A program made the position numbers and the translations under genes. Shown here piece after piece: positions 1-64,000 of a DNA stretch of 64,000 nt. How positions within the stretch are numbered: the first letter of the stretch is position 1; each line of letters begins with the position of its first letter. A model generated the notes under the pieces. That model saw only the letters and a program-made list of their open reading frames with translations. It was not told the origin of the DNA and did not search any database. The DNA is from Candidatus Thiodiazotropha sp. (lineage in GTDB: Bacteria > Pseudomonadota > Gammaproteobacteria > Chromatiales > Chromatiaceae), in the NCBI GenBank assembly GCA_040506195.1, contig JBEVXH010000010.1, positions 16,993 through 80,992 of the forward strand. The letters are read 5' to 3'.

Positions 1-1380
1 ATCCAGCTTGGGTGAGGTAAACGGATGGTGCAAGGGTGTCCAGCGGTCGTGCTGTTCGTCCCATTCAAACATCGGGAAATCGACCACCCAGAGTGGCTGC
101 CACTCGCCCTGTAACAGTTCCAGGTCATGCCCCAACTTGACCCGCAGGGCTCCCAAGGATTCGTTCACCACATAACGCTTGTCGGCACCAAAGAAGATCA
201 GGTCACCGTCTTCGGCAGCGGTACGTTGCAGTATCGCTTGGGCGACCTCATGCGGGAGGAACTTGAGGATTGGCGACTGCAAACCCTCGACACCCTTGGC
301 GATCTCATTGACCTTGATATAGGCCAGCCCCTTGGCGCCGTAGATCGCCACGAACTTGGTGTATTCATCGATCTGTTTACGGCTGAGGGAACCGCCTCCG
401 GGCACTTTCAAGGCCGCCACGCGGCCCTTGGGATCCTTCGCAGGACCGGAAAAGACCTTGAATTCGACCTCTTTCATCAGATCCCGCAGATCCACCAATT
501 CAAGGGGTACACGAAGGTCGGGACGATCCGATCCATAGCGCTCCATCGACTCGTCATAACTCATGCGCGGAAAGGGATTCGGCAGATCCACATCCAGTAT
601 CTCTTTATAGAGTTGACGAATCATCTCTTCATTGAGCTGGATGATTTCATCCTCGTCAAGAAAAGAGGTCTCTATATCGAGCTGGGTAAACTCCGGCTGC
701 CGGTCGGCACGCAAATCCTCGTCGCGAAAACAGCGCACGATCTGATAGTAGCGATCCATGCCCGACATCATCAGCAGCTGTTTGAAGAGTTGCGGCGACT
801 GCGGCAATGCAAAAAAGGAACCGGGGTGGGTACGACTGGGGACCAGATAATCACGAGCGCCTTCGGGTGTCGCTTTGGTAAGCATCGGTGTTTCGATATC
901 CAGAAATCCGCTATCATCCAGAAAGCGGCGCAATACCTGGGTAACCCGAGCCCGGGTGCGGATCTTCTCCAGCATCTCGGGACGACGCAGGTCGATGTAA
1001 CGGTAGCGCAGACGTATCTCTTCCGAGGCGTTTTCATGTTCATCGAGCTGGAACGGTGGCGTTTCGGCACCATTCAGCACCTCAAGCTCCAACCCCAGGA
1101 TCTCGATCTCGCCGGTGGGCAGATCGGGATTGACCGTACCTTCAGGCCTGGCCCTGACACGTCCTTTGATGCGCAGCACATATTCATTGCGCACATGCTC
1201 GGCCACACTGAAAACATCCGGCAGATCGGGATCGTAGACCACCTGAACGAGACCCTCCCGATCCCGCAGATCGATAAATATGACCCCACCGTGATCCCGT
1301 CTTCGGTGTACCCAACCACAAAGTTCTACTTCCTGGTCGATATGAGAGCTGTTGATCTGTCCACAATAGTGACTGCGCAT
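1..1380 (-). CDS. aspS: Aspartate--tRNA ligase (partial, runs off the left edge)
   Basis: Not in the ORF track. Manual translation from the ATG at 1380 gives [32 protein letters not shown], the typical AspRS N-terminus. Confidence 0.95.
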
Positions 1381-1439
1381 GGAATATTCCTGTGAAAATC
1401 CGCGATATTAATCCGGCAACCGGCTAAAAGGCGGGAATG

Positions 1440-2066
1440 TTACGGCTTGCCCTCAGACTCTGCAAGCCCATCGCCCGGATTGACCGCACCCATGGAGAGG
1501 AGCATCTTCAATCCCTCATCGACACTCATATCCAATTCCCGTATATCTTCTTTAGGTACCAGTACAAAATAGCCGCCTGTCGGGTTCGGCGTGGTGGGTA
1601 CATAGACGTTGACCACATCCCGGCCGGTCGCCTGCTGTACTGCCCCACTCTCTTCGCTGGTCAAAAAAGCCAGAGTCCAGAGTCCACGCCGGGGAAACTC
1701 GACCAAAACCACTTTGCGAAACGATTTGCCTTTGTCGGCAAACATGGTCTCGACCATCTGTTTGACAGCGGAATAGACCGACCTGACCAGCGGAATCCGG
1801 GCCAGCAGCCCCTCCCACATGCTTACCACTTTTCGCCCGAATAGATTGGCGGCCACCAATCCGGTAAGGAGCAGAATCAGCAGGGAGAGCAGAACCCCCA
1901 GTCCCGGAATATGGAAACCGAACAGATTATCTGGGCGATAGGCCTCAGGCAGCAGTAATAGACTGGTGTCCATCCAGCTGACCAATAAATTGATGACAAG
2001 AAAAGTGGCCCCAAGGGGCAACCACACCAACAGACCGGCCACCAGATAGCGGCGAAGGAAGCTCAT
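1440..2066 (-). CDS. DUF502 family membrane protein
   Basis: N-terminal TM segments, RIPLVRSVYSAVKQ and YVPTTPNPTGG motifs; usual neighbour of aspS. Confidence 0.85.
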   Translation of the reverse strand: MSFLRRYLVAGLLVWLPLGATFLVINLLVSWMDTSLLLLPEAYRPDNLFGFHIPGLGVLLSLLILLLTGLVAANLFGRKVVSMWEGLLARIPLVRSVYSAVKQMVETMFADKGKSFRKVVLVEFPRRGLWTLAFLTSEESGAVQQATGRDVVNVYVPTTPNPTGGYFVLVPKEDIRELDMSVDEGLKMLLSMGAVNPGDGLAESEGKP

Positions 2067-2085
2067 TTAACTATCCACCGGGTGC

Positions 2086-2370
2086 TTAATGGCACCCGCA
2101 GGAACCGCCACTGCAACTGGCCGGTTTGGTTTCACTCTTGGCAGCTTTCTTCTCACTGCCTCCGCCATCATGGTCGTTTTTCTTACTCCCGTTCTTGAAA
2201 TCGGTTTCATACCAACCGCTTCCCTTGAGATGGAAAGCGGCTGCCGAGATAACCTTCTTGAGGCTATCACACTTACATTCCGGACATTCTGAAAGTGCTT
2301 GGTCACTCATTTTCTGGATGACTTCCAGCTGATGATCACAAGCCTCACAACGATATTCATAGATGGGCAT
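2086..2370 (-). CDS. FmdB-family zinc-ribbon protein
   Basis: MPIYEYRCEAC...CPEC...FHLKGSGWYETDF. Confidence 0.9.
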   Translation of the reverse strand: MPIYEYRCEACDHQLEVIQKMSDQALSECPECKCDSLKKVISAAAFHLKGSGWYETDFKNGSKKNDHDGGGSEKKAAKSETKPASCSGGSCGCH

Positions 2371-2618
2371 CACAGGTTCCTCAATCGCTCGGTTGCGGCG
2401 GCATCGATGGTATCAGCGCCGCTGAATCGGGGAATCCTACCATATTGGGGGTGATAAACGACATTTCAAGACCGAATTCCACCTGGCAATACCGTCGGAC
2501 CGGTCTCTGTTCGAGCTCACACGCGAGTAATCGCTTTGCGGTTATTACGCCGGAGTGTGGATACGGGCGGCAGAAAAGCGCCCAGAGTCATGCTCAATAC
2601 GCAGCCAGCCACGGTGAA

Positions 2619-3236
2619 TCAGTCGTTCTGCTGATCCAACTGCTCTCTACGTTGACGCAGCATCTCACCCTGGCGCCTTGTGATGTGGCGGATCAAGGCA
2701 TCCTGATCACTATTGCGGATGAGCGTGAAATTTATCCTGGTATGGAAGGGATAGGCCGCATCTCCACCGATTGCCTCTTCGATGCCAACCACCTCGCCGT
2801 AGGCCACCACACCGGTAAATGAGGGCAACAGCAGCAGTTTTATCTCAATCAGGTCACCGACTTCCAGCTTCTCGGTGATATCCATGGCGATGCCGCCGGC
2901 ACTCAGGTTAACCGAATGTGAGGGTCGATTCAGCAACTCATTTTCCTGTGCGAGGAAACTTTGTCCCAGTAAATTGATCTTGTCATCCAACGCCTTGAGA
3001 TAGTCGGCAATATCAGGATCTCGCTGCTCGATACGGTGCAGGGGTGCGGACAGGTGCTGGCTGATGGTCTGTAGCCGGGTCATTACCGTGAATCTGTCAG
3101 TCCCCTGCAACTTGTCATCGATGCTTTCAGGTAGCTCATTCAGGGTGATCACACGATAGCTGACCTGTATCGAATCATCGATGCGAAAAAACTCTCTGCG
3201 TTCATCCTGTGTTATTGCCTTTTCATTCTTCGTCAT
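2619..3236 (-). CDS. PilZ-domain protein, probable c-di-GMP receptor
   Basis: RREFFR (RxxxR) and NLSAGG (D/NxSxxG) motifs. Confidence 0.8.
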   Translation of the reverse strand: MTKNEKAITQDERREFFRIDDSIQVSYRVITLNELPESIDDKLQGTDRFTVMTRLQTISQHLSAPLHRIEQRDPDIADYLKALDDKINLLGQSFLAQENELLNRPSHSVNLSAGGIAMDITEKLEVGDLIEIKLLLLPSFTGVVAYGEVVGIEEAIGGDAAYPFHTRINFTLIRNSDQDALIRHITRRQGEMLRQRREQLDQQND

Positions 3237-3262
3237 CTATCAGCACTCCTCTCCAGCTTACA

Positions 3263-4147
3263 CTATTGTTCACTGGCCTTGATCACCTCACCGCTATCCT
3301 CATCCTCACCACGCTGAAGCACAAGCTCGACACGTCTGTTTTGCGCCCTGTTTTCACTCGTATCATTGACTACCAGGGGTTGTGAATCGGCATACCCCTG
3401 GATCAGAAAGCGACCTTCATCAATGGCCGCATTACTCAGCATGGCGTGCACCACAGTCACCGCCCTGGCAGACGAGAGTTCCCAATTCGAGCGAAAGCGC
3501 CGGGTGGAAATCGGGATGTTGTCAGTATGACCGGCGACAACGATCTTACCAGGCGTGTTGGCTATAACATCGGTTATCTTTGAGATCACTTCGAAGAAAT
3601 CGGGGTTGAGAGTCGCCCGACCCGATGGAAATGAACCCTTTTCCTGGATGCGAATGATAATTTTTGTATCCTCCGTCTCCACATCCAGCAATCCTTCCGT
3701 AATTTCGCTGTCCAGCATCTCCTGCAGCTCTTCTGCCTGCTCCTTGACCTCTTCCTCAATCTGAGCCTGCATCGCGGCCTTTGCCGCGTCGATATCGAGA
3801 TCCTGCTGCTCTTCGGCCTCGCTACGCTGATCCTCACTCTGCAGAAAATCCTTTTCCACATCCGTAGTCTGCTGGCGGAGCTCTTCTATCGGCGTCGGTT
3901 CCGGCTTTCCCGGGCTGAATTCCTGCATGACCACACTGGTACCCTTGACGACGTCCATTACCGGGATTTCACGCTGGACACCGAAGGCATCCTTCATCGA
4001 TTCGGCCATTTTCTTGAAACGTGCGGCATCGATCTCCGCGAAGGAGAGCAGCAGAACGAAGAAACACATCAGCAATGACATCAGATCGGCAAAGGTCGCC
4101 AACCACGGAGGAAGTCCGTCTGGGCATTTCGGGCATTCGTCCGCCAT
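3263..4147 (-). CDS. pomB: Flagellar stator B subunit (PomB/MotB)
   Basis: TM WLATFADLMSLLMCFFVLLLSF with conserved Asp; OmpA-like C-domain (GHTDN, NWELSSARA, NRRVE). Confidence 0.85.
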   Translation of the reverse strand: MADECPKCPDGLPPWLATFADLMSLLMCFFVLLLSFAEIDAARFKKMAESMKDAFGVQREIPVMDVVKGTSVVMQEFSPGKPEPTPIEELRQQTTDVEKDFLQSEDQRSEAEEQQDLDIDAAKAAMQAQIEEEVKEQAEELQEMLDSEITEGLLDVETEDTKIIIRIQEKGSFPSGRATLNPDFFEVISKITDVIANTPGKIVVAGHTDNIPISTRRFRSNWELSSARAVTVVHAMLSNAAIDEGRFLIQGYADSQPLVVNDTSENRAQNRRVELVLQRGEDEDSGEVIKASEQ

Positions 4148-4151
4148 TTGG

Positions 4152-4910
4152 TCAGGTTTCCTGAACCGGACGCTTACCGGTTGGGAGATAGGTGCTCAAA
4201 AGCTGTTCCAGCACCCGTGGATTCATACCTTCCTGGATGCCAGAGATTGTTTCCATGATCAGTGACTTGTTGGTCTTCTCCATCGCACTGGCCCGGGCAA
4301 GTTTGTCAGAGATGGGCTGAGCGAAGGCATTCGCGATAACGGCACCATAGAGTGTAGTCAGCAAGGCGACTGCCATGGCGGGCCCGATACTGGCCGGATC
4401 CGACATGTTCGCCAGCATCTGCACCAAACCGACCAGGGTACCGATCATTCCCATGGCCGGCGCCATGGTTGCCATATTCTTGAACATAGTCTGGCCGACC
4501 TCGTGGCGTTGAATCGTCAGATCGATATCCTTGGTCAACAACTTATTGACCAAAGCCGGATCGTGTCCATCCACACACAGACCGATACCTTGCTGGAGGA
4601 AAGGATTGCCGATCTCCTGCCCCTCCAAGGCCAGTAATCCGTTTTTCCGTGCAATGTCAGCCAGCTCAACCGCCTCTTCGATGAGTTTCTTAGGGTCGTC
4701 GGTCTTGTAGAAAAATGCCTTCATACCGATACTGAAGGAGCCGAGAAAGTCACCCAGGGAGACCTGCATCAATGTCACCATGAATGTTCCCCCTCCAACA
4801 ATCAATAGTGAGGGAATATTCACAAACAGCATCACATCGCCACCTGAAGCAATAGCCCCGATAATGATGCCGAAACCACCCAATAGGCCGACCAGAGTAG
4901 CAATATCCAC
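4152..4910 (-). CDS. pomA: Flagellar stator A subunit (PomA/MotA)
   Basis: MDIATLVG start, PAMGMIGTLVGLVQML and AVALLTTLYG motifs. Confidence 0.85.
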   Translation of the reverse strand: MDIATLVGLLGGFGIIIGAIASGGDVMLFVNIPSLLIVGGGTFMVTLMQVSLGDFLGSFSIGMKAFFYKTDDPKKLIEEAVELADIARKNGLLALEGQEIGNPFLQQGIGLCVDGHDPALVNKLLTKDIDLTIQRHEVGQTMFKNMATMAPAMGMIGTLVGLVQMLANMSDPASIGPAMAVALLTTLYGAVIANAFAQPISDKLARASAMEKTNKSLIMETISGIQEGMNPRVLEQLLSTYLPTGKRPVQET

Positions 4911-5166
4911 TTATTAGTTCTCCGAATCCCCGTTACTTACTTTATGCATCTTTGAGAAGCTGGCTGAGAGCAACCCGTCCCGGGTCGATCACAGGCGTTA
5001 CGCTAAGATTCCAATCTGTTTGTTTTAGCGGTAGGAAATGGGCAAACTTTAATTCCTCAAGGACCTTAGGCGCTCACTCCGTAAGTCGTTTGAATCAGCA
5101 TTAGATTGCTGCAAACCACGCTATCATGAGCAGAATTGTTACAAAAAATTTTACATTACCGCCCAT

Positions 5167-6015
5167 ATGTCAAATGAAAAAAGTGTACTCATAACCGGCT
5201 GTTCCAGTGGTATCGGTCATTGCGTCGCAACTGGACTGAAAAACCGGGGTTATCGTGTCTTTGCCAGTGCCCGCAAAGAGCAGGATGTGGCCGATTTGCA
5301 GCGACAGGGATTCGAATCACTCCAGCTCGATCTCGATGACAGCAGTTCCATCGATCAGGCCGTGGATCAGGTGTTAAAAAGAACCGACGGACGCCTCTAT
5401 GGCCTCTTCAACAATGGCGCATACGGTCAGCCCGGAGCGGTTGAGGATCTGAGCCGCGAAGCGTTGCGGCGACAATTTGAAACCAATCTGTTCGGCTGGC
5501 ATGAGCTGACCTGCCGGATCATACCCACTATGCGCAAGCAGGGAGAGGGGCGAATCATTCAGAACAGTTCCATTCTGGGTTTTATCACTCTGCCCTATCG
5601 TGGGGCCTACGTGGCCAGTAAATATGCCCTGGAGGGATTGAGCGACACGCTGCGCTTGGAGCTTGTGGGAAGCGGTATTCACGTCTCACTGATCGAACCG
5701 GGACCGATCGAAAGCAAATTTCGGGAAAATGCCCATAGGATGTTTCAAAAACATATCGACAGCCCTCATTCAGTCCATCGGCAGTACTACCAGTCTTTGA
5801 TAAATCGTCTCGAAAAACAAGGACCTGCCGCTCCCTTTACCCTACCGGCGGAAGCGGTTTTGGAAAAGGTCATCCATGCCCTGCAAAGCAGCAGGCCCAA
5901 ACCGCGCTATCACGTCACCTTTCCTACCCACCTGTTTGCACTACTACGGCGACTGCTCAGCAGTCGCGCCATGGATCGCACCCTTCTCAGGGTCGGGGGG
6001 AGTGGCAGACGCTGA
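5167..6015 (+). CDS. Short-chain dehydrogenase/reductase (YbbO-like)
   Basis: ITGCSSGIG, NNGAYG and YVASK (YxxxK) motifs. Confidence 0.9.
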   Translation: MSNEKSVLITGCSSGIGHCVATGLKNRGYRVFASARKEQDVADLQRQGFESLQLDLDDSSSIDQAVDQVLKRTDGRLYGLFNNGAYGQPGAVEDLSREALRRQFETNLFGWHELTCRIIPTMRKQGEGRIIQNSSILGFITLPYRGAYVASKYALEGLSDTLRLELVGSGIHVSLIEPGPIESKFRENAHRMFQKHIDSPHSVHRQYYQSLINRLEKQGPAAPFTLPAEAVLEKVIHALQSSRPKPRYHVTFPTHLFALLRRLLSSRAMDRTLLRVGGSGRR

Positions 6016-6105
6016 TAAGGCCATCAAAGATTCCAGGTTGAAGCGGGAAGCCTTTGTGTGACATCATCCTTGCCCCTTATCTAACCTTGTTGGCCTGCAT
6101 GAATT

Positions 6106-6744
6106 ATGTCGAGTGAGAGCCCAACCCCCATAGAGATCAATTTACACCAAAAATCCCGCCTCCTGGTCCTGCGCTTTTCCGATGGAATGAATTTTGAGTT
6201 CCCCTGCGAGTATCTGCGTGTCTTCTCCACAGCGGCGGAGGTCAAAGCAAGTGATGCACCCGTCATAGGAAAGGAGTCGGTCAACATTACAAAAATCGAG
6301 CCTCAGGGCCAGTATGCGATTCGCCTTATCTTCGATGACGGACACGATACCGGGATCTACTCTTGGGAAACGCTCTATCAGTTGGGTGTCGAGCAAGAGA
6401 AAAACTGGAACAGCTATCTCAAAACGTTAGAAACCATAGGCTATACACGCCAGGAAAACGGTCAGGGAGAACGCAAGATCAAGCTCTACTATTTCTCCTG
6501 GTTGGCTAATAAAACGGGTAGAGAGAGTGAAGAACTGGTATTGCCACCTTCAGTGACAACCATTTCTGAGCTACTGAAGTTACTCAGAAACCGTCGGCAT
6601 CAGGTCGCTCAAGTCTTCGATGAATCGCTTTTAAGACCTACGATCAACAAGCAGTTTGCCGAGTTTTTCAGCCGCCTTGAAGATGGCGACGAGGTTGCAT
6701 TGATACCCAATCGTCCGACACCACCCGCAACACCCGGTCTGTAG
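6106..6744 (+). CDS. DUF971 (GBBH-like N-terminal) domain fused to a MoaD/ThiS-like domain
   Basis: CEYLRV...FDDGHDTGIYSW (DUF971), then IKLYYFSWL...TINKQF...LEDGDEVALIP (MoaD-like). No C-terminal GG. Confidence 0.75.
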   Translation: MSSESPTPIEINLHQKSRLLVLRFSDGMNFEFPCEYLRVFSTAAEVKASDAPVIGKESVNITKIEPQGQYAIRLIFDDGHDTGIYSWETLYQLGVEQEKNWNSYLKTLETIGYTRQENGQGERKIKLYYFSWLANKTGRESEELVLPPSVTTISELLKLLRNRRHQVAQVFDESLLRPTINKQFAEFFSRLEDGDEVALIPNRPTPPATPGL

Positions 6745-7000
6745 GGCCTGTCAACACCTAACCGATCGGTACTTTGTTAACTGAACAAACGCCGATCAAG
6801 CTGCGAGAAGCGAGGTTTGGTGACTTAAAATGAACAATGAGCAACACCGAGTGGCGCTTTTCAGGCGATCCCAAGGGCACTTCCTTCGGGGCGTACCCCA
6901 AGGGCACTTCCTTCGGGGCGTACCCCAAGGGCACTTCCTTCGGGGCGTATTTCGTGGGGCTGGGGCTAGTGAAGTATTGGATTCCTGGCGGAATCCAGCT
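6742..7000 (+). mobile_element. MITE-like intergenic element, one end recognisable
   Basis: Starts TAGGGCCTGTCAACAC, the same motif as at 13708-13725, 14828-14845 and 26428-26447. Contains hairpins and a 27-bp triplication. Right end not identified. Confidence 0.5.
6870..6949. repeat. 27-bp tandem repeat, 3 copies
   Basis: CCCAAGGGCACTTCCTTCGGGGCGTAC at 6870, 6897 and 6924 (third copy 26/27), with no spacers. Confidence 0.95.
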
Positions 7001-7025
7001 TGTGAAATACAGCTTTACAATGGAT

Positions 7026-7979
7026 TCAGTTTAGATCGAAATTGAGTGTTTGCGGCTTTCCGTTGCGCACGATTTCCACCTGAATGTTCTTCACACCCTT
7101 CAGTTTTTCAATCAGTTTCATCGCCTCCTTGTCATTGGACAAGGTAATACCGTTCACCGAGGTCACCAGGTCCGAGGGCCGCACTCCCAGCTGGTTATAG
7201 AGTTCACGATTCTTTTGCGGCAAAATTCTATACCCCTTCATGCCTTCCCTGGATTTCACAGGCACGAAACGAACAAATTCAAAAATCTTCAACGGCTCAT
7301 TGCGCAATAGGTCACTATACTTCTTCAGATTTTTGCTTGTGCCGTTGGTTGCCACTCCAGGCCCGAATCCCGTTTGCGATGAGCGGCTTTTGGCACTAGT
7401 GCTACTCCGGGTATTTGTTGTGGCTCTTGGCTTCGATACCTTGGGAAATCGTAACACTTCCGACTGCCCATTCCTCAATAACACCACCCGATCCTCGAAG
7501 ACTGCCTGTAAGGTAACTCCCGACATGACTGCATTGCCGACTTTATAGTATTTTTGCACGTTACCCGATGTTCCGATGATGGCCTCTCCCTTTTCAGCTT
7601 CATCAGCCACAAATACCCCATGCAGTGTCAAATTGAGTCGGGTTTCCGGTGCCTTGGTATCGATTTTCTTTACTGTTTTGGCAGCTCCTGCAACACCAAA
7701 CAGATGCAGTTTAGCCACACTGTCGAGCTGATTGGAGGTCGTCTTCCGCTGGGTGTTCGGTGTGGATTTAACGCTTTGTGGCTGCATCTTCTGCTGAATC
7801 TCGGGTGCAGGTATCAGGCTCCATGTTAGATCAGCGGCTCGCCAACTGATCAGTAACACCAGTATCAACGCCACAGCCACCGGCAGTTGCTTGGTTAGCA
7901 GCTTCTCCAGCCATTTGGGGGCTGTCTTTTCCGACATCCAGTCGTTGAAATAGCTTTGAGCCTGTGTTGCGATGTTCAT
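7026..7979 (-). CDS. gspC: Type II secretion system protein C
   Basis: N-terminal TM, LHLFG...ETRLNLTLHGV HR domain, C-terminal PDZ-like domain (LGVRPSDLVTSVNG). Confidence 0.85.
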   Translation of the reverse strand: MNIATQAQSYFNDWMSEKTAPKWLEKLLTKQLPVAVALILVLLISWRAADLTWSLIPAPEIQQKMQPQSVKSTPNTQRKTTSNQLDSVAKLHLFGVAGAAKTVKKIDTKAPETRLNLTLHGVFVADEAEKGEAIIGTSGNVQKYYKVGNAVMSGVTLQAVFEDRVVLLRNGQSEVLRFPKVSKPRATTNTRSSTSAKSRSSQTGFGPGVATNGTSKNLKKYSDLLRNEPLKIFEFVRFVPVKSREGMKGYRILPQKNRELYNQLGVRPSDLVTSVNGITLSNDKEAMKLIEKLKGVKNIQVEIVRNGKPQTLNFDLN

Positions 7980-7999
7980 CGATCTCCCCGTATACCCGT

Positions 8000-8584
8000 T
8001 TATTCCTTACTTTCCGGATATCGCATCAGCTTTGGGTTAAGTTTGAATGCTGTTTTTATCTTAGCAAGCATTTTTTCAGCCAGTCTGTGATCCACCTCCG
8101 GCCCAACGCGAATACGGTAGTGGAGCTTACCGTTCAACCTGACCTTTTCCATCTGCGCCGGCAGATCTGCCTTACGCAGGCGTTTGACCAGGTTTTCAGC
8201 ATTTTTCTCATTCGTAAGACTGGCAACCTGGATCATCCATGCGGTTGGTGATGGTCTGTTTGATGCATCCCCGGTTGCTTTGACCGGCTTCGATACAGGC
8301 TGCTTAGCTTCCTTGGTGACAGTCGGCCCCGGTTTGGAAATCTTCTGTGGTTCGGGCTTCGTTACTGCCGGCACCGGCTGTGGTTCAGCCGCCCTTGGCT
8401 GCTGAATCCTCTTTTCCGGTACGGATTTATTGAGCGTCGGTTTGACTGGAATGGTGTAATCTGAGTCGGTACGCCTTTCAACAGGCTCTTCAATAAGCAT
8501 AGGCACGAATATCACGACCAATGCAACTAGCACCGCACCTCCCAGTAATCGCTGTTTGAGTCTCTCCTCCAATCCCATATTCAC
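8000..8584 (-). CDS. dedD: SPOR-domain cell division protein DedD
   Basis: LKQRLLGGAVLVAL...P TM, Pro-rich linker, WMIQVASL...RIRVGP SPOR domain; follows folC. Confidence 0.85.
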   Translation of the reverse strand: MNMGLEERLKQRLLGGAVLVALVVIFVPMLIEEPVERRTDSDYTIPVKPTLNKSVPEKRIQQPRAAEPQPVPAVTKPEPQKISKPGPTVTKEAKQPVSKPVKATGDASNRPSPTAWMIQVASLTNEKNAENLVKRLRKADLPAQMEKVRLNGKLHYRIRVGPEVDHRLAEKMLAKIKTAFKLNPKLMRYPESKE

Positions 8585-8680
8585 TATTCCGGCTTACGAT
8601 TCAGTTACAAGTCGAGCATGCTCCAATAATTCAGTCCTTGCCTGTTCAGGCTAGTATATCAGCTCAACTCCGGATAACCC

Positions 8681-9949
8681 TCATGACAAATTCAAATTGT
8701 GCATAGCCTCTCCCACAATCAGGAAAGACCCGAAGATCAGAATCAAATCCTGCGGTTCCGCCCGTTTTCCACAGGCCTGGTAAGCCTCGGAAAAGGTGTG
8801 ATGACAGTTGATCGATTGTTTCACCCCCTCCTGCCTCAGGTTGTCGGCAAGCTGTTCTGCCGTGCGACCGCGCCAGCCATTCAAGTCAAGCAGGTGCCAA
8901 CTCGCCAGATGCGGCCCTATCAATTGGACTGCATCGGCCACATTCTTGTCCTGCAACATCCCGAACAACGCATGGATACGCCCCTGCCAATTCAACTGAT
9001 TCAAGGCATCACGCAAGGCTTCCAACGATTGCCTGTTATGGGCGACATCCAATAGTAATGCAGGTGTTGCCGGTACGAAATGCAATCGCCCCGCCAGCCT
9101 GACATCACGCAATCCCTCGGCTATGAAATTCCCATGCAGAGGAAAACGGTCTTGCAGCAGATGACACACCATCACAACCGCACTGGCATTCAGAAGCTGC
9201 CTGCTACCTGTCAAACCCGGTTCCGGGAGTTCCAACTCCACACCATTCGGACCCGACCAACGCCACCCGATATCGCATGTCTGATGCTTGAAATCCTTAC
9301 CAAACTGGTAGATATCCGCTTCTAATTGATCTGCGTGATCGAGTACCGACCTCGGCATGGCCGGATCTGCCAAAACCACGGGCTTATGACCGCGTATTAT
9401 ACCCGCCTTCTCCCTGCCGATTGATTCAACATCATTACCGAGCCAATCGGTATGGTCCAGATCGATGGTAGTGATCAGGGCAACATCGGCGTCGATGATA
9501 TTCACCGCATCGAGGCGACCGCCAAGCCCAACCTCCAGGATCACCAGATCCGGCTTCTCCGAAGCGAAACAGATCAGTGCCGCCAATGTAGCGAATTCGA
9601 AATAACTCAGACTTATCTGCTCCCTTGCCTGATCAATCATCTCGAAGGCGCGGCATAGCTGCTGATCGGAAATAGGATTACCATTCAGGCGAATGCGTTC
9701 GTTGTAGCGGATTAGATGCGGCGAAGTGAAGCTGCCGATATGGATACCTGCCCGGAGGTAAATCGATTCAAGCATGGCTACACAAGAGCCTTTGCCATTG
9801 GTGCCGGCTACTGTTACCACCTGGGCCTGGAATGCAGCCGGTTGCAGTCGCCGCCAAACGGTCTTAACCCGCTGCAAACCCAGGTCGATCTCTCTTGGAT
9901 GCAGCTTCGCCTGCCAGTCGAGCCATTGATCCAAGGTTTCAAAACGCAC
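8681..9949 (-). CDS. folC: Bifunctional folylpolyglutamate synthase/dihydrofolate synthase
   Basis: VAGTNGKGS, SPHLIRYNERI, LEVGLGGRLDAVN, DVAHN. Confidence 0.95.
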   Translation of the reverse strand: MRFETLDQWLDWQAKLHPREIDLGLQRVKTVWRRLQPAAFQAQVVTVAGTNGKGSCVAMLESIYLRAGIHIGSFTSPHLIRYNERIRLNGNPISDQQLCRAFEMIDQAREQISLSYFEFATLAALICFASEKPDLVILEVGLGGRLDAVNIIDADVALITTIDLDHTDWLGNDVESIGREKAGIIRGHKPVVLADPAMPRSVLDHADQLEADIYQFGKDFKHQTCDIGWRWSGPNGVELELPEPGLTGSRQLLNASAVVMVCHLLQDRFPLHGNFIAEGLRDVRLAGRLHFVPATPALLLDVAHNRQSLEALRDALNQLNWQGRIHALFGMLQDKNVADAVQLIGPHLASWHLLDLNGWRGRTAEQLADNLRQEGVKQSINCHHTFSEAYQACGKRAEPQDLILIFGSFLIVGEAMHNLNLS

Positions 9950-10101
9950 CGTCTAGACTCCAACGACCCATATCGCAAACCTTCGACGAGGCTACAATAA
10001 ATCTATTTTTATGACTTACAATCAATAACTTAATTCAGAAAAATCATAATTTGGGGAAAACCCGTGACGGTCTGTTGCAATCACCCTCAGGCCAACAACC
10101 A

Positions 10102-10962
10102 TCAGGCCCTGGGCTTACTCAGCAAGATACTGAGCAAGTCAGCAATACGGTCTCGCATATCCCGGCGGTCAATGATCATATCGATGGCGCCATGATCGAG
10201 TAGAAATTCACTGCGCTGAAAACCTTCAGGGAGCTTTTCGCGCACTGTCTGTTCAATAACCCGGGGGCCTGCGAAACCGATCAAGGCATTCGGCTCCGCC
10301 ACATTGATGTCACCCAGCATCGCCAGGCTGGCCGACACACCACCCATGGTGGGATCGGTCATCACCGAGATAAAGGGCAGACCGCGCTTTTGCAACCGCT
10401 CGAGTGCGGCGCTTGTCTTGGCCATCTGCATCAAAGAGAAGAGTGATTCCTGCATCCGCGCACCGCCACTGGCGGAAAAACAGACCAAAGGAGTGTGTCT
10501 CTCCAACGCCATGTTGACAGCACGCACGAAGCGTTCACCCACGACCGATCCCATCGAGCCCCCCATAAAGCTGAACTCGAAAGCGGCAACAACCAGGTCT
10601 ATACCCTTCAATTGGCCACGCATGGCCACCAAGGCCTCTTTCTCACCCGAACCCTTTTGTGCCTGGCTGAGACGTTCTTTGTACTTTTTGCTGTCCTTGA
10701 ATTTCAAGGGATCAACCGACTCCAGGTTCGCGCCTATCTCCTCCTGGGGTTCCGGATCGAGAAAGGTCTCAAGACGACGCCTGGCGCCAATCCTGTTGTG
10801 ATGGTTGCATTTAGGGCAGACGTCAAGATTCCGTTCCATCTCCGCCCGGTAGAGTATAGCGCTGCACCCCGGACACTTGGCCCATAGTCCCTCCGGTACC
10901 GCACGTTTGTGTCCGGCATCCGTACGAATGCGGCTAGGCATCAGTTTTTCAAACCAACTCAT
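10102..10962 (-). CDS. accD: Acetyl-CoA carboxylase carboxyltransferase beta subunit
   Basis: [12 protein letters not shown] zinc finger, [18 protein letters not shown]. Confidence 0.97.
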
Positions 10963-11034
10963 AAGATGTACGACCCTTGTTATCTCGTCATTGCACTGGA
11001 TCCACAGACCCAGTTGGTATATATCTCAGCGTAA

Positions 11035-11844
11035 TCAGTTTGCCTGGTCCATTGCCAATCTCATGGATGAGAGGACTTCCCGCAAAGATGCACCTATCTT
11101 CTCCGGTTCGTCCGCCAGGGCTTCCACACGTGAAACCAGGGCACTGCCGACCACTACGGCATCAGCAAACGCGGAAACGGCTGCGGCGGTTTGCGCATCC
11201 TTGATGCCGAATCCGACCCCCACCGGCAGATCGCTTACGGCACGAATCTCAGCCAGTTTCTCATCCAGGGACTGCAGATCCAAATGGCTGGCGCCTGTTA
11301 CCCCTTTCACGGAGACATAGTAGACGAAGCCTCCAGCCAAGTCACAGATCCGTTGAATACGTTCAGGTGTACTGGTAGGCGCCACTAGATAGATCTGATC
11401 GATCGATTTTGACTGCAATAGCTGCTGCAGATCCCCACCCTCCTCAGGCGGAATATCGACCACCAGTATACCATCCACACCAGCCCCTGCCGCCTGTGTG
11501 GCGAATTGCTCATATCCCATTGTTTCAATGGGATTGAGATAGCCCATCAATATCACCGGTGTTTCAGCATCAAGCTGCCTGAACTGGGCAACCATCTCCA
11601 ATACATCACGCAGACTGACATGGTATTCCAATGCGCGTTCACTGGCCCTCTGGATCACCGGACCATCGGCCATCGGGTCGGAAAACGGTACTCCCAACTC
11701 GATCAGATCCGCACCAGCTGATACCAGATCATGCATCAGATCAACAGTTATCTCCGGGATCGGATCACCGGCGGTGATGAATGGAATCAGCGCTTTCCTG
11801 CCCTCCGCCTTGAGCTGCGCAAACTTCTTACCGATCTGGCTCAT
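11035..11844 (-). CDS. trpA: Tryptophan synthase alpha chain
   Basis: [28 protein letters not shown]. Confidence 0.97.
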
Positions 11845-13055
11845 AAATGGATCCCCTCTCGCGCCGCTACGGTATGCATGTCCTTGTCACCCCTGCCCGA
11901 GAGGTTGACCAGGATAATCTGGTCCGGACTCATGGTAGTGGCAAGCTTTGCCGCATAGGCAAGGGCGTGGCTCGACTCGAGTGCAGGAATGATCCCCTCG
12001 ATCCTGGTCAGATCATGAAATGCCGCAAGGGCCTGGTCGTCGGTCACAGCGACATAGTTGGCGCGGCCGCTATCCTTCAGCCATGCATGCTCCGGACCAA
12101 CCCCCGGATAATCAAGGCCGGCGGATATGGAATGGGTTTCTATAATCTGTCCATCCTTGTCTTCCATCAGATAGGTGCGATTGCCATGCAACACACCAGG
12201 TTGTCCGGCACAGAGCGGTGCGGCGTGCTGACCTGTTTCCAAACCGTTTCCGGCGGCCTCGACGCCATAGATGGCGATCTCTTTGTCATCCAGATAGGGG
12301 TAGAAAAGCCCGATCGCATTAGATCCTCCACCGACACAAGCGACCAGCGCATCCGGCTGCCGACCTGCCTGGCGTTCCATCTGGGGGCGTGCCTCCCTGC
12401 CGATAACCGCCTGGAAATCGCGTACCATCGCCGGATAGGGGTGAGGCCCGGCAACCGTGCCGATGATATAAAAGGTGTTATCCACATTGGTCACCCAATC
12501 TCGCATGGCCTCATTGAGCGCGTCCTTGAGGGTTCTGGAACCCGATTCAACCCTCCTCACCTCTGCACCCAGCAGGCGCATGCGATAGACGTTCGCCTCC
12601 TGCCGCGCAATATCTACAGCCCCCATATAGACAACGCACTCCAAGCCAAGCCTCGCAGCCACTGTGGCACTGGCCACGCCATGTTGACCGGCACCTGTTT
12701 CCGCGATGATCCGGACCTTACCCATATGCCTGGCAAGCAGCGCCTGTCCCACCGTGTTATTGACCTTGTGGGCACCGGTATGGTTAAGGTCTTCTCGCTT
12801 CAGGTAGATCTGAGCGCCACCCAACTTTTCACTCCAGCGCTTGGCATGATAGATGGGGGAAGGACGGCCGACATAGTGAGCAAGATCCTGATCCAGCTCC
12901 TCGAGAAACTCCGGGTCATTCATAAAACGATGGTAGGCTTGACGTAACTCTTCAAGCGGCGCCATCAGGGTTTCCGAGACAAAGAGCCCACCATATGGAC
13001 CAAAATGCCCTTTATGATCGGGTAGGGACCCAATGATTTTCTCAGTTGTCTCCAC
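11841..13055 (-). CDS. trpB: Tryptophan synthase beta chain
   Basis: [11 protein letters not shown] (PLP lysine), AETGAGQHG. Start placed at GTG 13055, behind a GGAG RBS and overlapping the trpF stop. Confidence 0.95.
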
Positions 13056-13665
13056 GCTTAACTCCCGCAATAAATGCCTCAATTTTTGCCGCGTCTTTAA
13101 TACCCTTTGAGCGTTCGACACCGCCGCTCACATCCACCGCATAGGGATGTACCTGCTTAATGGCCTGAGCCACATTTTGAGGATCGAGACCACCTGCAAG
13201 GATTATCCTCGAAGCCAGGGCTGCAGGTATTCGAACCCAATCGAAACACTCGCCGGTTCCTCCGGGAACACCCGTCTTGTAGCTGTCCAGCAACAGCCCT
13301 GCCGCTCTGCGGTAAGTCCGCGCAATCTCGGCTAGATCAACCCCCTCGCGCATACGTATCGCTTTGATCCACGGCCTGGCATATCGACTGCACTCATGCG
13401 CCGACTCGTCACCATGAAATTGCAACAGATCGATTTGAACTTCATGTATATACCTTTCAATCGTATCCCGATCCTGATCGACAAACAGACCAACTACCGT
13501 GACGAAGGGCGGCAGACTTTCCACAATGGTCTTGGCCTGCTGTAGTGAAACGGCACGCGGGCTGGCAGGGTAGAATACCAATCCTATGGCATCGGCGCCC
13601 AACCGAACAGCATCGGCAGCGTCTTCAACCCTGGTAATGCCGCAAATTTTGATACGTGTTCTCAT
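13042..13665 (-). CDS. trpF: Phosphoribosylanthranilate isomerase
   Basis: [28 protein letters not shown]. Confidence 0.97.
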
Positions 13666-13722
13666 AAACTGCTGAAAGATACATGATGCATCACCCGGAG
13701 GCTAGTGTAGTGTTGACAGGCT

Positions 13723-14505
13723 CTAACACAGGCAAAAACCAGATCCGGGCGGATCAGGGATCGCAAATGCCTGCGGATAGTCGACCTTCGTCAGATAGAG
13801 TCCTTGTGGCGGCGCTGTGACCCCACCCAGCGTACGATCACGCAACTCCAAAACATCCTGAGTCCAAGACTCATCCTGCTCGCCTTTTCCGATAGCAATC
13901 AAAACACCGGCGATATTGCGCACCATATGATGTAAAAAGGCATTGGCATAAACCTCGATTGAGATAAACTCGCCAACCCGTTCGACCTGCAGTCGGTGAA
14001 CTGTCCTGACCGGATGTTTGGCTTGACACCCCATCGCCCGGTATGAAGAGAAGTCGTGGGTACCGACCAGTGCCTGTGCCGCCCGCTGCATGCGTGACTC
14101 GTCCAGGGGACGGTGAATCCAAACCGCCCGATCACGCCACTGGGCAGAACGAAAATGCCGATTCAGGATCAGGTAACGGTAATGCCTGGCAACAGCGGAA
14201 AAGCGTGCGTGAAATGCCGCCGGAACCTGTTTGGCCCAACCGATGCTGATATCCAACGGCAGATTGGCATTGCTTCCCAACACCCAGGAGCGATCGGATC
14301 TTTTGGCTTCTGTCTCAAAATGAACCACTTGCCCCGTGGCATGCACACCGCAGTCTGTCCGGCCGGCGCAGTGAACTGTCACCTCATGATCAGCCACCCT
14401 GGAGAGTGCCTGTTGTAACAACTCCTGTACACTCCGAACATCTCCCTGGTACTGCCAGCCGTGAAATGCACTGCCATCGTATTCCACACCCAGCGCTATC
14501 TTCAT
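13723..14505 (-). CDS. truA: tRNA pseudouridine(38-40) synthase
   Basis: MKIALGVEYDG, AGRTDCGVHA, HDFSSYRA, FLHHMVRNI. Start set at ATG 14505. Confidence 0.95.
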   Translation of the reverse strand: MKIALGVEYDGSAFHGWQYQGDVRSVQELLQQALSRVADHEVTVHCAGRTDCGVHATGQVVHFETEAKRSDRSWVLGSNANLPLDISIGWAKQVPAAFHARFSAVARHYRYLILNRHFRSAQWRDRAVWIHRPLDESRMQRAAQALVGTHDFSSYRAMGCQAKHPVRTVHRLQVERVGEFISIEVYANAFLHHMVRNIAGVLIAIGKGEQDESWTQDVLELRDRTLGGVTAPPQGLYLTKVDYPQAFAIPDPPGSGFCLC

Positions 14506-14869
14506 CACATACCCTGATTTAAAAAAAGGCTCTTCGCCACTTAATGAGCAAACAGCCAATCAAATAATCTAAAACTTTTGATTATGCCGCGAATGAACGC
14601 CAATCACCGCAAACTATCGCAGGTTACAGGACAATGTGAATAGTGATCGCATAAAAAATCCCATGTAATTCCCGTTGTAAGAAACCTTCATAGGATTTCG
14701 AAGTTCATGGCATTTGAATTACAGATCATTGACTGATTTTATCTTGATTTTGAACAATTCGCGTTTATTGACGGTGACTTGCGTTCATTTGCGGCTAATT
14801 CTTTCTCTTTAATTTAGCTTTTAGATCTAGGGCCTGTTAACACTAATCGAATCGGCCCCAGGGTAAGAG

Positions 14870-14900
14870 AAAAAAAAAAGGGCGCACCCGGAGTGCGCCC
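14870..14900 (-). terminator. Rho-independent terminator downstream of fimV
   Basis: GGGCGCAC/GTGCGCCC hairpin followed on the minus strand by a run of about 10 T. Confidence 0.85.
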
Positions 14901-14925
14901 CTTATGAGATTTGAAAATATCTGAC

Positions 14926-17637
14926 TTAAGTGCCGAGACCGTCGAGTAACTCCTGGGCCTCTTTCTGCTGTGCTTCACTGCCTTCGCTGGAAACCTCGTC
15001 AAGGATGCTCCTGGCGCCTTCAATATCACCCATGTCTATATAGGCCCGGGCCAAATCCAACTTGGTCGTAATCTCATCCGTGGAGTCGAGATCCAGGTTT
15101 TCACTATGACTTTGCAGCAGACTCAACTCATCCACAGCTTCTGAGTCTTCGCTATCGAGATCAGACGAGAGCCCTTCGAGTTCCTTTTCGATACTCTCCA
15201 GATCCAGGTTATCCAATGATTCGGAATCTTCGAGTTCTATGGCATCGGATCCATCCGATACACCCAAATCAGCAGCAATCTCCGAATCTCCTTCAACGTC
15301 GGAAAGATCGAAGGGCTGAGGCTCTTCAGCGGCACTGCTCTGTTCAGAGTCCATATCCAGATCACTGAGATCGATATCCAGCGCCTCGTCCTCTTCCACC
15401 GGACTCTCGCCAGACTCCATCTTGTTTAGAAATTCCGAATCCAGCGACAGATTGCCTTCGAGACTTTCGGAATCCATTTCATCAAGATTTTCAAGACCAC
15501 TCAGATCCATTGAATCGATTTCTATGTCAGAAGAATCCTGAGCTTCGGGGGTCTCGGCCATCTCTTCGGCCTCGACGGCCGGCTCGGAGCTGAGATCCAA
15601 GCCAAGGTCATCCAATGCCTCATCTGCCGCAGCAATGCCGCCCGCGGCCATGCCGGCAGCCCCTGCGAAAAGTGCGTATGACGGATCCAGTTCTTTACCC
15701 ATTGCAGCGATTTTTGACCAGGTTTCCGGCTCTTTATCCTCCAATCCCGCATCGTGGAGTTCTTGAGCAAGGGAGTTGAAATCCTGATGCTTTTTCGCAG
15801 AAAAGTAGATTTCAGCAAGTTTGTGCTTGAGCTCCTCACGTTCCGGATTCTTCTCTATCGCCTGCTTTATCAGCTCTTCAGCCTGTTGATAACGGCCATA
15901 GGCAATATAGACATCTGCCTCGGAGAGCGGATCGACTTCACCAGTCTCATCCTGCAGCGCATCGATATCACTGGGAGAGAAATCACTCATGAATGAGGTT
16001 TCATCAGTCGACGCGGTAAGTGAACTGGAATCTTCCTTGCCCGTGGTCACGACACCACTGTCAGGCGACACCAGAATGCTCTCGGCGAATTCTGCTTCAG
16101 CCTCTTTCCGACGACGCATGATCATCCACAACAGGCCGATCAGCAATACCGCCACACCACCGACCATAGCCAACAGCGTGCTGTTTTCCTTGATACCATC
16201 GAAATAGCCCACCTTCTTCGGCGGCAACACGGAAACAGGCGGTTTCGCCGGTTCCGGTTGAGCCGTAGGAGCAGGGGTCGGCGTCGGCTCGGCAGGGGGC
16301 GGAGCTGTCTCTTCTACAGGCGCCTCCTCCTGTTGGGCGGCTTCGATCTGGGCCTCTATATCGACCTCTTCGATCACGGTGCCCGGAGGCACGGGAACAA
16401 CAGGCGCCTCGACCTCGGTGGTTTTCGGTTCAACCTCGGGTTCTGTTGGGGTCACATCCTCCGCTACCGCAGGTTCCATCTCTGTCTCGGGCTCTTCTGC
16501 CGGAACAGCCTCGACCGACTCCATCTCCTCCATTTTCTCTGCAGCTATATCCTGGGCGGTTTGTATCTCCGCCAGCTGATCGCTCTTCAGTGTCAACAAC
16601 CGCTGAATGTCCTGTATCTGCTTCTCCAGCTCCTGCACCCGGTCGCGCAGTGCACTGTTCTCTTGCACGACGCCTTCATTGGATTCGCGAACAAGCATAA
16701 TCTCGTCTTGCAAGCGATTGATCTCACTTTCGGATTCAGCCATGCCTTCCCGTTCGGCAGCTTCGCCCTCACCAGGTTTAGCTGAAATCAGACGCAGACG
16801 ATCCTCTTCCTTGGCCTCGGTTTTGACGGGCTTTTTGGAAACCACGGGACGGCGTTCGTCACCCGTACGCCCTGCCTGCCAGGCCCTGGTCTGTGCAAGG
16901 AACTCCTCGCGCGCCTCCTGCTTGGACATCGTGGTCACGCCTGCCTCCTCCGGCAGTCGCAGTATCTTACCGACCTTGAGGTTATTGACGTTGCTATTGA
17001 TGAATGCGGAGGGATTGTGGCGCTGCAGCGCCATCATCACCTGTTCCACGGACTCATCGGACCGCTGCATGCCCTTGGCGATTTTCCAGAGATTGTCATT
17101 GGGTTGTACAGGGCCATATTCCCTTGCGCCACCCTCGCTGCTAGTTGAGGAGGTTACCATTACCGGCCGAGACCTGCCGACCTGGGTTGTAGGTGTCATT
17201 GTGGTTGTGGGAGATGTAACGGGCTGTGGAGCGCGTTTAAGAGTGACCGGCGGATCAAGCAGCACCGTATACTCACGCACCAGTCTGCCTTTCGGCCAAT
17301 TCACCTCAATCAGGAAATTCAGGAAGGGTTCTCGAATGGCATCAGAGCTCGAGATGGAGATCACCGGTTTGCCGGCGGGGGTCAGCATCGGAGCGAACTT
17401 CAGGCCAGTCAACAGATAAGGCCTCTCCATGCCTGCTTTCTCGAAGGCCTCGCGGGAGGCAAGCGAAACACGAACATCCTGCAACTCTTCCTGGGATACT
17501 GAAAGCAGATCGATATCGGCTTTGAAGGCTTGGTTGAGAGCAGACTGGGGATGAATTTCACCCAATCCGAGAGCCAAAGCACCAACGGGTGATAGGGCTG
17601 TTGCGACAGCCACTGCCAGAGACAGCTTACGAATCAT
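14926..17637 (-). CDS. fimV: FimV/HubP polar landmark protein
   Basis: LGLGEI...SALNQ N-terminus, REYTVLLDPP, LysM-like domain, TM, acidic region, C-terminal KLDLARAYIDMGD; sits between asd and truA. Confidence 0.93.
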   Translation of the reverse strand: MIRKLSLAVAVATALSPVGALALGLGEIHPQSALNQAFKADIDLLSVSQEELQDVRVSLASREAFEKAGMERPYLLTGLKFAPMLTPAGKPVISISSSDAIREPFLNFLIEVNWPKGRLVREYTVLLDPPVTLKRAPQPVTSPTTTMTPTTQVGRSRPVMVTSSTSSEGGAREYGPVQPNDNLWKIAKGMQRSDESVEQVMMALQRHNPSAFINSNVNNLKVGKILRLPEEAGVTTMSKQEAREEFLAQTRAWQAGRTGDERRPVVSKKPVKTEAKEEDRLRLISAKPGEGEAAEREGMAESESEINRLQDEIMLVRESNEGVVQENSALRDRVQELEKQIQDIQRLLTLKSDQLAEIQTAQDIAAEKMEEMESVEAVPAEEPETEMEPAVAEDVTPTEPEVEPKTTEVEAPVVPVPPGTVIEEVDIEAQIEAAQQEEAPVEETAPPPAEPTPTPAPTAQPEPAKPPVSVLPPKKVGYFDGIKENSTLLAMVGGVAVLLIGLLWMIMRRRKEAEAEFAESILVSPDSGVVTTGKEDSSSLTASTDETSFMSDFSPSDIDALQDETGEVDPLSEADVYIAYGRYQQAEELIKQAIEKNPEREELKHKLAEIYFSAKKHQDFNSLAQELHDAGLEDKEPETWSKIAAMGKELDPSYALFAGAAGMAAGGIAAADEALDDLGLDLSSEPAVEAEEMAETPEAQDSSDIEIDSMDLSGLENLDEMDSESLEGNLSLDSEFLNKMESGESPVEEDEALDIDLSDLDMDSEQSSAAEEPQPFDLSDVEGDSEIAADLGVSDGSDAIELEDSESLDNLDLESIEKELEGLSSDLDSEDSEAVDELSLLQSHSENLDLDSTDEITTKLDLARAYIDMGDIEGARSILDEVSSEGSEAQQKEAQELLDGLGT

Positions 17638-17970
17638 GCTTCCTCCTTGCCAGAAAACATAACCCACCGGTCAAACTCATTCCGAAATCTAGTGTTCAAA
17701 ATGGTCCCCTGAACAGCCCCGATAGGTTTAGAATAAACTTAATATTTAGTCGCTAACTATAGCTGATAAATGATCTTTTTACCAAAACTTCGATGATCTT
17801 CACACTATTTTTTGCGATACTTTGCCAGTGCTAGCCGGCGACTACCCAAAGTGAGAAACAGGTCGAATTTTTCACGCTGATTAAATACCCCTCTACGCCT
17901 GATTGACCCTCTGTCATTTCCATCTGCTGAAAAACGACGCTGAATCGATCTGCCCACTCCCTGGCCTGAA

Positions 17971-18013
17971 ATAGAAAACCCCGTCGTCAGCCGGCCGACT
18001 CTACGACGGGGTT
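17971..18013 (-). terminator. Probable terminator downstream of asd
   Basis: AACCCCGTCGT/ACGACGGGGTT inverted repeat followed by a T-rich tract on the minus strand. Confidence 0.7.
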
Positions 18014-18046
18014 ACACACCATCAGCGCAGTCATTCTGTCGGTGCT

Positions 18047-19162
18047 TCAAGCCTCCAGCAGAATTTTCAACATACGCCGCAACGGTTCAGCTGCACCCCA
18101 AAGCAGTTGGTCACCCACCGTAAAGGCATTCAGATACTGTTCGCCCAGATTCATCTTTCTCAGCCGTCCCACCGGGATGGACAAGGTTCCTGTAACCTGG
18201 GCAGGATTCAATTCCTGTATCGTAATATCCCGCGCATTCGGGATAACCTTTACCCAATCATTGGCGCTGGCCAATATCGACTCCACTTCGTCTATCGGCA
18301 CGTCACTACGTAACTTTATGGTCAATGCCTGACTATGACAGCGCATAGAGCCGATTCTTACGCAGGTACCGTCGATGGGAACCGGTTTATCGCTACGACC
18401 GAGTATCTTGTTGGTTTCAACGAATCCCTTCCACTCCTCCTTGCTCTGACCGTTTTCCAGCGCCACATCGATCCATGGAATAAGACTTCCCGCCAGGGCG
18501 GCTCCGAAATTTTCTGTCGGGAAACTCTCGCTACGGAGCGTCTCAGCCACCTGCCGATCGATATCGAGGATAGCAGAAGCGGGATCAGCCAGATAATCCC
18601 TTACCGACGCCTCGACCGCACCCATCTGACCGATCAACTCACGCATGTTGCGCGCACCCGCGCCCGAGGCAGCCTGATAGGTCATGGATGTCACCCACTC
18701 CACGAGATCCTGCTGAAACAGACCGCCCAGTGCCATCAACATCAAACTCACGGTACAGTTGCCGCCGATAAAATCCCTTGTGCCGTTAGCCAGGCCGTCG
18801 CGAATAACCCCGTCATTCACCGGATCCAGGACGATCAGCGAGTGGTCCTTCATGCGCAGGCTGGATGCCGCATCGATCCAATACCCTTGCCAACCTGCCG
18901 AGCGCAAGCTGTCATAGACCTTGTTTGTGTAGCTTCCGCCCTGACAGGTGAGAATCGCATCCATCTGCATCAAGGCGTCGATATCGGTGGCATCTCTCAG
19001 CGGTGACCGTTCTCTACCGATATCCGGGCCCAGCTGGCCGACTTGCGATGTCGTGAAGAATACCGGCTCTTCAATGGCGGCGAAGTCATTCTCTTCCCGC
19101 ATGCGCCCCATCAATACGGAACCCACCATCCCGCGCCAACCAACAAATCCGACTCGTTTCAT
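18047..19162 (-). CDS. asd: Aspartate-semialdehyde dehydrogenase
   Basis: [36 protein letters not shown]. Confidence 0.97.
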
Positions 19163-19232
19163 CTTTATCTAACCAAATAACCAAAAAAAAGTAATTCACT
19201 AGCCCGGTGCGGCAAGCCGCAGAGCCTCCAGT

Positions 19233-20312
19233 TCAACTCAATGCCGATACCACGGCATCGCCCATCGATTCACAGCTCACTTCGGTCATCCCTTCCGACA
19301 TGATATCCGCTGTGCGCAGTCCATCATCCAGAACCCTGTCCACTGCATATTCAATCCGATCGGCCATAACCGGCTCATCAAGACTGTAGCGCAACATCAT
19401 AGCCACGGAGAGAATCGTTGCCACGGGATTGGCCGTACCCTGGCCCGCAATATCCGGTGCCGAACCGTGAATCGGCTCATACATCCCTTTACCCCGCTCA
19501 TCCAGAGAAGCCGACGGCAGCATGCCAATGGAGCCAGTCAGCATCGCAGCACAATCCGATAGAATATCCCCAAACATGTTGGTCGTCACCATCACATCGA
19601 ACTGTTTTGGCCATTTCACCAGTTGCATCGCAGCGTTATCGACATACATGTGACTCAGTTCCACATCCGTATACGCCTCGCCAACCCGCGTCACGACCTC
19701 CCGCCAGAGCTCGGTGGATTCGAGCACGTTGGCTTTGTCGACTGAACAGAGCCTGCTGCCGCGCTTTTTGGCGATATCGAAGGCGACTCTAGCGATACGC
19801 TCAATCTCCGATTCGTTGTAGACAAGTGTGTTAAAGCCCTGGCGTTCACCACTGTCCAGTTCACGAACCCCTCTTGGCTGACCGAAGTAGATGCCACCGG
19901 TGAGCTCGCGCACTATCATGATATTGAGACCGGCAACGATATCCGCCTTGAGGCTGGAAGCCGCGGCCAGCTGAGGATAGAGGATAGCGGGACGTAGATT
20001 GGCAAACAGATTCAGCTCCGATCGCAGCCCCAACAACCCCTTCTCCGGACGAATTGAGATATCTAATGCCTCCCATTTAGGTCCACCAACCGCGCCCAGC
20101 AGAATGGCGTCCACCTCTCGAGCCAAATCAAGCGTGGCATCAGGCAACGGCCCGCCTGTGGCGTCGATCGCAGCGCCGCCGACCAATGCCTCATCGAGAT
20201 CGACGTCCAAACCGAAATCATCCCGTAGCACCGCCAATACCTTGACAGCCTCTGAAACGATTTCAGGTCCAATGCCGTCACCCGGCAAAACCAATATGTT
20301 TTTACTCATCAC
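19233..20312 (-). CDS. leuB: 3-isopropylmalate dehydrogenase
   Basis: [42 protein letters not shown]. Confidence 0.97.
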
Positions 20313-20422
20313 TTTTCACCTTGCGACCGAGCAGAGTTCGGCAGCGATATTAATATAAATTCAATAAGTTATCTGTTATCTGTGATACCAAGACAATCAG
20401 CGTACCAAGTACACGCCTGCAC

Positions 20423-21061
20423 TTAATCAGCAAACAACCAAGGGGCCTCTACCCGTCTACGCTTCTCATAGGCCTTGATATCGTCAACATGCTGCAGCGT
20501 CAGACCAATATCATCCAAGCCATTCAACAGACAGTGCTTGCGAAAAGCATCCACTTCGAAGGGGATTTGCCCATGGTCTGTCGTGAGCAGTTGATCCAAC
20601 AGGTTCACGGTCATCTCCAGGGCCTTGTCAACACTTGATTGTCGAAACAGATCATCAATTATTTTTTCTTTTAATACAATTGGAAGCAAGCCATTCTTAA
20701 AGCTATTATTAAAGAATATATCGGCAAAGCTCGGGGCCAATATCACCTTGAATCCGTAGTCCTCCAAAGCCCAGGGCGCATGTTCACGGGATGAGCCACA
20801 ACCGAAATTTTCCCGTGCCAGAAGGATCTGCGCAGCTTGATAGCGAGGATCGTTTAACACGAAATCGGGATTGACAGTTCGGTTACTGTTATCCATGCCC
20901 GGTTCGCCATGATCCAGATATCGCCACTCATCGAACAGATTGGGGCCAAAGCCCGAGCGCTTGATCGACTTGAGAAACTGCTTTGGAATTATGGCGTCTG
21001 TATCCACATTGGATCTATCCAGAGGGCAGACGATACCTGTAAATGTATTGAATTTATCCAT
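20423..21061 (-). CDS. leuD: 3-isopropylmalate dehydratase small subunit
   Basis: [28 protein letters not shown]. Confidence 0.97.
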
Positions 21062-21089
21062 TACTGTCTCCTCTTAATCCAAACCCGTT

Positions 21090-22511
21090 TTATCTGTTAT
21101 TGAGATCGTCAAGGTCAACGAAACGGCCCGCAACCGCGGCGGCGGCGGCCATTGCCGGACTTACCAGATGGGTGCGCCCCCCCTGCCCCTGCCTACCCTC
21201 GAAATTCCGATTCGAAGTGGAGGCGCAACGCTCTCCGGACAACAGACGGTCGGCATTCATGGCAAGACACATGGAACAGCCGGGTTCACGCCACTCAAAA
21301 CCGGCATCGACAAAGATTCGATCGAGCCCCTCTTGCTCGGCCTGGGCCTTGACCAGACCGGACCCGGGCACCACCAGGGCAAGTTTTACGTTGTCCGCCA
21401 CCTTACGACCTTTAGCGATCGCCGCCGCTGCACGCAGATCCTCAATCCTCGAATTGGTGCATGAGCCGATAAAGACCTTGTCCAAAGCGATCCTGGTAAT
21501 CGGAGTACCCGCTTTCAGGCCCATGTAGTCAAGGGCGCGCTGCATTCCTTCCGCCTTGACACTGTCGGACTCATTGGCCGGATCCGGTACCACCAGATCC
21601 ACCGCCACCACCATCTCAGGAGATGTGCCCCAGGTAACCTGAGGTTTGATGGCAGCCGCATCCAGGGTTACCACACGATCGAATTCCGCACCCTCGTCAC
21701 TGTGCAAGGTCCGCCAATAGGCAACTGCTTTTTCCCATGTCTCGCCCCTGGGTGCGTAGGGACGCCCTTTGACATAATCGATGGTTTTATCGTCAACGGC
21801 CACAAAGCCCGCACGCGCGCCAGCCTCGATAGCCATATTGCAGAGCGTGAGACGGCCCTCGATGGAGAGATCTTCTATCGCCGATCCGGCAAATTCGACT
21901 GCATAACCTGTACCCCCTGCGGTACCGATTTGACCAATGACGGCAAGCACAATGTCCTTTGCTGTCACGCCAGATGCCGCTTTACCCTCAACCAGGATCC
22001 GCATCGCCCTCGATTTCTTCTGGATCAGGCATTGCGTTGCAAGTACATGTTCTACCTCGGAGGTCCCGATGCCATGCGCCAATGCGCCTATTGCGCCGTG
22101 GGTGGAGGTATGGGAATCACCACACACTACCGTCATACCCGGCAGGGTTGCACCCTGCTCAGGGCCGACTACATGAACAATACCCTGCCGTGGATCGAGC
22201 ATCTTGAATTCCGGAATACCGAAATCTTCACAATTTTTATCCAGGGTCTCGACCTGAGTCCGCGATATCGGATCATGAATGGATTCAACACCACCCTGTC
22301 GAGGCGTGGTTGGTACATTATGGTCGGGTGTTGCGAGATTGGCCTCGACCCGCCATGGCTTGCGTCCGGCCAGGCGCAGGCCTTCGAATGCCTGAGGCGA
22401 TGTCACTTCATGCACCAGATGCCTATCGATATAGATCAGTGATGTACCGTCCTCTTCCGTACGCACCACATGAGAATCCCACAATTTGTCGTATAGGGTC
22501 TTGGCCCTCAT
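21090..22511 (-). CDS. leuC: 3-isopropylmalate dehydratase large subunit
   Basis: [31 protein letters not shown]. Confidence 0.97.
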
Positions 22512-22626
22512 CTCTCGTAACCTCTATAGGTATCGTTCAAAAAAATGCTAGTGAAAAACATAGGGGAGTATGCTACATAATACAAATTCATAATTTTTAT
22601 TTTTTCCATTCTTAAGAGGAATAGAT

Positions 22627-23502
22627 ATGGAATTAAATACCCTTCGCGCCTTTGTCCAGGTGGCTCATGACGGCTCATTCTCACTGGCGGCTGAACATCT
22701 CTTTCTCACCCAACCCGCCATCAGCAAGCGTATAGCCACATTGGAGAGTGAACTCGATAGCCGATTGTTCGATCGCATGGGACGCCAGATCTTTCTTACC
22801 GAAGCCGGGCGGCATCTACTCCCGAGAGCGGAGCATATCATTGATCAGTTGAGCGATATGCGCCGGGAACTTGCCAACCTCACCGGCCGGGTTGCCGGGA
22901 GCCTGGCAATGGCCACGAGCCATCACATCGGCCTGCATCGACTGCCAGCCGTACTGCGCAGCTACAGTGACACTAACCCACAAGTTGATCTGGATATCCG
23001 TTTCATGGAGTCGGAAAAGGCGTGTCAATCAGTGGAACAGGGGGAGTTGGAGCTTGCAGTCGTTACCCTCCCGTTGAATCCTGTAGACGCCCTGCAGAGC
23101 AGGACGATTTGGCATGACCCAATGGCTGTGGTGGTCGGACTGGACCATCCCCTGGCAAAGCAGCGTGTGGTGAGTCTGCGTGAATTATTGGATTACCCTG
23201 CGGTTCTGCCATCCCGCGGCACTTATACCCGAAGCCTGATTGAGCAACGCATCGGCCAGCACCACCTGCATGTCAATTGCACGCTTTCCACGGACTACCT
23301 CGAAACCCTGAAAATGATGGCCACCATAGGCCTGGGCTGGAGTCTCCTGCCTGAGATCCTGGTGGATGATCACCTGGTTCAGTTACAGGTACCCAAGCTG
23401 AAGCTAAGCCGTTCGCTTGGTATCGTCACGCATCATAAACGTACCCTATCCAACGCTGCACGTGCGATGCGGGAACTGTTACTGTTTTCCGGCAACAAAT
23501 AG
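22627..23502 (+). CDS. LysR-family transcriptional regulator divergent from leuC
   Basis: SFSLAAEHLFLTQPAISKRI HTH and a LysR substrate-binding domain. Confidence 0.92.
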   Translation: MELNTLRAFVQVAHDGSFSLAAEHLFLTQPAISKRIATLESELDSRLFDRMGRQIFLTEAGRHLLPRAEHIIDQLSDMRRELANLTGRVAGSLAMATSHHIGLHRLPAVLRSYSDTNPQVDLDIRFMESEKACQSVEQGELELAVVTLPLNPVDALQSRTIWHDPMAVVVGLDHPLAKQRVVSLRELLDYPAVLPSRGTYTRSLIEQRIGQHHLHVNCTLSTDYLETLKMMATIGLGWSLLPEILVDDHLVQLQVPKLKLSRSLGIVTHHKRTLSNAARAMRELLLFSGNK

Positions 23503-23559
23503 CCCCGGCAACCCCCGATTACTTCAGAGATTGCCGGTAAGCATGTGTATACGATTGTA

Positions 23560-23988
23560 TCAACGGGTTCTTGCACAGACGCCTTCGGGAAAAAAGAAGC
23601 CGATCTCAACCCTGGCCGTATCCGGGCCGTCGGATCCGTGCACTGCGTTCTCATCCACCGTATCTGCAAAATCGACACGGATAGTACCTGCAGCCGCCTC
23701 TTGCGGATTGGTGGCGCCCATGATCTCACGGTTGCGGGAGATGGCGTTGTCGCCTTCCAGCACCTGTACCATCACAGGACCAGATGTCATGAAATCGATC
23801 AGATCATTGTAGAAGGGCCGCGCTTTGTGTACTGCATAGAATTCCCCCGCCTGCTCCCGGCTCAACTGGAACATCCGTGAGGCCACGATCCTCAAACCGG
23901 CGGATTCGAATCGGCTGTAGATCTTCCCGATCACGTTTTTTGCAACCGCATCCGGCTTGATGATGGATAGGGTCTGTTCGATGGCCAT
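23560..23988 (-). CDS. ndk: Nucleoside diphosphate kinase
   Basis: [21 protein letters not shown]. Confidence 0.97.
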
Positions 23989-24166
23989 GATGGAGCTCCC
24001 GAGTCAGTCGTTAGTGAATGGATTCAAAGATTGGATTTCGATGCTGCGGTGCAGCATGGGCGCAACTTACTGTCCATCACAATTGCTGTCAAGTCATTTT
24101 GAGGACAGGGTACGATTTGTTGAATGCCGGGCCTGTCTGTCGTAGGCGCGCCTCAGCAGCGCTCAC

Positions 24167-25306
24167 CTACTTGTTCCTTTCGACCCAGCGCCAGGCTACG
24201 ACAACCGCCAATAGTGCATAAGCTGCTGCAATCCAAAAGGTGGCGGCGGGTCCGATGCCACTCCAAAGATACCCGCTGAGAAGACTGCCGAAGGCCCCAC
24301 CCGCACCAAAACTGATACTGCTGTAGAGCGCCTGGCCCCTACCCTGATGGCGACCGATGAAATAATGATGTACCAGATGAATGGCTGCGGCATGAAAGGT
24401 TCCAAATGTGGCCGCGTGCATGACCTGGGCCAGCAGCACCAGGAACAGATTATCAGGTGCTGATCCAACCAGAATCCAACGCACCACCGCAATCACAAGG
24501 CTGATGATCAGCACCTTGCGCGCACCCCATTGATGCAACAGCCGGTGCATCACCAGAAACAGGCCCACCTCGGCGATCACACCGAGGGCCCACAGCTGTC
24601 CGATGACGCTGCTTGAATAACCTGCCTCTTCCATATAGATGGAGTAGAAGGCGTAGTAGGCGCTGTGGCTGGCCTGCATCAGAAAACAGACCACAAGAAA
24701 TGCGATCACATCACTCCGCCGCAACACATGTAAGATCGATCCCTGATCATGTTCCGGCATTACCGCCTCTTTCTCCGGAACCAGCAGGCTATCGATCAAG
24801 ATGCCGAAAAAGAGAAGCAACACAAAATAGGGAATCACCTCAACGCCCCACTGGTCGAGCATGATCCCCAATGCGACAACGGTCAGGATAAAACCGATCG
24901 AACCCCATAAACGGATCAGACTGTAGCGTTGAATACGCTCCCGCAGGTAACTCATGGTAACTGCCTCGAATTGCGGCAGCGACGCATTCCAGAAAAAACT
25001 GAACAGCATCATCACCAAGGCGAAAGGCCAGAAACCGTCTGCGATGAAGACCCCCAGAAAACAGCATAACGAGAGCAGCGATGCCAGGCGTACAATGGGC
25101 ATGCGGTGGCCGGTATGGTCACCGATCCAGCCCCAGATATTGGGTGCGATCAGTTTAGTAACCATGATCACCGCCATCAGCTCGCCGATCTCTACCGGGG
25201 TGAAATGCCGTGCTTGCAGGTAGAGTCCCCAGAAAGGGATCAGGGCACCGAGGGATGCAAAGTAAAAAAAGTAGAAGCTGGAAAGACGCCAGTAGGGCAT
25301 CCGCAT
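24167..25306 (-). CDS. MFS transporter
   Basis: About 12 hydrophobic segments; YSLIRLWGSIGF and GRGQALY motifs. Confidence 0.85.
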   Translation of the reverse strand: MRMPYWRLSSFYFFYFASLGALIPFWGLYLQARHFTPVEIGELMAVIMVTKLIAPNIWGWIGDHTGHRMPIVRLASLLSLCCFLGVFIADGFWPFALVMMLFSFFWNASLPQFEAVTMSYLRERIQRYSLIRLWGSIGFILTVVALGIMLDQWGVEVIPYFVLLLFFGILIDSLLVPEKEAVMPEHDQGSILHVLRRSDVIAFLVVCFLMQASHSAYYAFYSIYMEEAGYSSSVIGQLWALGVIAEVGLFLVMHRLLHQWGARKVLIISLVIAVVRWILVGSAPDNLFLVLLAQVMHAATFGTFHAAAIHLVHHYFIGRHQGRGQALYSSISFGAGGAFGSLLSGYLWSGIGPAATFWIAAAYALLAVVVAWRWVERNK

Positions 25307-25317
25307 CGGGTTAGGCC

Positions 25318-26415
25318 CTAGTCGTTTGAAGCAAGATCCGTCAGACCGGAATCTACGTCCATATTCTGTCCACGATGGCGCAGCACGTGATCCATTACCA
25401 CGATCGCCATCATAGCCTCGGCAATCGGCGTGGCCCGAATCCCGACACAGGGATCATGACGCCCTTCGGTGACAACCTCGACAGGATCACCGTCACGATT
25501 GACTGTCTTACCAGGCAAACGCAGACTCGATGTCGGCTTCAGGGCTATCGAGGCCAAGAGATCCTGACCGCTGGATATTCCTCCCAATACACCCCCGGCG
25601 TGATTGGTAAGGAAACCGTCGGGGGTCATCTCATCCCGATGCTCGGTGCCCTTCTGCTCGACACAGTGGAAGCCGGCCCCCAGTTCGACGCCTTTTACCG
25701 CATTGATGCTCATCAGTGCGTGGGCAAGATCGGCATCCAGACGGTCGAAGACGGGTTCACCCAAGCCGGCGGGCATGCCGCTGGCTGCCACGTTGATGCG
25801 GGCGCCTATGGAGTTTCCCTCTTTTCGCAGGGTATCCATGTACGACTCCAGCTCCGCCACCTTGTCCGCATCGGGACAGAAAAAGGGATTTTTCTCCACC
25901 TGATCCCAATCGAGCTTTTCAGCCTTGATCGGACCCAGCTGAGCCAGGTAGCCGCGGATCTGAATGCCGTAGCGCTCGCGCAGATACTTTTTTGCGATTC
26001 CGCCTGCGGCGACGCGCATCGCGGTTTCGCGTGCCGAGGAACGACCACCGCCCCGGTAATCCCGGAATCCGTATTTCTGATTGTAGGTGTAGTCGGCGTG
26101 TCCCGGCCGAAAGCGGTCCATGATCTCGGAGTAGTCCTTAGAACGTTGATCGGTGTTGCGGATAATCAGGCCGATGGGGGTACCGGTGGTTTTACCCTCG
26201 AAGACGCCGGAAAGAATCTCCACTTCGTCCGCCTCCCGCCGCTGGGTGGTATGGCGTGAGGTGCCGGGTTTGCGGCGATCCAGATCGTGCTGCAGATCGC
26301 CGGCGGCGAGTTCCAGCCCCGGAGGACAGCCGTCAACGATACAACCGATGGCGGTACCGTGGGACTCGCCAAAGGAGGTCACACTAAAGAGTTTACCGAT
26401 AGTATTGCCAGACAT
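25318..26415 (-). CDS. aroC: Chorismate synthase
   Basis: MSGNTIG...[30 protein letters not shown]. Start at ATG 26415. Confidence 0.97.
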
Positions 26416-26444
26416 GATATCCCCTGGGGGCCTGTTAACAGGCC

Positions 26445-27767
26445 CTAGCGCTCCAGCCAACCATTGACCCGCTCCAGGTCCGATTCGCTCAAGTTGCCGG
26501 CAGCGGACTTCAGGTTGAGCCCGTTGATGATGTAGCTGTAACGGGAATTGAGATAATCGCGTTGCGAAGAGAAGAGGTTACGCTGCACATTGAGCACATC
26601 GACGATAGTCCGGGTTCCCACCTCGTAACCCGCCTGGGTCGACTCCAGCGCGCTTTGGGCCGATACGGTCGCCGCTTTCAACGCCTCCACCTGGCTGATG
26701 GTGGAGAGTACGCCACGATATGCATCCCTCACCTGCCGGTTTACCGCGCGGCGTGTTTGATCCAGACCCTGCTGGCTGGCGCGAAAGTTCGCCTGGGCCT
26801 GGCGGGTTTGCGCACTGACCGCTCCACCCGTGTAGATCGGCACCTCCAGGGAGAGTCCGATGGTACCCGTATCGGATTCGGTGGCGGTATCGGAATCGCT
26901 GCGGTTCATTGAATAGCCACCCACTAGATCCAGGGTCGGATAATGGCCTGACCGGCTGACGTCGATCTCCTGTTTGAGACTCTCGAGACCGGCGCGGGCT
27001 GCGATGATGCTGTAATTCTGCTGCTGGGCCGTATCCGACCACTCCTGAAGATCGTTGGGCACGGGTGGATTGAGCGCCAGTCCCTCACCCAGTTTGACCA
27101 ATCCCTGCTTCGGTTGCGAACCGATGATTTCAAACAGCGCCTCCCAGGCATTGTCGAGACTGTTCTCGGCGGCAATCTCCGATGCCCTGGCCGCATCGAA
27201 TGCCGCCTGGGCCTCGTGCACGTCGGTAATCGCGATCAGGCCGACATCGAAACGCTGCTGTGCCTGTTCGAGCTGACGACCGGTGGCCTCGCGTTCCGCC
27301 TTGGCGACGCGAAGATCGTCCTCGGCGGAGAGAATATTGAAATAGGTGGTGGTACTGCGCACCATCAGATCGATCTCCGCCGCCGCATACTCGGCCTCGG
27401 CCTCGGCGATGGTACTGTCCGCCTGCTCCAGCTGCAGTAACCGGTCCCGGCGATAGATCGGCTGGGTCAGGTTCAAGCCAAGCGCCTTGTCATGACTGGT
27501 GCTTTGATCATCGAAGGGAACTCCCTGCAGGGTTTTGAGATCTCTGCGCACCACATCGTAGGTAGCGCCCAATCCAATAGTCGGCAACAGCTGGGAACGG
27601 GCGAGACTCTTGGCTTCACGAGCTGCGCTCAACTGTTCCTTGGCAGCCTGCAATTGAGGATCATTCTGCAATGCCTGTTGATAGACCGTCATCAAATCCT
27701 CTGCCTGAACTGATAACGTGGGAATAAGTGTCACTAGAAGCAGGATCAATCGTTTTATCGATTTCAT
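26445..27767 (-). CDS. tolC: TolC-family outer membrane protein
   Basis: Signal peptide, [25 protein letters not shown]. Confidence 0.9.
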
Positions 27768-27869
27768 TGTTATTCCATCGCCTGAACGGCAGTCAAACTA
27801 TAAAAATACCGGGTGACTTTACCATAGATCGCCTGCCTGGCCTGTAACAAAAATCAACCGTCCCCACGG

Positions 27870-28748
27870 CTATTCATCCGTCGGCATGGGGGGGACCAGG
27901 AGTTGCGGGTCGATGCGGGCCTGGCGAAGATTCATGCGCCAGTCGAGATGCGCACCGGTTACCCGGCCGGTGGCGCCGATCTCGGCGATCGGATCACCCT
28001 GTTTTACCCGGTCACCCTCCTTGACCAGGACCTTATGCAGATGCAGAAAGGAGGACGATAGCTGATGACCGTGATCGACGATCAAGGTTCCTCCGGAATA
28101 GAACATATCAGGATAGGCCAGGGTCACCACACCATCCGCCGGCGCCACCACCAGCGTTCCCACTGGCGCAGCTATGTCGATACCGAAGTGTGGCCGTTTG
28201 GGGGTACCATTGAGAATCCGTTGACTGCCGTAGACACCGGAGATAATCCCTTTCGCCGGCCAGATGAATCCATTAGCGAAGTCACTGCGGTCATCGTCGC
28301 GCTTGCGAGCCTGCTTCACCAGCGCCGCCTCCTTCTTGATCCGCGCCCAATCTCTTTTCGGGGGTGTGACCTTGCTCGGGGGGAGACCCTCGATTTTCTG
28401 AATCCGATAGGCTCTTTTGGCAATTTCAATCTGCCGTTTTTCGACTCTCTTACCCGCCCTGTTAACTTCCAAGGTATGCCGCAGGCTGTCATCCCTGCCA
28501 AAACCAATTAAAAAAAACCCCTCGGGGGAGACACGAATCGGTTTATCGTTGAATCTGATCTGGTTGCCCGGCTCTGTTTTACCGATCAGCATTCCCCCCT
28601 GGACCCTCTCACCTTCCAGGGTTACCGAGAGAACCGTGGACGGCAACAGACATATGGCCAGTAGAAAAAGTAGGTGTCTCTTGCTTAAGGCATCCAATAG
28701 CATAAAAATCATGGTAACCCTGCACTGGGGGTCCGATATGAATGGCAC
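27870..28748 (-). CDS. M23-family metallopeptidase
   Basis: HFGIDIA (HxxxD), HLHKV and GAHLDW motifs; the true start may be a few codons downstream. Confidence 0.88.
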   Translation of the reverse strand: MPFISDPQCRVTMIFMLLDALSKRHLLFLLAICLLPSTVLSVTLEGERVQGGMLIGKTEPGNQIRFNDKPIRVSPEGFFLIGFGRDDSLRHTLEVNRAGKRVEKRQIEIAKRAYRIQKIEGLPPSKVTPPKRDWARIKKEAALVKQARKRDDDRSDFANGFIWPAKGIISGVYGSQRILNGTPKRPHFGIDIAAPVGTLVVAPADGVVTLAYPDMFYSGGTLIVDHGHQLSSSFLHLHKVLVKEGDRVKQGDPIAEIGATGRVTGAHLDWRMNLRQARIDPQLLVPPMPTDE

Positions 28749-28775
28749 TTACTTGAGGACGAATTTCAGGGTTTT

Positions 28776-28854
28776 CGTCAATCCGGCGCAGGCCCGAATC
28801 CAGGAATACCGTCACCATCAAGCCTTCTGGATCCCAGCCTGTGCCGGGATGACG
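28776..28854. repeat. REP-like imperfect inverted repeat
   Basis: CGTCAATCCGGCGCAGGCCCGAATCCAG ... CTGGATCCCAGCCTGTGCCGGGATGACG. Confidence 0.7.
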
Positions 28855-28969
28855 GTGGTTCTTGGCTCAAGTAAGCGCCATTCGGATCCGATATCACTTA
28901 TCCGATGGCGCGTATCACAGCAAACTACCACAGTTGAGATTGACCAGCCAACCGGATCGACCAAGAGGA

Positions 28970-28998
28970 TTGACAGAAAAAGAAACTGGTTGTAGAGT
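28970..28998 (+). promoter_or_regulatory. Sigma70 promoter of tRNA-Leu
   Basis: TTGACA-N17-TAGAGT followed by a GC-rich discriminator. Confidence 0.7.
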
Positions 28999-29037
28999 GC
29001 GCGGTCTCTACGCCGGCCACCGGCAAGCCACATCCTA

Positions 29038-29124
29038 GCCGAGGTGGTGAAATTGGTAGACACGCTAGCTTCAGGTGCTAGTGGGGGCAACCCCGTGGAG
29101 GTTCAAGTCCTCTCCTCGGCACCA
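29038..29124 (+). tRNA. tRNA-Leu (CAG)
   Basis: GCCGAGG/CCTCGGC acceptor stem, anticodon arm CTAGC-TTCAGGT-GCTAG, long variable arm, GTTCAAG T-loop, encoded CCA. Confidence 0.97.
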
Positions 29125-29328
29125 ATTTCCCAGACCATCCCAGACAATAAAAAACAACAGAACACACTGTTTTTATAATAGTTTTCTTGCGTCTGCAATT
29201 TCACTTGGTTGTCTCTCATGGTCTCAGATAGTCGTAAAAATGGAACGTGAGTGGAACGTGGGTGGAACGCAGATTGTTTCTTTTTTACCAAAGTGCCTCC
29301 ACACGCATGGTTCATAATTCCTACGCAG

Positions 29329-30576
29329 TCATGTCTCATTAACCGATGAAAGAGGCGTGCGCATGCGTCCGTGTAAAGACTGTCGAACGAATAACACTGA
29401 AGCGCTCTCATTCGACTCTACGAGTTGCCGAATCTGACCTGTTACATCGTCGATGTTATTTAACTTGGATGCGGCATCCATTGCACGGTCATAGGCCTCT
29501 ACCACATCGGCGCTGGTCACTTCGTAACCCCATCCCTCACTCAACCAGCGAAGCGCAGCCATGGCGGAACCGAGAGCAAATGCCGGTTCCGTGTCGAGGT
29601 AGTCCCTCGCCGCTCTTGTCAGCGTTTTCGGATCGCAGGGGGTTCGATTCGCTAACTCCAACGCCAGATCATAAAGCTTGAGATCCTTTGCCGTGGCGAA
29701 CCACTTGCCCTCTTCTCCCGGCGTCGCGGCAATCAGGTCGGCCAAAATCTGTGGCTGGCCCTTCATAGGATAGCGCTTTGCAACCGTGCGAAATCGGGCG
29801 ATATAGGAGTTTCCCACCACAGTGCTCAATCCATAGCGTTGGTAGGCCTCCTCATGCAAACCAGAGGAGATCAGGATCTCCTCACAGGCCTGGTCAATCA
29901 CGGTATCCGGCTGATTCAATCCCCGCGAGGCCTCGGCATACTGGATGGCTTCCGCCTTCTTGCCCAGGGCCAGGAGCGCCTCAACACCATAGCGCCGGTA
30001 ATGCCACATGGGGTACCGATCCAGTTCCAAAAGCTCGAGCAACTCTTGGTGCCTTCCCGACATCATGAGACAGGACAAACACGCCGTCGTGCCGTGGAAA
30101 TAGTTACCTGGATTAGGATCTGTCCAACAGGATCGCAACGTGGAAACCAGATCATCGGCCCATCGCTCGGCAACTTCCACCGAGCCACAAATCTCACCCC
30201 ACCGGTCACCAACCGGGCTGAGGTAGTCAACGCCATCCACCTCCATAGCCTGCCAGAGCCGGTCGAGCCATTTGTTACGAGTATTCTCGTCAGAAGGTGC
30301 CTTGATGATGATTGGTATCAACGCAACCAGCGCCTTGTTGACGGCCGATCCCAGGGCACCACTGGAGCTGTCCACGTGCTGCAACGCCGGCCAAATCTTC
30401 TCCATCAGACGGACCGCGCCCTCGGCCCCGAGAACGGGATCTCTTTTCACGACATTTTTTATCTCGGAGATGGCTTCACGGAGACGCTGGCACGCCAGCT
30501 TGGATGCTTTCCAGCTGTATGCGCCAGCTCGAAAGCGTGCTGGAAAAATCCATTTGTGTTTTTCGGGCTTACTCAT
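29329..30576 (-). CDS. Hypothetical, probably all-alpha protein
   Basis: Long ORF with no catalytic motif recognised. Start set at MSKPEKH (30576). Confidence 0.7.
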   Translation of the reverse strand: MSKPEKHKWIFPARFRAGAYSWKASKLACQRLREAISEIKNVVKRDPVLGAEGAVRLMEKIWPALQHVDSSSGALGSAVNKALVALIPIIIKAPSDENTRNKWLDRLWQAMEVDGVDYLSPVGDRWGEICGSVEVAERWADDLVSTLRSCWTDPNPGNYFHGTTACLSCLMMSGRHQELLELLELDRYPMWHYRRYGVEALLALGKKAEAIQYAEASRGLNQPDTVIDQACEEILISSGLHEEAYQRYGLSTVVGNSYIARFRTVAKRYPMKGQPQILADLIAATPGEEGKWFATAKDLKLYDLALELANRTPCDPKTLTRAARDYLDTEPAFALGSAMAALRWLSEGWGYEVTSADVVEAYDRAMDAASKLNNIDDVTGQIRQLVESNESASVLFVRQSLHGRMRTPLSSVNET

Positions 30577-30851
30577 TCCAGTGCGCGCAATAACTGAAAC
30601 ACCCATCAGTTGACCAGCTAAAGCAGCAGAACTGCTGACACACGCGGATTATCAGCGCACATGGCACTCTCTTTCTCTGTTATTGACACAATGATGTCAT
30701 AACTCATATCAGACAATCACGCATAATAAGATGCGCATCCCTCAGTTCTAAAGTATTTTCTACGAATGACGTTGCTTCCATCTTTTTCTTTTCAAGCTGG
30801 CCACGGAGCCAGTCCTGAGATCGGGATAGTTCGGGTTGCTGATCAGGATTT

Positions 30852-33800
30852 CTATTGCACGAGTTCATTCATTCGCTCTTGGAAATAGCTTGGGTATTTC
30901 TCCATCACCGCTTTGGCTCCACCCCGGGCTTGTTTCAGCGCCTTCACGAGATCCTTCTTCTGAGTCGCTGCCAGATTCAAGGATGCAGCGAGGTCCTGAG
31001 AGATAACACGGTCCGAAATGCCAAGCTCATAAAGGGCAACGGTGGTTTCCGTGGGCAGACCATATTTAAGGCGCTTTTGAAAAAGCTGCAGGCGATTGAC
31101 CAGGTCTCCGGTGCCGTCTTGGTCAAGTGTTTCAGTGAATTCACACAACGCACCTACCAGCAGCGCACCATCATATGCGAGCGTCCCTTCGCAGACGTCG
31201 ACAACATGATCGATCTTGAACTCCCTCCGTCGGGTACCCCATATCATTTTGGCTTTACGCTGACGGATGATTTCCAGTAAGTCTCTGAAAGGCAGCCCAC
31301 TGATCCATCCAAGCGCGATTTCCTTAAGCACCTCTGGTTTATCGAACTTTGTGAATACGCCGCTGTTGATATGCCGGGTGAGCAATGGCCAGAAAAGGTC
31401 GAGCGCTTCTGTTTCATCAACAATCGAAAGCAGGCGGTCAGCGTTGGCCTGAACCCATTCCTCAATGGCTTGGGCATCCTGAACACCATAAAGTGTTCTG
31501 CCATAGATTATACGGCGAGGCGGATCGGTGATGTTTGCGGAGATGTTCCCAGCGAGAAGCTGAAACAACTCGCGGATATGCTCTTTTTTCTGATCATCAG
31601 CCAGGAAGAAAGCAAGCGTACCTTCGGCTAGGCGGGTCACATCGGCCTCTGAAAGACCATCCTCCTTCTCATCCCAATGGGATAACAGGAAGCTCTCGAC
31701 GGCACAAATGAGGCTGATTCTCCATGCAACTTGCCGCTCAACACCGTCTCGTGAGAATCCTTTATCTCCATGTTGAGCAGCTATCCCGGCAGCGATCTGG
31801 GCAATTTCATCTGGGTTGCTGATGTAGCCCTTAGCAAAATCCAGAGCCTCCATGGTGATGGTGTATTTCTCGTCATCACTCTTGATGGGATCGAAGATCG
31901 ATAGGAGATTGCTGATGCATGGCTCCGAATTGTGCGGCTCCAGAAGTTCTTTCATCTGATCCCAGCGCCATTTGCCGTTACGGGCCTTCCGCTTGTCATA
32001 GATCACCGGATCTGCGAACAGGATACTGCCTTCGGTATGCATCCCGGCTCGGCCCGCTCGGCCAATGAGGTTGTGGAAATCGCGAACCTTGATGCGCTCC
32101 ATGCCCTGATAGACACTGGTCACGATGAGGTATCGAATCGGCAAATTTACGCCCTGTGCCAAAGTGGATGTGCAAACAACGAATCGCACAAGGTCGTCAC
32201 GCATGGCGTGTTCTACCGCCAGCCGGATACCGTGTGGTGTATTGCCATGATGGGAAAAAATACCATGTGCTGCGCTCTGGGATGCTGGGGCGTCAGCTCC
32301 GAGATTCTCAACGTGAAGATGAGTCAGGCACTCAACTTCCTGGGCGTCTGAAAAATCTGAAGGCAAAGCCAGAGGTGCGCCTCGCTCGATAACATCGACA
32401 GCCTTTTCACAGATGTTTGCCGCTGTCGACTTCCTCCCGCAGAAAACAGCGATGCTGCCATTCGGGACCAATTTCAGACCGAGGTAAAGCGCAATGGCCT
32501 GGCCATCATCTTTCTCTGGGAAGTAGCGGTCTTTCTGTTCTCTGCCTCTCCTCCCGAGATTGAATCGCTCAATCACCCTCGGAACGAAAAACTCGTTCTG
32601 TTCTGCGTCACGGCTGTCAACGTACTCGATCCTCCCCAACTGATCGAGCCAGCTCGCGAACCCGACCGACCTGAAAGTCGGAATCAGTGTAGTGCCTTCG
32701 ACGACATTAGGCTCGCCGTTCAGCCATTCGCCGACAGCCTCGGCATTGCTGATCACTGCCGATATCAGCACCTTTTGGGTTCCTGCAGGAATCATGGAGC
32801 GCAGAGATGTTAGGAGCAGCTCGTATGTTATGCCTCGCGTGCCGCTGTCAAACTGGTGGCCTTCATCAAAGACCAGCAACCCAACGTGGGCAGCCAGCTC
32901 CGGAGCGTGCCGAAGGACGTAGAGCAGCTTCTCGGGGGTTACAACCAGGATCTGTTGGTGCCCCAGGAGTTCGGCAATCTCGAAGTCGGTCTGTAGGGCA
33001 TCGGATAATTCATCAACCTTGGTGGGTTCGTTATTGAATGCTTCGACGAGGCTGTTCTTGATTTCATGGCATAGCGCCCTGAATGGAGCGATGATGATGG
33101 CCAGCGCTATGCGATCAGCCAGAAACGCGCTTCGAAGGATCAGTTCCGTTGCCTTCGTTTTGCCGGCGCTGGTGGGCATTTGAACGATGGCGGACTCGCC
33201 TTTGAGAACATCAGCCTTGCCCAAAAGGTGTTGCGCGGGCCAGAGCTCCTTGATGAAGGACTCCTTTTGCAGCGCATTTAACCATTTGTCGCGGGGCAGC
33301 CCGGAATATGACGGCAAAGCCTTCCAGACAGAATTTTCGAGTTTTTTCCTCAGAACGGCCGCAATCACATCACCAAATAGAAGCTGCCTTGGCGTGCCAA
33401 TTTCATAGACGGCGTCTCTCAGCTTCGTGGCTAAATCGAGAAGGTTGTCTTCACCATTCCCATCCTCGAAAAACTGGAGGAGCCATCGGGAAGTGCCGTC
33501 GAGAAATTCTCCAAAAGGTCCTTCAGCTCCGTCAAAATAGGTTTCGAGGTCGGCCTGCAACAACCAGAGCAACAGGTCTTCCAAGCCATCGCCATCCAGA
33601 TCTGGGCAGTCCTCATCGATGCGCTTCGCCAATACCGACGCGCTTCCGGGAAGATCGCACAGGTAATAGGAGGCAGAGCCCATAAGCACGAGGTATGGAT
33701 CAAGTGCCTCGTTCAGCTTTGATTGGAGGTAGGAGTCGAAAAAGCGGGCAGAAAAAAGCAGATTGGTTCTCAGCTCCGAGAGGGAGCCGGGATCTGGCTC

Positions 33801-33974
33801 CTCACGGTTGATGGCGGCGGCAAGGTCGCCCAGCAAACCAATCGAGATGGTGAAGAGCTTGGCCGGATCTTGGGTAATTTTGATGTGATGCTCTTCCGGA
33901 ACACCGTACTCGAGCATCTTGGCTTTTGACCTGGTGACGCCAAGCAGGAGTTGGGATTTCTGTTCAGGCCTCAT
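30852..33974 (-). CDS. hamB: Ski2-like DExH helicase, Hachiman HamB-like
   Basis: MPTSAGKT, DEGH, SAVISN, HHGNTP, TSTLAQGVNLP, NLIGRAGRAG; overlaps the upstream hamA-like gene. Confidence 0.8.
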   Translation of the reverse strand: MRPEQKSQLLLGVTRSKAKMLEYGVPEEHHIKITQDPAKLFTISIGLLGDLAAAINREEPDPGSLSELRTNLLFSARFFDSYLQSKLNEALDPYLVLMGSASYYLCDLPGSASVLAKRIDEDCPDLDGDGLEDLLLWLLQADLETYFDGAEGPFGEFLDGTSRWLLQFFEDGNGEDNLLDLATKLRDAVYEIGTPRQLLFGDVIAAVLRKKLENSVWKALPSYSGLPRDKWLNALQKESFIKELWPAQHLLGKADVLKGESAIVQMPTSAGKTKATELILRSAFLADRIALAIIIAPFRALCHEIKNSLVEAFNNEPTKVDELSDALQTDFEIAELLGHQQILVVTPEKLLYVLRHAPELAAHVGLLVFDEGHQFDSGTRGITYELLLTSLRSMIPAGTQKVLISAVISNAEAVGEWLNGEPNVVEGTTLIPTFRSVGFASWLDQLGRIEYVDSRDAEQNEFFVPRVIERFNLGRRGREQKDRYFPEKDDGQAIALYLGLKLVPNGSIAVFCGRKSTAANICEKAVDVIERGAPLALPSDFSDAQEVECLTHLHVENLGADAPASQSAAHGIFSHHGNTPHGIRLAVEHAMRDDLVRFVVCTSTLAQGVNLPIRYLIVTSVYQGMERIKVRDFHNLIGRAGRAGMHTEGSILFADPVIYDKRKARNGKWRWDQMKELLEPHNSEPCISNLLSIFDPIKSDDEKYTITMEALDFAKGYISNPDEIAQIAAGIAAQHGDKGFSRDGVERQVAWRISLICAVESFLLSHWDEKEDGLSEADVTRLAEGTLAFFLADDQKKEHIRELFQLLAGNISANITDPPRRIIYGRTLYGVQDAQAIEEWVQANADRLLSIVDETEALDLFWPLLTRHINSGVFTKFDKPEVLKEIALGWISGLPFRDLLEIIRQRKAKMIWGTRRREFKIDHVVDVCEGTLAYDGALLVGALCEFTETLDQDGTGDLVNRLQLFQKRLKYGLPTETTVALYELGISDRVISQDLAASLNLAATQKKDLVKALKQARGGAKAVMEKYPSYFQERMNELVQ

Positions 33975-34782
33975 CCGCAGCCCTCCTGTAGAGCTCGTGG
34001 ACGAGTACCATCATCTGTTCCCCTTTGATCACAATCAGCGCCAGGTCACCTGAATGCGGATGAGAGGAGGAATCAGTCGTGGATGTCAGGTCGTCGTCAA
34101 AAAGCGGATTCTCAAAAAGCGCTACAGCCCCATATACTTCCTTGTATGGATGATCCACTTCATTCTGGAAGCACTCGATTTTTTCGGCGTCATCAAGCTC
34201 ATTGCGGCCATGCAACCTTTGCTTAATGGCATTTAAAGATTCCGCCTTTCTGGCGATGTCTTTTGCCGAGCCATCTACTGCATCTTGAAGTCTGGCCTTG
34301 GCCTTCTTTCCTGAGAACTGTGCCTTCGATTCAAAAATTGCCAGCCTATCCTTCGAAGAGGCTTTGCCATCCTTGACGATATGAAAGCCGATTATGTCAC
34401 TGCCTTTGGTAGACTCATTCCGAATGGTCTTGTCACCGTAGCGTGTGCGTGGAACCCAGTAGCCAAGCAGGTATTCAAGAAAATCGGCAACCAGCACTTC
34501 TCCAAAGTCGCCAGCGCGGATACTTGGTCCTGGCGCATCTTTTGGGTCAGGGAATTTTATGGTGTTGAGATACTCTGCCCGAGTATACTTGTACCCCCTG
34601 CGCCAATAATCGATTTCGGTGTCAAAGCAGTAGTGATTTCGAAAGTGGTTTGCCCATGCGGAGAGTACTGCCTCGTCTTTCTCATGACGGAACTCCCAGA
34701 CTTCTACATCCTTACCGTCGACGGTTCTCAGTCGTTCGCCAGTGTCGACGAGCCATTTTATATGATCTGAAGTCCAAGGCAT
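33964..34782 (-). CDS. hamA: Hachiman HamA-like nuclease (DUF1837-like)
   Basis: GDFGEVLV...GSDIIGF...FESKA (PD-(D/E)xK-like); directly upstream of a large Ski2-like helicase. Confidence 0.78.
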   Translation of the reverse strand: MPWTSDHIKWLVDTGERLRTVDGKDVEVWEFRHEKDEAVLSAWANHFRNHYCFDTEIDYWRRGYKYTRAEYLNTIKFPDPKDAPGPSIRAGDFGEVLVADFLEYLLGYWVPRTRYGDKTIRNESTKGSDIIGFHIVKDGKASSKDRLAIFESKAQFSGKKAKARLQDAVDGSAKDIARKAESLNAIKQRLHGRNELDDAEKIECFQNEVDHPYKEVYGAVALFENPLFDDDLTSTTDSSSHPHSGDLALIVIKGEQMMVLVHELYRRAADEA

Positions 34783-34789
34783 TCGTACA

Positions 34790-36667
34790 TCATCTCGCTT
34801 TCAGATTTCCGCTGTTATTATCCCACTCCATAACACGGTGATCCCGTGTGGAAATCTTTACGGAGCTGTATCCGTATTTCCATTCTTCGTATCCCAGCGA
34901 AGAATAATCGTTGATATCGTCGGGCGTACCCTGCAAACGAAGAACATCGTCCTGATGGGAGTTGCGTGTAAAGTATTGAGAGGAAGTTGTGTTCGAACCT
35001 GGGGAGAGCCTAACCTTTAAGTTACCTTGATTGGTCCAGCTAATCACTCTGCGGTTATGCGTGGATATCTTAACGGAGCTATAACCATACTTCCATTCCT
35101 CGTAGCCGAGAGCGCTGTAGTCGTTAATATCATCAGGAGTTCCTTGGACTCGCAGCACATCATCTTGATGAGAACCTCGAGTGAAAACTGGCGAGGTTGT
35201 TGTGTTCCTGCCAGGCTGGAGTTGGACTTTCAGGTTGCCTTGATTTGTCCAACTCTGCACTCTCCGATCCTGGCTGGATATTTTTATAGAGCTATACCCG
35301 TATTTCCACTCCTCGTATCCGAGAGCACTATAATCATTGATGTCGTCAGGAGTGCCTTGAATTCTTAGGACATCATCTTGATGTGAACCGCGTGTATAAA
35401 AAGCAGATGATGTGACGTTGTTTCCTGGCAATAAGCGGACCTTCAAGTTGCCTTGATTGTTCCAGTTTAAAACTCGTCTGTTCTGGCTCGATAGCTTTAT
35501 AGAGCTGTAACCATATTTCCATTCCTGGTATCCAAGAGCAGTATAATCGTTGATGTCGTCTGGCCTGCCCTGAACTCGAAGCACCTCATCCTGATGCGAG
35601 CCACGAGTAAAGAAGCTTGCCGACGTTGTAGTGGCCACCGAAGAGGTGCTGGATCGTGCTTGCGCACTTGCCTTTCGCTGAGACGTAGATGGAGAGACGG
35701 TAGTCGGTTTATGTGCAGCCTTCGCTCTTCTGAGCGCACTCAGCAAATCTTGATCAATCCAACCATCCTGAGTAACACCAGCGTCACGCTGAAAAGCTTT
35801 CACGGCGGCAGCAGTCCGGCGACCATAATCTCCATCCACCGGCCCAGGTTTATACCCGAGGTCAGTCAGAAGCTGTTGAGCCTCTCTGGTGTATTGTGCA
35901 CTGGGCTTCTTGGGAGCACTACGGGTCGATGTGCCCGGTGAAACCGATGGATACGACGGTTGATACGAACCACCCAACTGTCTGGCCTCACGAACGGCCT
36001 CCGCGATAATCTGGCTCCGGTAAGGTTTTACATCACGCTCAGCTCGCGACTGGGAACCCTGACGATACCGATAGCTCCCACAGCGGCTATTGTAATCGTC
36101 AACGACTCGGTTGAACTTTCCGACCTCTGCATTGCTATCGATGACATCTCGCATCGCTTCAATGCGAATGCCCTCCCGGATACACCAGCGAATCTGCTGC
36201 ACGGAGAGCATCTTGTTGGTGCCGACTGAAGGCTTTGTATATTTCAATCCGGCGTTTTGAGCCGCGCCTGGGGTTCGGACCGCCTGAGCAGGGCTGCTCT
36301 GCGGGTAGTCGTAGCTCTGCGGTGATGATGGCGGATTGTACGAGGGCTTCTTGTTACTTTGTCCTCCATTGTTAATAAGCCATATCACAAATACGACGCC
36401 GACAATACCAAGAATCCATTTGCCGCCAGAACCGCCAGCGTTATTGCCAGAACTAACCGTTTCAATAGGTGGAGGCGTTCTTTTGGGCTTTCGCTCGGAT
36501 TCGGAGGTAGCTTTTTCCCGTTGAGGCTGCGGCGGTTGCTTAGGCGTTGAGGGCTTGGCCTCCTCTTTTGGTTCCGGGTTTATGGGCTCGTCGACACCAC
36601 TGACCTCGGAGGCCAGGTCTGAAAGCCCGGAGAAGCCTTTTTTATCCTTATCGTTATCGCCAGCCAT
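34790..36667 (-). CDS. Single-TM envelope protein with a peptidoglycan-binding domain and four 71-aa repeats
   Basis: TM WILGIVGVVFVIWLI; PG_binding_1-like LTDLGYKPGPVDGDYGRRTAAAVKAFQ; repeats TRGSHQDxVLRxQGxPDDINDY...EWKYGYSS. Start at MAGDND (36667). Confidence 0.8.
   Translation of the reverse strand: MAGDNDKDKKGFSGLSDLASEVSGVDEPINPEPKEEAKPSTPKQPPQPQREKATSESERKPKRTPPPIETVSSGNNAGGSGGKWILGIVGVVFVIWLINNGGQSNKKPSYNPPSSPQSYDYPQSSPAQAVRTPGAAQNAGLKYTKPSVGTNKMLSVQQIRWCIREGIRIEAMRDVIDSNAEVGKFNRVVDDYNSRCGSYRYRQGSQSRAERDVKPYRSQIIAEAVREARQLGGSYQPSYPSVSPGTSTRSAPKKPSAQYTREAQQLLTDLGYKPGPVDGDYGRRTAAAVKAFQRDAGVTQDGWIDQDLLSALRRAKAAHKPTTVSPSTSQRKASAQARSSTSSVATTTSASFFTRGSHQDEVLRVQGRPDDINDYTALGYQEWKYGYSSIKLSSQNRRVLNWNNQGNLKVRLLPGNNVTSSAFYTRGSHQDDVLRIQGTPDDINDYSALGYEEWKYGYSSIKISSQDRRVQSWTNQGNLKVQLQPGRNTTTSPVFTRGSHQDDVLRVQGTPDDINDYSALGYEEWKYGYSSVKISTHNRRVISWTNQGNLKVRLSPGSNTTSSQYFTRNSHQDDVLRLQGTPDDINDYSSLGYEEWKYGYSSVKISTRDHRVMEWDNNSGNLKAR
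34793..35617 (-). repeat. Four in-frame ~213-bp repeats encoding SmpA/BamE-like modules
   Basis: Four near-identical 71-aa units are visible in the translation; the last is slightly shorter. Confidence 0.9.
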
Positions 36668-36715
36668 GGGCTTCGTCCCCTTCCTTTTCGCACACAAATT
36701 TTATGCCGAGCTCCC

Positions 36716-37468
36716 TCATATAAACGTCACCCCCCAAGCGCCCAGGCCACCAATTCCTATGCACAAAAGAATCAACGGAGCACATCCTGAGTTTTTCTTC
36801 TTGGCGGGCAGCCCCGTTTCCGGGTGGCCATGAGCCTGTGCTAGGTCGCCGATCATCTTCGGCTGGCCGCTTACCCCCAACTGTCGACCCAGAATCTCGA
36901 AAAAGCTCCGTTTTACCGCCTGTGGGCTCATATCGTCCTCATATTCACCGAGGTTCAAGCGTGTCTCGCCGGTAAAGAGGCCGATCATCAGTGGCCCCAT
37001 TTTGCTACCACTTTCGTCTTGAAGGAGATCGCCAGCTTCGCTGTCGAGTATCCTGGCCAGCATGCCCATATCGGCCTGTTCAAGAGCAACAGTCATGATC
37101 GGCTGGTGCGATGGGCCGTGGGGATTCCTGTCGATCCGGTAGAAAACCGACATGGCGTAGTGATTGGTCATCCCCTGATACTCGGCCTTCTTCCGCTGCA
37201 TTTCCATGGTGAGATCAAGAACGGTCTTCGGCTTCTTCTGGAAAGTGAGGAAAAAATCACCCCAAACCCAGGTCTCACCATCATCGACGCTCGACCATGG
37301 GGCCGGAAGGGTTGGCCACTTCGTCAGTTCCAACAGGGCGAACACTGTGTTTTCTGGTGCTGATGGCTGCGGGCTGATCTGGTGAGACTGAGCCTGTGGG
37401 ATAGGTCGGGTATCCGAGGTCAGATCAGAAAGCCCGGTAAATCCGCGTTTGTTATCTTTGTCGTCCAT
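36716..37468 (-). CDS. Hypothetical protein with a C-terminal membrane anchor
   Basis: C-terminal hydrophobic CAPLILLCIGIGGLGAWGVTFI. N-terminus DKDNKRGFTGLSDLTS matches that of the next gene. Confidence 0.75.
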   Translation of the reverse strand: MDDKDNKRGFTGLSDLTSDTRPIPQAQSHQISPQPSAPENTVFALLELTKWPTLPAPWSSVDDGETWVWGDFFLTFQKKPKTVLDLTMEMQRKKAEYQGMTNHYAMSVFYRIDRNPHGPSHQPIMTVALEQADMGMLARILDSEAGDLLQDESGSKMGPLMIGLFTGETRLNLGEYEDDMSPQAVKRSFFEILGRQLGVSGQPKMIGDLAQAHGHPETGLPAKKKNSGCAPLILLCIGIGGLGAWGVTFI

Positions 37469-37474
37469 CGATCC

Positions 37475-39121
37475 TTACCCCCCCAAGAGACTGCTCAACC
37501 GATCTCCACTTCGTTTCCAGAACATACGGATAGCGGCCTCGAGAACGTGGATGTTATCCTCGTCCTGATACGAGAAGGCAGCAGCCAGTTTTTTGTCTTC
37601 CTTTTTTCCGATACAGAAAGCGCCAGCACCATTCCAGATCACTAGCTCCCCCCAGCGGCAAAAGATCCTTTCGTTACTGCCAAAGAGTTTTTTGCGCTCC
37701 AATTCCATTCCTAGATCACTCATAACGGTTGAACCAAAACGGTATTGTTTGCCATCACGCAGACCTTCCAGGTACTCCGTCAGCAAACGAACCCCAACTG
37801 CCTTCCACAAACATTCAATAAAGTTGGAATAGATTGCCTCCTTCTTCAGCTCGATGGAGCCATAATTGGAGCCGTTGCCGAAAACAATGCTGTAAGTTGT
37901 TCCGGTTGGAATGCCGTTGACAGAATGCCGTGTGCCGCCCCAACGGACTCGCGTAATTGAGTCAAGATCCCAGTGGCGTCCTTTCCACTCGATACCTTCT
38001 GGCGAAATTCGCAACTTATCCTTGAAGACAACTCCTACATCAGCCTCGTAAGTTATTTCTCTTCGCCACTCTTCAGCACTGTTCTTTGCATCCTCAATCA
38101 AACGATCGCGTTGTTCTGCAATGCCATCAAGTGCATCCGCATCCTCAGCAGTACGCTCGGCAACTTCAACAACCTCAGCGAAAACTTCCTGCAGCATATT
38201 CGTAAGTTGATGCGAGAAATCGAGCTTGCCGTGTTCGTTGAATATATGAATCGCCAGGTCACGAACCGTGCCAGCAACGCGGTGGCTTGCTTCGTGAGCA
38301 AGCCCTCGACTCATCGTACTGACCTGAATTGGCTGGGCGACGGCATCCCAGTTTTTCACAATCTGGATTAGCTGGTTCACCAAGGGTGCTATGGTCGAAT
38401 CGGACTGTTCTGCATCCACGGCAGCCCACAGTCGCTCGACCAAGGCTTTTATATTGTCTTCCTCCTTATCAAGGAATCCCTGAGCTTCTACTTCATACGA
38501 ATCAACAAGGTCGTCTATCAGAATCGGCCCGTGTTCCTCGCCGTCATTAGTCGCGGACTCAACGGCAAAGGTAACTGCCTTCACAAGTTCCTTTGGCGAA
38601 AGGTTATCGAGGGCCGACTTGATGACCTGGCGATAGTGCCTTCGCCGTTCCTGGATTGCAGATTCGACAGCTGAGAGGTCTGATACTTCTGGAAAACCGG
38701 AAACAATCCGTTCTTCGTTGATAATCACGCTCAACTCTTCGGGGTCGATGTCCTCAAATGCCCATGAAATTTCGAGAATCCATTCTGCTATGTAATCGGC
38801 ATTGTGGTCGGCCAAAAGAGCGAGGCCTGCCGCAAGCAGGTTAGCACGGGCAATTGACGACAGCTTATCGACAGCGAGCAGATCCATTGGCGAGGATTCG
38901 AGGAGCGAAAATACCTCTCCGGCCCTTTTTGGCCCGATGCCTGGCAGCCAGGCGACTTCAGCAGAGAGCCTCTTCCTCGGGTTGGTCAATTCCGAGCGAG
39001 CTTCCATAACCTCACTTGAATCAAGAAGCAGACTGCGTTCATCGGCCAGTTCCATGATCCGTCGACGGTTATCGCGGAGGCTGGCAGTCAAAATATGAAA
39101 AGGATTTTGTTGTAGGTCCAT
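37475..39121 (-). CDS. Protein with a degenerate J-domain-like N-terminus, helical core and C-terminal beta-rich (PH-like) domains
   Basis: NPFHIL...EARSELTNPRKR resembles J-domain helices I and IV, but HPD is missing; lies next to an Hsp70 gene. Confidence 0.55.
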   Translation of the reverse strand: MDLQQNPFHILTASLRDNRRRIMELADERSLLLDSSEVMEARSELTNPRKRLSAEVAWLPGIGPKRAGEVFSLLESSPMDLLAVDKLSSIARANLLAAGLALLADHNADYIAEWILEISWAFEDIDPEELSVIINEERIVSGFPEVSDLSAVESAIQERRRHYRQVIKSALDNLSPKELVKAVTFAVESATNDGEEHGPILIDDLVDSYEVEAQGFLDKEEDNIKALVERLWAAVDAEQSDSTIAPLVNQLIQIVKNWDAVAQPIQVSTMSRGLAHEASHRVAGTVRDLAIHIFNEHGKLDFSHQLTNMLQEVFAEVVEVAERTAEDADALDGIAEQRDRLIEDAKNSAEEWRREITYEADVGVVFKDKLRISPEGIEWKGRHWDLDSITRVRWGGTRHSVNGIPTGTTYSIVFGNGSNYGSIELKKEAIYSNFIECLWKAVGVRLLTEYLEGLRDGKQYRFGSTVMSDLGMELERKKLFGSNERIFCRWGELVIWNGAGAFCIGKKEDKKLAAAFSYQDEDNIHVLEAAIRMFWKRSGDRLSSLLGG

Positions 39122-39133
39122 ACTCCCCTCCAG

Positions 39134-40603
39134 TTACTCGTCGTCCCAGACGAACCCGATGCGTCTGCTTTTCTTTTCTATTTCTTTAGGCAGACTGTTC
39201 AATGCGGCATCGATACTTTCCTGATCAAGCTGCGTCTTCCCGGACTTGGCAGCAAGCCGTGCGGCCTCACGTATAACAAAAGCCGAATCGGAGAGAGCCT
39301 TACCCGTGAGTGCATCGAGAATCTTGTCCAGGTTAAGGTCATCAGATGTCGGCAGCTTGCTCAATAGTGAGTCGACCAGAGACGACACTTCTTCCCTCGA
39401 CGGCATACCGACTTCAATGATGTGGTCGAAACGCCCGCGACGCAGAATGGCCGGATCGATCATTTCGATCATGTTCGTCATGGCGACTAATAGCACCTTG
39501 TTCTTGATGGCTTCGGGAATGCGTCGAAGGAACTCGGCAACCTCTTCAACATGATGCAATCCTGACGAGCTGCCAGATTTCCTATCCGTGAGGAAAGACT
39601 CCATCTCATCAATGACGACCACGGACGGAGCGCCATCAATCGCCGTATCGAAAACCTCAGAGATCTTCTTACTGGTTTCGTGAATATAGGGGCTGCCAAC
39701 GCTGCTGGAATCAATCGAGTAACTGGGCCAATCGATAAATTCGACAAGCCGTTCCACGGCGAAGGTCTTGCCACATCCCGGGGGTCCATGCAGGACGATG
39801 GCTGAAGGGAAATCAATGCCCAGAGCCTGATATTTCTCCGCATTAAAGATGATGTCGATGACGTGTTCGTTAAAAAATTCCTCGAGGTGAGGTCGCCCTG
39901 GAAGTTTGAATATCTTGGATTCGGCCATATCCCCAGGCGATTGTGGCTTTTCAGGTTCGACAGCCTCCTTCGCAGTGGCAGTCTTTGCATCGCTCCGGGA
40001 TTGAGAAGCCGGCTTGCGCTTAGCCAGTAGTCCAGCGTCTGCAGGTACAGCAAACCCGGCAGCGTTTATGATTTCCGCCAGATCACCAGCGGGCATCCAG
40101 CCGGTCAGACTGGTCAACCGCCTGAAGGATTCAGTTGATATGACGACCCCACCGGTAATCCAGGTGCCCAAGACCACCTCATCATCTACGTGGGGTGTCA
40201 GCGTCCAGCCCGGGAGCAATCTGGAGTACTGCTCCACATAAACGGCATCATGGAAAGAGGCACCCTCTGACAATTTCCGGGACTCTTTGAGCGCGAACGC
40301 AAAGGCTATTGCATCGACCTTGCTTTCCGGTGATTTCCCATTCTCAACCGGCGTAAATGCGTACTTCTTATGGCTGCACATACTCCGGAATGATTCACCC
40401 CCGAAAGCGACATCTTCGAACAGGGATTCATCGAGAAAACCGAATTCATTCCACTTCTGCGCCAGCTCTGGACACATAAGCAGGATATTGTTCGAGCCAT
40501 TGGTATCGAATATCTGCCACTCGTCTCCTGAATAGAGGAGCGACCGGACATTCGATCCGTCCGGCAATTCATACCCTTTAGGTAGCCATAAGTCCTTCGC
40601 CAT
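39134..40603 (-). CDS. AAA+ ATPase with an unknown N-terminal domain
   Basis: GPPGCGKT, VVVIDEME, DPAILRRGRFD (second region of homology), C-terminal RRIGF. Confidence 0.9.
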   Translation of the reverse strand: MAKDLWLPKGYELPDGSNVRSLLYSGDEWQIFDTNGSNNILLMCPELAQKWNEFGFLDESLFEDVAFGGESFRSMCSHKKYAFTPVENGKSPESKVDAIAFAFALKESRKLSEGASFHDAVYVEQYSRLLPGWTLTPHVDDEVVLGTWITGGVVISTESFRRLTSLTGWMPAGDLAEIINAAGFAVPADAGLLAKRKPASQSRSDAKTATAKEAVEPEKPQSPGDMAESKIFKLPGRPHLEEFFNEHVIDIIFNAEKYQALGIDFPSAIVLHGPPGCGKTFAVERLVEFIDWPSYSIDSSSVGSPYIHETSKKISEVFDTAIDGAPSVVVIDEMESFLTDRKSGSSSGLHHVEEVAEFLRRIPEAIKNKVLLVAMTNMIEMIDPAILRRGRFDHIIEVGMPSREEVSSLVDSLLSKLPTSDDLNLDKILDALTGKALSDSAFVIREAARLAAKSGKTQLDQESIDAALNSLPKEIEKKSRRIGFVWDDE

Positions 40604-40606
40604 GAA

Positions 40607-43102
40607 TCATCCCCTGATAATGTTGGCCACATCGAACATCTCGTTGTCGGGGCCGCCACCGATTTGAATCATCGAAAGCTGGGCAACCACGGCACGAAGT
40701 TTTTCAATATCATCGGAGCGCATGAGTTGCGTGCCGACCTGGGCGAGTTCCTCGAAACGGTGCTTGTCCGCAAACAGGTGGGGCGAACTGACCATCCATT
40801 TGAACCGCTCGACCACGAACCAGTCTTGCCGCCAAAGGATCTCGAAGTTTTTGCCTTTCAGTTCATCAAGGTGATGCTCGAAATCTTTATCGTTTCGGTC
40901 GATTGAGCGTTGAGCCGTCTTCGCCAGGTTGTCGAAGCCCGACGCTTCGGACGGACGGGCATGCTGCCGGATATGCTCATCGAAGAAGGTCACCACACCG
41001 TCAAGGTCTATCTGACGAATTTCCTTGAGGTGCTCCTTACGTACTTGTGCAAGGAGCCGCCGCGCCTCAAGCACCTTCTCCATAGCCTCCTGGGAGTTCT
41101 CGGTCTCCGCTTCCTCAGGATCGAGGGAGGCAGCGGATTCAAGCTTCTGACGTGCTTGATCCAGTTTCGGGTTGTCCACCACGTCGTTGATCTCGTCGAT
41201 ACGGTTCAGTGTCCGTTCACCCTCCTCGACAACCATGGCGGCGGCCGCGGTGTAATCGAGCTGCCCCTCCTGGCGGGAATAGAAATTCTTCCCGGAATGG
41301 AAGGTCCCGCCGATGCAGGGCACGGATACTTCGATGATGATGTTGCCGGAATCCAGAATCTCGTATTCGCAAGCCAGATCGGCGCCGGCCGGAATTACGC
41401 CGTCGTCAAAATCGGAGCCGGAAATCTTCAAGACGCCGACGGGGCGGTTATCGGTAATAGGGTCTTCGATTTCTCCTTCCCAAAGCGCAAAGTTCAATGA
41501 ACCAGTTGACCCTGCCTTGAGCGATTCGGCCGCCTTGAAGGTCTTACTCCCCCTCTTCGGTAACGAATCACCGGATTTCACCAAATATTCCAGCACCTGT
41601 GGTCCGCCCACCTTATCCAGAACGGCGATAGCGATTGAGTGTGAGGCCGGGATGGCATCCACCGTGGCGGCGGTTCGGGTAATGACGATGCTGTCCTGTT
41701 CCAGGGCGATGGGGCCACCCACGGAATCGAACACGAATACTTTGAAGGTGTTTTCGCCGGTTTTTGTCAGACTAACGTCGAGGGTTGCCCCGTGTTTGAG
41801 CGGCATGCGGCCGGAGGTCCAGCCGGTGTCGACGCTATCGATCTGGAATTCTGAGCCGGACGCAGCCTGGCCCGCCAATTGAACTGCAATCTTGGCCTTA
41901 ACATCCGGAGTGCGGGCGATGTAATTGAAAGACAGTTCCAACCCGCCTCCAGAAGAAATCTGCCCACGGGTGTTCTTGCGAGAACGGTTCTGGGACCCCC
42001 AGTCAATCGACTCCGCAAACAGGCTCGCACCTTCCGCCACGGCTGTCATTGGGTTTACATCGGTGCTTCCCGGAATACCCAGCTCGAATGCAACCTTGTC
42101 TCGCAGCATTTTGTAGTTGGTCGGGCCACCAACGAACACGATGCGCTCCAGGTCATGCGGTGAAAGACCGGCCTTATTGAGTGTCTCTCGTGCAGACTCG
42201 ATTGACTCACCGACGCGTTCGGCAATCAGCTTGTCGTATGTATCACGCTGCAAGGGAATATCAAGATAGACCTCATTGTCGCTGAGATCCCGTACCCGGG
42301 CCTCGGTTTCCGACAGACTGATGACCGAATCCTCGCGTGCCGAAAGTTCAATCTTGGCGCGTTCGGTGGCCCAGGTGGCCAGCCGAATGAGCGACTTGAA
42401 GCTGGGGTTCACGGAAAAGTCTTCCGGGAGGTCGAAGTTTTCCAGCAGCCAGGGGCGTACAACATTATCGACGAGCACGCGGTCGAAATCCCGGCCACCA
42501 CACATGGCAATACCGCCGTGAGCGAGGAGATTAACCCGTCCACCGAGGCTTTCAGCAATAGCGATATCCAGTGTGCCGCCACCCAGGTCGTAAATCAGGA
42601 ACATACCGTCGGTATTGCGGGCGCGCATAACACTCATGACTGCAGCGACCGGTTCCTGCATTAGCGCAACCTTGCCGAGACCGGCCATGCTGGCGGCCTG
42701 CATGGTGGCATCCTTCTGCATCTGGTTAAAAGCAGCAGGAACGGTGATGACGGTTCCGGTATCCGGATCGTTTCGGATTTCCTCAGGCAGGTAACCGAAC
42801 TGAACTTTTAGAATTTCCGCCGAGCACTCTTCCGGAGTCATTGTCATGTTGACCGCCGGAAGATTGATTGGCGTACTGGTACCCATCAACCGCTTGAAAA
42901 GCATCGCAGAGTTGTCCGGGCTTTGCGGCGCCATGTTGTATGCGTTAAAACCAATCTGCTTGTTACCGCGCCTGTCGATATAGATCGCCGAGGGAGTAAC
43001 ATCGTTTTGCTGTGGACTCTTCCACACCCGCGTATCGGAACCGTCATAGGAACAGATTGCGCTGTTTGTTGTACCCAGGTCTATGCCAACGAAATTTTTC
43101 AT
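40607..43102 (-). CDS. Atypical Hsp70-family protein (831 aa)
   Basis: GIDLGTTNS, FKRLMG, TVPAAF, QEPVAA, DLGGGTLD, VGGPT, AVAEGA. An extra domain precedes the SBD-like region. Confidence 0.92.
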   Translation of the reverse strand: MKNFVGIDLGTTNSAICSYDGSDTRVWKSPQQNDVTPSAIYIDRRGNKQIGFNAYNMAPQSPDNSAMLFKRLMGTSTPINLPAVNMTMTPEECSAEILKVQFGYLPEEIRNDPDTGTVITVPAAFNQMQKDATMQAASMAGLGKVALMQEPVAAVMSVMRARNTDGMFLIYDLGGGTLDIAIAESLGGRVNLLAHGGIAMCGGRDFDRVLVDNVVRPWLLENFDLPEDFSVNPSFKSLIRLATWATERAKIELSAREDSVISLSETEARVRDLSDNEVYLDIPLQRDTYDKLIAERVGESIESARETLNKAGLSPHDLERIVFVGGPTNYKMLRDKVAFELGIPGSTDVNPMTAVAEGASLFAESIDWGSQNRSRKNTRGQISSGGGLELSFNYIARTPDVKAKIAVQLAGQAASGSEFQIDSVDTGWTSGRMPLKHGATLDVSLTKTGENTFKVFVFDSVGGPIALEQDSIVITRTAATVDAIPASHSIAIAVLDKVGGPQVLEYLVKSGDSLPKRGSKTFKAAESLKAGSTGSLNFALWEGEIEDPITDNRPVGVLKISGSDFDDGVIPAGADLACEYEILDSGNIIIEVSVPCIGGTFHSGKNFYSRQEGQLDYTAAAAMVVEEGERTLNRIDEINDVVDNPKLDQARQKLESAASLDPEEAETENSQEAMEKVLEARRLLAQVRKEHLKEIRQIDLDGVVTFFDEHIRQHARPSEASGFDNLAKTAQRSIDRNDKDFEHHLDELKGKNFEILWRQDWFVVERFKWMVSSPHLFADKHRFEELAQVGTQLMRSDDIEKLRAVVAQLSMIQIGGGPDNEMFDVANIIRG

Positions 43103-43479
43103 CGTTCCACCTTCCTTAAAGTGACGGTTCCTGTCTTAACCAAACCTTCTTTCCCCATGATGATCGGCTCGAGCATCTGATCGACCATCAAGGCATCCTT
43201 CGTATCGAACTCGTCGATATTGAGGGGCGTGGCGGCCATTCCCGAATCGAAGGCATGACCCTCGACATTTACGATTCTCAAATCCGCTCGTTCCAGGGCC
43301 TCTTCGACCTTTTTGATGAACCAACGGAACTGGCTCTTGTACCGATTCTGTTCCCCGGCATCGAGCTTCAACAGCAGACGATCAAACACCCGACCGAAGC
43401 GCCAGGACTCCACTGCCATACTGATCACCGCATCCCGCATGGCCTCGGGGGTCATTGTGGTTTGTTCAGAGTCCGCCAT
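43099..43479 (-). CDS. GrpE-like protein
   Basis: EEALERADLRIVNVEGHAFDSG...QMLEPIIM...LVKTGTV parallels the GrpE beta-domain. ATGA overlap with the Hsp70 gene; start at 43479 has a GGAG RBS. Confidence 0.6.
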   Translation of the reverse strand: MADSEQTTMTPEAMRDAVISMAVESWRFGRVFDRLLLKLDAGEQNRYKSQFRWFIKKVEEALERADLRIVNVEGHAFDSGMAATPLNIDEFDTKDALMVDQMLEPIIMGKEGLVKTGTVTLRKVER

Positions 43480-43505
43480 ATTTTTCTCCGTGTTCATTAA
43501 AATTC

Positions 43506-46487
43506 TTAGTAGTACTGCCGGATGTATCCGAATGCCTTGTCAAACAGGTCCTGATCCTTGATCTTGTATTTGACGTAAATCACCTTGCGCAGCGCTTTCT
43601 GCACTTCACGTTCTCCTGCCTTGGTGTCCTGCCAACCCGGAAAGCGAACCAGACGCACAATCTCGTCGATGTCGGCCACAATCCGCTCGACCACGACCGG
43701 CGTCTTGCCGCTCTTCACCTCAACGAACAGCTCGGTCAAAGCCGCTTTCGCCTTCGCCTGTTCATCGACGGGGTCCACCCGCTTCTCGGCCTGAACGACC
43801 TCCTTGGCCAGAGTCAGCAGCTCCTTGAGAAAATCGATGCTGTGCAGCAGCCCCTGTTCATGCCGTTCTTTCAGCTTTTCGAGACGCTCGCCCAGGGCTA
43901 CGAACTTCGGGTTGTCCTTGTGCTTGCGCAATCGGGCAATAATCTTGATCTCGATCTCCTTGGATTTTTTCTCCGGGTCCTTGGCATCGAGCAATCCCTC
44001 AAGCACTTCGGCGTCCATCACCAGGGTGTCTAAATCGTCCCGCACGGTTTCCAGGTGGACATTTTCGTGGACCAGTTCGATGGTCTTTGCCCCAAGCGTA
44101 TGCCAGAGCAGTTTGCCGTTACCGCTCGGCGGTTTTACCGATTCATAGATCTGGGTCAGCCATTTGTAGTCGGTTTGGTAGGGCCCCAGGCAGGGGTCTG
44201 GGGACAATGCCTCCCAGAGACGGGAGAGCACTGAGTATTCAGCCGCAAACCTGTCCCGGGTCTCGTTATCCGGCAGGCAGTCCTGCGCCGCAATCAGTCC
44301 CTCGTAGCCGCCGACGGTGCGGTCCACTCCGGGGAAGAACGCCAGACATTTCGCCACCACGCCCGGCAGTTCTTTCTTGAGGTCATCCAGGTTGGTGATG
44401 ACCTTCTGCACCGCTTTCTCGTCGAAATCGAGTGCCGTGGCCACGTCGTCGAAGATGCCGAGGTAGTCCACGATCAGGCCATGGGTCTTGCCGGTATAGA
44501 CGCGGTTGGTTCGGCAGATCGCCTGCAGCAGGTTGTGGTCCTTCATCGGTTTGTCCAGATACATGACCTGCAAAATCGGCGCATCGAATCCGGTCAGCAG
44601 CTTGGAGGTGACGATCAGGAATTTGAGCGGGTCTTCAGGATCCCGGAATCGATCCAGCAGCTCCTCCTCTTCATCCTTGGAAAGTTTCCACTCGGCAAAT
44701 GCGTCCGACTTGCCGCCCTGGGTATGCATGACAATGGCACTTGCCTCTGGGCCGACCAGCTCGTCCATGGCCTTCTTATAGAGCACGCAGCATTCCCGGT
44801 CGAAGGTCACCACCTGGGCCTTGAAACCGTTCGGCTCGACCTTGTCCCGGTAGTGATTGACAATGTGCTGGCAGATGGCCTGCACACGGGCCGGGGCCTT
44901 GATCAGCACCGCCATTTTGGCGGCCCGCCTGGCCAGGTCATCCTTATCCTCTTCGCTCAACTGGTCGGTCATCTGAGCATAGGCTTCGTCGATGGCATCC
45001 TTATCGATGTGCAGTTTTACGTCCACGGCCTCAAAGTGAAGCGGCAACGTGGCCTTGTCCCGGATCGAGTCCTGGAACGAGTAGCGGCTCATGTAGCCTT
45101 GCTCATCTTCATCCGCGCCGAATGCCCAGAAGGTGTTACGGTCCCGCTTGTTGATCGGCGTGCCGGTCAAGCCAAAGAGGAAAGCATTGGGCAGCGCATC
45201 TCGCATCTGGCGACCCAGATCACCTTCCTGGGTGCGGTGCGCCTCGTCCACCATCACAATGATGTTCGGGCGCTCGTTCAGGCGGCCGCCCGCCTCGCCG
45301 AACTTGTGAATGGTGGTGATGATGATCTTGCGGGTATCGGCTGCCAGCAGGCTTTGTAGTTCCTGTCGAGTAGCGGCCCCGATCATGTTTGGGATATCGG
45401 CGGCGTTGAAGGTGGCGGTGATCTGGGTGTCCAGGTCGATGCGGTCCACCACGATCATCACCGTGGGGTTGCCGAGCTTGCGATGCATCCGCAGCTTCTG
45501 CGCCGCGAACACCATCAGAAGCGACTTGCCCGAGCCCTGAAAGTGCCAGATCAGGCCCTTCTTGGGATACCCCTTGACCACACGGGCGACCATCAGATTC
45601 GCGCCTTCGTACTGCTGATAGCGGCAGATGATCTTGATGCGGCGGTGTTTCTTGTCGGTGGCGAACAGGGTAAAGTTCTGTAGGATGTCCAGCACCACAT
45701 GGGGTCGCAGCATGGAACGGATGGAGCGCTGCACGTCTGCAAGGGTCCCCTCGGCCTTGTTGTCACCTTCGTGCCACGGCCCCCAGATATCGATGGGCAT
45801 GCGCACCGAGCCGTAGCGATAGCACTTACCCTCGGTAGCAAAGGAGAGGACGTTGGGTACGAACATCTGCGGCACGCTCTGTTCGTAGCCGTTGTGGATG
45901 TCGCTGGCCCCGTCCACCCAGGTCACCGCCGGGCGCACCGGCGTCTTGGCCTCGCCGATCACCAGTGGGATGCCATTGACCAGCATGATGATGTCGAAGC
46001 GCCGGCCACCCTCCTTGACCGGATAAACCCACTGGTTGGTGACCACGTAGTCGTTATTGCTCAGGTTCTCGAAGTCAATCAGGCGCACCGGCGTGTGTTC
46101 GCCGCGTTCACCGAAGGGCATGGACTTCTCACCCCGCAGCCATTCGGCGAACAGCTCGTTGGCCCGCACCAGTCCTTCGCTCTGTACCGACAGAGGAATG
46201 GTTCGCAGGCGATAGAGCACCTCGTCGGCGCGGTCAGGCTGGGCCTTGATTTCCGGATTCAGGCGGATGAGGGCCTCGCGTACCACCGACTCCACCAGTA
46301 CATCAGAGTGTTGGCGTGGTAATTCCTCGGCGGATACGAAACGCCATTTAAGGCTTGTAATCTGAAGGGTGAGGTGTGAATCAAGATAATCAGTCTGCGG
46401 CTCAGCAACGCACCACTGATTGTCCTTGTCAGACAGCGTGTCCAGCACGAGTTGTTCAACTGTATTTTCCTCATTGAAATAGGTCAT
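43506..46487 (-). CDS. hsdR: Type I restriction enzyme R subunit
   Basis: FDIIMLVNGIPLVIGEAK nuclease motif, HFQGSGKS, DEAH, LLTGFDAP. Confidence 0.95.
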   Translation of the reverse strand: MTYFNEENTVEQLVLDTLSDKDNQWCVAEPQTDYLDSHLTLQITSLKWRFVSAEELPRQHSDVLVESVVREALIRLNPEIKAQPDRADEVLYRLRTIPLSVQSEGLVRANELFAEWLRGEKSMPFGERGEHTPVRLIDFENLSNNDYVVTNQWVYPVKEGGRRFDIIMLVNGIPLVIGEAKTPVRPAVTWVDGASDIHNGYEQSVPQMFVPNVLSFATEGKCYRYGSVRMPIDIWGPWHEGDNKAEGTLADVQRSIRSMLRPHVVLDILQNFTLFATDKKHRRIKIICRYQQYEGANLMVARVVKGYPKKGLIWHFQGSGKSLLMVFAAQKLRMHRKLGNPTVMIVVDRIDLDTQITATFNAADIPNMIGAATRQELQSLLAADTRKIIITTIHKFGEAGGRLNERPNIIVMVDEAHRTQEGDLGRQMRDALPNAFLFGLTGTPINKRDRNTFWAFGADEDEQGYMSRYSFQDSIRDKATLPLHFEAVDVKLHIDKDAIDEAYAQMTDQLSEEDKDDLARRAAKMAVLIKAPARVQAICQHIVNHYRDKVEPNGFKAQVVTFDRECCVLYKKAMDELVGPEASAIVMHTQGGKSDAFAEWKLSKDEEEELLDRFRDPEDPLKFLIVTSKLLTGFDAPILQVMYLDKPMKDHNLLQAICRTNRVYTGKTHGLIVDYLGIFDDVATALDFDEKAVQKVITNLDDLKKELPGVVAKCLAFFPGVDRTVGGYEGLIAAQDCLPDNETRDRFAAEYSVLSRLWEALSPDPCLGPYQTDYKWLTQIYESVKPPSGNGKLLWHTLGAKTIELVHENVHLETVRDDLDTLVMDAEVLEGLLDAKDPEKKSKEIEIKIIARLRKHKDNPKFVALGERLEKLKERHEQGLLHSIDFLKELLTLAKEVVQAEKRVDPVDEQAKAKAALTELFVEVKSGKTPVVVERIVADIDEIVRLVRFPGWQDTKAGEREVQKALRKVIYVKYKIKDQDLFDKAFGYIRQYY

Positions 46488-49069
46488 TTCTGTCCGCCTC
46501 CCGCCAATGAGGAAAGTTTTTTGCTCGTCAATCTTGCCAGAATGTCATCACTTCCCAGTTTCGCTTCGGCCATCTTGCGTGCAGCAAGCTCCCTCCATTC
46601 AATGACTCCAGGCGACTGGAAAGAGTCCCAGAGCGTACGCATTGTTGTCATGCATTCTTCTGAAAACTTTTTGAAGTCTTCAACGCTTATGTAAAAAACA
46701 TCTCCCGTGTGAGGTTCAGCAGCAAAATGCAATTTGTCCGACGTCGAACAAAATACGACCGAGAAACTTACTCCAGGGTGTTCTGCTGCGAGGGTGTCTG
46801 GATGGGCCTTGGCTTGAAGTGTTTTCTCTTTTGAGACGACAGGATTCTCTCCGGTTGCCGTGTAATCCTCAAAAACAACGCCCTGTCGTCCAAAGATCCA
46901 CCACGGGTCAGGATCACCGGATCGCTCAATGTTCCCCGATTCAAAACCCAGCAGGCGACCGAGCTTGACCTGCGCTTCTTCAAACGGCTTTGATTCCGTG
47001 CTTGAAAGCCCTTCCCGGATGGCCTGGAAATATTTTTCGATTTTCACGCTGCCAGACTTTCCAAACCGCTCAAGGACTCCTTCTATACGCTCGATGCGCT
47101 CTCCATAAATGACATCGACGGGTGCTTCCTGCGTCTGGTTGGAGAGCAGCTTTTGAATCTGTTTGAGCCATGGCAACGTACTGGCGCATGAAAAGGCAGC
47201 AGAAAAATGTTCTTGAGCTATCTGTGCTTGCTCCGCCTGGAAGGCTGCCGAGCCAGCAAGGTAATTCCAAAGAGCAGAATATCCCTTCAGATCATGCCCA
47301 CCGGCGAGGCTGGCCAACACGTCTTTTGCGGAAGAAAGCGCGCTGTCAAAATCGCCGGACCAAAGGGCATCGTGAAATTTCACTTCATGCACAACAGAGT
47401 TCCCGACCGGACTTGCCGATGGTATGGGCGATTGAGTCAGTTCGTCTCTTGTTTCCAATATATGGTTATCGGCCGATTTCCACTCTGGCCCGTGGGCAAC
47501 GAATATGTCGATGTTATCCCCCAGTTCAGACGGATTATCGACTTTTGATTGTTCGACACCAAAATTGACTTCGGCCTGAAGTTCCGGATGTAGTGTTTCT
47601 CGCTTTTCCGGCATGTGGAAATACTGATGCACCTTGTCGCCGATAATCACCACGAGCGCATAGTCGGTTGATGAGCGTGTGCATCTTCCTACCGCCTGAG
47701 TGATCCTGGTGCAGATGCGAACCTGGAAGAGGACAGAGGCCCCAAGGCGGCTGATGATGAAGCGCTCCTGAAGATTTGTAGATTCCGGAAGACCATAGAT
47801 GATCAGGTATCTGCATTCGTCTCCGATCAGATCGATTCCGTCATACCTGTTCGCCAGAACCGCAATGGCGGAACCAGCTTGGGTAAATGATTTCTTCGAC
47901 GCCTCCAGTTGTGCGGCGTCAAAGAGGGTATGACCCTGCGTCGCCGGAAGTACTCCAATGACTTCTCTGACTTTGTCAGCATCACGGTTACTTGGGGTGA
48001 GGACGAGTGCTCTGTCAAATTTCGTAGTCCAGGAAATCGCGAGGCTCAATGAAGCCGCTTCATCCCACACCCTCATAGGAAACACGAAGAAGCGTCGACC
48101 GATTCCCTGCTTATCCCAGCCCTCTGGAGCGGGTATCCGTTCGATTTTCTTCCGCCCGAAAATTCTTTCCAGATCCCCGCCTTCTCCGAGAGTCGCGGAC
48201 ATATAAATGCGCTGCCGCGCATTCTGAAACGGCGCAAAGCTCTTGGTGGGCGCGATAAGAGGACGAATGAGAATGGAATTGCTGGTGTAATAGAGATGAC
48301 AGGCGTGGAGGTGATCTCTGATCATGCGCCATCGATAACCGTATTCCTCCGGGCTCTCATCGTCTCTGGAGGCAGTGTCAATCGCTGCCGTCAGAGCGGT
48401 CCTGCACTTGAGTAAATAAGGCGTCGGGATCTTGTTCACGAATGACGTATCAAGCGATCCCTCATTACCCTGGTCGTAACGGAGCTGGTCATTTTCCGTG
48501 GTGTAAGGCGCGATGATCTGCCAGATTGCATCGAAGGTAGATTCATCCTGATAGCGCCGGACCTCCAACGACCAGAAACTCGACACATAATTCTCGGCGG
48601 CGTGGGCATCGTCAAAAATGAGTGTATGGACATCGCTGAAAAACGGATTTGTGTTGAACAGAGCGCTGTAGGTGGCAACGCCTATTGATTCGCAATTGTT
48701 GAAAGCGGTCTTGTCGGCCTCCGGGTACTGGTGTTTGGACCCCGAGAAATCAAGAGCGTTGATTCCGTATTTTTCTTTGGCCTGTTCAACGACCTGATGG
48801 ACAAGCTGTTTGGTAGGACAAAGCAGTACGCACCTCTCCCGTTTTGTTCTTCTGCGCCACTCTGCGATCAGGAGGCCAACCAGGGTCTTGCCGCTGCCGG
48901 TGGGCAGCTCAAGTGCGATATCACGATTGTCGACATGGTCCATGTAGTTGCGGAGCATGTCTGCCTGCTGCGCAAGAAGGCCTTCTACGGTACGGTCCCG
49001 CAGATCACGGAACAGCGACTCAGGATCTTTGATGGATACCGAATATTTCTGAGGGATTTTAAATGCCAT
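46484..49069 (-). CDS. SF2 (DinG/XPD-like) helicase with a C-terminal nuclease-like domain, Hna-like
   Basis: LPTGSGKT, DDAH, SATLG, YDGIDL, QAVGRCTR; C-terminal GDPDPWW...VVFED. Start at MAFK (49069) behind an AGGAGG RBS. Confidence 0.75.
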   Translation of the reverse strand: MAFKIPQKYSVSIKDPESLFRDLRDRTVEGLLAQQADMLRNYMDHVDNRDIALELPTGSGKTLVGLLIAEWRRRTKRERCVLLCPTKQLVHQVVEQAKEKYGINALDFSGSKHQYPEADKTAFNNCESIGVATYSALFNTNPFFSDVHTLIFDDAHAAENYVSSFWSLEVRRYQDESTFDAIWQIIAPYTTENDQLRYDQGNEGSLDTSFVNKIPTPYLLKCRTALTAAIDTASRDDESPEEYGYRWRMIRDHLHACHLYYTSNSILIRPLIAPTKSFAPFQNARQRIYMSATLGEGGDLERIFGRKKIERIPAPEGWDKQGIGRRFFVFPMRVWDEAASLSLAISWTTKFDRALVLTPSNRDADKVREVIGVLPATQGHTLFDAAQLEASKKSFTQAGSAIAVLANRYDGIDLIGDECRYLIIYGLPESTNLQERFIISRLGASVLFQVRICTRITQAVGRCTRSSTDYALVVIIGDKVHQYFHMPEKRETLHPELQAEVNFGVEQSKVDNPSELGDNIDIFVAHGPEWKSADNHILETRDELTQSPIPSASPVGNSVVHEVKFHDALWSGDFDSALSSAKDVLASLAGGHDLKGYSALWNYLAGSAAFQAEQAQIAQEHFSAAFSCASTLPWLKQIQKLLSNQTQEAPVDVIYGERIERIEGVLERFGKSGSVKIEKYFQAIREGLSSTESKPFEEAQVKLGRLLGFESGNIERSGDPDPWWIFGRQGVVFEDYTATGENPVVSKEKTLQAKAHPDTLAAEHPGVSFSVVFCSTSDKLHFAAEPHTGDVFYISVEDFKKFSEECMTTMRTLWDSFQSPGVIEWRELAARKMAEAKLGSDDILARLTSKKLSSLAGGGQK

Positions 49070-49202
49070 GGAGTAACCCTCCTTGGTTTCTATTGCATGC
49101 ACCGCCGTAACTGGCGAGCTTTTCGGCAACCATGTTCGAAGTTACGCCCTCGCAGAGCGTGTCGAGAACCATCTGTTCGACCGTGTTTTCTTCGTTAAAC
49201 AT
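49059..49202 (-). pseudogene. Vestigial 47-codon copy of the hsdR 5' end
   Basis: Manual translation gives MFNEENTVEQMVLDTLCEGVTSNMVAEKLASY..., versus functional HsdR MTYFNEENTVEQLVLDTLSDKDNQWCVAEPQTDY. Confidence 0.85.
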
Positions 49203-50376
49203 GGGTGGCTCCCTTTGTCACATCATTCGCAATTTGCCGTTGAAGCCCAAGAAGAACTTCAACATGCTTAGTTAGCTGTTCCTCACCAGCACTAATGGTT
49301 GAAAGTTTATCCACGATTTCTCTTTGAACATGAAGGCCAGGAACAAGCAGCTTATGCTGTCGCAGATCCTTTCCATTAACTTTCCATATTCCATTTGTGG
49401 ATTTAGCAAAAGCCAGGAGTTTTCCGTGAGTCAAGGGGTCATTCCATTGCTCGACTGCAAAGGCGGGAAGAATCTGTTTTTCATCGAAAGCTATTCGGAT
49501 GAGAAGATCAGGATAAAAACAATTCTCTGGTAGTTCTGATACAAGACCAGCTTTTCCACAGAGGGTTTTGTTGCCGTTACCTCTCACAACTAAAATATCC
49601 CCCGAAGCTAAACGAAACTTCTCAAGGTCCGATGGTGAGATTTCGGCATATTTTGTATTTCCATTCGGATCAACTTTTCCATCCCTTACCGCACCAATAC
49701 TTAATGTGGGACAACCTGCTTCTGATGCGTTAGTCTTAGGAGAAAAGCCATTCCGAGGTGGTGTGCTGTATAATTTACTGCATGCCACCTCACGGGTTGA
49801 CTCATGTCGCAAAGACGCTCTAAGTGTTTGGCTTTTTAGGGCGGCAAGTGCGTTCAAAGATTCTTTGTATTTCTGCACTGCATCATCCGCTGTCCACAGG
49901 ATCTCGGCAATGCGCTTCTGTTCATCGAGGGGTGGCAGCGGGAACTCCTGCACTTTCAAAGCTTTCCAATTGATCGTTGGTGAGAGTGATCCCACCGATA
50001 TTTCAATGGCCCGCTCCATGAACATATCGGACTGCAGAAAGAACGGCAGAAAATCTGGGAGAATATGCTTTCCTGTTGGTCTCAGAACCATTCCATGAGC
50101 AGAGAAGAAACCGTCATGCGGAGCAATTGCGACTCGGCGAAGATAGGCATTGCGCTTTGCAAAAAGTAAGTCGCCTTTTTTCATGCGAAGCTTTTGACCT
50201 TTCAGGTCGGCATCAGAACCCCAGCGTTTGACATGTAGCGAGCCCGAGTCGAGGTGCTCTAACCCGATATAATTACGGCTGTCTTCTTCGGTTGGTTGGC
50301 CTTGTTCTCGGACGCATTCAACAAAGTCCCCAAACTTCAATATTTTCCAAGCAGGCTTCAGATTTTGCTCACTCAT
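49195..50376 (-). CDS. hsdS: Type I RM specificity subunit
   Basis: Two TRDs separated by PLPPLDEQKRIAEIL; second conserved region PGLHVQREIV. Confidence 0.92.
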   Translation of the reverse strand: MSEQNLKPAWKILKFGDFVECVREQGQPTEEDSRNYIGLEHLDSGSLHVKRWGSDADLKGQKLRMKKGDLLFAKRNAYLRRVAIAPHDGFFSAHGMVLRPTGKHILPDFLPFFLQSDMFMERAIEISVGSLSPTINWKALKVQEFPLPPLDEQKRIAEILWTADDAVQKYKESLNALAALKSQTLRASLRHESTREVACSKLYSTPPRNGFSPKTNASEAGCPTLSIGAVRDGKVDPNGNTKYAEISPSDLEKFRLASGDILVVRGNGNKTLCGKAGLVSELPENCFYPDLLIRIAFDEKQILPAFAVEQWNDPLTHGKLLAFAKSTNGIWKVNGKDLRQHKLLVPGLHVQREIVDKLSTISAGEEQLTKHVEVLLGLQRQIANDVTKGATHV

Positions 50377-51899
50377 AGAGCACCTCCTCCTATTCGTGCG
50401 CCCTCAAGCACATTGATGAGGTCACTCATAGAATCCCGGAGATCCATCGAGCTTTCCTGCCAGTTGGTAATAGCGTCGGTCAAACTGACATCTTCGTTAC
50501 TGCCATTTCCATGACTTCGATCCGAACGAATGACATTCACATAAAGTGGCAAATTCAAGCTGCACTCTTTTCCCCGGATCTCGTCGTTACTGACCACCCG
50601 GGCAAAACCGCCCTCATCGCCAAAGGCCTGGTAAGCGGAGACAATACGCTGGAGGTGGTCATCAGTAAGAAAGCTCTGCGCTCGCTCGCGGGTCACCTCG
50701 TTCACCGCGTTGATGAAGAGCACCTTGTTCCTGCGCTCCTTGGGCTTGTTCATCCGGCAGATAACAACGCAGGCTTCCATGGGTGAGTTGTAGAAAAGGT
50801 TAGGCCCGAGACCCAGCACACACTCCACTACGTCATGGGCGACCAGCTTCTCACGCATAGCCAGTTCCTCGTTGCGGAAGAGGACGCCATGCGGAAACAG
50901 GATGGCGCAGCGGCCGCTCCTGGTCTTCATGCTCTGGATGATGTGCTGCCAGAAGGCATAGTCGGCGCGGCCCTGTGGCGGAGTGCCGTAGATGTTCCGG
51001 CCCCACGGATCGGCGGCCCAGGCTTCGCGGTCCCACTGCTTGATGGAATACGGCGGATTGGCCAGCACCACATCGAACTCCATGAGCCGGTCGCCTTCGA
51101 CGAATGCGGGATGGGCCAGGGTATCGCCCCGGACGATGCGGAAGTCCTCGATGCCGTGCAGGAACAGGTTCATGCGGCCGATGGCCGAGGTGAGCAGGTT
51201 GCGCTCCTGACCATAGAGTCTAAGGTTGCGCCATTCCTTGTTCTGCCGCTTGAGATGGGTGACGGCGGAGAGCAGCATGCCGGCCGAACCACACGTCGGG
51301 TCATAGATCGACTCGCCCGGCCTGGGTTCGAGCATCTCGGTCATCAGGTGAACCACGGTGCGGTTGGTATAGAACTCCGCAGCGGTATGGCCGGAATCGT
51401 CGGCGAACTTCTTGATCAGAAATTCATAGCCCACACCCAGCTCATCCTCCGGGCAGTTGGTAACTGAAAGCGTCTGAGAGCTAAAATGCTCAATCAGTTC
51501 GCGCAGCATGTGGTCAGGCAGGCGGTCCTTATTGGTCCACTGGGCATCGCCGAAGACCCCGTAGAGGGTGTCAGGGTTGGCCTTCTCTATGGCTCGCAGG
51601 GCATCCTGGATGGCCTTGCCCACATTCTTGACCTTGGTGCGGGTCGCCTTCCAGTGGGCATCCTCCGGGATCTGGAAACGGTGCTGCTCGGGCAGCGCAG
51701 CGTATTCCTGGTCACCGCCAGATTCTTCCAGCGCATCGGCCAGTTCCTCGTCGTACACGTCGCACAGCCGCTTGTAGAACAGTAGAGGGAAGATGAATTG
51801 CTTGTAATCCCCGGCGTCGATGTAGCCACGCAGCAAGGTAGCCGCACCCCAGAGATAGGATTCCAGCGCTGATTGGGAAATGTGCTTGCTCTTCTTCAT
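50373..51899 (-). CDS. hsdM: Type I RM methyltransferase subunit M2 (NPPY)
   Basis: DPTCGSAGML and VLANPPY. Start at ATG 51899 (ATGA overlap). Confidence 0.93.
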   Translation of the reverse strand: MKKSKHISQSALESYLWGAATLLRGYIDAGDYKQFIFPLLFYKRLCDVYDEELADALEESGGDQEYAALPEQHRFQIPEDAHWKATRTKVKNVGKAIQDALRAIEKANPDTLYGVFGDAQWTNKDRLPDHMLRELIEHFSSQTLSVTNCPEDELGVGYEFLIKKFADDSGHTAAEFYTNRTVVHLMTEMLEPRPGESIYDPTCGSAGMLLSAVTHLKRQNKEWRNLRLYGQERNLLTSAIGRMNLFLHGIEDFRIVRGDTLAHPAFVEGDRLMEFDVVLANPPYSIKQWDREAWAADPWGRNIYGTPPQGRADYAFWQHIIQSMKTRSGRCAILFPHGVLFRNEELAMREKLVAHDVVECVLGLGPNLFYNSPMEACVVICRMNKPKERRNKVLFINAVNEVTRERAQSFLTDDHLQRIVSAYQAFGDEGGFARVVSNDEIRGKECSLNLPLYVNVIRSDRSHGNGSNEDVSLTDAITNWQESSMDLRDSMSDLINVLEGARIGGGAL

Positions 51900-52123
51900 C
51901 GCGCTATCACTTCCCATTCGTATATGTCCGTTGGAATATCAACGCCATCCAGGGAGTCCCAATCGTAGTCACCGGTTGCCTGGGTGTAGACGTCATCAGC
52001 CGCAGCCAGGGCTGAGTGATAGGAACCGAGCAACTCGTCCTTGAACCACAGGCCCCAGCGGCCATTGGCTTGCGGTTTGATGAGGAAACGGCCGATCGGC
52101 GACCTGTACTGATACATCTTCAT
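51896..52123 (-). CDS. 75-aa hypothetical protein between the two hsdM genes
   Basis: ATGA overlaps at both ends; globular-looking, Trp/Asp-rich sequence. Confidence 0.7.
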   Translation of the reverse strand: MKMYQYRSPIGRFLIKPQANGRWGLWFKDELLGSYHSALAAADDVYTQATGDYDWDSLDGVDIPTDIYEWEVIAR

Positions 52124-53637
52124 AGCAAGCCCTCCCGTATCAGCAGGCCCTTCAGGCGATCTTCTGCTGCATACGCTGCCTGCAGCGATTCATTGAGGTT
52201 GGCGACGGCCTGATCGATGGTCATGAATTCTTCCTCGATCACCGGTTCCACGTAACGAGGGATATTCAGGTTGAAGTCGTTTTCCCGGATTTCATCGAGC
52301 GTGACCACCCGGCAGATCCCTTCGACATCCTGATAGCCTTCGTACCAGTGGTGGATGTTGTCCACGTGCTCCGGCAGCAGCTCGTTCTGCGCCCGGCCGG
52401 TCTTGAACTCCTTCGAGGCATCGATGAACAGCACCTTCTGGCGGTGCGGTTTCGGCTTACTGTCCCGAAAGACCAGCACACAGGGCGCGAGACCGGTGCC
52501 GTAGAAAATGTTCTGGCCGAGACCGATCACCGCTTCGAGGATGTCCATCTCCAGCAGCTTGCGGCGGATTTTGCCTTCCTTGGACATGCGGAACAGCACG
52601 CCATGGGGTACTACCACCGCCATGCGGCCCGTTTTACGGGCCATGGATTTAATCATGTGCTGGACCCAGGCGAAGTCGCCGGACTTGGCCGGCGGCAACC
52701 CGGCAAAGTTGCGGCCGTAGGGATCATTGACCCAAACATCATCCCCCCACTTTTCCAGGGAGAACGGTGGATTGGCGATGACGCAATCAAAGGTGGCGAG
52801 GCTGTCGCCCGAGTAAAAGGCAGGCAAGCGCAGCGTGTCACCGCGTTCGATATGGAAATCTTCCGCGCCGTGGAGAAAGAGGTTCATCCGGGCAATGGAG
52901 GATGTGGTCAGGTTCTTTTCCTGGCCATAAAGCTTGCCCAGCATGAGGTTCTCGTCACCGCCATGCTCTTTGACATGGTGCAGCGCCTCGAGAAGCATGC
53001 CACCGGTGCCGCAGGCTGGGTCATAGATGGTTTCCCCGGCCTTGGGCGCAAGGATGCGAACCATCAGCGCGACCACGGAACGCGGAGTATAGAACTCACC
53101 GGCCTTCTTGTTGGTGAGGTCGGCAAATTTCTTGATCAGGTATTCGTAGGCCTGGCCGAGGATGTCCGCCTTGCAGTGTTCATTGCCCAGGTTGAGCGAC
53201 GAGAAGTGTTCGATCAGGTCCTTGAGCAGTGCGTCCGAAAGGCGGTCCTTGTTGGTCCACTGGGCATCGCCGAAGATGCCGTGCAGGGTGTCGGGATTGG
53301 CCTGCTCGATGCAGCGCATGGCCTTCTGGAGTGCATGACCGATATTGGCGCTTTTTGCCCGGACATCTTGCCAATGGCAGCCCTCCGAAACCTGGAATCG
53401 GTGGTTCTCGGGGAACTGCGCGAATTCCACGTCACCGTCGGACTCTTCCAGTGCAACGGCATACTCTTCGTCATAAACATCAGAGAGCCGTTTGAAGAAA
53501 AGCAGCGGGAAGATGTAGGTCTTGAAGTCGGCCGCATCGACAGGACCGCGCAGGATATTGGCCGCCTCCCAGAGATGCCCGGAGAGGGTCCCGATATCCA
53601 GATCGACTGAATTGTTTTTTCCGTTCCTTGGGCTCAT
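52120..53637 (-). CDS. hsdM: Type I RM methyltransferase subunit M1 (NPPF)
   Basis: DPACGTGGML, VIANPPF, GEFYTP. Confidence 0.93.
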   Translation of the reverse strand: MSPRNGKNNSVDLDIGTLSGHLWEAANILRGPVDAADFKTYIFPLLFFKRLSDVYDEEYAVALEESDGDVEFAQFPENHRFQVSEGCHWQDVRAKSANIGHALQKAMRCIEQANPDTLHGIFGDAQWTNKDRLSDALLKDLIEHFSSLNLGNEHCKADILGQAYEYLIKKFADLTNKKAGEFYTPRSVVALMVRILAPKAGETIYDPACGTGGMLLEALHHVKEHGGDENLMLGKLYGQEKNLTTSSIARMNLFLHGAEDFHIERGDTLRLPAFYSGDSLATFDCVIANPPFSLEKWGDDVWVNDPYGRNFAGLPPAKSGDFAWVQHMIKSMARKTGRMAVVVPHGVLFRMSKEGKIRRKLLEMDILEAVIGLGQNIFYGTGLAPCVLVFRDSKPKPHRQKVLFIDASKEFKTGRAQNELLPEHVDNIHHWYEGYQDVEGICRVVTLDEIRENDFNLNIPRYVEPVIEEEFMTIDQAVANLNESLQAAYAAEDRLKGLLIREGLL

Positions 53638-53843
53638 TCCGATTTATCCGACCCCGCAATATCCGCCGCACCACCAGCCTTGACCCACTCGTCGACTTCG
53701 TATTTCTTGAACTTCCAAAGGCGGCCCATGCGGTGAGCGGGCATACCCCCCTTGTCGATCCACTTGTACACGGTGTCATTACTGACCCCGAGGTGTTTGC
53801 ATATCTCGGTGATTGAAAGCCAGCGGTCTTCCGTCTCAACCAT
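53634..53843 (-). CDS. Excisionase/VrlI-like HTH DNA-binding protein
   Basis: WLSITEICKHLGVSNDTVYKWI...PAHRMGRLWKFKKYEVDEWV. Confidence 0.85.
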   Translation of the reverse strand: MVETEDRWLSITEICKHLGVSNDTVYKWIDKGGMPAHRMGRLWKFKKYEVDEWVKAGGAADIAGSDKSE

Positions 53844-53941
53844 TCCTCAAATTCCTCGTGAACGATGAGTAAAAACGTCATAGGTCTGCGAACTGCCGAC
53901 ACTGGAGCAACCAGTCTCCGGCGTCTGTACCAAATCACTGA

Positions 53942-54000
53942 AAATTATGCGGTTTAGCACCTTGTGTCAACCGATCATTGCCGATTTCACCCGATTACTA
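53942..54000 (-). promoter_or_regulatory. Promoter of the defence operon with three phased CCGAT repeats
   Basis: Minus strand TTGACA-N17-TAATTT (53970-53942). CCGAT at 53971, 53981 and 53991 on the + strand, abutting the -35. Confidence 0.65.
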
Positions 54001-54097
54001 TCTAAATCGTGCGAATCTATTGGCTCTAACGGCTTCTCTATGAAGTCACCCTTCCCACTATTCCTCCATCCGTCACCGGATTGTCAAAATCAAATAT

Positions 54098-54115
54098 GTG
54101 TAGTATATAGTACAC
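54098..54115. promoter_or_regulatory. Palindromic operator directly before the XRE start codon
   Basis: GTGTAGTATATAGTACAC, 16/18 self-complementary, overlaps a TATAGT -10-like hexamer; no Shine-Dalgarno sequence. Confidence 0.65.
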
Positions 54116-54466
54116 ATGACATTCGGAGAATACATCCGTGAACATCGCGAGGCCCTGAAGTCACAGGATCGGCGGTTTTCCGTCCGGCAGGTCGCCCAGC
54201 GAATTGGCGTGGAACCAGCCTACCTCAGCAAGATAGAACGCGGGGATGTGGCGCCACCGTCCGAGGCAAAAATCCGGGCATTGGCCGAGGAGCTTGACGA
54301 GGATCCGGACGTGCTGCTGGCATTGGCCGGGAAGGTCTCGTCGGATTTACAGGCGATCATCCGGAAACGGCCGCAACTGTTCGCTGACCTGATCCGCCAG
54401 CTTAAATCCGCACCGGATCACGCTCTGTTGCGAATTGCCCGGGATGTCCGTGATGGCGAGTGGTAA
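54116..54466 (+). CDS. XRE-family HTH regulator
   Basis: SVRQVAQRIGVEPAYLSKIERG. Confidence 0.88.
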   Translation: MTFGEYIREHREALKSQDRRFSVRQVAQRIGVEPAYLSKIERGDVAPPSEAKIRALAEELDEDPDVLLALAGKVSSDLQAIIRKRPQLFADLIRQLKSAPDHALLRIARDVRDGEW

Positions 54467-54498
54467 CGCCTGAATAGTGACTCAGGGGAGAAAAGACA

Positions 54499-55497
54499 AT
54501 GATCGAACTACTGAACAACCAACTGACCTTCCGGTTTCCGGAGGTCCACGAAAAAGCGGTGTGCAGCATCGACTTCCAGCGCACCCTGCGGATCCCGGAT
54601 GACAACCGGGAATACCCCCTCCCCCCGGGCCTGGGTCGTTTCCCGGTGGAGCACGTGGATGACTTCGCAGACCAGTTGCCTGATTCCTGGCGGACACATG
54701 GTGGCGTCTTCATCCCCATGTATCAGTCTGAGGCGCTGTGGATCAATTTCTCCGGTGACTACCCCTGCGCCGTCAAGATTGCCGCTGGCAAGATCAATGC
54801 GGTTTCCGGGGAACCCTGGAGCAATGGGCTTTCGGCTGATTCACAGGACTATGCGGTGATTCCGGAACAGCCCTGGTTGGATGGTTTCAACGTCTCGGAG
54901 GACTTTATCCGGCAGTTTGTCGCCATGCCGCTGGGTGAAGGCTTCACAGCCGAGGAGCAGATTACGGGGACGGCTGAACATGGCGGACTCCAGATCATCG
55001 TCTACCCGATGAAGCATGATGTTTACGTCGAACATTTCGAGCGAACCGTGCAAGCAGACATGGACTATCTCGATATGCCGATGTTCAGTCGCACGGTCTG
55101 CGAATCGGCCGCCCCCGATATGGGGCTTGCTCCTGGCGGCTTGATGCGGCAGGAGATCTACGAGGACGAGTACGGCATCGATGCCTGGGATCAGGAAAAT
55201 GGCTTCCGTTGCTTCATCCATCTGGCCAACAGTGAGCAATATCTGGCAATCACCGGTCACCAGCCACCGCATACGCCGCCAACGGCCAATGATTACACGA
55301 GTGCCGGTCTGCCCTGGTTTGACTACTACAGTGATGGCAAGGCGCTGTCCGGTTCGGAAACATTAGGCAAGCTGACCAGTGTCGCTGCTAAGGTGATCGA
55401 GAAAGGCAAAGGACTGCTGCCGGACAATGAACCGGTTCATCCTAAAACTGTCAAGATAATCAGCAAAGGCAATGTGGTCCGGGATGGGGAGTTCTGA
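54499..55497 (+). CDS. Conserved hypothetical protein (332 aa)
   Basis: GGGGAG RBS; FQRTLRIPD, PMYQSEALW, QPWLDG and RQFVAMPLG blocks; function unknown. Confidence 0.75.
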   Translation: MIELLNNQLTFRFPEVHEKAVCSIDFQRTLRIPDDNREYPLPPGLGRFPVEHVDDFADQLPDSWRTHGGVFIPMYQSEALWINFSGDYPCAVKIAAGKINAVSGEPWSNGLSADSQDYAVIPEQPWLDGFNVSEDFIRQFVAMPLGEGFTAEEQITGTAEHGGLQIIVYPMKHDVYVEHFERTVQADMDYLDMPMFSRTVCESAAPDMGLAPGGLMRQEIYEDEYGIDAWDQENGFRCFIHLANSEQYLAITGHQPPHTPPTANDYTSAGLPWFDYYSDGKALSGSETLGKLTSVAAKVIEKGKGLLPDNEPVHPKTVKIISKGNVVRDGEF

Positions 55498-55677
55498 AAA
55501 AATCATCATCCCGTATCACGCCTCGTAAAATCATAGAGACATGGACTTTCAGTTCAGCCAGTTCACACTATTCGCCGCGTTTATTATCGGGCTAATCGTG
55601 TTTTGGGAGTATCGCGCCAGGTCTGTTTGATATCCTGATGTTCAAAATGTTAGCGAAACACGATTGCAGGACAATCT

Positions 55678-56214
55678 ATGAAGCACAAGGTTCTCGACAA
55701 AAACTATCAAAATGAAGTAACGAGGCTTTTCACGTCTGTTTTCACATCATCCGAAGGAGACGAAGAAGGTAAGCTAATTGGCAATCTTGCCTCAGAGCTA
55801 TCCTCCAATATCGACAATGAAGAGATAATCTGTCTCGGCACATATGAAAATGAATCGCTTATTGGTTCTATTTTCTTTACTCGCCTTCGGTTTAATGAGT
55901 CTATTCTGGTTTATATGCTCGCTCCGGTTGCAGTGAGCACTAAACATCAGGGAAAAGGCGTAGGACAGGCGCTAATCAATTATGGACTTAATGAACTGAA
56001 AAATCGTTCTGTGAGTGTTGCTATCACATATGGTGATCCATCCTTCTACTCAAAGGTGGGATTTGAACCCCTGTCAGAAGATGTCATCCAGGCCCCTCTA
56101 AAGCTCTCAATGCCAGTAGGCTGGCTTGGCCAATCATTAACGGGAGAGCCAATTCCAGCTATTAATGAGCGACCCATATGCGTTAAGGAATTTAATGATC
56201 CCGTTTATTGGTAA
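55678..56214 (+). CDS. GNAT N-acetyltransferase (YhbS-like)
   Basis: LAPVAVSTKHQGKGVGQALI acetyl-CoA motif, YGDPSFYSKVGF. Confidence 0.9.
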   Translation: MKHKVLDKNYQNEVTRLFTSVFTSSEGDEEGKLIGNLASELSSNIDNEEIICLGTYENESLIGSIFFTRLRFNESILVYMLAPVAVSTKHQGKGVGQALINYGLNELKNRSVSVAITYGDPSFYSKVGFEPLSEDVIQAPLKLSMPVGWLGQSLTGEPIPAINERPICVKEFNDPVYW

Positions 56215-56222
56215 ATACGCGG

Positions 56223-56270
56223 ACATAACCATGAGATTCAGGGAGCACGCAGCGTAGCGGCGCGTCCTGA
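56223..56270 (+). other. Truncated attC-like site
   Basis: ACATAAC shortly after the GNAT stop, then a TCAGGG...TCCTGA imperfect hairpin. No closing GTT box found. Confidence 0.4.
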
Positions 56271-56281
56271 GCCCAAGCACT

Positions 56282-56497
56282 ATGCACTATTTAAGAAAAT
56301 TATTATTAGTTCTGAAAGCAATCATTGGCGTCACGAGCAAACTTGTCGCTGGCCTTATTGGCTTGCTGGCTGCTGTCGTCGTCACATCCGAAGAAGATGA
56401 TTCTGAGGATGGCGACCTGACTGGCAATTATAATTTCCGTACCCGCAAGTTTGACAATGGCACTGATCCGTACGGATGGTATGAAGAGGATTTGTAA
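56282..56497 (+). CDS. Small membrane protein convergent with traG
   Basis: Hydrophobic N-terminus and acidic tail ending DNGTDPYGWYEEDL; ends 5 bp from the traG stop. Confidence 0.6.
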   Translation: MHYLRKLLLVLKAIIGVTSKLVAGLIGLLAAVVVTSEEDDSEDGDLTGNYNFRTRKFDNGTDPYGWYEEDL

Positions 56498-56502
56498 ATC
56501 CG

Positions 56503-58068
56503 TTATCGCTTCGCCCCCTTAGACACAACGGCCTTACCGATACTTCCACCTTGTCGTCCTGCATCTTGAGCGGTCCGTGTGAATTCGCCTTGTACCGAAT
56601 TGATCGAGCGCCCGATATGCAACCCCGCCCACGCCATCATCCCGCTCCAGAGCAACGGCAAACCCAGATAGAGGCTTGTCGTGATCATATTCAGCAGCAT
56701 GCGCTTGATGTCGTGCTCACCGGGGTTGGCAAACATCTGCAGGAAGACATTCACATCCGGATACATGGACAGGATGAGGTTCTGATCCACCCACAGCGCC
56801 AGGTACCAGAGCACGCTCCAGAACTTGACGGTAAAGATAGCCATGGCGCCGATGACCATCATGAAGATGGAATAACGCGACAGCACCACGATCATGGGGA
56901 GCAAGGCATAGATGCCGAGCAGGAGCACGGCCTGCACCATCGGGAGGGCCTGAAGGACCGCGGTCATGGTGACCGAGAACAGCGCCGAGGCGGCCACCAC
57001 GCCGCCCGATGCCAGGCCGCCTTTGGCGACATTCTCTACCGTACTGAGCAACCCGGTACTGCCGGAGTTGTGGGCCACGAGGTCGTTGTTCGACCACGAT
57101 GGTGGAGCATTCGCCAGAACGGTCTTGGCCACTGCATCATTTTGCTGTTCGCTGGCCAGCGCCGGCGCGATGGCAACCACGAGGCCTGAAAAACCGGCCG
57201 ATGTGGCATCGGCCTCGGTGATCAACTTTTCACGCAGCCCCGCCGAGGCATCCTCCCACCACTGCTTGCAGTAAGGCCTACCCCAGGTGGGTGGAGCCGC
57301 AGGATCATATTCGGTATCACGAGCAGCATTGTAGGCCCAACGGCTGACCTGCGTGGTAGCACGCAGGGTGTCATAGTAGCCCGGCGTATTACGATACACT
57401 TGCGAACCCATCCAGTCCGGATCATCAGGGCCATACGTTGTCAGCAGGGCATTGACCGCGGCGGTGGCAGGTCGTTCCGACTGGTACATCGACCGGGCCG
57501 GAATGTAGCACTGGCTAAAGAAATCACTGACTTCCTGGCGGAGGCGCGGGTCAGCAATAGTCGCGAGCCGCGCCTGTTGTTCGTAGGTACGCATGTCCGC
57601 AGCACTTGGAAGGCCTTCGACCACCGCGTGATTGAAACCCGAGGTCATCGAGAGTACCGCATACCACCACACAGGGATGTTCACCGTGGCCGGCGAACCG
57701 GTGAAGCCGGTGGAACCGTAGGTGCTCTGGGGTGCGGCTACAGTCGCCGTCGGCGGCGTGAGATCGACCAATGTTGGTGGCGGCGTGTAGTTGAGTGAAG
57801 CCGCGTTCAGTGGCGTCAATGCAGCGGGTTGTCCGGCCAAAACAACCACCAGTAGCGCGATGAAGAGCTCCAGCTCCATGCGCCGCAGTGACAAGCCGGT
57901 GACGGTACCGAACTCACCGCCTTGCGCCGGTTCCCGCCAGTTGTCGATCAGGATGCCGAGGAACGGCAGGAACACGATACCGGTGCCGACCAGCACATCC
58001 CACAAAATGCCGTAGAAGGTCCAGCCGAACAGTGTCGTAAAGAGTTCGAGATAGCTGTCGACGGTCAT
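56503..58068 (-). CDS. ICE conjugal transfer protein, TraG N-terminal domain (PFGI-1 class)
   Basis: MTVDSYLELFTTLFGW, VPVWW-like IPVWWY, CYIPARS, C-terminal TMs. Confidence 0.88.
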   Translation of the reverse strand: MTVDSYLELFTTLFGWTFYGILWDVLVGTGIVFLPFLGILIDNWREPAQGGEFGTVTGLSLRRMELELFIALLVVVLAGQPAALTPLNAASLNYTPPPTLVDLTPPTATVAAPQSTYGSTGFTGSPATVNIPVWWYAVLSMTSGFNHAVVEGLPSAADMRTYEQQARLATIADPRLRQEVSDFFSQCYIPARSMYQSERPATAAVNALLTTYGPDDPDWMGSQVYRNTPGYYDTLRATTQVSRWAYNAARDTEYDPAAPPTWGRPYCKQWWEDASAGLREKLITEADATSAGFSGLVVAIAPALASEQQNDAVAKTVLANAPPSWSNNDLVAHNSGSTGLLSTVENVAKGGLASGGVVAASALFSVTMTAVLQALPMVQAVLLLGIYALLPMIVVLSRYSIFMMVIGAMAIFTVKFWSVLWYLALWVDQNLILSMYPDVNVFLQMFANPGEHDIKRMLLNMITTSLYLGLPLLWSGMMAWAGLHIGRSINSVQGEFTRTAQDAGRQGGSIGKAVVSKGAKR

Positions 58069-58421
58069 GCCCCGCTCCCCTGCAGTACGGCCAGCACCTG
58101 ACCAAGCAGGTTCTGACCCAATACCAGTTCGATCACGACGAGCCAGGTCACGATACGCCAGCGTACAGCGAGCAAGTTCGTGGCCTGTGTCTCATCCAGA
58201 CGTCCACAACGTTGAAGGGCGTTCACGACCCATGGCCAGCCCATCGCCAACAGGGCAATCAGCAAGACCCGGATGCCCGTCATGAGTGGCTTCAAGACCT
58301 CGATCCTTGTCTGCACCGCGACTACAGAGGATGTCTCGACCGAATGCCAGAGAATGCCGCCCGCCCCCAACGCCAGACCGAACGTCAGCAGGGTCAGCAA
58401 AATAAACCAGCGCCGACGCAT
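58065..58421 (-). CDS. Small ICE membrane protein upstream of traG
   Basis: Three hydrophobic segments; ATGA overlap with traG. Confidence 0.7.
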   Translation of the reverse strand: MRRRWFILLTLLTFGLALGAGGILWHSVETSSVVAVQTRIEVLKPLMTGIRVLLIALLAMGWPWVVNALQRCGRLDETQATNLLAVRWRIVTWLVVIELVLGQNLLGQVLAVLQGSGA

Positions 58422-58431
58422 GGCTAATCCG

Positions 58432-59835
58432 TTATTGGACACGGCCATTGCTCAGCGGACGCGGATCGATGGTGGGGACTTCTGGCGTTTTCAGGGACGA
58501 TTGCCGACGGGCCGCGGCGCGTTGAAGCAAAGTCGCAATCGTGTCCGAGACCACCTCCTTGCGCACCCGGGTCTCGAACAACAGGTTCTCGATCTCCTTG
58601 TCGAGCTCGGCGATGGACTTGTCCGCGTGCTCGCGTGCCACCGCGGTCGCATAGACCTCCGGCACCTGGCGGCCGGAAAGCAACAAACGACGGGCATACA
58701 GCGCCTTCTCCACCGTGCGGGCCGTGCTGATCTCGGAAACCAGCCGTCCCATGATGAGGCTCTGTTCGGAGGCCGGCATATCCCGAATCGCCTCGATGAC
58801 CTGGCGGGTGATGGCAACGCCAGGGGCAGTAATATTGTCCAAGTTGGCCAGTGTCGGAGGTGTTGCGCCGGAGACCAGGCTCTGGATTTCCGTCGTTACG
58901 GTAGTCGCCTCCTGATTGAGCTTTGGCAGCAGTCCGGTACCGGGGATACTGTCCTTGCGGCAGGTATCACAGGTGGTGACAATATTTTCACCAACCACAT
59001 CGACGACCCAGTTACGCGCCTCGGTAGGCGTTGTCCAGATCTCAGTCAGGCGGGTGGCCGATGCAGGAGGCACCGGGCCTGCCGTCGTGATCGGACGATT
59101 CATATTGATGTTGTACCCGGCCTTGACGATGTCGCCGGTAAATTCCAGCACCGGCTGTCCGGAGCCCCCGGCCTGCCTACCGATCCAGGGCACGCCATTG
59201 TCCCCGTTAGCGGTCTCGACGGCGTCCTTGGCGGTTACGGCATCATTACCACCAACACCCATCTGAAGCTTCCAGTCATTGCCTTTGGACAGCGTGATGA
59301 GATCCGCATAGGGGTTCTTGCCTTTGGCGATCTCCGCTTCCATCTGTTTGCAGGACATGGTGGCGAGTTGCATGGTCTCTTCCGCTTTGAGCAGGGCATT
59401 CTGGAATAGATCATAAAGTCCTGGATTGGCTCGCTGCAGGATGAGTGCCGGAAGTGATGCAATGGCCGCACTCGCTGCAGCCGTCATGGCATTCATCATG
59501 TTATCGATGCCTGAACCGATATCGTTCAGGGTATTGGTGACGGCCGCCACCGGATCGAACCGACCGCAGCTATAGCCCAGACCCAATTGGGCCGAACCGC
59601 CGAGGGTGACTGAGGTCACGGCTGGATTGGCGGGTACGGAGACGGGTTCCGCCCCGCCGATCTTGTAGTACCAGAGACTGTCCTCGGTGGGTGCCTGGGT
59701 GGCTTGCACCAGCGTGTATGGAGCAAACATCAGGCAAAGTCCGATGAACAGCAATGAGTAACGGGGTTGGCCTTTTATGGGTGAGCATTTCTTATACAAC
59801 ATGACTCTCTTGATCATGGTGGATAGGGAAACCAA
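58432..59835 (-). CDS. Integrating conjugative element protein, PFL_4711 family
   Basis: LWYYKIGGAEP, LILQRANPGLYDL, GVPWIG. Confidence 0.85.
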   Translation of the reverse strand: MVSLSTMIKRVMLYKKCSPIKGQPRYSLLFIGLCLMFAPYTLVQATQAPTEDSLWYYKIGGAEPVSVPANPAVTSVTLGGSAQLGLGYSCGRFDPVAAVTNTLNDIGSGIDNMMNAMTAAASAAIASLPALILQRANPGLYDLFQNALLKAEETMQLATMSCKQMEAEIAKGKNPYADLITLSKGNDWKLQMGVGGNDAVTAKDAVETANGDNGVPWIGRQAGGSGQPVLEFTGDIVKAGYNINMNRPITTAGPVPPASATRLTEIWTTPTEARNWVVDVVGENIVTTCDTCRKDSIPGTGLLPKLNQEATTVTTEIQSLVSGATPPTLANLDNITAPGVAITRQVIEAIRDMPASEQSLIMGRLVSEISTARTVEKALYARRLLLSGRQVPEVYATAVAREHADKSIAELDKEIENLLFETRVRKEVVSDTIATLLQRAAARRQSSLKTPEVPTIDPRPLSNGRVQ

Positions 59836-60926
59836 TCGAGTGAATACAAAAACATCTGCCCTCGGCGGTTACAACACTTGTAGGGACGCCAGAGATTCCA
59901 GGCATAGTCCCCGGCCCCATCCACACGCCCGCCACCCCAACCGCTGAAACTGGCGAGGTCATTGCTACCAAATACACTGCAGGTCAATTCCGGCAGGGGC
60001 ACGAGCATCTGCCAGGTGCCGGTGGAGCGGTCCTTTTCCCGCAACGGACCCGGCGGCCAGACCCGCTGACCTGAAAAGCTCGGGATCCAATGATTGACCA
60101 GTCCGCCAAGCCCGTCGGGGATCCAATTGTCGATGATTCTGATCAGGTCGTTGTGCATATAAGGCGCACCGGAGAGCGGTACATAGACATGGGGCTGACC
60201 GGCACGGGTGACGATATCCCCGGCCCGCTGCGCATTGATAGCGGCAGCTTTGGGCTCTTCAGCCTGAGTGGTCCAGCCGGTGCGAGGATAGACCCCACCC
60301 CAGGTCTGCAGTGGCCAGGTACCGATTTCGCGCAATCCGGGCAACAGGCTGGCCGGATAGAAGATCTCCGGCACCTCCTGTCGCCAGGACAAGGCATCCA
60401 GGCCCGATTGGAAGTAAGGGAAGAAAGGGGTTGTCTGGGATTGGCAGAGCAACCCCACTCCGGTGGACACACTGGCCAATGAGGCGACCGGGTGGCCGAT
60501 GGCATCGGTCTCACGAAACACCAGGTTGCGGTGTTCCCTGGGCTCGGTACTACCCTCGGTGCGATTGCCAGCACTGTCGATAGGAATAGGCAGCAGGCTT
60601 CCCAGCAGAGTCGTTGCCGCAGTCTTCTGGGCAAGCCCCAAGGTTGCGCGGATCTCCACCCAGGGATTGCCTCCCAGTTCGTTGTAGCTGCTGACCACCA
60701 AGTCCGGATTGTAGTGCCCGACCTTGAGCGAGGCCCTGACACTGCAACCGGACCAGGAACAGCGCAACCAGAAACAGGTGCCGATCGGCATCCAGCGCAT
60801 GCAGGAAAATGCCGCCGTTGTCGTCTGGGCAACGATCTGTGGTGTGGTCGTTGTACCGGAGAATCCTTTGACGGGAACCCATAGTGCAATGGCAAGACAG
60901 AACGATAGACACCTCCCGTGGATCAT
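59814..60926 (-). CDS. Integrating conjugative element protein, PFL_4710 family (TraU-like)
   Basis: GTCFWLRC...KVGHYNPDLVVSSY, WGGVYPRTG, AWNLWRPYKCC. Confidence 0.85.
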   Translation of the reverse strand: MIHGRCLSFCLAIALWVPVKGFSGTTTTPQIVAQTTTAAFSCMRWMPIGTCFWLRCSWSGCSVRASLKVGHYNPDLVVSSYNELGGNPWVEIRATLGLAQKTAATTLLGSLLPIPIDSAGNRTEGSTEPREHRNLVFRETDAIGHPVASLASVSTGVGLLCQSQTTPFFPYFQSGLDALSWRQEVPEIFYPASLLPGLREIGTWPLQTWGGVYPRTGWTTQAEEPKAAAINAQRAGDIVTRAGQPHVYVPLSGAPYMHNDLIRIIDNWIPDGLGGLVNHWIPSFSGQRVWPPGPLREKDRSTGTWQMLVPLPELTCSVFGSNDLASFSGWGGGRVDGAGDYAWNLWRPYKCCNRRGQMFLYSLDWFPYPP

Positions 60927-61408
60927 CGCTTACCTTCCCGCCGCCATGCCCGGTAATGTGTATGTGCAGTCTGCACATCGGTTACGCCATAGACGACTGC
61001 CTGGCCATCGAAAACAATGGCTGGATAGCGATCCACGCCATACTGCATCGCCTTCGCCAAACCCATTGCGGCATGTTGCATCCGCGTTCGATCTTCCTGA
61101 CGCAGTTGCTGGAAGCGTTGCTGAACGACTCGTTTGGATTGCTCGGGATCAGCCGGAAGGCCTTCGGACAGCTTCGCCTCGGTACGCCGGATGCCATCCA
61201 GTTCATAGACATGGAATTCATTTTCCCCACGAAGTGACTGCCTGTTGATACCCGCCTCACCGGCTATAGGTGTATCTGTCGTGGTAAATACTTCTACGAG
61301 GCGTGGATGAACCTCTACCGGTTGACTCGCTTGTATAACTCCAGCGAACAAGGCCAATACTATCCGTACCGGCACAACAAAGCGTATTGAATGTGAATTC
61401 TTGGTCAT
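60923..61408 (-). CDS. Integrating conjugative element protein, PFL_4709 family
   Basis: Signal peptide, VEVFTT, AMQYGVDRYPAIVFDGQAVVYGVTD. Confidence 0.85.
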   Translation of the reverse strand: MTKNSHSIRFVVPVRIVLALFAGVIQASQPVEVHPRLVEVFTTTDTPIAGEAGINRQSLRGENEFHVYELDGIRRTEAKLSEGLPADPEQSKRVVQQRFQQLRQEDRTRMQHAAMGLAKAMQYGVDRYPAIVFDGQAVVYGVTDVQTAHTHYRAWRREGKR

Positions 61409-61803
61409 GTATACCAATAGACCGTCATAAAGTGATGGGCTATCGTGAATCATGCGTCAGTCCAAGGAAACAGGAAACTCGATCAAGATGCGGCGTGGTT
61501 TATACCTGGCGGATTCAACCAAGGATGAAAAATCGCCTTAATAGACGACTATTGGCTCCGCCCGATTGCTTTAAAGCGGGCGTGACAATCAATGCACTAG
61601 TAGACTGAATAGATGTCTCAAAAGTGCCGGAGTTGTGGACCAATCGGTTGACGGCAGGAAAACTGCCGTTCCCGGCTCGGAGTAAGAAATGTTGCAGTGC
61701 GTCAGCGATGTGCCATAACCGGCCGTTCAAGGAATTGATCTACGCGCTACACAGATAGAGAACATTATGAGAATATTCGTCTCTCCACGGAAAGGAGAGC
61801 CAC

Positions 61804-63337
61804 ATGCATCATGCAGCGATCAAGGACTGGTCATCATACAGCCCGCCATATCAGCGGCACCGGCCAGAACGGACACTTCTTTATCAAATCATTGAGCAGC
61901 ACTATCCGGAATTCCGGGATATCATGGCGGCTCAGGGCAGGTCCCTACCCCGGCATGTTCAGCAGGAATTCTCGGAGTATCACAAGTGTGGACGGCTGGA
62001 AAATGGATTCCTGCGAGTGCAATGCACCGAGTGCCACCATGAACACCTGGTCGTGTTCAGTTGTAAAAAGCGGGGATTCTGTCCGAGCTGCGGAGCGCGG
62101 CGAATGGCGGAAAGCGCCGCACTGCTGGTCGATGAGATTTTGCCGGAACAGCCTATACGCCAGTGGGTGCTGAGTTTTCCATTTCAATTGCGGTTCCTGT
62201 TCGCCAGCCGCCCGGAGCTGATGGGCCAGGTGCTGGGTATTGTTTACCGGGCGATATCTTCGCACTTGATCAAGAAGACAGGTTTCGCCCGAAAGACCGC
62301 GCAAACCGGCGCGGTGACGCTGATCCAGCGATTCGGCAGTGCGTTGAACCTCAATGTTCACTTTCACATGCTTTTCCTCGACGGTGTCTACACCGAAACC
62401 CAATACTGCAAAACACGATTTCAGCGCACCAACGCCCCGGATCAACAGGAATTGACTGATCTGGTGCATACCATCAGCTACCGGGTTGCATGCTTTCTTG
62501 AGCGCGAAGGCATCCTGGAGCGCGATGAGGAAAACAGTTACCTGAATCTGGAACATGCGGACGAAGACCCGATGCAGCAGGTGATTGGCAGCTCGGTCAG
62601 TTACCGAATCGCAGTGGGACCACAGCAAGGACGCAAGGTATTCACGTTACAGACCATTCCGGCCTGGGAGGAGGATGACCGGTTTGCACAGGTGGCGAAA
62701 GAGTCCGGATTCAGTTTGCATGCCGGTGTCGCGGCGCAGGCCTGGGAGCGACAGAAGCTTGAGCGCCTGTGCCGTTACATGACGAGACCAGCGGTCTCCG
62801 AGAATCGGCTTTCACTGACACCCTCGGGCAATGTCCGCTACGACGTGAATGGAATCACAAGTGTCGCGGGCGCAGGGATGCGCAGGAGCGACCCAGCTCA
62901 AGACGCCCTACAGCGATGGAACCACGCATGTCATTTTCGAGCCGCTGGATTTCATCGCCAGACTGGCCGCCCTGGTTCCGAAGCCCAGGGTCAACCTGAC
63001 CCGATTCCATGGTGTCTTTGCACCCAATAGCAAACATCGAGTCGATGTAACACCAGCTAAACGGGGAAAGGGCCGAACCCACCAGGAAAGCGAAGACAGG
63101 ACGCCGGAGCAGAGACACAAAGCGATGAACTGGGCGCAACGCTTGAAGCGAGTGTTTAACATCGATGTGTCGATCTGCCAGAAGTGCGGCGGTGAAGCCA
63201 GGGCGATTGCCTGTATCGAGGATCAAGCGGTGATCGACAAGATTCTGGATCACCTCATGAAGAAAGGCGCATTACCAGCACCACCCGAATTACTGCCAGC
63301 TGCGCGGGCCTCGCCCCAGGCAGAGTGGTTTGCATAG
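61804..63337 (+). pseudogene. IS91-family (ISCR-like) rolling-circle transposase interrupted by a 52-bp insertion
   Basis: CGRL...SCKKRGFCPSC zinc-binding region, NVHFH (HUH), LCRY. GNVRY|QLKTPY is split by 62842-62893; removing the insert restores a 493-aa frame. Confidence 0.9.
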
Positions 63338-63576
63338 CGGCATCAGACCGGAAGTTTACCCCCGCCATGACTTCACATAACGACAACTGATTTTAATGGG
63401 TTGCCTGATTGCTTGCGGCCTAGTCAAAACCAGAAGGTCTAAAAAAGTCAAACAGTGAGAAAGCTCAGTGCGGAATATGAATGCTGGCTGGAATTACCCT
63501 GAGTTACTCTTGTTTCGGGCGGGGCTCTGAAGGTCTGGTTCCGGCTTGATATGCCAGGGTGTTGCGTTTATTCTTC

Positions 63577-64000
63577 TCGTATAGACGCCCCTATTGTCAA
63601 CCTGAATTTTCACTCTCTTGATCGTAGAGCGGGTGTAGACCTTGGACTAACATCCTCGTATTCGCGTGCTGGTTAACGCATTAAGATCTGTCCGTTTTGG
63701 GGTTACCACAACCTATACACAGGCGCTTTCGTTACCGATTTCTAAAGAAGGTTACGTGGGCTTCCCAATCTCTGTCTTATCCTCTGGACCAATCCGTTTA
63801 TTCAAGCAGATGACAATCTGGTTTTATATCGCGTATTCCTGGCATTGCTTCTTTAGGCGGCCACCTTCTGCAGTGACTCCCAGATAAAGCCCACCATTTC
63901 CCGGGCACAGGCGACTTTCACTTTGTTTGGATGCTTGCCCGCGATCAACAAGCGGTTGCCCTTTTTGTTCAAACGCTTCAAGCAACGATCGGCAATACTC
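63577..64000 (-). mobile_element. IS110-family element: transposase C-terminus (63853 to beyond 64000) plus ~275-nt 3' non-coding end
   Basis: Not in the ORF track. Manual translation gives ...RLNKKGNRLLIAGKHPNKVKVACAREMVGFIWESLQKVAA*, a typical IS110 C-terminus. The end resembles TTGACAATAGGGGCGTCTATACGA. Confidence 0.72.

Follow-up and report, generated by a model that had tools for sequence, protein, structure and literature searches.

The question raised by this locus is whether an IS110-family element stands next to an IS91/ISCR-like element by accident, or whether it has been directed into the rolling-circle origin (oriIS) at the end of that element. The window analysed here is a stretch of 64,000 nucleotides from Candidatus Thiodiazotropha sp. 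and forms part of contig C10 of a 22-contig draft genome. Near its end, GCGTTTATTCTTC lies at 63564-63576, 227 bp past the TAG stop codon (63335-63337) of an IS91-like gene, a distance that the first-pass annotation of this DNA had put at about 230 bp, and it is followed directly by TCG and then by TATAGACGCCCCTATTGTCAA. The IS110-family element that begins here is 1,491 bp long and occupies the minus strand from 63578 to about 65068; its last 423 bp are inside the window, and the remainder was read from the contig beyond it. The 3' end of its transposase gene lies at 63853-64000 (minus strand, stop codon 63853-63855), and the gene runs on to about 64971. Positions in the extracted locus (L001) are converted to window positions by adding 61899.

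On the plus strand, the near junction reads GCGTTTATTCTT-CT-CG-TATAGACGCCCC... and the far junction reads ...GGGGCGTCTATA-TCTT-CT-ATAC-TTAAAAG, the occupied site as a whole being GCGTTTATTCTT[CT]-IS-[CT]ATAC, with the CT inside the oriIS terminal motif of the ISCR-like IS91-family element. The ends of the inserted element form a perfect 12-bp inverted repeat (TATAGACGCCCC and GGGGCGTCTATA). Its right end (63578-63591) is composed of a CG extension and this subterminal repeat, GGGGCGTCTATA on the minus strand, which pairs with L001 positions 3154-3165 and is invariant or almost so in 27 aligned relatives. When loci with differing flanks were compared, the only bases common to both junctions were CT (AG on the other strand), and the CT at 63576-63577 is taken as the core dinucleotide and crossover point; the second copy is at about 65069-65070 and is followed by ATAC, the true terminus of the IS91 element, both lying outside the window. 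Rejoining the flanks through one CT restores an uninterrupted motif, as it does for any occupied site, and apart from this CT no target sequence is duplicated. The site reconstructed in this way for the own copy is GCGTTTATTCTTCTATAC, which begins 227 bp past the stop codon. The CT at which the element sits is 4 bp away from the terminus of IS91, and the orientation is fixed, the IS110 transposase gene converging on the IS91 gene. The first-pass annotation, which proposed that an IS110 element was inserted in the oriIS end of an IS91/ISCR element, had predicted that CTATAC would follow directly on the other end of the element; it does, and both junctions and the empty sites described below agree with the proposed insertion. 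The insertion point had been placed after 63576, which falls within the oriIS motif as claimed, but the crossover is best put at the shared CT. Two other ways of drawing the boundaries were rejected. GA as the core gives, on rejoining, two extra bases that are absent from the empty sites, and the conserved ATAGAAGA on the left and GAAGnATAAA on the right cannot be IS sequence because uninterrupted IS91 ends carry the joined motif.

The element that has been hit encodes a Y2 HUH transposase with an N-terminal zinc-binding domain (Pfam PF14319 and PF04986). The 5' part of the gene (61804-62840, plus strand; Zn_Tnp_IS91 and Y2_Tnp) is 82% identical to the intact 535-aa relative at L052, and the 3' part (62893-63337, plus strand; C-terminal part of Y2_Tnp) is 84% identical to residues 389-534 of the same relative. 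Between them lies a 52-nt frameshifting insertion (62841-62892, +/- 2 nt, plus strand), placed by pairwise DNA alignment with L052, at which the tblastn match to L052 passes from frame +2 to frame +3; no other copy of these 52 nt was found in the own genome. The best NCBIfam model for the 349-aa fragment is ISCR clade Ia, with 443 bits against a cut-off of 925, and this match and that to IS91 stay below the cut-off because the protein is a fragment. Owing to the frameshift, the IS91 copy of the window is dead regardless of the IS110 insertion; the neighbouring IS91 transposase frame at L007 is intact (547 aa). The own genome has a second IS91-like fragment, on contig C6. Positions 63338-63575 of the plus strand are the 3' non-coding region, with the inner part of oriIS, and end in GCGTTTATTCTT, as judged from the placement of the motif in uninterrupted relatives. 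The oriIS of ISCR1 is the 22-mer GTGGTTTATACTTCCTATACCC, and the start of rolling-circle transfer requires an origin region that covers about 100 bp downstream of the gene (PMC13023784). The own site and the GGTGTTTATTCTTCCTATAC of relatives both match this 22-mer. As in ISCR1, the site follows the transposase gene at a distance of about 230-330 bp; the victim differs from ISCR1 in being an environmental ISCR-clade-Ia-like relative with a frameshifted transposase gene, and its oriIS site is one base shorter (CTTC-TATAC) than the common form.

In IS91 relatives without an insertion, the joined motif GGTGTTTATTCTTCCTATAC is found equally far past the transposase gene. Six of them, which belong to the same bacterial family, have (G)GTGTTTATTCTTCCTATAC or a near variant at their end, for example GGGTGTTTATTCTTCCTATAC, GGTTATTCTTCTTATAC and GGTTTATACTGCCTATAC, and the motif lies 260-330 bp past the last aligned transposase residue. 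Empty target sites coexist with an occupied one in the same genome. The 100-bp flank of the IS110 copy in one complete Nitrospirales chromosome is a repeat present in 32 copies, and 11 further copies, at 11 other sites, have the uninterrupted GGGAAT[AG]GAATTTT (GGGAAT-AG-GAATTTTAAAAGG). The DNA outside those 11 copies is unrelated; Y2 transposase genes are found at four of the 11 sites, the remainder being stubs of about 130-300 bp.

Relatives of the element show the same junction. Forty-five related loci were taken from species-representative genomes, with transposase identities of 43-92%, mostly in Gammaproteobacteria, with some in Nitrospirales, Acidobacteriota and others, and a metagenome scan with a 16-base right junction gave at least 80 loci. 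The element has the same position and the same orientation in about 45 genome loci and in roughly half of the 80 metagenome loci listed. Read in the orientation of the transposase, the left flank has (G)TAT-AG at its end in nearly all cases, with AAGA and the repeat coming next, while CG-AG and a related but variable sequence of the form GAAGnATAAAnGCC come after the right repeat; the right flanks of L018 and L034 are the exact reverse complement of the ISCR1 oriIS 22-mer. A convergent Y2 transposase gene stands beside the right flank in 10 of 33 genome loci, nine times at the expected short distance, and flank DNA is shared with Y2-bearing loci by L009 (with L030), L012 (with L036), L038 (with L022) and L046 (with L023). 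At about a dozen genome loci for which 2 kb of flank was available, the neighbours are ordinary chromosomal genes and not Y2. An oriIS-like flank was recognised by eye in about 45 of the 80 metagenome loci listed, and Y2 sequence lies near seven of the 80, at 208-783 bp from the junction. Ten Y2-less loci with oriIS-like flanks were compared with Pfam, and nine gave clear matches to ordinary genes and one a sub-threshold match, with RsmI, an E2 acyltransferase, FadL, an M3 peptidase and cytochrome c among the neighbours of such loci. It was therefore rejected that an IS91 gene stands beside every relative: tblastn, a purpose-built HMM and Pfam all show ordinary genes at many flanks. Flank similarity across different contexts stops 43-121 bp from the junction, and Y2-less flanks match the terminal part of Y2-bearing ones (L090, L105 and L132 with L114; L110 and L142 with L151). 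Some insertions are thus in full IS91 elements and others in transposase-less IS91 end stubs of 50-300 bp. Since most of the oriIS-like metagenome sites are without a nearby transposase, the target of this lineage, as read from these alignments, is the IS91-type origin end, in complete elements or in transposase-less remnants. The survey of homologues returned the same target and not unrelated ones, and the first-pass suggestion that the element targets rolling-circle origins holds in that the IS91 origin motif is shared by relatives, but must be widened, as many of the sites are transposase-less stubs. Other metagenome loci listed have the same IS end and quite different flanks, such as ...ATGCCGCGCAAAG before the CT; reprogrammed sub-lineages of this kind would be expected in the IS110 family.

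The placement of the element in the IS110 family is solid on the sequence of its transposase, its junctions and its predicted RNA. The transposase (P0001; 372 aa, from L001:1957-3072, minus strand) matches the Pfam domains DEDD_Tnp_IS110 (PF01548, E = 1.7e-10) and Transposase_20 (PF02371, E = 7.7e-20) and scores 204 bits against the NCBIfam model NF033542, 'IS110 family RNA-guided transposase', for which the cut-off is 140. Candidate DEDD residues picked out by eye in the sequence are D11, E62, D100 and D103, and the SSG of EYSSGG was noted in the same way. A shared core without target duplication and a non-coding RNA with predicted loops matching the target and the IS ends, together with predicted structure and covariation, are likewise as in IS110 elements. 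In IS1111 elements, subterminal repeats of 11-13 bp are the norm, with extensions of 7 or 6 + 3 bp and a transposase of 330-350 aa, and the hallmarks include a non-coding region downstream of the gene and a top-strand guide lying 5' of the bottom-strand guide (PMC11187229). The present element has perfect 12-bp subterminal repeats that are kept in its relatives, a non-coding region of about 275 bp between stop codon and right end, as compared to about 95 bp ahead of the start codon, and a guide complementary to the top strand 5' of the one for the bottom strand, the two overlapping in the target. Its extensions are AAGA (4 bp) on the left and CG (2 bp) on the right with a 2-bp core, in total 8 bp as compared to 9-10 in IS1111, or 6 + 2 when the core is given to the left end, and the stretch corresponding to the C-terminal IS1111 motif GL-P----S(t)G is GMDIREYSSG, without the proline. 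Because the extensions and the length of 372 aa depart from the norm, the element is best described as IS1111-style, and its membership in IS1111 proper is not established. No relative of the transposase above 35% identity was found in 72,556 plasmid records, the best plasmid-borne ones having 33-35%.

The 3' non-coding region contains a conserved, putative bridge RNA- or seekRNA-like segment of about 208 nt (63600-63807, minus strand), in which a closing stem and two stem-loops with internal loops are predicted. The alignment of this region from 27 loci (A1) is strongly conserved, and RNAalifold predicted 33 pairs on it, nine of them with compensatory changes. An Rfam scan of the element at a permissive threshold gave no match, and the folding energy of the single sequence was no better than that of shuffles (z = -0.05); as single-sequence folding is unremarkable, the case for the structure is one of covariation. 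A junction promoter that uses the TTGACA conserved 5 bp inside the right repeat was considered, and no -10 box was found at a workable spacing in the joined ends.

The predicted first stem-loop has two unpaired stretches on either side of a variable hairpin, and both appear to read the target. The 5' stretch holds the guide UAACCUUCUUUAG (63742-63754, minus strand), in which CCUUCU (RNA positions 57-62) is complementary to AGAAG on the transposase-sense strand, that is, to the core and the right half of the target. Over 27 loci, the right guide matched its own flank at a mean of 6.37 of 9 positions. When the pairings were shuffled 5000 times, the mean was 5.27 +/- 0.18 and the observed value was never reached. 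For example, the guide of L016 is GAACGUCU against the flank AGACGTTC, and the guides of L021, L022, L017 and L009 likewise match the unusual flanks of their own copies; L015, L027, L030 and L038 match their present right flank poorly. The own element and its closest relative (L044) pair one base out of register as compared to most relatives, a shift that goes with the one-base-shorter target CTTC-TATAC. The 3' stretch holds the guide GUAUAGG (63712-63718, minus strand; RNA positions 90-96), which has the same sense as the left half of the target with the core, GTAT[AG], overlaps CCUUCU at the core and would pair with the opposite strand. This guide also covaries with its target, GAAUAG occurring with AATAG (L017) and GGAUAG with GATAG (L020, L021, L035). 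The second stem-loop (63654-63688, minus strand) may act as a donor loop, with two segments that match the IS ends: GAUCUU (63683-63688) is complementary to the left end AAGAT, and AUACGAGG (63654-63661) has the same sense as the right end ATACG with the core AG. In the donor guide AAUA(C/U)GAGG, the C/U position covaries with the right end CTATA(C/T)GAG in L019, L020, L021 and L035. The target-complementary loops that the first-pass annotation had suggested looking for were thus found, and they covary with both halves of the target. Taken together, these segments suggest that the 3' region encodes a two-loop RNA with target- and donor-reading parts in a seekRNA-like arrangement, which also fits the logic of IS621.

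We consider, with a probability of about 0.85, that the locus holds an IS1111-style member of the IS110 family whose guide RNA is programmed for the IS91/ISCR origin motif ...TTTAT-n-CTTC|CT|ATAC. From the work on ISEc11, ISPa11, ISKpn4 and IS621, it can be supposed that the element is excised as a circle, the joined ends of which would read ...CTATACG-AG-AAGATATAG..., that the RNA would pair the circle junction with the target, and that the transposase would exchange strands at the CT; circle formation, expression of the RNA and its binding by the transposase are what we infer from that work for the present element. The IS91 ends would provide the element with safe landing sites that are multi-copy and travel horizontally. 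As for the victim, the insertion cuts off the terminal 4-6 bp from the remainder of the origin, which is now 1.5 kb away. With only CTATAC left at the terminus, origin function is likely lost, and the insertion, as the first-pass annotation had also supposed, probably disables or immobilises the IS91 copy concerned, which is a plausible inference from what is known of these origins.

Two simpler accounts of the junction were weighed against guided insertion into IS91-type ends. That the two elements merely came to lie together near an IS91 end by chance, or that an assembler joined unrelated pieces, might be thought of because the element is single-copy in a draft genome of 22 contigs. However, one contig holds both junctions, the flanks rejoin into a known motif, a guide RNA complementary to the site is encoded next to it, and the same junction is present in more than 100 independent assemblies; given its recurrence in dozens of independent loci and the uninterrupted copies of the target, chance is excluded as the origin of the junction for practical purposes, and we give this account almost no credence. 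It could also be argued that what is targeted is some generic repeat or hairpin, short and intergenic, which has no more than a resemblance to IS91 ends, similar to the REP sequences targeted by ISPa11 or ISPpu9. Most of the listed oriIS-like metagenome sites are indeed without Y2 within 2-3 kb and have ordinary genes 60-520 bp away, and about a dozen genome loci are likewise without Y2. But the Y2-less flanks match the terminal 29-128 bp of Y2-bearing ones, the four pairs of genome loci named above share flank DNA, the single repeat family of the Nitrospirales chromosome includes both transposase-bearing copies and stubs, and the flank keeps ATAAAnGCC past the reach of the guide and equals the ISCR1 oriIS in L018 and L034. 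A generic repeat as the target is accordingly very unlikely in our judgement, and IS91-type ends, complete or as stubs, remain the preferred reading.

Another group of explanations accepts the target and concerns the consequence of the insertion. The end of the IS that now stands before CTATAC, GGGGCGTCTATATCTT, resembles the displaced GGGTGTTTATTCTTC (GCGTTTATTCTT in the own copy), and it could be that this left end and the retained CTATAC rebuild a usable IS91 origin, so that the IS91 transposase would still begin rolling-circle transfer at the old nick site and carry the IS110 element along. In a variant of this view, the rebuilt site would be a target for further IS110 copies, and the insertion would parasitise IS91 mobility rather than end it. 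The left end might even have evolved to imitate the displaced origin, with GGGGCGTCTATATCTT-CTATAC in place of GGGTGTTTATTCTTC-CTATAC, and the victim's IS91 transposase would then copy and spread the element; if true, one transposon would both target and hijack the origin of another. A comparison of the last 20 nt of the IS with the displaced origin (GCGTTTAT-TCTT and GCGTCTATATCTT in the own copy) gave a mean score of 4.17, as compared to 2.25 +/- 0.64 for shuffled versions, and 31 of 3000 shuffles reached the observed score; this test was devised after the resemblance had been seen and reaches only about 1 in 100, and some likeness close to the core is to be expected anyway, since the guide loops that read donor and target are related. 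Two further observations fit co-mobilisation, namely that at L011 a full copy is preceded, at 277 bp, by part of a second left end, and that many copies adjoin only an IS91 end stub of 43-121 bp. Stubs without IS110 are however plentiful in the Nitrospirales chromosome, and co-mobilisation is not needed to explain them. Two loci from one assembled genome, L012 and L013, also argue against a moving composite: over 1,486 bp their IS copies share 99.8% identity, as against only 83% for the IS91 ends around them, and the DNA further out is unrelated, which indicates separate insertions by an active element and not a composite that was copied. A rebuilt, usable origin is therefore unlikely in our view, its use as a target for further copies seems improbable to us, and we attach a low probability to the evolved imitation; guided insertion that probably ends the mobility of the IS91 copy is preferred.

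REP sequences, integron attC sites and Tn21-type inverted repeats are among the known targets of IS1111 and IS110 elements. IS621 is said to have a REP-type sequence as its natural target, and its bridge RNA reportedly has two loops, which read the target and the joined IS ends. The present element shares with IS621 this two-loop logic and a CT core common to donor and target; it differs in that the RNA of IS621 is encoded upstream of the gene, there are no subterminal repeats, and the order of the guides is reversed. The comparison with IS4321 and IS5075 made in the first-pass annotation was apt, as the IS1111 hallmarks are present here (PMC11187229). Both systems are IS1111-style, with subterminal repeats and no target duplication, and use a single position and orientation inside the terminal recognition sequence of another transposon. 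The victim of IS4321/IS5075 is the inverted repeat of a DDE transposon (Tn21), whereas here it is the origin end of a rolling-circle HUH element; the terminal extensions are also shorter here, and the plasmid records searched hold no transposase relative above the 35% identity mentioned. As compared to the seekRNA-guided IS1111 elements ISEc11, ISPa11, ISKpn4 and ISPst6 described by Siddiquee et al. 2024 (PMC11187229), the element has the same non-coding region downstream of the transposase gene and subterminal repeats within their 11-13 bp. Their targets are REP, attC or other sequences (PMC11187229), their transposases have 330-350 aa against 372 here, their extensions are 7 or 6 + 3 bp against 4 + 2 bp with a 2-bp core, and the present element is known from sequence alone.

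The seekRNA and bridge RNA mechanism (2024) and the landing of IS1111 elements in the ends of mobile elements, as in IS4321/IS5075, are thus already known. A search of the full-text literature on IS110 or IS1111 combined with IS91 or oriIS gave no description of the origin end as a target, and the rolling-circle IS91/ISCR origin end, a distinct site, would be a new class of natural target. It would be another case in which a mobile element uses the conserved end of a different one as a safe and mobile landing pad. ISCR elements assemble and move antibiotic-resistance regions. As guides and flanks both equal the ISCR1 origin in some relatives, a natural RNA-guided recombinase aimed at that origin may offer a ready-made system for studying the function of ISCR origins, and the numerous diverged copies, whose guides covary with their targets, are a natural data set from which to derive the pairing rules of IS1111-type RNAs. 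In some genomes, IS91 end stubs lacking the transposase are common, a point of relevance to their annotation. IS91-type elements also seem to have been chosen repeatedly by different IS110-family lineages.

The number of copies of the element is small. It is present once in the own genome, and one to three copies were counted per genome in five genomes. At L013, a second, unrelated IS110-family element lies 314 bp further into the same IS91 copy.

The right end of the IS110 element, CG plus TATAGACGCCCC with the core CT, was identical in metagenome elements lying at quite different recurring sequences, and such differing recurring targets were found at the loci L081, L125, L121, L140, L122, L147, L128, L143, L154, L157, L101 and L096. 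Examples of these alternative flanks are ...ATGCCGCGCAAAG/CT and ...CCCCGGTCGAAG/CT. The elements at these other targets are presumably sub-lineages with reprogrammed guides. An IS91-type end finishing in ...GGCCTTTTAAAATTCCTATTCCC was present in 32 copies in a single Nitrospirales chromosome (G202, sites L202-L213), some carrying a Y2 transposase gene and others being stubs of about 130-300 bp, and an IS110 element adjoined only two of them.

The left end of the IS beside the retained CTATAC, GGGGCGTCTATATCTT-CTATAC (3150-3175 of L001, the locus with the whole element), looks like the displaced origin GCGTTTAT-TCTT-CTATAC (window 63555-63577), a likeness for which 31 of 3000 shuffles scored equally well in a test designed post hoc. 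At the other end of the element, a TTGACA hexamer on the minus strand (window 63594-63599) lies 2-3 bp inward of the right inverted repeat and is nearly invariant in the alignment of the 3' non-coding region (columns 316-321). This hexamer could serve as the -35 element for a promoter that is created at the circle junction or directed outward; a -10 at workable spacing from it was looked for, and none was found. Alternatively, TTGACA could belong to a stem of the 3' RNA; in the RNAalifold model its GAC is paired with the GUC of the inverted repeat. In the related locus L011, the left end of a full copy has a degenerate second left end, TATAGACTCCCC, preceded by TACAGAAGA, 277 bp upstream of it (2403-2414 and 2680-2691), and this second end may be the relic of a tandem or nested insertion.

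One metagenome-assembled genome (locus L013) also carries a second, unrelated IS110-family element at about 4227-5638, whose 354-aa frame contains both Pfam domains and is 26% identical to the transposase P0001. This element is inserted in the same IS91 copy but 314 bp deeper, close to where the transposase gene has its 3' end, and one IS91 copy has therefore been struck by two different IS110-family lineages. In the window, the IS91/ISCR-like transposase gene has its frame disrupted by a 52-nt insertion (62841-62892, boundaries ± 2 nt), as compared to an intact relative of 82-84% identity. Short dyads, GTCGC...GCGAC and GCGCA...TGCGC, were read by eye within this insertion, which has no further copy in its own genome.

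A gene with a TIR domain (Pfam matches TIR_2 and ThsB_TIR; L001 3211-3600, about 65110-65499 in window numbering and thus outside the window) starts 35 bp past the IS91 terminus CTATAC. Outward promoters have been reported for the origin ends of ISCR1, so transcription from the IS91 end may formerly have entered this gene, from which the IS110 insertion now separates that end. Directly upstream of the IS91-like element, conjugative-transfer genes encoding TraU and DUF1525 proteins are located on the minus strand (window 59814-61453), and the nested IS pair therefore lies at the edge of a conjugative-element-like region.
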